A DNA stretch of 26,305 nt from Bacteriovoracaceae bacterium (GCA_049599895.1 JBMYPC010000031.1:1-26305); one strand, 5' to 3'. Shown: positions 1-26,305, numbered from the stretch's first letter. Program-made: numbers and translations. The notes: generated by a model not told the origin, from the sequence alone.

Positions 1-1262
1 AAACTCCCTTAGAACTAAAGAATGACGATATTTGGGTTATTGGACCAACATCAAAAATGGCAGATTATCCAGAATATAAAGACTGCTATATCCCGACAAT
101 TTATGAGCAATTGGTTGATGATTGTCACGATGGGGCCAGAATTTTATTTGATGATGGAAACCTCTCTGCAACAGCGATTGAAAGAGACCGCCATGTTTAC
201 AAGATAAAAGTGACTGTGGGTGGGTCCCTAAAGTCGAATAAAGGAATTAACCTTCCTGATTGTGATGTTTCGGCACCTGCTTTTACAGAAAAAGACCGTG
301 AAGACCTGCTTTTTGCTCTTGAACAAAATATCGACTTCGTGGCCCTTTCTTTTGTACGAAGAAAAGATGACATCCTTCATGTTAAAAAACTTCTTCATCA
401 ATTTAAGCTTCACATTCCAATTGTTTCAAAGATCGAAAAGCCTCAGGCGATTGATAATTTGGAAGAGATTCTTTCCATCACTGATATGATTATGGTGGCC
501 AGAGGTGATATGGGTGTTGAAGTTGGAAATCATCTCGTTCCTTCAATGCAAAAGAAGATTATTGAAGCTTGTAATGAAAAAAATATTCCTGTCATCACCG
601 CCACTCAAATGCTTGAATCGATGACCAATGCTCCTGTTCCGACAAGAGCTGAGGCCAGTGATGTCGCCAATGCTGTTTGGGATGGAACTGATGCCGTAAT
701 GCTAAGTGGAGAGACTTCAGTTGGAAAGTATCCTGTGGAAACTGTGACTTTTATGAGCAATATTGTCGCTGAGGCAGAGAAATCTCCAAAAGAAAGACCT
801 CTTCTTAGAAATATTGACCTTTCATCAGTGAATGCTTCCGTCATGGTTGCTGCTTCAATGATTGCAGAGAAAGTTGAAGCAGAGTTTATCCTTGCCGTTA
901 CTCAAAGTGGGCATTCATGCCAAAAGGTAGCAGCCTTTAGACCTAAAACTCCTGTTCTTGGGATTACGAATAATTTAGAGACAGCGAGAAGAATGACTCT
1001 TTATTGGGGAGTGAAGCCTTTTCATCTTACAGACTTTGATGAAGATGATTATGACTTTCAAGAGGACGTGATCAATCTTGTTAAAAAAGATTTTTCTCTA
1101 AGTAACGGAGCAAAGCTTGTGATTACCAGAGGGGATGGGGCCTTCTTTGCAAAAGGAAGCTCAAACTCAGTAAAGGTTGAGATTATCAAGGATCAGCCCA
1201 AAGTTTTAGGCAGCTCTGACGTCGTTGAAGAAGTTTCTGATAAAAAAAAAGAGTTCAATTAG
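1..1262 (+). CDS. pyk: Pyruvate kinase (5' end outside window); probably continues by -1 shift into a ferredoxin-like domain ending at 1450
   Basis: Motifs KGINLP, SKIE, MVARGDMGVE, ITATQMLESM, PTRAEASDVANAVWDGTDAVMLSGETSVGKYP. The frame is open from position 3 (TPLELKNDDIWVIGPTSKM), so the true start lies upstream of the window. Confidence 0.97.
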   Translation, partial: TPLELKNDDIWVIGPTSKMADYPEYKDCYIPTIYEQLVDDCHDGARILFDDGNLSATAIERDRHVYKIKVTVGGSLKSNKGINLPDCDVSAPAFTEKDREDLLFALEQNIDFVALSFVRRKDDILHVKKLLHQFKLHIPIVSKIEKPQAIDNLEEILSITDMIMVARGDMGVEVGNHLVPSMQKKIIEACNEKNIPVITATQMLESMTNAPVPTRAEASDVANAVWDGTDAVMLSGETSVGKYPVETVTFMSNIVAEAEKSPKERPLLRNIDLSSVNASVMVAASMIAEKVEAEFILAVTQSGHSCQKVAAFRPKTPVLGITNNLETARRMTLYWGVKPFHLTDFDEDDYDFQEDVINLVKKDFSLSNGAKLVITRGDGAFFAKGSSNSVKVEIIKDQPKVLGSSDVVEEVSDKKKEFN

Positions 1263-1450
1263 ACATTAGCGTCTGTGCCGGCTGTCAAAACTGTGTTTCT
1301 GTTTGCCCACATGATATTTGGGCGACATCACAAGATGAAAAATATCGAACAATAATTGTTGCAGAGAATGTTTCCAAATGCCAGATGGACATGGAGTGCA
1401 TGGAAGTCTGTCCGACTGGAGCAATTGAAATCATTCCAAACTTTGGTTGA
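1250..1450 (+). CDS. 4Fe-4S dicluster ferredoxin-like domain in the -1 frame relative to pyk, with no start codon of its own
   Basis: Manual translation from 1250: RVQLDISVCAGCQNCVSVCPHDIWATSQDEKYRTIIVAENVSKCQMDMECMEVCPTGAIEIIPNFG* (CxxCxxCxxxCP and CxxDxxCxxxCP). In-frame TAA at 1241-1243, A9 run at 1242-1250, TGA at 1448-1450. Confidence 0.88.
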   Translation, partial: RVQLDISVCAGCQNCVSVCPHDIWATSQDEKYRTIIVAENVSKCQMDMECMEVCPTGAIEIIPNFG

Positions 1451-1453
1451 TGT

Positions 1454-2467
1454 ATGCAGGTTTTCTCACCAGAACTTCTTCAAAATCTTGGTATTGTTGA
1501 TTGGGGAGGAACTCATCGTGAGAGACCAGAGAGCTTTGATCACTTTTCAAATTGGGTCGATAAGGGACTTCATAACCCGCTCCATTATTTAGGGGATCAT
1601 CGAAAAGAGCTTCGCTCAAACCTAAAAAATGTTTTTCCCGAATATCAAACAGCACTAGTTTTTCTTTTTTCTTATGCCAAAACCACAAAAGAGTTTTCTG
1701 ATTTTTATGAAAGCGATGAAAGTAACGGGCTTCGAATGGCCTCATATGTTTTAGGCTTTGAAGGATTGGATTATCATATTGTTCTTCTAGAGAAATTAGA
1801 AAGACTAAAAAAAGAGCTTTTAAAAAGTTATCCTCAAGCAAAAATTATTCACAGTCTTGATATTCAGCCTATCCTTGAAAGAGACCTTGCCTATAGCTCT
1901 GGGCTTGGGTGGTTCGGCAAAAACTCCATGCTTATCAACCAAAAGCATGGCTCTTATTTTATTATTGGCTCTCTTTTGATTGACCAAAAAATCGATTACC
2001 CTGAGAAGCAAATTGAAATTGATCATTGCGGTAGTTGTACAAAGTGTATCGACTTCTGTCCTACTGATGCCATAGACCCAGAAGCTAGGACCCTCATTTC
2101 AGAGAAATGTATCAGTACTTACACTATTGAAGTTTTTAAACCTGAAAGAATGGATCCGCCTTCTAAGATGGAAGAGTCGAGAGGGGAAATTTATGGCTGT
2201 GACATTTGCCAGGATGTCTGTCCATGGAATCAAAAAGTTTTTAAATCCATGGAGATGGAGAGTCATTTTCTTTCAGAGAAGCTCAGTGAGAATACAAAAC
2301 TTCTTTTTGAGTTTTTTCTTTCAAGACCTAAAGAGGAAGTGATTGCAGAGCTTAAAAGCATGTCTAATAAAGCTTTTGAGAAAAAGTTTAAACAAACTCC
2401 TCTTGCCAGAACTCGAAGAGTAGGGGTTTTAAAGAATTTAGAGTTTTGGCAGAACTTAGAGTCCTAA
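1454..2467 (+). CDS. queG: tRNA epoxyqueuosine(34) reductase QueG
   Basis: Motifs DYH, ILERDLAYSSGLGWFGKN, CGSCTKCIDFCPTDAI, KCISTYTIE, GCDICQDVCPWN. Confidence 0.93.
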   Translation: MQVFSPELLQNLGIVDWGGTHRERPESFDHFSNWVDKGLHNPLHYLGDHRKELRSNLKNVFPEYQTALVFLFSYAKTTKEFSDFYESDESNGLRMASYVLGFEGLDYHIVLLEKLERLKKELLKSYPQAKIIHSLDIQPILERDLAYSSGLGWFGKNSMLINQKHGSYFIIGSLLIDQKIDYPEKQIEIDHCGSCTKCIDFCPTDAIDPEARTLISEKCISTYTIEVFKPERMDPPSKMEESRGEIYGCDICQDVCPWNQKVFKSMEMESHFLSEKLSENTKLLFEFFLSRPKEEVIAELKSMSNKAFEKKFKQTPLARTRRVGVLKNLEFWQNLES

Positions 2468-3250
2468 ATCTTTAATATGCTTTTTGATATGAGCTGCCGC
2501 GAGCTCAGGTTGATGATGGGGAAGCTTTCGTGGCTTCTCCAAAATGACTTCATTACCCTGTGATTCAAGTAACTCTTTTAAAAGATCAGCACCTTCTTTT
2601 CCAACCACAGTGTCATCTTCTCCACAGATCAAACTGACTTTTTGATTTGAAAGCTTAAGGGTGTTTTTCTCTTCTTTAATCCAACTAAAAACACTTTGAC
2701 TATCAAGGGCAGGGGAAACAAGTTGCTCTCGAACTAAGAGGGTGGACTTATAAAATGGAGTATCAAAGATATGAAGCTTTCCTTTGGGAGGCATACCAAG
2801 ACCCACAGCAAGACTTCTGGTTTTGAGCTCTTGAAACTCCTGAAGTTCAAGGGCCTTAAGACTAAGAAGACCGCCAAGACTATGCCCACCTAAGACCCAG
2901 GTGGTTGTTTCAGAATCGATTTTTTCATCAAGAGCTGAGCTTAGGTTTTCTTTCGCTTTCACAAACATCTTATGAGCATTTTGCTTAAAAGCGTCAAAGT
3001 CTGTGACTTCATTAAAGCTACCAAGGTAATGACCCGGCAGGTCAAGAACAAGACTTGGTCTTCCTTCTTCGGCTAGGCGAATAGCCCAGTTGAGTAGCGC
3101 CCCTTTGTGAGAAGTGTAGCCATGGGCCCATAAATAGACTGAGGGAAGTGACGAAACCTCGTCTAGAAGCTCCTCTGAGGGAAGAATGAGAAAAGCTTCT
3201 GTTTTCCAGTCATTGAGTTCAAGGTAAGTCTTTTGAATTTTTGTCGACAT
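2456..3250 (-). CDS. Alpha/beta-fold hydrolase
   Basis: HGY oxyanion motif, DLPGH, nucleophile elbow GHSLGG, acid GEDD, C-terminal His (LPHH). Confidence 0.85.
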   Translation of the reverse strand: MSTKIQKTYLELNDWKTEAFLILPSEELLDEVSSLPSVYLWAHGYTSHKGALLNWAIRLAEEGRPSLVLDLPGHYLGSFNEVTDFDAFKQNAHKMFVKAKENLSSALDEKIDSETTTWVLGGHSLGGLLSLKALELQEFQELKTRSLAVGLGMPPKGKLHIFDTPFYKSTLLVREQLVSPALDSQSVFSWIKEEKNTLKLSNQKVSLICGEDDTVVGKEGADLLKELLESQGNEVILEKPRKLPHHQPELAAAHIKKHIKDLGL

Positions 3251-3368
3251 AGTGTTTCCTAAAACAGAATTTTAACCAAAGAAATTTAATTTGAAGAGCA
3301 ATAAATTCGAGTTTTTAAATTGACGATGTCACCAAATTTCCTTAATTTATAAAACTCATTTTAGATGT

Positions 3369-3444
3369 GCCCTGATAGCTCAGTTGGTAGAGCAAAGGAC
3401 TGAAAATCCTTGTGTCGGTGGTTCGAGTCCGCCTCGGGGCACCA
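3369..3444 (+). tRNA. tRNA-Phe (GAA)
   Basis: 76 nt cloverleaf: acceptor stem GCCCTGA/TCGGGGC, D arm AGCTCAGTTGGTAGAGC, anticodon loop CTGAAAA, T loop GTTCGAG, encoded CCA. Confidence 0.98.
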
Positions 3445-3450
3445 TCTTTT

Positions 3451-3481
3451 AAAAAGGCTAGTTTTTGGACTGGCCTTTTTT
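3451..3481 (+). terminator. Intrinsic terminator after tRNA-Phe (possibly bidirectional)
   Basis: AAAAAGGCTAGT-TTTTGG-ACTGGCCTTTTT hairpin with A and T tracts. Confidence 0.7.
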
Positions 3482-3587
3482 ATTTTAGCTAACTCTTTCA
3501 GCGGTTCAATCAAGTCATACTCAATAGTTACATCGTCTATAGACTCCACATCAGAGACCAATTTCTGGTTCGAGTATTATTTACGTG

Positions 3588-3624
3588 TTGAGTTAACCAA
3601 TAAGTTATGTTATACTATTGGTTA
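3588..3624 (+). promoter_or_regulatory. Sigma70 promoter of the toxin-antitoxin-SLT operon with an overlapping palindromic operator
   Basis: TTGAGT (3588-3593), 17 bp spacer, TATACT (3611-3616) with an extended TG. Perfect inverted repeat TAACCAATA (3594-3602) / TATTGGTTA (3616-3624). Confidence 0.75.
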
Positions 3625-3638
3625 TGTAGGGAGACTGC

Positions 3639-3935
3639 TTGTATCAAGTTATACTAACAAAGAAATGTTCAAATGATTTATTAAAACTAAAAAAATCGGG
3701 TGATCTTTCAGATAATGATTTAATTTTAATAAGAACTTGGATTAGCGAAATGACGAATTTTGGCCCTGATTATATAAAGTTTTGTGGTCATTGGAATGAT
3801 CACAAACTTGGAGGAGAGAGGCAGGGACAAAGATCATCAAGCTTTAGTTTTTCAGGACTTATTATATATAAAGCAAAAAGTAATAAAGTTGAGATAAGTG
3901 TTGTGAAAATAACAATAGATCATAATTATAGCTAG
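3639..3935 (+). CDS. RelE/YafQ/HigB-superfamily type II toxin
   Basis: 98 aa basic protein, TTG start after SD AGGGAG. Motifs YQVILTK, NDHKLGG, QRSS, IIYK. Lies upstream of an HTH gene (higBA-like order). Confidence 0.72.
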   Translation: MYQVILTKKCSNDLLKLKKSGDLSDNDLILIRTWISEMTNFGPDYIKFCGHWNDHKLGGERQGQRSSSFSFSGLIIYKAKSNKVEISVVKITIDHNYS

Positions 3936-3944
3936 GGAGTATTT

Positions 3945-4268
3945 ATGACAAAAAAAATAGGAGCATTAGCCTTTATAGATGATCTTATTGATGGCAAAGT
4001 AACCCCTGGTAAGATTGTTAGAGCAAGAAGAGAATCCTTAGGCTTAACTCAAAAAGATGTCTCTAATCTAACTGGAATTAAAACAACCTTCTTATCTGCT
4101 GTTGAAAATGATAAAAGAAATTTAGGAGTGGATACCGCTTCTAAGATTGCCGCTGCAGTTGGTCTTCATCCATCATCTATTCTTTTTCCAGATGATTTTG
4201 AGGTAGATAAAGAAATTACAAAGATCATTAGAAAAAGAGAAAAACTTTTAAAAGCTAAGGCTGCGTAA
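3945..4268 (+). CDS. XRE-family HTH protein (HigA-like antitoxin)
   Basis: RARRESLGLTQKDVSNLTGIKTTFLSAVENDKRN is an HTH_3 signature; SD GGGAG. Confidence 0.88.
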   Translation: MTKKIGALAFIDDLIDGKVTPGKIVRARRESLGLTQKDVSNLTGIKTTFLSAVENDKRNLGVDTASKIAAAVGLHPSSILFPDDFEVDKEITKIIRKREKLLKAKAA

Positions 4269-4271
4269 ATT

Positions 4272-4982
4272 ATGGTTAAAAAATCAAAGAAGAAAACTCA
4301 CAAATGGAGAAAATGTCCATTGGGTCAGCATTGGAGAAATTCTTCTTATGTGGACAAGCATGAAAGAAGAAATGCAACGGTTAAGTCTCATTATAGAAGA
4401 GGAACTTGTGTAAAAAATAGCTCAGGTAAAGATACTCTTTATGCAGAAGAGATATTTATTATAACAAATACATACTTTGTTAAGCGAAAAACTAAAATAT
4501 CCAGCAACTCTTTAGGCTATAAAAAAGGTTCAAATTTTGACTATATTATCGATGGTTGGGTTACTTATTGGAATGATATATTAAAGCCTAAAGTTCCCCT
4601 TGACCCTGATTTTGTAAAAGTCATGATCGCTACAGAGTCCTCATTTAACGCTAAAGCAAAGGCATATGCTGGTAAAAGAGCTGGACATGCTCGTGGTTTA
4701 ATGCAGGTTACAGACCAAACTTTAAAGTTTTTAAAAGGTCATAAAACTGAAGCTAGAAACCAATTAATGATCCTGGATGAAGATGATATGGCTGATCCCG
4801 TATTAAATATAGCTGCTGGAGTTCGCTGGTTGTACCGTAAGAAACAAATAGCTGATGCTCGATATCAACAAGAATCATCTTGGCTCAAGTCGGTCATGCT
4901 CTATAAAGGCTATCGTTCGATGAACCATAAGCAAGTTCAAAAATTTATTAGACTGTATGAAAGGATTAAAAGTGAGAAGTAG
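4272..4982 (+). CDS. Lytic transglycosylase (SLT) domain protein with basic His/Cys-rich N-terminus and no signal peptide
   Basis: SLT motifs MIATESSFN (catalytic Glu), ARGLMQ, NIAAGVRWL, LYKG. Confidence 0.85.
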   Translation: MVKKSKKKTHKWRKCPLGQHWRNSSYVDKHERRNATVKSHYRRGTCVKNSSGKDTLYAEEIFIITNTYFVKRKTKISSNSLGYKKGSNFDYIIDGWVTYWNDILKPKVPLDPDFVKVMIATESSFNAKAKAYAGKRAGHARGLMQVTDQTLKFLKGHKTEARNQLMILDEDDMADPVLNIAAGVRWLYRKKQIADARYQQESSWLKSVMLYKGYRSMNHKQVQKFIRLYERIKSEK

Positions 4983-5316
4983 AGAGTTCTTTATTATGAT
5001 AGCACTTTCTTTATTTAGTCTTAATGTGCTAGCCGAGAGTAAAGTTTGTTTTAAGAACGAAGTATCGATTTACTGTGAAAGTGAATTAGTCGCTTATAAA
5101 TCTTTAAATGGATTCTTTTACTTTAGAGGCCAATATTTTGAGTTTTCAGCGAGGAGGTCTTTTCCTGATGGTTGGTGTGAATCAACGCTACAAAAGATTT
5201 TGATGATAATGCGTAGTGCTGAATATTGCATGAAATTTGATGAACAGCTAGAAGATAAAGAATTAACCTTGAATAGCATCAAAGGAGGAGGGCAGAGTTG
5301 GTCGTACTTTCAATAA
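4972..5316 (+). CDS. Small exported hypothetical protein (4 Cys), candidate partner or immunity protein of the SLT
   Basis: Likely GTG start at 4972 after AAGGA (ORF track start 4957); overlaps the SLT stop; signal peptide IALSLFSLNVLA|ESK. Confidence 0.65.
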   Translation: MRSREFFIMIALSLFSLNVLAESKVCFKNEVSIYCESELVAYKSLNGFFYFRGQYFEFSARRSFPDGWCESTLQKILMIMRSAEYCMKFDEQLEDKELTLNSIKGGGQSWSYFQ

Positions 5317-5367
5317 TTTGAAGTACGCTGGTTCTATAATCGTCTACTTGGGGGCACCATCTAAAAT

Positions 5368-5400
5368 AAAAAAGCCTCGGCTTTTGGTCGGGGCTTTTTT
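5368..5400 (+). terminator. Intrinsic terminator after the right att site
   Basis: AAAAAAGCCTCGGC-TTTTG-GTCGGGGCTTTTTT hairpin. Confidence 0.75.
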
Positions 5401-5407
5401 GTTTTAA

Positions 5408-5548
5408 GCTCGCTGATTCCAAGACAAACTTCAAGCCACCGACACAAGGATTTTCAGGCACTGACCGCAGAGCGGTCAAAAAATTCCAGTGGACTATTTT
5501 GACGCCTGTGGAACACACCATCAAGTGTGAACAGTCGGCTTTGCGAGC
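5408..5548. repeat. Structured MITE/REP-like element containing an inverted tRNA-Phe fragment
   Basis: 5436-5457 is the exact reverse complement of tRNA 3400-3421. Ends are GCTCGC/GCGAGC. Internal hairpins TGACCGC-AGA-GCGGTCA and GTCAAAAAATTCCAGTGGACTATTTTGAC. Confidence 0.7.
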
Positions 5549-5851
5549 AAAAAGTACGAAAACTCAAAACTTCGATTAAAGAAGTCATCTTCTCTTACTT
5601 TCCTTAATTCTGCATTGGACAGAGGTGAATGGCACTTTTATCCAGAAGTTTTTAATCCCTAGTGAAAAAAATGGAAACCCATTTGAGATGAAGGTTCAGC
5701 CAAAGAAGAGCTTATAACGAGTATTTATCTTAATTATTCAATATTTAACCCCGTTATCTAATTAATAGATTAACTTTATGTTGTTTATATAAATGACTCG
5801 AGTTCGTCACAATGTTACTTATTCCCTACAAAACAACTTGGGGGAATAACA

Positions 5852-6367
5852 ATGAAAACTTTTTTCTTAACAGCAATTCTAATGCTTCTATCAATCAATA
5901 CATCATTTGCAGGGCAATGCTACGGAGCTTTCAAGCAAGCAAAAGAACTCGAAAAAATAGTACAAGATGTCTACCTTGTCAGTGAAGGTGATGATACTTG
6001 GGAAGGCTTTGCCTCGTGGGCACCAATTTCTGAAATCAATGAAAAAGAAATAAGAAAAGCTTTAAGACTTGGGGAAACATATGAAGGACAAGAGGCCTAC
6101 TTTTCAATGGAAGGTCATGCTGAAGTTTATGATTTTCTAAGAAATGAAATTGAATCTTATAGTCCACAGTATTACGATGATGAACTTGCTCAAGAGAAAT
6201 TAAAGAATTTAATGGAAGCGATTTCTCAAAAATACGGAAAGAAAGTCCGATTGATCATGTTTGGTGAGGGTGATGGAAACGCAGTCTTTATTGGTGACCA
6301 TATGATCATTATGATTGATGAAATGGGATGTGTTTTAGGTCTTAAGGCTTTGACTGTTTGGACTTAA
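5852..6367 (+). CDS. Secreted nuclease A inhibitor (NuiA)-like protein
   Basis: Signal peptide ending TSFA. YLVSEGDDTWEGF, KLKNLMEAI, LIMFGE and C-terminal GCVLGLKALTVWT parallel, from recollection, NuiA LFMSESEYPFEVF, KFQKLLEVI, VYRLGE and GNLAGISTKVVET. Confidence 0.68.
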   Translation: MKTFFLTAILMLLSINTSFAGQCYGAFKQAKELEKIVQDVYLVSEGDDTWEGFASWAPISEINEKEIRKALRLGETYEGQEAYFSMEGHAEVYDFLRNEIESYSPQYYDDELAQEKLKNLMEAISQKYGKKVRLIMFGEGDGNAVFIGDHMIIMIDEMGCVLGLKALTVWT

Positions 6368-6451
6368 TTAAAAAATAATCATGATCTAATTGCTTTAGAG
6401 TTAAATTTTTAGGCTCTTGTTTTTACAAGGACCTTTTTTATACTTCTTATT

Positions 6452-6985
6452 ATGATTATTTATTTAAACGGCACTTCAAGTTCAGGTAAGACAACTGTTG
6501 CTAAACTAATTCAAGAGGAGTTTGAAGGAAGTTATTTTTATTTTTCAATCGACAGCTTACTCTATTCACTGCCTGAAAAAACATTAAAAAGTATTGAATC
6601 TGGAGGAGATCTTGCGAAACAATTAGATTGGCAAGGTATCTTTGCTTCCTATTTTGAGTGTCTCATGGCCTTAAGTCGAAATGGACAAAATGTTATTGGA
6701 GACTGTCCGATCTACTCCCAAAAACAGTTTGATTGCTTTAAAGAAAGTATTGGCGAAATAAAAGAAATCGTAAGAGTTGGTATTGATTGTCCTTTAGAGA
6801 TTCTTAATCAAAGAGAGAAAGATAGGGGTGACCGAGCAATTGGTCTTGCTGCTTCACAAGCTGAAACGATTCATCAGTTTTTACCATATGACTTGAAAGT
6901 TGATTCCTCAGAGATGAACCCACAAGAAATAGTTGATAAAATTAAAGTTCGTAGTCAATGTTTTAGGTGGCGAACTTTTGTTTAG
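6452..6985 (+). CDS. Chloramphenicol phosphotransferase (CPT)-like P-loop kinase
   Basis: IIYLNGTSSSGKTT Walker A, CPLEILNQREKDRGDR, YDLKVDSS. Confidence 0.8.
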   Translation: MIIYLNGTSSSGKTTVAKLIQEEFEGSYFYFSIDSLLYSLPEKTLKSIESGGDLAKQLDWQGIFASYFECLMALSRNGQNVIGDCPIYSQKQFDCFKESIGEIKEIVRVGIDCPLEILNQREKDRGDRAIGLAASQAETIHQFLPYDLKVDSSEMNPQEIVDKIKVRSQCFRWRTFV

Positions 6986-7154
6986 TTGTGGAGACACGCT
7001 GATTTCTCAATCTAAGCTGATTCTAAAATCCCGAAAATAGGACCTGTCTAAGAACAATTTACAATCAATTCAATCAACAAAAAACAATAGCTTGGAGATT
7101 GTTAGTTGTTTGGTTTAAAGTAGTTGCAAAGAAAACTTTAAAAAAGGATGACTC

Positions 7155-7727
7155 ATGGCCATTGAATTACCGGCTCTTCCCTGGGCACAGGATGCACTTG
7201 AACCACACATTTCAGCTGAAACAATTGGTTTTCATTATGGAAAGCATCACAATGCATACGCAACAAAATTAAATGCAGCAATTGAAGGAACTCCAAACGC
7301 TGAAAAGACTCTTGAAGAGATCATCATGAACTCTGAAGGTGGGCTTTTTAATAATGCTGCTCAAGTTTGGAACCACACTTTTTACTGGAACTGCTTAGCT
7401 CCAAATGCTGGTGGCGAAGCAACGGGACAGATTGCTGAAAAAATCAACGCGAAGTGGGGAAGCTTTGATAAGTTCAAAGAAGATTTCACAAACGCAGCAG
7501 CAACAAACTTTGGTTCTGCGTGGACTTGGCTTGTTGACAATAACGGTGAGCTTGAAATTTTCAACACTTCAAATGCAGACACTCCAATGAAGCATGGAAG
7601 AAAAGCTCTTATGACAATCGACGTATGGGAACACGCTTATTATGTTGATTATAGAAATGCGAGACCTGATTACATCAAGGCCTTCTGGAATCTTGTAAAT
7701 TGGGATTTCGTGAATTCAAACTTATAA
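7155..7727 (+). CDS. sodB: Fe superoxide dismutase
   Basis: HYGKHH, FNNAAQVWNHTFYW (AAQ is Fe-type), FGSAW, DVWEHAYY. Confidence 0.96.
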   Translation: MAIELPALPWAQDALEPHISAETIGFHYGKHHNAYATKLNAAIEGTPNAEKTLEEIIMNSEGGLFNNAAQVWNHTFYWNCLAPNAGGEATGQIAEKINAKWGSFDKFKEDFTNAAATNFGSAWTWLVDNNGELEIFNTSNADTPMKHGRKALMTIDVWEHAYYVDYRNARPDYIKAFWNLVNWDFVNSNL

Positions 7728-7766
7728 GATTACGCAATCTCGTTTGATATTCTTAAAGAATTCAAT

Positions 7767-7791
7767 AACCCTTGTTTCGGCAAGGGTTTTT
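7767..7791 (+). terminator. sodB terminator
   Basis: AACCCTTG-TTTCGG-CAAGGGTT followed by T tract. Confidence 0.7.
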
Positions 7792-7825
7792 CATACCCTT
7801 TTTTAGAACTCTAGAGGAATTTTTC

Positions 7826-7888
7826 ATGAAATATACTGTAAAAGCGCTTTCAAAAGAGCTGTGGAATGATTTTTGTGTCCTACTTTGA
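7826..7888 (+). pseudogene. Short gene remnant, possibly a GNAT acetyltransferase N-terminus
   Basis: SD GAGGA then MKYTVKALSKELWNDFCVLL*, similar to the 'LT.E.W.DF..LF' start of one GNAT subfamily. Confidence 0.35.
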
Positions 7889-8038
7889 TTGATGGATTTG
7901 TTAGGTCTGAAGAAACAAAAGTAAGTCAGTTATTTCAAGAATCATATGGTTGAGTTTTTGGAATAAGAAGCGCGATGGCTTCGATTCCTTTCAAACCTGT
8001 CTAAGTCGAAAACATTTAAGCTTGATGAGGAGTTTTAA

Positions 8039-8362
8039 GTGATTCAGAAGTATCATGAAGAAGAAGAGTTCACTCAGGGCCTCTTGTCGAACATTGATTT
8101 GAACGATTCTGAGTTTATTGATTGTGCCTTTAAAAAAATTGATTTTACCAACCTTTCTTTTGAGAGTTCAAAGTTTATTGAAGAGGGATTTGATCTTGAA
8201 AAGAGTGTCGTTCTCGCTGAGTCTATTGTGAAGCCTCCTAAATATAATCCAAATCTTCTCGAGGAGCTTGATCGAGCTGTAGAGGAGAATGACCGCACAA
8301 GTATTGAATTAAAAAGTTACTTTAAAGACACATTCATGATCGACCTTGATCAGAAGTCTTAA
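8039..8362 (+). pseudogene. Chimeric or truncated ORF: pentapeptide-repeat N-terminus joined to an unrelated C-terminus
   Basis: SD GAGGAG and GTG start; IDLND SEFID CAFKK IDFTN LSFES SKFIE repeats stop abruptly near 8180. Confidence 0.5.
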
Positions 8363-9699
8363 ACGTCATCAATCAGGGCTTTTGCTATCTGATCTTTTAA
8401 AAGCTCTTTATTCTTGTCGTTTAAGAATGATGAATCAATAAACTTTAAGAGCTTTGGAGTATAGCGTTTAAACTTTTTTAAAGAATTTTCGATCATCTTT
8501 TGCTCCAGACCCATATTCTTTCCAAACTCAAGCCAATCATTTTTAGAGATTTTATTTTTCTTTGCATTCAGAGCAAGAGCCGTTTGTTCTTTATCTTCTG
8601 GAAAAAGTATTTTAGTGGAAAGAAGGTCATAGCATGGGGAAAGCATATAAGTCTTATTCTTTAAATTTTGAACAAGTGAGAAGTTTTTGAGATGCATATC
8701 TGCATTTCCAATTAAAAAACTGTAATAGTTCAAATCAAAAAATTGGAGTAGGTAGGGAAGTGTCGGAGAACAATAGTTCTTTATAACTTTAGAAGCCTTT
8801 TCAAGAGAGCTTCGATATTTATCCTCAGTTTGTTTTTCCATTAGCTGACAGAAATCTTCTTGATAGAATTTCTTTTGACCATTTCGATCAAAGCGTTTCA
8901 CCAAATAGGCTAATTGACCATCCTTTAAGGGAATGAGGGCACAATCGGGAACAGGGAGACCGACGAGCTTGGCCATCTTCATGCAAAGGTGCTCGATTTC
9001 TGGCATTTGAGGATAATCAGGACTTGGTGGTTTTAAAATAAAGTTTCCATCAAAGTTTACGATGGTGAATCGTTTCGATTCTGAATGTTCATCGAGATGA
9101 AGAGAAAGCTTTTTTTGAACACCCGTCACTGAAAGTCTTTGATTGACCTTTATTTTTGCCAAGTTTTCAATGTCCTTAAGGGTGATATCGAGCATTGGGT
9201 AGTTTGTTGCTGATTGGAACATTTTTTTGACTTCGTTTGGATGATAGAGGTCTTCTTCATTTTCGAGTTGCCGATAACTGATAAGGCATTTTCCATAACC
9301 TTTAATTTGAGAACTCTCTTCCTTGGAAACTTTTTCTAAAGCTTCATGGACATTGGAGTCTTTTTGAAATGTCTGCCCTTCGGCAAGTATATGAGTCGCA
9401 CCTATTGGATCAGCGCAGACACTCATTAATAATCCCATTCTGTCTTTTGTATTGAGCTTCCAATTTTTAACAGCGTGGTCTAATAACCAGCCTTCAGGAA
9501 TTAATCCATCAAAAAATGAAAAAAGCTTTTCACTTTGATAGGGAGTCTCTCGTGGAGGAAGAGTGAGGCTAATTCCTTGTTTGGGATTTGTTTTTAAAAA
9601 GCTTTGAAGATAAAAGAATGTGTATTCGCCTTCGGCATTTTCTTCTAGCTTTCCGACAAGTTGATCATAAAGGTAAATGTCAGCAGTTTTTTTTGTCAT
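8359..9699 (-). CDS. hipA: HipA-family Ser/Thr kinase toxin (HipA N-terminal/HipS-like domain plus HipA_C/HipT-like kinase)
   Basis: ISLTLP, FFDGLIPEGW, P-loop SVTGVQKKLSL, FILKP, LVKRFDR, QEDFCQ, GNADMHLKNFS, LSPCYDLL. Confidence 0.92.
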   Translation of the reverse strand: MTKKTADIYLYDQLVGKLEENAEGEYTFFYLQSFLKTNPKQGISLTLPPRETPYQSEKLFSFFDGLIPEGWLLDHAVKNWKLNTKDRMGLLMSVCADPIGATHILAEGQTFQKDSNVHEALEKVSKEESSQIKGYGKCLISYRQLENEEDLYHPNEVKKMFQSATNYPMLDITLKDIENLAKIKVNQRLSVTGVQKKLSLHLDEHSESKRFTIVNFDGNFILKPPSPDYPQMPEIEHLCMKMAKLVGLPVPDCALIPLKDGQLAYLVKRFDRNGQKKFYQEDFCQLMEKQTEDKYRSSLEKASKVIKNYCSPTLPYLLQFFDLNYYSFLIGNADMHLKNFSLVQNLKNKTYMLSPCYDLLSTKILFPEDKEQTALALNAKKNKISKNDWLEFGKNMGLEQKMIENSLKKFKRYTPKLLKFIDSSFLNDKNKELLKDQIAKALIDDV

Positions 9700-9701
9700 A
9701 A

Positions 9702-9962
9702 TTATTCTGTCTCATTATGAGTATTTAAACTCGCTTTTAAAGTAGGGATTAATGTTGCTTCGAAAAACTCCAAGACTTGTAATATTTTTGCGTATTGAAG
9801 ATTGGTTTTTCCGCTTTCGAGGCGCTTTAAAAAAGCCAGGCCGACTCCTACTCTTAATGCAAACTCTTCTTGGTCAAGGCCAAGTTGTTTGCGGTGAATC
9901 TTAACAAAAGCTGCAAGGGGAGATTGCTGTATTAACTCTTTCTCTGTTCGGCGATTGGGCAT
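9702..9962 (-). CDS. hipB: HipB-like XRE HTH regulator/antitoxin
   Basis: RKQLGLDQEEFALRVGVGLAFLKRLESGK HTH; 2 bp gap to hipA; SD GAGGA. Confidence 0.85.
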   Translation of the reverse strand: MPNRRTEKELIQQSPLAAFVKIHRKQLGLDQEEFALRVGVGLAFLKRLESGKTNLQYAKILQVLEFFEATLIPTLKASLNTHNETE

Positions 9963-9974
9963 AAATCCTCATTT

Positions 9975-10119
9975 TTTAGTATCAATATTGATTCTATAAC
10001 TTATTATCGTCAGTTTTAGTGTTATAATCAATACTAAATAACTTAAGATTGCTTTTTTAGTTCTTTATTTGATGCTAAAATTCTACTTTTGATTATTTAG
10101 TACTAAAATTAATGCTAAA
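9975..10119. promoter_or_regulatory. Array of four putative HipB operators, TTTAG-N14-CTAAA
   Basis: Sites at 9975-9998 (CTATA variant), 10015-10038, 10056-10079 and 10096-10119; period 40, 41, 40 bp. Confidence 0.8.
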
Positions 10120-10233
10120 ACCGGGCTTCTAAGGCTTTCTAGAGGTTAAATTATTTACAAGGAAAGTATGATTTCTTGAATGTCTGTAACTCCTATATTA
10201 ACTCGTTGGATGAAAAAAACTTTAGGAGAGAGT

Positions 10234-10617
10234 ATGAAATATCAAGTTCTGATAATCGCAATGATTTTTTCATCTGCAAGCTTTGCAGGGAAACTTGCAA
10301 GAGATTGCAAAGAGAATAGCCAAGCAGCCATTAATGAACAAATCGAATTTGATTCAATCGAAAAGCAAAAAATTTTTGGTTCGTCTTCAAGTTATGCTCT
10401 TGTTAACCAAGGGCAAACAGAAGCCTTAAGGGCTGCAATCTTAAACCTCATTGAACAAGCTTGTGCGGCGAGAGAGCGAACACTCGAATTTGCACAGACT
10501 GATACAACAACATATAATGATGATCCTTATTATGGGCTGCATATGGACCAGCTTAGCTCTGGTTCTTATTCAGGAGCTCTTCAGGGAGGACCGTATCGAT
10601 ATGGAATTCACGACTAG
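10234..10617 (+). CDS. Secreted hypothetical protein
   Basis: SD AGGAG before ATG 10234; signal peptide ending ASFA; two Cys; no family recognised. Confidence 0.65.
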   Translation: MKYQVLIIAMIFSSASFAGKLARDCKENSQAAINEQIEFDSIEKQKIFGSSSSYALVNQGQTEALRAAILNLIEQACAARERTLEFAQTDTTTYNDDPYYGLHMDQLSSGSYSGALQGGPYRYGIHD

Positions 10618-10807
10618 TTGAGTCAAAAGTTGTTTTAAAAAAAAATAATGCAATTGTTTTAGTTGGACTACTACAAGTCTCGTGTTCACATCTTTTTTAT
10701 CAACCAGATAAATTTGTTTATTCATTTCCACAAAAAATGAACCTGAAGTTTACACAAGATTTTGTAAAAACAAATGATGGTAAAAAACTCCATGTTTGGA
10801 AGCTTTT

Positions 10808-11836
10808 ATGAAGAGATCACTTTTTTTATTAATTTCATTTGTTTTCCTATCTTCTTGTTCAACCTATATCAAACAGCATCATTCGAAAGAGAAAGGAAAA
10901 ACTATTATTGCTCATAGGGGAGCAAGTGGCTATCTTCCTGAGCACACTCTTGAGGGAGTTGCAATGGCGCACTCTTGGGGAGTGGACTTTATTGAGCTAG
11001 ATGTTGTGATAACGAAAGATGATAAAGCTGTTATCCTCCATGATATTCATATTGATTCGACAACAAATATCTCTCAAGTTTATCCACGTCGAAAAAGGAA
11101 AGACGGAAGATATTATGCAGTTGATTTTACTTTGGCAGAAATTAAAAAATTGAAAGTCCATGAAAGAATGAGAATCAAAAATGGCAAACAAACTGAAAAG
11201 TATTTTTCTAATCGATTTCCTTTGCATCAATCAAGCTTCGAGGTTCCAACCTTAGAAGAATTTATTGAACTCGTCCAAGGACTTAATAAAACAACCGAAC
11301 AAAACGTGGGAATCTATGTAGAGTTAAAAAAACCAAGCTTTCATACTCAAGAGGGGAAAGATATCGCAAAGATTGTTATGAAAATACTTAAGGAGTATGG
11401 ATACGAGAATGAAAATTCTAAAGCGATTCTTCAGTGTTTTGATCCTAAAACTTTAATAAGGCTCAAAACAGAATTTGAAACAAAGATCCCTCTTGTACAA
11501 TTGATTGCGAACCCTTCATGGGGCGAGCCAGGAGTTGATTATAAAAAAATGCAAACATTTGAAGGGCTCAAAGAAATTTCAAAGTATGCAATAGGAATTG
11601 GTCCTTGGTTTGGGCATATTCTTTCAAAAACAGAAAAAGGGTTTAAGGTAAGTGAACTCGTAACTCTGGCCCATCGATATGGACTTAAGGTCCACACCTA
11701 TACTCATCGCTCTGATCGGCTACCAAAGTTTGTTCAGGATGAAGATGAATTTTTTGAAATTCTCTTTAAGGAATTAAAGGTCGATGGGATCTTTTCTGAC
11801 TTCGCAGACAGAGCGATGATTTACAAATTTCTTTAA
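10808..11836 (+). CDS. glpQ: Glycerophosphodiester phosphodiesterase, predicted lipoprotein
   Basis: Lipobox LSSC; IIAHRGASGYLPEHTL, IELDVVITKD, HD, YVELK, DGIFSDF. Confidence 0.92.
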   Translation: MKRSLFLLISFVFLSSCSTYIKQHHSKEKGKTIIAHRGASGYLPEHTLEGVAMAHSWGVDFIELDVVITKDDKAVILHDIHIDSTTNISQVYPRRKRKDGRYYAVDFTLAEIKKLKVHERMRIKNGKQTEKYFSNRFPLHQSSFEVPTLEEFIELVQGLNKTTEQNVGIYVELKKPSFHTQEGKDIAKIVMKILKEYGYENENSKAILQCFDPKTLIRLKTEFETKIPLVQLIANPSWGEPGVDYKKMQTFEGLKEISKYAIGIGPWFGHILSKTEKGFKVSELVTLAHRYGLKVHTYTHRSDRLPKFVQDEDEFFEILFKELKVDGIFSDFADRAMIYKFL

Positions 11837-11978
11837 TTAGTTTCGCTAATCACAGCAGATTGAAATTAATAATATGACTTTCTTTCTGGAAAAATTTTTT
11901 TCTGTTGACTTTAAATTTATTTGAGTTACTTTGATCTTATGACTATCTAAAAACCGTTACTATAGCGGGGAGGTAAAC

Positions 11979-12122
11979 ATGGGAATTTTAAAATTGAAAT
12001 TTGAAGTCAGAAGTTCTGTTTCAGTTCTCGTGGATACCTTTGTCCAAACTTCTCAAAAGACCTACCAAGGGCAAAGACCCAGAGGGTTTTCAAGAGAAGG
12101 CAATATGAGGGGACTGAATTAA
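11979..12122 (+). CDS. 47 aa small ORF (putative leader peptide 1), absent from the ORF track
   Basis: Very strong SD GGGGAGGT; MGILKLKFEVRSSVSVLVDTFVQTSQKTYQGQRPRGFSREGNMRGLN*; TTGACT -35-like box at 11905. Confidence 0.6.
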   Translation: MGILKLKFEVRSSVSVLVDTFVQTSQKTYQGQRPRGFSREGNMRGLN

Positions 12123-12289
12123 AGCTTAAAAACTTTAAGTTTTCAGTTACTTAAAAATCCAAAAAGACATTTTAAAAGAGTAATCCAAACGCAAAGGCGC
12201 GCGTTTTGTGGATTGGTTTATTCAAAATCTTTGAGTCTAAAGACTAGGCTCAAAAACGAACAAAACAAATTTAAATACGGGAGTATGTA

Positions 12290-12553
12290 ATGTTAAAGCA
12301 AAATTTTTTATCGCTAGAAAGTGAATTAATGAACCTTAGTAGAGGAGTTTCAATGAGTGCAAAATCTTCATTGAAAATAGGGCTCTACTTCTTACGAAAA
12401 GTTTGGATGCTAAAAGAGTGGCTCAATCCACTTTTTGTACCACCAAAACTCAAGCGAAGACTTTCTCCATATCAAAGTGAAAGCATCAATGGGTTGGGGA
12501 TGGGAGTGTCTCCTCATGCAGGAGTACCTCCCAGTCATTTAAGCAGTTTTTAA
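12290..12553 (+). CDS. Small ORF (putative leader peptide 2); alternative start at 12353 (66 aa)
   Basis: SD GGGAG before 12290 and AGAGGAG before 12353; ends GVSPHAGVPPSHLSSF*, 13 bp before the ABC gene. Confidence 0.55.
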   Translation: MLKQNFLSLESELMNLSRGVSMSAKSSLKIGLYFLRKVWMLKEWLNPLFVPPKLKRRLSPYQSESINGLGMGVSPHAGVPPSHLSSF

Positions 12554-12566
12554 TAAGGAAAAGAAA

Positions 12567-14846
12567 ATGAAGTTAAATAAAGAAAATTGGAAAAACATAA
12601 TTGATGAGCACTTTAAACAAGAAGGTCTGCTCCCAATTAAAATTAAGACAGAACTTGAGACGAACAGAAAAGAGAAAGTTCGCCTTTATGCTTTTACTGA
12701 TTTTAACTCAGATCTTGAGAGCAAAAAAACTTGGCTCGTTTTAGGAAGTCATAACCTCTACGCATTTAAGATCGAAGGGGAAAACTTTATAATCGAAACA
12801 TGTTTGTCTCTCGAAAAGGTTGTAAGAATCAGGTCTTCAAGAGGATTGAGCTGTCACGAGCTGAGAGTCTATGTATCTGATGATATGCCTAGTGCTCTTG
12901 AGCTTTTCTATTCATCAAGACAAAAGGCAATGATGGATCAAATGATTTTTTGTTTAGAACAAATAACAAAGAATCAAAGTTATGATCTTCTCGTTGACCC
13001 TGATGAACAGTATCAGATGAACATTTTAAGACCTCTTCTAGAAGTTAGTTCTGAAGTTGGAACAAAAGATAAGGACACTCTTTGGCGACTTCTCGAGTAC
13101 TTACTTCCATATAAAAGGGAATTGGTACTTGGTTCGATTGGAGCAATAACTGGTACAGCAGTATCGTTATTACCTCCTTATCTGTCAGGCTATGCCATCG
13201 ATAAGATTGTGCGTCCTTTTCAAGATGGGACATTAAGTTTTGATGAGGCCCGTTCTATGGCCTGGCTTGTTTTTGCGGGGCTGGGACTGAGCTATGTTGT
13301 AAAGGAAGTCTTCATCTGGCTCCGTTTAAAGAAAATGGCCGTTCTTGGTGAGAAGGTCGCCTTTGATTTAAGGGGGCAGTTGTATGAGCATTTGCAATCT
13401 CTTGATGTTGAGTTTTTTGGGAAAAAACCTACAGGCTCTTTAATATCAAGAGTGAGTTCTGATACAGATCGAATTTGGGACTTTATCGCATTTGGTGTTG
13501 TTGAGGTATCGATTGCGATTGTGACTTTATTAGGTCTTTCAGGAGTTCTCCTTCTGATGGATTTTCAGCTAGGTCTTATCATGATCTTGCCAGTGCCACT
13601 TCTTCTTTTAAGCATTTATTTTCATGGTGAGAAAATGAAAAAAATGTTTCTGGGCGCTTGGGGAAAATGGTCGAAACTCACTGAACTTCTATCGGATACG
13701 ATACCAGGAATTCAAGTTGTGAAGGCCTTTGGTCAAGAAGCTCATGAAGTAAAAAGATTCCGAAGGAGAAATAAAGCTGCAGTGGAAGGATTTAATGAGA
13801 TCCACAAAAAATGGACCTCATTTTGGCCACGGCTCATGATGGGAATCCATTTTACGGTTTTAACTGTTTGGATTTTTGCAATCCCTCGGCTCGTTTCAAG
13901 TGGAGCAGAAGACACAATTAGTGCGGGAACATTCGTTTCGTTCCTCCTCTATATGACTATGTTTTCAGCACCTATTGAAGTGATCGGTCAAGTTGCAAGA
14001 ATGTTGAATAGAGCTTTAAGCAGTGCTCATCGTATTTTTGAAATTTTAGATGCAAAACCTAAAATTACAACTTCAAAGAGAGCGAAAAAACTTAATGTTT
14101 CTGGGGCTGTAGAGTTTAAAAAGGTTCGCTTTAGTTATGACGGTGTTCGTCCAATACTAAAAGGAGTAAGCTTTAAAATCTCACCAGGTGAAATGATTGG
14201 GCTTGTAGGGCCAAGTGGTGGAGGTAAGTCCACAATCACAAAACTCATTAATCGATTTTACGATATTGATGATGGGCAAGTGATTATCGATGGCGTGCCA
14301 TTAAAAGAACTTGATCTTACTTACTTTAGAAAACAAGTGGCGATGGTTTTGCAGGATCCCTATCTTTTTCATGGAAGCATTTGGGAGAATATCGCCTATG
14401 GACAGGAGAACGTGGATAAATTTGCTGTCATTGAAGCTGCGAAAGTTGCCAATGCTCATGATTTTATAATGGCACTTCCTCAAGGTTACGAAACAGTTGT
14501 AGGAGAAAGAGGCCATACTTTATCAGGAGGAGAAAGACAGAGAATTTCCATTGCAAGAGCAGTTCTTCAAAATCCAAAGATTTTGATCTTGGATGAAGCG
14601 ACAAGTGCACTTGACTCTGAGACAGAAGAAAAAATCCAAGAGGCGCTTGATCGACTTTCTAAAGGAAGAACTGTGATTGCAATTGCTCATCGATTAAGTA
14701 CTTTGAGACAAGCCGATAGAATCTTTGTGATTGAAAAAGGTGAACTTAAAGAGGAGGGATCTCATCAAGAACTTTTAGAAGTTCATGAGGGGATTTATAA
14801 AAAGCTTTACGATGTTCAGATGAAAATGAGTAAAAGCTTTGTTTGA
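12567..14846 (+). CDS. ABC exporter (TMD+NBD, MsbA-like) with ~170 aa N-terminal extension, DUF1854-associated type
   Basis: Several TM helices, Walker A GPSGGGKST, LSGGERQR, ILILDEATSALD, IAHRLST. Confidence 0.93.
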   Translation: MKLNKENWKNIIDEHFKQEGLLPIKIKTELETNRKEKVRLYAFTDFNSDLESKKTWLVLGSHNLYAFKIEGENFIIETCLSLEKVVRIRSSRGLSCHELRVYVSDDMPSALELFYSSRQKAMMDQMIFCLEQITKNQSYDLLVDPDEQYQMNILRPLLEVSSEVGTKDKDTLWRLLEYLLPYKRELVLGSIGAITGTAVSLLPPYLSGYAIDKIVRPFQDGTLSFDEARSMAWLVFAGLGLSYVVKEVFIWLRLKKMAVLGEKVAFDLRGQLYEHLQSLDVEFFGKKPTGSLISRVSSDTDRIWDFIAFGVVEVSIAIVTLLGLSGVLLLMDFQLGLIMILPVPLLLLSIYFHGEKMKKMFLGAWGKWSKLTELLSDTIPGIQVVKAFGQEAHEVKRFRRRNKAAVEGFNEIHKKWTSFWPRLMMGIHFTVLTVWIFAIPRLVSSGAEDTISAGTFVSFLLYMTMFSAPIEVIGQVARMLNRALSSAHRIFEILDAKPKITTSKRAKKLNVSGAVEFKKVRFSYDGVRPILKGVSFKISPGEMIGLVGPSGGGKSTITKLINRFYDIDDGQVIIDGVPLKELDLTYFRKQVAMVLQDPYLFHGSIWENIAYGQENVDKFAVIEAAKVANAHDFIMALPQGYETVVGERGHTLSGGERQRISIARAVLQNPKILILDEATSALDSETEEKIQEALDRLSKGRTVIAIAHRLSTLRQADRIFVIEKGELKEEGSHQELLEVHEGIYKKLYDVQMKMSKSFV

Positions 14847-14862
14847 TAAAAGTGAGGTGCAT

Positions 14863-15324
14863 ATGAATGCAGAAGATAAAATTTTAAAGCTCAAAAGTGA
14901 TCCTTCTGGAAGACTGCTGATTGATGGGGAAACTTTAGAGGTTGCCCCATGTTTTCCTTGGGAAGATCCTTATAAGTTTCTTTCTTTGCGTAATGATGAA
15001 GGAAAAGAGGTCATTCTTATTCGAGATATTAAAGATGTTAATCAAGAACTTTACTCTTTAATTCAAAAAGAGCTTGAGAGACGCAACTTTGTTTTTCGAA
15101 TCAAGAGGATTGATGAAATTGAAGATGGACATGAAGTTCGTGAATATCATGTCTCGACAGAGCAGGGACTGAGAACGATTATGACGGAGCAGGAGGATTG
15201 GCCATCTGAACTTGAAGATGGATCATTCCTTATTAAAGATTTAAGTGGTGACTACTACAGAATTCCATCTTTAGATGAGTTAGATTCGAGTTCAAAGAAA
15301 AAGATTCTTCCTTATATAGGGTAG
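14863..15324 (+). CDS. DUF1854-family protein
   Basis: SD GAGGTG before ATG 14863; CFPWEDPYKFLSL, ELERRNFVFRIKRI, HVSTEQG, IKDLSGDYYRIPSLDELDSSS; usual position after this ABC type. Confidence 0.8.
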   Translation: MNAEDKILKLKSDPSGRLLIDGETLEVAPCFPWEDPYKFLSLRNDEGKEVILIRDIKDVNQELYSLIQKELERRNFVFRIKRIDEIEDGHEVREYHVSTEQGLRTIMTEQEDWPSELEDGSFLIKDLSGDYYRIPSLDELDSSSKKKILPYIG

Positions 15325-15360
15325 AAGATTAAATTGGTGAAGACTGATCGTTTCAGGTCT

Positions 15361-15396
15361 AAGGGATATAGTGAAACCCTCACTATATCCCTTTTT
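15361..15396 (+). terminator. Strong intrinsic terminator of the ABC-DUF1854 operon
   Basis: Perfect 14 bp stem AAGGGATATAGTGA/TCACTATATCCCTT followed by T tract. Confidence 0.85.
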
Positions 15397-15655
15397 CTGT
15401 TCTTGTTGCGCGTGCGGTTAAAGTATCAAAGTGCTCCTTTCAAGTATTTTGGTTTGTAAGAAAACTAAGATTTTAATTTTATTTTCAATAGTTAGAGAAA
15501 ACCTTTCTTACACCTTCTTTGTCTAGGCATTGGAGTAGTTGATTCTTTTTGACGAGCTTCTTGCAAAAATTCAATAAATAAACATCAAGCTTTAATCAAA
15601 CGAGAGATTAAAAACTTTTGAACCAAACACTTTCTAACTAGAAGATGGAGGAGAC

Positions 15656-16939
15656 ATGAGTCGGAATAAGAAAAACTTAAAGTCTTTTCTTCTTTTTGGA
15701 CTAGTTGCAATTTTCGTCGCTACGACAATTGATTCAGCAAGTGCACAACAAAGAAGAAGAGATCGGGGTGAAGGGGACGGCCAACGGCAAGACCGGCGGC
15801 AAGCAAGACAGAACAATAACAGCAGTAGCAGCAGTGACCGTCAGGCACAACGTCAAGCGAGACAAGCTCAGCGTGATGCCGATAGAGCGGCAAGACAAGC
15901 TCAGCGAGATAACTCGAACAGACAAGCGCAACGTGATGCTGACAGAGCAGCAAGGCAAGCGCAAAGACAAGCGGACAGACAAGCTCAAAGAGATGCCGAT
16001 AGAGCGCAAAGACAAGCAGATAGACAAGCGCAAAGAGATCGTCAAAACAGACAAGCTCAGAGAGATCGTCAAAGAAGACAAGCTCAAAGAGATGCAGATA
16101 GAGCGCAAAGACAAGCAGACAGACAAGCTCAGAGAGATCGTCAAAGAAGACAAGATCAAAGAGATGCTGATAGACAAGCAAGAAGAGATCAACGTCAAAG
16201 AGATGCTGACCGAGCAGCTAGAAGAGACCAGCAACGTCGTAGAGACAACTGGGGACGTCACAATGGTGGTGGTAACACTAACCATGGTGGGACTTGGAGA
16301 CGAGGTCATCGTGATAATGGCAGATACGCACGTCGCTATAGAAGATATGATCGTGCTAGAGACCGTGGTAACTGGAGGCATTACTCAAGACGTGATAATC
16401 ATTACAACAGATACAAGCACAGACCAATGTGGCACAAGAGAAATTATGTTTATAGACCTTATAGACACGTTTCTTACAGACATCATGTTCATAGACACGG
16501 AACACGATACAGAATGCCACGTTACTACCACAGAACAGTTCCTTTCAGATACATCTACTGGGGAAGCTGGATTCGTTGGAGAGTTAACTACAACAATGGT
16601 TTCTACTGGTATAACGGATATCCTTACTTTGTTAACAACGGATACCTTCATAGATATAGCGAGCTAGACGACTGTAAGTATCAACTTGTTGATGGGTACT
16701 CAAACCGAGTGGTTCAGAACTTCGAAAGCATGAGCTGTAAGCGCGCCTACGATCAGTGTGCTTGGAGAAGAGATGACCTTAACTCTTATAGCAGTAAGTA
16801 TCGTTACTTCTGTTCAGAGCCTCTAGACTTTGAAGATGATTACGACTACGACTGGGATTATGATGATCATTACTACTCAGATGTAGACTATGATAATGAT
16901 TACAATGATGATTATTATAGTGATGATGATTGGTATTAA
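15656..16939 (+). CDS. Secreted low-complexity protein: RQAQRDADRA repeats, Arg/His/Tyr-rich block, 4-Cys domain, Asp/Tyr tail
   Basis: SD GGAGG, signal peptide ending SASA, downstream terminator. Confidence 0.8.
   Translation: MSRNKKNLKSFLLFGLVAIFVATTIDSASAQQRRRDRGEGDGQRQDRRQARQNNNSSSSSDRQAQRQARQAQRDADRAARQAQRDNSNRQAQRDADRAARQAQRQADRQAQRDADRAQRQADRQAQRDRQNRQAQRDRQRRQAQRDADRAQRQADRQAQRDRQRRQDQRDADRQARRDQRQRDADRAARRDQQRRRDNWGRHNGGGNTNHGGTWRRGHRDNGRYARRYRRYDRARDRGNWRHYSRRDNHYNRYKHRPMWHKRNYVYRPYRHVSYRHHVHRHGTRYRMPRYYHRTVPFRYIYWGSWIRWRVNYNNGFYWYNGYPYFVNNGYLHRYSELDDCKYQLVDGYSNRVVQNFESMSCKRAYDQCAWRRDDLNSYSSKYRYFCSEPLDFEDDYDYDWDYDDHYYSDVDYDNDYNDDYYSDDDWY
15839..16250 (+). repeat. Intragenic degenerate tandem repeats (AGACAAGC core) encoding RQAQ/RDAD/RQAD units
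   Basis: Many AGACAAGC(A/T/G) copies with varied synonymous codons. Confidence 0.85.
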
Positions 16940-17001
16940 TTAATTGTTATCGATAGGCTTTTAAAGCATAGCTTTTAAGGCCAATTTCATCCAAGAAAAC
17001 G

Positions 17002-17028
17002 AGGGAAGCTTAGGCTTCCCTTTTTTTT
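17002..17028 (+). terminator. Intrinsic terminator
   Basis: AGGGAAGC-TTAG-GCTTCCCT followed by T tract. Confidence 0.85.
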
Positions 17029-17188
17029 GCAGTGATTTTAGATGTTGAGGTGCGCCATTTGATCCTTCGTCTCAAATAATGCTTAAAAAAGGGATAATCC
17101 TGGTTTATTAGGATTGATTCCAAGGCCTCAACTATTCTCAATACTCTTTGAAACTGGTAAGCTCATACCCGCATCAAAAGGAGAAAGT

Positions 17189-18253
17189 TTGGCCGATTGC
17201 TGTCCATCTAAAATTCAAAACGAGAATGAAAATCATTGTTCTCCAAAAAATAAAACCGACTGGTTTTTTTATCTCGGAATATTTCTCTCTCTCAGTTTTT
17301 GCTTATTTTATTTTCTGCCTCACTCTTACGAACTTGGGCCATTAAGACTTCATGAAATGGGTCATGTTGCAACAAGTACATTATCAAAAATGTGGTGGGG
17401 GGTTCTTGTTGGAATCTTTTTTGTGGGTCTTCTCGATCAAATTCCAACGGAGAATATCCAAAAGACCCTTGGCTCAAAGAAAGGAGTTCTTGGTATATTT
17501 AAGGCGACTCTTGCCGGGATATTATTTGATCTTTGTAATCATGGAATCTTAATGGTTGGGATGAAGCTCTATGATAAAGGGGCGACTCTAGGTCAGACCA
17601 TGGCCTTTCTTATTGCAAGTCCTTGGAATTCATTCTCTTTAACATTCGTATTAGTTGGTTTGGTTGGCCTACCATTGACCATACTCTTTGTGGTTTTTTC
17701 AGCATTAGTTGCAATTATTACGGGGATAATCTTTGATAAGCTTGTTTTTAAAGGCACGCTTCCTCAGAAAGAAGAAGTATTAATCGAAGAAAATTCAGAG
17801 CAAGAATCTTTACTAACGGTTTTAAAAAACATTCTTTTTGTGAAGCGGCCATATAAAGAGATGATTATATCCGGTGTTCTCGGTTCAAAAATTATTGTGA
17901 AATGGCTTTTATGGGGAGTTGTTATTGCTTCACTGCTATCTGGTTTTTTAGATGAAGAGTCTTTTAAACAATATTTTGGAACTTCACTTGTTGGGATGGG
18001 CCTTACAATTCTTTTTGCGACAGTCGTCGAAGTCTGTTCTGAGGGTGCCGCTCCAATTGCTGCTCAAATCGTTAATAAGGCTGGGGCCCCTGGTAATGGC
18101 TTTACTTTTCTTATGGCCGGAGTCTCGACTGATTACACCGAAATTATGATGATTCGAGAGAAAATGAACTCTTGGAAAATAGCTCTTTTTCTCCCGTTGA
18201 TAACGCTTCCCCAAATAATTGTCTTGGGGATTTTTATCAATAAAATGTTCTAA
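17189..18253 (+). CDS. Permease, ArsP/DUF318 (UPF0718) family
   Basis: Likely TTG start at 17189 after AAGGAG (MADCC...); two repeats DLCNHG...AFLIASP and EVCSEG...TFLMAG; multiple TM helices. Confidence 0.82.
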   Translation: MADCCPSKIQNENENHCSPKNKTDWFFYLGIFLSLSFCLFYFLPHSYELGPLRLHEMGHVATSTLSKMWWGVLVGIFFVGLLDQIPTENIQKTLGSKKGVLGIFKATLAGILFDLCNHGILMVGMKLYDKGATLGQTMAFLIASPWNSFSLTFVLVGLVGLPLTILFVVFSALVAIITGIIFDKLVFKGTLPQKEEVLIEENSEQESLLTVLKNILFVKRPYKEMIISGVLGSKIIVKWLLWGVVIASLLSGFLDEESFKQYFGTSLVGMGLTILFATVVEVCSEGAAPIAAQIVNKAGAPGNGFTFLMAGVSTDYTEIMMIREKMNSWKIALFLPLITLPQIIVLGIFINKMF

Positions 18254-18314
18254 GTTTTACAAGTCCTATTGGTTTGGGTAACACCTATAAACGATTTAAG
18301 TCTAGAAGGAGTGT

Positions 18315-20126
18315 ATGATGCAACTTGATAATATTAAGTGGGACAATTCTCATATTTATAAAGATTTGCAAGATGGTAAAATCGCAGATGATCTTGCTAG
18401 ACTTGAGTCTGATATTCAAAATCTCGAAAAACTAACAACACCTTTCTCTGAGTTTGTGATAGCGCAAAAATTTGATCTGTCTAAAGAACAACTCCACGCT
18501 GCCGCTAAAGCTGTAAAAGTTGGGATGGACATAAGTGTTGATATTTGGACTTTAACCTCTTATGCCAATTTTGAGCTTGCCACAAATGCAAAGAATGAAA
18601 AGGCCAAAGAGCTTAGTTCAAAATCACAGATGCTCTCTTCAAAGTTAAAGCAAGCAAGTCAGTCAATTGAAATTGTCGTCAATCAAATTCCACAAGAGCT
18701 ATTTCAAAAATTTATAAGCTTTGATGAAGCCAAAGATATGATGTTTCTTTATGAACACTCTCGAAAAATGGCAAAATATACAAGAAGTTTAGAAGAGGAA
18801 AAACTTATAACAAAGCTCTCCACTGATGGTCTTCACGCCTGGGGAAATCTCTACCGTACACTTTCAGGCGCATTGAAAGTTCAAGTCGAGGACAATGAAA
18901 TAGGCCTTGCCGAAGCCAGTTCACTTCTTAAAGGGAGTGATCGAAAGAAGAGAGAACAAGCTTTTAATGGAATTGAACAGGCATGGGAAACTCAGCAAGA
19001 GTCTGTTGCTGCAATTCTTAATAGTATAAATGGTTGGAGAAATGAAGTCACAAGTTTGCGCTCTGAGAACGGGCCACTTCATTATCTTGATAATGCCTGC
19101 CACCAAAGTCGGATTGAAAAAGAGACTTTGAATTCATTGATGGAGTCCACATACAAAAGAAAGTCTATTGGCCAGAAGGCCATCAAGCTTATGGCAAAAA
19201 CTTTAAATGTTGAAAAATGCTCTCCATGGGATCTATTGGCCCCTTTTCCGAGTAAAGTTGAGCAAGAAAAGGTTCCTTTCCCAAAAGCGATTGAGATTAT
19301 CAGCACTGCTTTTTCGACTCATGATCCAAAGATGGGAGAATTTGCCAAGATGATGGCCGAAAAGCGTTGGATTGATTCAGAAAAGTCCGAAAATAGAGCT
19401 TCTGGAGCATTTTGTGGAGGTTTTCGAAGAGTTAATGAACCAAGAGTTTTTATGACCTATGATGGAAGTATGGGGGATATTATTACTTTGGCCCATGAGC
19501 TAGGCCATGCCTACCATAACTGGGTAATGAGAGATCTCCCAATTGGTCAGACAATGTATAGTATGACCCTTGCTGAGACGGCCAGTATTTTTGCTGAGAA
19601 TTTAGTGAGGCATCACCTTCTTGAAATTGCGGAAAATGACGAACAAAAGAAAATGATCCTTTGGGAAGAGCTGATTGAAGCGTCATCTTTGCTGATTAAT
19701 ATTCCTTCACGATATGAGTTTGAAAAGTCATTTGTAGAGGGAAGAAAGAAAGGCTTTGTGTCGTCGAAGCAATGTAAAGAATTGATGAATCAGGCTTGGG
19801 GCAAATGGTATGAGGACTCACTAACAGAGTACGCACCTATGTTTTGGGCAAGTAAACTGCACTTTTCAATTACATATGTCTCTTTTTATAATTACCCCTA
19901 TCTCTTTGGTTATCTCTTTAGCCTCGGGATCCTTGCTCAGAAAGATTCTCTGGGAGAAAATTTTCCAAATGTCTATGAGAATATCTTAAGAGATACTGGA
20001 CAAATGACAGCGGAAGATTTAATTCAAAAGCACTTCGGTGAAGATATAAAGGCTGAAGCGTTTTGGCTAAAAAGCCTCGATATTGTTGAAAATGCTGTCA
20101 ATAAATATGAAGCACTCATGAATTAA
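18315..20126 (+). CDS. pepF: M3B oligoendopeptidase F
   Basis: GAFC, TLAHELGHAYH (HEXXH), LAETASIFAE, FYNYPYLFG. Confidence 0.93.
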   Translation: MMQLDNIKWDNSHIYKDLQDGKIADDLARLESDIQNLEKLTTPFSEFVIAQKFDLSKEQLHAAAKAVKVGMDISVDIWTLTSYANFELATNAKNEKAKELSSKSQMLSSKLKQASQSIEIVVNQIPQELFQKFISFDEAKDMMFLYEHSRKMAKYTRSLEEEKLITKLSTDGLHAWGNLYRTLSGALKVQVEDNEIGLAEASSLLKGSDRKKREQAFNGIEQAWETQQESVAAILNSINGWRNEVTSLRSENGPLHYLDNACHQSRIEKETLNSLMESTYKRKSIGQKAIKLMAKTLNVEKCSPWDLLAPFPSKVEQEKVPFPKAIEIISTAFSTHDPKMGEFAKMMAEKRWIDSEKSENRASGAFCGGFRRVNEPRVFMTYDGSMGDIITLAHELGHAYHNWVMRDLPIGQTMYSMTLAETASIFAENLVRHHLLEIAENDEQKKMILWEELIEASSLLINIPSRYEFEKSFVEGRKKGFVSSKQCKELMNQAWGKWYEDSLTEYAPMFWASKLHFSITYVSFYNYPYLFGYLFSLGILAQKDSLGENFPNVYENILRDTGQMTAEDLIQKHFGEDIKAEAFWLKSLDIVENAVNKYEALMN

Positions 20127-20128
20127 TA

Positions 20129-20614
20129 TTGGAGATCATCTTGAAGATTCTAAGGCTACTCACTTTTTTAATTTCTTTCTTATTTTTGAGTACAAATCTT
20201 TATGCCGTCAATGTTTGGAATAAAGTTTATGAATGTGATCATTATGATCATGGCGGTCATCATCAACTGGTGATTGATCAATCAAGACCTTATTTCTATA
20301 GAGGGAAGAGGGCCTACAATTGGCAAGTCGTTCTAAAATCAAAGAAGTTTAATGAACGATTAAAAAACTTAAACGTTCTTGGTCGTCATTATTTGAATGA
20401 GAAGTTTCCAAATGAGTTAGTTGTAAGCGCTTCTCGAATTGAATTGGATAATCCCAATGACGTTCAGTTTCATGGACAAACAAATATTGGAAAGAGTCAG
20501 TTTAAAGTACTTCCATTAGGCTCGACAATTCAGGTTCAAGTCTTTAGAAAAGCTAACAACGGTTATTTTGATTTTGTGACTGACTGGGTTTTCTGGAATT
20601 GTTGGAAGTATTAA
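20129..20614 (+). CDS. Secreted hypothetical protein
   Basis: Hydrophobic signal ending NLYA; beta-rich; no family recognised. Confidence 0.6.
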   Translation: MEIILKILRLLTFLISFLFLSTNLYAVNVWNKVYECDHYDHGGHHQLVIDQSRPYFYRGKRAYNWQVVLKSKKFNERLKNLNVLGRHYLNEKFPNELVVSASRIELDNPNDVQFHGQTNIGKSQFKVLPLGSTIQVQVFRKANNGYFDFVTDWVFWNCWKY

Positions 20615-21117
20615 TCTTCTTTTTTGAGTTTGAAATGAAAGACAAGTTCATCTTCAAAATTTCTTTGGATTTTTTGTTTCGTTTTTAAGTAAGAAAAATC
20701 ATGATCCTTCACTGCTTCCATTGCCGAATGATCAAGCCTCTTATGGCCGGAACTCTTTTTAATTTGAGCCATTTTCAATTTACCATGAATAGAGACTTTG
20801 ATTTGTATTCGAACTGTTCCTTCTTCTTCAAGCATCTGTGATAATTTTGGATAAGTCGGTGTTATGGGAACGAGAGTTCCCATTGCTTTTGTTTTGACCT
20901 TTGAAAGCTCTTGTTTTTGATTTGACTCATCCTTATTAATCTTTTTAGAGGCCTGTTTGGAAGGCTTTGGCTGTGGCCTCTTCTTAAAAGAGTGAATAGT
21001 AAAAGAGGGAGAAGGGGAGAGAGAAGATGGGGCCTTAGAGGTCAAGACGAACTCTAAGGCCTGAAGAAAAAGACCATGTAAGCAAAGACTGAAAAAAATA
21101 AACAGTATAGACTTCAT
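20611..21117 (-). CDS. tonB: Energy transducer TonB
   Basis: N-terminal TM helix with S-x3-H (SLCLH), Pro/Lys linker, PTYPKLS, EEGTV, SSGHKRLDHSAMEAV. Confidence 0.88.
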   Translation of the reverse strand: MKSILFIFFSLCLHGLFLQALEFVLTSKAPSSLSPSPSFTIHSFKKRPQPKPSKQASKKINKDESNQKQELSKVKTKAMGTLVPITPTYPKLSQMLEEEGTVRIQIKVSIHGKLKMAQIKKSSGHKRLDHSAMEAVKDHDFSYLKTKQKIQRNFEDELVFHFKLKKED

Positions 21118-21118
21118 A

Positions 21119-22870
21119 TTAAATAGAGGCCCTCATCTTTAAATAAGCTGTTCGACCGTAAGTGCCAAATCCTCTCACTTGTTCATACTTTTTATTAAGA
21201 AAATTCTCAAGGGTCGCTCCAAAAGAAAAACTCTTAGAATACTGATATTGATAATCCAAAGAAAATAATGAGTAAGAAGGAAGCCGACCACTATCATTCC
21301 TTTCACCAATATATTGATGGCGAAGAGATTGATAATATCGATCATCCTGATAAATCAATTCGTTTGAAAGACTTATTTGTGGTCGTCTTTCTAGATATTG
21401 CCCACATGTCTTTTTGATTGCTCTTAAAGAGGTAAAAGAGTTTTTGAAAATGAAGTTTTGAGAAAGAGCTAAAATATTTTCAATCTCGGCACCTTTTATT
21501 TGGGTTGGCTCAGCACTGTTATAATAAGAAGAACCAAAAAGAATCATGTTGTCATAGTTTTGCATGAAAAAGTGAAGCTTGGTTTTTTTCATGATGTTAA
21601 AACCAATTTCATAGGATTGAGTTGTTGTCGGCTTGAGATCTGTGTCTCCATAAGTTTTATCGTAGAGTTGATAAAGACTTGGTGTAAAATTGTTTTCAGA
21701 ATAACTTAAATAGAGCTCTGTTTTTATTGGTTCAAGTAAATATCGTATTCTTGAATGAAAGAGAAGATCATTATCAATACTATCAACAAATTTTTCTTTA
21801 GCGCCTATTTCAAGATGAGCGTTTTGGATTTTTATGATGGAGTTGAGATAAAGATCTGCCGAATCAAGGGACGACGAGAGCCCCTGAGAATTACTAATAG
21901 GTTTTTCTTTTGAAAAAGATCCACCTGCAAAAAGAAAAATATTTTCGGTTTGAATAGAAAAACTTTTTATTTGTGCTTGATAACTTTCTCCATGAAAGCG
22001 GCTGCCATTTGAATCACGAAAACTTTCTTTGTGATTAAGAAAGAGTTTAATCTTATGCCGATTATCTTGAGTTTTCTTTTTGAGTTGAACAGAAAGAAGT
22101 TCATAGCGAGAGGTACTTCTTGGACTTTTATTGTCTATTGGTCCAAACGAGTCAATACCACCTGCTGTATTGTTCTTAAGGTAGAAGCTTTTAACGGAGA
22201 GCTTTTTCTCTTCACCCAGTTCTCCTTCAAGATAAATTGAGCTTCTTGAGAAGTCATCTGATTCTGCAAAGGGAGTTTTCTCATCGTTTGCTGCTGAGAT
22301 GCCATCAGTTGAGAGGCTGCTGGCCTTGAATATATAGCTATGAGTTTCTGCTTTTTTCCCATGACTAAGATCCAAGCTCTTTGTATTATTCTCTCCAACT
22401 CCAATATCTGCATAAGTTTTATTTTGAACTTGGGTTTCAAGAGCGATGGCCCCTCCAAGAGATCGGCCAGAGTGGAGGATGGGTTGAGGGCCCTTAAGAA
22501 CTTTTGTTCTATCTGCAAGCCCTGAAGGGAAGTTTTCAAGCTGTACTGATCGGTTAAGATTAAGAGGGTCTTCTATTTCAACATCATTAAGATAAAGACT
22601 TTGAAAACTGGAGTCTGCTCCTCTTAAAAAGAAACTCGTCTGTTTTCCCACACCTCCAGATTGAAAAACACTAAAATTATTAATATTAGAAAGATGGGAA
22701 GAAAGCTCGAGATTTGATGCTCTTTTATAAGTACTCTCTAATGTAGTCGATTCAGATAGAGTTGCAGATTTTTCAATATCTTTAGAAGTTGCCTCAACCC
22801 AAAACTCTTGGGTGGCATAAAGACTAGTGCTGTAAAAATAGAGAAAGATTAACCATCGAAATGATTTCAT
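21119..22870 (-). CDS. btuB: TonB-dependent receptor, BtuB-like cobalamin transporter
   Basis: ATG 22870 after GGAGG; plug motifs QSGGVGKQTSFFLRGA, VLKGPQ, GGAI; C-terminal ENFLNKKYE...GRTAYL; upstream cobalamin riboswitch. Confidence 0.85.
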   Translation of the reverse strand: MKSFRWLIFLYFYSTSLYATQEFWVEATSKDIEKSATLSESTTLESTYKRASNLELSSHLSNINNFSVFQSGGVGKQTSFFLRGADSSFQSLYLNDVEIEDPLNLNRSVQLENFPSGLADRTKVLKGPQPILHSGRSLGGAIALETQVQNKTYADIGVGENNTKSLDLSHGKKAETHSYIFKASSLSTDGISAANDEKTPFAESDDFSRSSIYLEGELGEEKKLSVKSFYLKNNTAGGIDSFGPIDNKSPRSTSRYELLSVQLKKKTQDNRHKIKLFLNHKESFRDSNGSRFHGESYQAQIKSFSIQTENIFLFAGGSFSKEKPISNSQGLSSSLDSADLYLNSIIKIQNAHLEIGAKEKFVDSIDNDLLFHSRIRYLLEPIKTELYLSYSENNFTPSLYQLYDKTYGDTDLKPTTTQSYEIGFNIMKKTKLHFFMQNYDNMILFGSSYYNSAEPTQIKGAEIENILALSQNFIFKNSFTSLRAIKKTCGQYLERRPQISLSNELIYQDDRYYQSLRHQYIGERNDSGRLPSYSLFSLDYQYQYSKSFSFGATLENFLNKKYEQVRGFGTYGRTAYLKMRASI

Positions 22871-22873
22871 AGG

Positions 22874-22984
22874 AGCCTCCTCGGGCAATGACTTTTTTTA
22901 GAAGGATCTGACTTAGAAACAGTTTATTGCTTCCTTACAGTTGCGGGACAGCGTTGGATTCACACCAACTTCACTTCTAAAAAG
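22874..22984 (-). promoter_or_regulatory. Cobalamin riboswitch (compact, class-II-like)
   Basis: Minus strand reads AGTGAA-GTTGG-TGTGAAT-CCAAC-GCTGTCCCGCAACTGTAA...AAGTCAGA; closing stem TTTTTAGAAG/CTTCTAAAAA; GCC-CGAGGA-GGC hairpin carries the SD. Confidence 0.9.
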
Positions 22985-22992
22985 AGGGTTAT

Positions 22993-23418
22993 TTACTCGT
23001 ACTCACCACGAGTAATTTCAACTAATGCATTGAGTGCATCTGTTGTTGTAAAGATACCTTCAATATGGTTTTCAGAATTCACGACAAGAGCGGAACCAAT
23101 TTTTCGCTGAGACATTTCATAAGCAACATCTGTGAGCATTGTTCCTGTTTGGACAGTATAAGGATCAGGTGTCATAAAATCCTGGGCCTCAAGATCGACA
23201 TTGGGGATGTCGAGTTTTGAGATGAACTTCAGGTCTCTACTGCTGATAATCCCAATAGGTTTTCCATCGAGAACTACAGGCATATGTCGGTAGTTTTCTT
23301 CTTTAAACATGGCAATAATTTTAGAGATTGGAGTTGTGGGTTCAACAGGCTCATCACAAGGTGATGTATATTCGTCGACACTAATATCAATAGGTTTATT
23401 TCCAGCTCTGATGCTCAT
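22993..23418 (-). CDS. CBS domain pair protein
   Basis: YRHMPVV...GIISSRDL and FMTPDPYTV...IGSALVV...GIFTTTDAL. Confidence 0.9.
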   Translation of the reverse strand: MSIRAGNKPIDISVDEYTSPCDEPVEPTTPISKIIAMFKEENYRHMPVVLDGKPIGIISSRDLKFISKLDIPNVDLEAQDFMTPDPYTVQTGTMLTDVAYEMSQRKIGSALVVNSENHIEGIFTTTDALNALVEITRGEYE

Positions 23419-23521
23419 AATGACTCCCAGAAGTCGATAGGGTTCTAAAAAGTGATTGATAAAATCCTAAACCTTTTCTTTTGGAGTGTCTCTTTTTATT
23501 TACAGGGAATAGGGTTGAAGA

Positions 23522-24958
23522 TCAGATTTTTAACGCTTCTTTCAGAGCGTCATAAGGCTGTTTGTAGTTTCCAAGCTTGTATTCCTCAGGGAGGTCGAGA
23601 AAAATTTCTCCAGGATTGAGGTCTTCAACAGAATCGCAGCTAAGAACAAGTCGAGTGGTGAAATCATAGACGAGAATGAACATACAAGAAAGTAGAGGAG
23701 TTGTTTTATAGTTCAGTCCCTGAGGGATTCCTGTACCGTCAGGTTTTTCATGGTGTTGGAGGATGAGGCTAATTTCATCAGTAAGAAAACTATCAGTCTT
23801 TTCTAGAAAAGCCGCTGAAAGCTTAGCGTGGTTTTTAATTTTTCTTTTTTCAAAAGATGTAATCTCAGTGGCTTTCTTCTCTTTGAGACTTAAGATAAAA
23901 GCAAGTTGAACTTCATCCATTTCAAAACCAAAGTCACAGAAGACTGAAGCGTAGACCAGCTTTTTGAAGGTTTTATGAGTACACCAAGACAGTTGTTCTT
24001 TCATGGCCCCTAGTAGGTAGTTCATAATGCTTGTTCGTGTAAAGAATTTACTCTTTAGTTGAAGGAGATTTTTGATGAGTTTCTTTAAGTTTTTTGAATC
24101 TTTTAAAACGGCTTCAATTGATCCTACAACTTCATCGGTGGATTTGATAACCTTCTCCGAAATTCCCATATTTCGAACCACGTCTTGGACTTCTTTAATC
24201 GTTTCAAGTTGAAGCCCAATATGCTCTGCCTTAGAGAGGTTTGCTTTTTTAAAGCCTTTGACGAGTTTATCCATTTTGGCATTAATGTCCGCATCGTAAT
24301 CGGCTTTAGATTGAAAGAGAAACTTTTCACCCTTTGAGTAATATTCCATGATCTTTACTCGATCAATGGCTTCGCCTGCTTTGATTAGTTTGAGAAATTT
24401 TCCTGCACCAATTTTTATATAGATATCTGATGCTGCTTTTGATTTTGCAAGATAGCGCCTGATCTTAATTCTAAAAAGCTCTTGACCATCTTTCGTTTTA
24501 AACTCTTCTTTGTCATCAGCGAGATCAAAGCGTTTTTCAACTTTGTCGCAGATCTTTACAATATGTTTATGAGCAGTCTGTGAGGGGAGTAAAAAGTTAT
24601 ATTCTGAGTGAGAGAAAAAGTTCTTATATTTATCAAGCTCTAGTTCGTCGATATCAGCTGCATCGACAACGTGAACATAGGGAACAGATGCCATTGTTCG
24701 ATTGGAAAGATAAATTGAGCCTTCCTCAATACAACTGGTAGGAGTTGTATTAATGATACAAACAAGTGGCTTTGTGTGGTTTTCAATAAACCTTTTGGCT
24801 TCAATAGGATCAGATGTTTCAATAACATTATATTGATATTCGCCTTCTAATAACAAAGCGAGAAAGTCGATAAAATCTTTGTCCTCTCCGATAACGAGGA
24901 CGTTTTTTTCTAGCCGCATAGTCGATAGAAATCCTTGGTCTTGGTCTCTTGCTGTCAA
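23522..24958 (-). CDS. Degenerate REC-like plus HD-GYP-like signalling protein
   Basis: N-terminal VLVIGEDKDF (REC-like); C-terminal ASVFCDFG, KNHA, QHHEKPDGTGIPQGL. Start may be ATG 24919. Confidence 0.78.
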   Translation of the reverse strand: MTARDQDQGFLSTMRLEKNVLVIGEDKDFIDFLALLLEGEYQYNVIETSDPIEAKRFIENHTKPLVCIINTTPTSCIEEGSIYLSNRTMASVPYVHVVDAADIDELELDKYKNFFSHSEYNFLLPSQTAHKHIVKICDKVEKRFDLADDKEEFKTKDGQELFRIKIRRYLAKSKAASDIYIKIGAGKFLKLIKAGEAIDRVKIMEYYSKGEKFLFQSKADYDADINAKMDKLVKGFKKANLSKAEHIGLQLETIKEVQDVVRNMGISEKVIKSTDEVVGSIEAVLKDSKNLKKLIKNLLQLKSKFFTRTSIMNYLLGAMKEQLSWCTHKTFKKLVYASVFCDFGFEMDEVQLAFILSLKEKKATEITSFEKRKIKNHAKLSAAFLEKTDSFLTDEISLILQHHEKPDGTGIPQGLNYKTTPLLSCMFILVYDFTTRLVLSCDSVEDLNPGEIFLDLPEEYKLGNYKQPYDALKEALKI

Positions 24959-25188
24959 ACTTGGCGCTTAATCATATTATAAATCTAACCTAAGTTGAGA
25001 TGTAAAAGAAGAAGGAAGTTTTCGAATATACTGAAAACGGTTGAGTTTTCAGGCGTCGCAGACTGCCAGGAAGCGTCAGCGCTCGGTGTTCCAAGGTTCC
25101 TTTACTTGAAATCTAAACCAGTACCACTATATATTAAAAAGAGCTATGATTTCCACAACCAATTGATCAACTCAACAAGGAAATAGAC

Positions 25189-25779
25189 ATGAGATATTTA
25201 TTATTTACGACATTACTTTTTTTTAGTGTTCAATCTTTTGCTGCCAATGTTGGCAAGACTGCTCCTGCCTTCAGTTTAAAGGGACATGATAATAAAACTT
25301 ATTCTCTTAAGGATTACTCGGGTAAGTATGTTGTCCTAGAGTGGTTGAACCATGGCTGTCCTTTTGTGAGAAAGCATTATGACTCTCAAAACATGCAAAA
25401 TCTTCAAAAAGAATTTGTCGCCAAAGGTGTTGTCTGGTTATCAATTATAAGCTCAGCAGAGGGAAAGCAAGGTCATGTAGACCCTGCTGGTGCTAAAGTC
25501 GATATAAAAGAAAATGGTGCTTTTGCCAGTGCGGTTTTATTAGACCCAAGTGGAAAAGTCGGTCGTTTATATGGAGCTAAAACAACCCCTCAGATGTATA
25601 TTGTGAATCCAAAAGGGACGTTGGTTTACAATGGTGCTATCGATAGCATTGCCTCGGCCGACGAAGATGACATCAAAAATGCTGACAATTACGTAAAAGA
25701 AAACTTATCATTGTTACTAAGTGGAAAAGAAGCAAAGTATAAGAAGACCAGGCCATATGGATGTTCGGTTAAATATTAA
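25189..25779 (+). CDS. Exported thioredoxin-fold redoxin (AhpC/TSA-like)
   Basis: Signal peptide; VGKTAPAFSL, VVLEWLNHGCPFV, YGAKTTPQ, YNGAID, PYGCSVKY. Confidence 0.88.
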   Translation: MRYLLFTTLLFFSVQSFAANVGKTAPAFSLKGHDNKTYSLKDYSGKYVVLEWLNHGCPFVRKHYDSQNMQNLQKEFVAKGVVWLSIISSAEGKQGHVDPAGAKVDIKENGAFASAVLLDPSGKVGRLYGAKTTPQMYIVNPKGTLVYNGAIDSIASADEDDIKNADNYVKENLSLLLSGKEAKYKKTRPYGCSVKY

Positions 25780-25790
25780 AAGGGCTGATT

Positions 25791-26305
25791 TTGTCAGAGA
25801 ACTCAATTCCTAAAGTTGGATCTCTTCCGGGATCTCTAGAATACACGGGTAATCTATCCGATGTGGTAACTGAAATCTCAGTTGTCACTTATGATCACGA
25901 TTCCTATCGGATTGAAAAAGACTTTGATCTTAAAACTTATCAACCTCAAGAAGCATTGGGACAAAATACCTGGGTTCGATTTGTCGGATTAAGCGACGTT
26001 GAAAAAATCAGCGTTATTGGTAAAGCCTTTGAACTTGATGAATTAACCTTAGAAGACATTCTTAGTGTTAAGCAAAGACCAGGAATGAACTATTCTCAGA
26101 ATCAAATCTTTTCTGCTTGCAAAATGTTTTATTTTGAAAAAGATACAAAACTTTTAAGACTCCGGCAGATTAGCTTCATCCTTAAAGCTGGGGTTCTGTT
26201 AACATTTGAAGAGCGAGCTGAAAGTTGTATCAGCACAATTTTTGACAGACTAAAATACGATCAAAATAAAGTTAGGCGTAAATCAATCGATTATTTATTC
26301 TACCT
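25791..26305 (+). CDS. corA: Magnesium/cobalt transporter CorA (3' end outside window)
   Basis: TTG start; KVGSLPGSLEYTG, TWVRFVGL, LTLEDILSVKQRP, QISFIL, LLTFEE, DYLFY. Confidence 0.88.
   Translation, partial: MSENSIPKVGSLPGSLEYTGNLSDVVTEISVVTYDHDSYRIEKDFDLKTYQPQEALGQNTWVRFVGLSDVEKISVIGKAFELDELTLEDILSVKQRPGMNYSQNQIFSACKMFYFEKDTKLLRLRQISFILKAGVLLTFEERAESCISTIFDRLKYDQNKVRRKSIDYLFY

Follow-up and report, generated by a model that had tools for sequence, protein, structure and literature searches.

Introduction

Few well-supported cases of productive slippage by RNA polymerase are known from bacterial genes that are stable and non-mobile; dnaX, Shigella mxiE, and the rescued genes of endosymbionts are those named in the available text of the sources. 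As described in the available text of the sources, slippage on a run of nine A's (A9) in Thermus thermophilus dnaX, with stop codons near in both non-zero frames, gives rise to the short gamma product beside the long tau (PMC1088944, PMC5009743). Transcripts gain one A or several, larger gains being progressively rarer (PMC1088944, PMC5009743), and insertions predominate at A/T runs (PMC5574713). In two-ORF dnaX genes the DNA is one base short, and a -1 frameshift at an A10 run acts as recoding for the longer product (PMC3711429). In Buchnera and Blochmannia genes frameshifted at poly(A) runs, and in Shigella mxiE, the out-of-frame part is kept functional via polymerase slippage (PMC5009743, PMC1088944).

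The known C-terminal extension of pyruvate kinase (PK) is a PEP-utilizer-like domain of ∼110 amino acids that follows the C domain and is without Fe-S motifs (PMC12428139); the main text of that source makes no mention of ferredoxin, iron-sulfur, Bdellovibrio, or Bacteriovora. Neither the main text of PMC3711429 nor the available text of PMC5009743 mentions pyruvate or ferredoxin, and a search of the literature outside subscription journals found no description of a PK-ferredoxin fusion or of slippage in pyk.

The window analyzed here is the whole 26,305-nucleotide stretch (contig C31) from a Bacteriovoracaceae bacterium, whose genome (G000) is 3.27 Mb in size and 97% complete. Comparison of its pyk gene with those of relatives indicates a conserved PK-ferredoxin fusion, in which a selected A9 run probably causes RNA polymerase to add A's, so that both kinase forms would be produced. 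The mechanism of recoding would be a known one operating in a gene that is a new host for it, and the Fe-S architecture of this pyruvate kinase appears to be undescribed.

The junction at the end of pyk

The features of the window that define the junction are:

3..1262, plus strand: 3' part of pyk, encoding the PK barrel and C domain (Pfam PK, E 2e-84; PK_C, E 6e-22)
1242..1250, plus strand: A9 run at the PK/ferredoxin junction, between PK_C and Fer4; putative RNA polymerase slippage site
1260..1262, plus strand: TAG closing PK in the unslipped frame, contained in TTA GAC, which the ferredoxin frame reads as Leu-Asp
1267..1269, plus strand: TAG closing the third frame (two A's extra or one fewer), from ATT AGC of the ferredoxin frame

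The active-site motifs KIEK, ARGD, and TATQMLESM are present in the window pyk, the first ∼80 codons of which lie outside the contig; residues 1–62 are found at the end of contig C113. The junction reads GAT (1239–1241), nine A's, and GAG TTC AAT TAG, such that unslipped pyk ends in a linker followed by three lysines and three further residues. One added A places pyk and the ferredoxin frame in register, and the window A9 is one base under the in-frame A10 found in the same context in four relatives (L021, L068, L074, and L120).

The only sequencing run with window DNA (X1) yields a Logan contig that likewise reads A9, is gapless over positions 1–3403, and has a depth of ∼9. Two other runs, X2 and X3, do not extend over the site. 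Since X1 is possibly the source sample of the window itself, this A9 is not independent evidence; it eliminates a quirk of the assembler as the cause but not a bias common to the reads, and rare variants are lost from contigs.

The ferredoxin-like domain

The remaining features, immediately downstream of or overlapping the junction, are:

1244..1450, plus strand: ferredoxin-like C-terminal domain of 68 codons, in the -1 frame relative to pyk and without its own start (Pfam Fer4 families)
1274..1309, plus strand: first cluster motif CxxCxxCxxxCP (Cys11, 14, 17, and 21; residues 11–22), invariant in alignment A1
1379..1414, plus strand: second cluster motif CxxDxxCxxxCP (Cys46, Asp49, Cys52, and Cys56; residues 46–57)
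1454..2467, plus strand: queG, epoxyqueuosine reductase (TIGR00276, E 9e-56; 189 bits, under the cut-off of 200)

Five profiles (Fer4, Fer4_6, Fer4_7, Fer4_9, and Fer4_10) score above Pfam cut-offs for the window domain, with a best E of 4e-11, and its best solved-structure matches are distant polyferredoxin and complex subunits. The two spaced cluster motifs and the profile match are those of a bacterial 2[4Fe-4S] ferredoxin, except that its eight Cys ligands are represented by seven Cys and one Asp, all eight ligand positions being intact in the window.

The ferredoxin frame is directly preceded by TAA (1241–1243) and has no ATG, GTG, or TTG before its first Cys motif, an ATT at 1265 being the sole candidate start; no promoter-like site directed into it was found in positions 1000–1273. 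A stand-alone ferredoxin gene starting at ATT 1265 was considered and rejected, as this start would truncate the conserved first strand and is not conserved in other shifted alleles. Because a start of its own is absent, the frame is producible only as a PK fusion of ∼560 amino acids.

These observations agree with an earlier note made from the window sequence alone, which had described an A9 run at 1242–1250 beyond which one extra A or a -1 slip leads from pyk into a ferredoxin-like frame, a sequence A_AAA_AAA fitting the -1 heptamer pattern, and a frame with TAA at the A run and no start before the first Cys motif, thus expressible only as a PK fusion. The heptamer lies in the pyk zero frame at 1244–1250. 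The note had also called the domain a dicluster ferredoxin-like one filling the gap to queG, and the Fer4-matching frame indeed ends four bases before queG. The Asp it had noticed in place of the second Cys of the second motif proves to be invariant, occurring in 175 of 175 distinct loci and in 159 of 159 fetched proteins.

Asp also replaces the second Cys in Desulfovibrio africanus ferredoxin III and in the Pyrococcus furiosus ferredoxin. In the available text of PMC13111528, such ferredoxins pair a stable [4Fe-4S] cluster with a reactive one that is [3Fe-4S] or [4Fe-4S] and can acquire metals or ligands. Unlike these free electron carriers of anaerobes, the domain described here is fused to a kinase and has its Asp in the second motif. 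In the usual dicluster topology, Cys11, Cys14, Cys17, and Cys56 would bind one cluster, and Cys46, Asp49, Cys52, and Cys21 the other. The least certain prediction, which we regard as having about an even chance, is of one all-Cys [4Fe-4S] cluster together with a labile 3Fe/4Fe cluster bearing the Asp ligand, through which the activity or stability of the kinase would respond to iron, oxygen, or redox state; how many subunits of the tetramer carry the domain would then depend on slippage.

The role of the domain must be weighed separately from the way in which it is expressed. QueG needs electrons, and queG lies directly downstream of pyk in 138 of 144 loci, likely in the same operon, so the domain might be a passenger that carries electrons to QueG or to some other Fe-S enzyme; alternatively it might stabilize the tetramer, as does the unrelated C-terminal extension of Thermoplasma PK (available text of PMC12428139). 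That the domain is a carrier or stabilizer rather than a kinase regulator is a serious possibility, although we think it the less probable one. Ferredoxin-less pyk adjoins queG in four genomes (G012, G025, G030, and G036), six loci have the fusion without adjacent queG, and no queG match was found in the 3.4–3.5 kb loci of fusions from two other families; the domain therefore tracks pyk, not queG. A role as the dedicated partner of QueG is accordingly disfavored, and queG is probably not the partner of the ferredoxin. With regard to channeling to a pyruvate:ferredoxin oxidoreductase, POR_N was not found in the 97% complete genome. For these reasons, that is, the tracking of pyk and the POR_N result, a predicted regulatory sensor on the kinase is the preferred role.

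Conservation of the fusion in the family

The domain is present in 189 of 237 same-family genomes. Among 36 such genomes, 26 contain it, in the pyk frame in 25 and shifted in one (G019, locus L005); the in-frame fusions are 555–581 amino acids long, except for one of 446 at a contig edge. The fusion of the domain in frame to pyk in 25 of 26 matching relatives argues that the window site is not due to chance. A protein search gave 468 matches among 611 candidates, and all 120 matches listed combine PK with Fer4; where named, these are annotated as 'pyruvate kinase' of Bacteriovorax, Halobacteriovorax, Bacteriovoracaceae, or Bdellovibrio. One unnamed product in the same list is filed under an alga. 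Beyond the family, in a set of 165 genomes, the same fusion with its Asp occurs in four that belong to two other families of the phylum. Some genera have pyk without the domain.

The kinase part appears canonical. An AlphaFold model of one relative (L007, mean pLDDT 86.6) shows an ordinary PK and, after it, a ferredoxin-type domain that folds on its own, and matches solved PKs at E 1e-54, and another relative (P0003) scores 512 bits against the TIGR01064 cut-off of 306. The sequence DLQGPKIR is invariant in 24 relatives, and in the window genome this site falls in a contig gap. Residues L113/Q114/K117 are the signature of K+-independent pyruvate kinases (available text of PMC8835810), and through DLQGPKIR the relatives carry this signature.

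The fusion is thus the normal architecture of pyruvate kinase in this family. It resembles the PEP-utilizer type in that a domain is added after the C domain, in its total length of ∼560–590 amino acids, and in its patchy loss across lineages, but the tail here is a Fer4 dicluster domain of 65 amino acids that matches Fer4-type families only.

Census of reading frames

The census drew on a pool of 235 loci (L001–L027, L031–L148, and L251–L340), from which the weak, non-orthologous matches L028–L030 and L149–L190 had been left out; removal of six loci off the motif pattern and of 54 duplicates gave 175 distinct loci. In 168 of these the domain is in frame with pyk, in five it is one base short, and two at contig edges are undecided; the search ranking favors in-frame copies, so that shifted alleles are possibly under-counted. 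In a ferredoxin-only search, for which 150 of 189 places were listed, open frames shorter than 200 amino acids were examined separately: two are shifted (G076 and G134) and two lie at contig edges (G213 and G217). A further 31 genomes were added to this listing, with G097 and G204 outside the resolved set.

The five shifted alleles are those of the window (A9), of L005, L147, and L251 (each A11), and of L253 (A10). Each has at least nine A's and each is exactly one base short, and together they represent three lineages on the tree; no allele one base too long occurs among the 175 loci. At the protein level, 10 of 166 fetched proteins lack the Cys motif. Those ending just past the lysines are the window product, P0129 (the product of L253), and P0130, P0137, P0138, P0173, and P0174, the last five known from protein sequence alone; of the others, two are without the linker and one ends inside the domain.

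The family thus exhibits three states: no run, an in-frame A9 or A10 run, and a run one base short. The last of these (the window, L005, L147, L251, and L253) is like that of two-ORF dnaX genes, from which pyk differs in that the one-short and Thermus-type states are both found within single genera. The PK-ferredoxin fusion postulated in the earlier note for the window is therefore the family norm, and the alternative against which it had to be checked, namely orthologs with a free-standing ferredoxin gene, was seen nowhere.

Selection on the A run

Runs of this kind are avoided elsewhere in these genomes. In the ORFs of the window genome the tripeptide KKK is encoded entirely by AAA in 13 of 567 instances, vs 29% predicted from codon frequencies, and in stretches of 100–400 kb from six relatives the corresponding counts are 0/57, 0/26, 0/56, 3/64, 0/21, and 0/32 (3/256 overall), although four of these six have A9–A11 at the pyk junction. 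At that junction all-AAA is used in 25 of 53 in-frame KKK alleles.

Across the 175 loci the run has seven or fewer A's in 137, eight in one, nine in seven, 10 in 27, and 11 in three. The 37 alleles with 9–11 A's (hereafter run-bearing) comprise 32 in frame and the five shifted ones. On a FastTree phylogeny of 166 rows, from which nine short or undecided rows were dropped, runs of at least nine A's occur in 11 lineages; this number is an upper count of origins, as the cassette may have been inherited from one ancestor. In one clade of seven members, all seven have at least 10 A's, one of them through a different codon arrangement, despite pairwise pS values of 0.55–0.83 (0.6–0.8 for most pairs), which are close to synonymous saturation, and the retention of all-AAA in only 7 of 25 other conserved Lys columns. 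The run at the pyk junction thus looks selected.

Stop codons in both other frames

The run is paired with stop codons. Both non-fusion frames stop within five codons after the run in 34 of the 37 run-bearing alleles (29 of the 32 in-frame ones), compared with 9 of 136 other alleles and 5 of 54 of those having a KK linker. Under a null model in which synonymous codons are resampled from the usage of each gene, 7.3 such run-bearing alleles are expected vs the 34 seen, and control alleles conform to the model, with 12.0 expected vs 9 seen, of 129. Counted by lineage, 10 of 11 show the closure where 1.8 would be expected (P ∼8e-9). Of the independent pairs on starred branches, 6.7 point in this direction and 0.0 in the opposite one (median p 0.016, range 0.008–0.125); each frame tested alone is not significant (median p 0.125). 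The window itself has the full cassette of A9, TAG 1260, and TAG 1267, for which the resampling chance is 0.06. A CTA or TTA codon before the Asp codon is kept in 34 of the 37 alleles, and the two codons interchange while the TAG stays. The exception is a run-bearing A9 lineage (L038, L039, and L113) with just one frame closed. As background, the ORFs of the window genome contain 23 long A runs, and at five of these both frames likewise close within seven codons.

This arrangement is like that of Thermus dnaX, in that the in-frame A9/A10 pyk alleles are single genes with the run at a domain boundary and stops in both other frames. It is unlike Thermus dnaX in that pyk encodes a metabolic enzyme whose optional part would be an Fe-S domain, and that only about one allele in five has the cassette. 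The dnaX of the window genome has an A9 at codon 353 with stops one and two codons on; in dnaX of G000, G009, and G003 alike, the two other frames close at an A9/A10 run near codons 353–372, a design that is absent from dnaX of G015 and G019. The rescues in endosymbionts differ in another respect, as the organisms here are free-living predators that avoid A9 runs elsewhere. That the in-frame pyk alleles also keep the run and both stops suggests that the short product is wanted, rather than being tolerated damage.

Most alleles (136 of 173) are without a long run, and the short form therefore appears dispensable in most of the family. The earlier note had held that in-frame orthologs without the run would refute slippage but support the fusion. 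Such orthologs turn out to be common, yet the test was too simple, given the selection evident in the 37 alleles that do bear the run; slippage would thus be lineage-specific.

Alternative explanations for the out-of-frame junction

The best surviving alternative is that the cassette is real but that the true or very recent allele of the window is an in-frame A10, the A9 reflecting a recent loss or a homopolymer error, so that the fusion would be the default product and slippage would give the short form. This is unlikely but deserves weight for the window, the A9 of which equals the common A10 minus one A, making recent loss or a shared sequencing bias possible. The window lineage has no close DNA-level relative (best 73% amino acid identity), its three nearest database proteins (P0011, P0036, and P0049; 79–83% PK identity) are all in frame, as are the four A10 alleles with the same context, and the sole supporting run, of depth ∼9, is possibly the source sample. 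At least one further break at an A10 run is found in the same genome (C120). Against this reading stand the separate gapless A9 assembly of run X1 and a crude scan for shifted runs in the genome, which gave 11 A9 runs in frame and none shifted but was insensitive, missing the window site itself; this genome-wide scan flagged mainly gene boundaries and carries little weight.

The one-short state is, moreover, fixed in other lineages. L005, L147, and L251 share the out-of-frame A11 although PK dS between them is 0.55–0.95, and over 58 codons their ferredoxins differ by 19 synonymous vs 7 non-synonymous, 13.5 vs 7.5, and 6 vs 0 changes, corresponding to pairwise dN/dS values of 0.05, 0.10, and 0. 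The out-of-frame ferredoxin is under purifying selection in these three relatives. Their runs and that of L253 (A10) are equal to or longer than the A10 of in-frame sisters and are therefore not run-shortening errors. Of the two options raised in the earlier note, homopolymer error or programmed slippage, the latter is thus strongly supported by comparison, while pure error leaves the sister genomes and the stops unexplained. Support for the slippery site of the window is good, but it is less certain which of the two forms, short or long, is made there by default.

A second alternative, that -1 ribosomal frameshifting on A_AAA_AAA rather than polymerase slippage joins the frames, is less favored than transcriptional slippage and appears improbable. 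The pyk frame contains the heptamer, each of the five one-short alleles would be restored by a shift of -1, a single tRNA-Lys(UUU) occurs among the 29 tRNAs found in the window genome, and the two mechanisms can be interchangeable (available text of PMC3711429). However, ribosomal shifting offers no reason for the selection of a TAG in the +1 frame of in-frame alleles (34 observed vs 14.1 expected); just 7 of 168 in-frame alleles have the stronger A_AAA_AAG; and no conserved downstream structure is evident, with a mean z of -0.73 in run-bearing alleles vs -1.09 in the others, z below -2 in 6 of 37 vs 37 of 136, and z of +0.8 in the window. Run lengths also cluster at 9–11 (with one A8), near the 9–10 bp length of the hybrid. 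A GAAGAAG sequence encoding Glu-Glu upstream of the shift site was noticed by eye as a possible Shine-Dalgarno.

About equally improbable, or slightly more so, is phase variation at the DNA level, in which replication slippage would toggle cells between PK-only and PK-ferredoxin states. A runs are hypermutable, stops in both off-frames would fit this reading as well, and one 90% protein cluster has forms of 497 and 559 amino acids (P0130 and P0172). The latter two also differ at the residue before the lysines, however, so more than run length has changed. The run length is in addition nearly constant (27 of 37 A10, 32 of 37 in frame), where phase variation predicts a wider scatter, the three diverged sisters are all A11, and the absence of any one-too-long allele among 175 points the same way.

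Finally, the reading in which the run is incidental, stemming from the Lys codons of a genome rich in AT, and in which shifted alleles are losing the ferredoxin en route to the ferredoxin-less pyk that adjoins queG in four genomes, is very improbable and for the relatives largely refuted already, because A9 is avoided genome-wide but enriched at the junction, is paired with stop codons, and precedes out-of-frame domains with dN/dS of 0.05–0.10, and because the window domain, although slightly more diverged (62–64% identical to those of the nearest proteins at 79–83% PK identity) than in some in-frame pairs and on the low side of their scatter, has every ligand position intact.

Proposed mechanism and significance

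From these comparisons we infer slippage at the level of transcription and the production of both proteins. Unslipped A9 mRNA would be translated into a complete canonical PK of ∼500 amino acids, one untemplated extra A would yield a kinase of ∼560 amino acids with the predicted Fe-S module, and two extra A's or one fewer would yield PK with a five-residue tail. Alleles without a run would produce the fusion only; in-frame A9/A10 alleles would produce the fusion by default and the short form through slippage; and alleles one base short, the state of the window, would produce the short form by default and the fusion through slippage. That every shifted allele is one short would be accounted for by the addition of one A being the commonest slip, which repairs precisely that state.

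The pyk case concerns a core glycolytic enzyme and carries three separate signals of selection. The family would display both the origin of the recoding signal and its flip, from making the short form by slippage to making the long form by slippage, and natural alleles of each state make the origin of recoding testable. A PK with a predicted Fe-S domain is present in hundreds of database proteins labeled just 'pyruvate kinase', and the existence of cultured members (Bacteriovorax stolpii and Halobacteriovorax sp. HLS) renders the slippage and Fe-S PK claims testable at the bench. Tentatively, slippage may set the ratio of two PK subunits, with and without an Asp-ligated Fe-S sensor, and mixed tetramers may make the final glycolytic step responsive to iron, oxygen, or redox state during predation, in a family that would retain three stages of recoding: none, in-frame slippery, and slippage-dependent.

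Distribution of the pyruvate kinase-ferredoxin fusion

The fusion of pyruvate kinase (PK) to a ferredoxin-like domain, with Asp in the second cluster motif (CxxDxxCxxxCP), also occurs outside the family, in members of two further families from its phylum (loci L362-L365; genomes G320, G343, G351, and G397). In these four genomes the fusions contain no A run, and no queG is found nearby. Within the pyk junctions, one lineage (L038, L039, and L113), in which the A9 run is written CAA AAA AAA A, is the exception to the two-stop pattern, since of the two alternative frames just the -1 frame is closed.

A pyk without the ferredoxin domain lies immediately 5' of queG at loci L341, L342, L343, and L345 (G025, G012, G030, and G036, respectively), and because this pyk still directly precedes queG, some genera have lost or never gained the domain. 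The one query used gave no pyk match in G065, G099, G100, G123, G034, and G008, genomes of the same family that are 66-99% complete and may nonetheless carry the gene.

Other genes in the window

3369-3444: tRNA-Phe
6452-6985: chloramphenicol-phosphotransferase-like gene (match below cut-off)
7155-7727: Fe-superoxide dismutase
8359-9699: HipA-family gene
12567-15324: genes for an ABC transporter and a DUF1854 protein (sub-cut-off matches, in both cases, to the cyanophycin-associated pair NF052233/NF052234)

The tRNA is followed by small ORFs, an HTH protein, and the chloramphenicol-phosphotransferase-like, Fe-superoxide dismutase and HipA-family genes listed above, and the region 3369-9962 is possibly an island at tRNA-Phe.

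Long A runs elsewhere in the genome

C1:8066-10210, minus strand: dsbD-like gene, 715 aa (L366)
C120:989-2300: ORF, 345 aa (L367)
C63:13637-15202, minus strand: dnaX (L355, L368; further dnaX loci are L351 and L352)

An A10 run sits in frame at codon 294 of the dsbD-like gene, separating the N-terminal part from the membrane domain, and the other frames stop 1 and 3 codons past the run. From its sequence this gene is a second candidate for slippage, which would release a soluble N-terminal fragment. The 345-aa ORF, which has no Pfam match, stops right past an A10 run; coding appears to continue beyond it in the -1 frame, suggesting a further break at a long A run. An apparent frame change also accompanies an A8 run within a membrane-protein gene near position 2979 of contig C186.

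At codon 353 of 522, dnaX has an A9 run of the Thermus thermophilus type, with stops closing both other frames. The same design is found in relatives G009 (A9) and G003 (A10), and is not present in dnaX of G015 and G019. Judged from these sequences, part of the Bacteriovoracaceae likely produces tau and gamma from dnaX through slippage.
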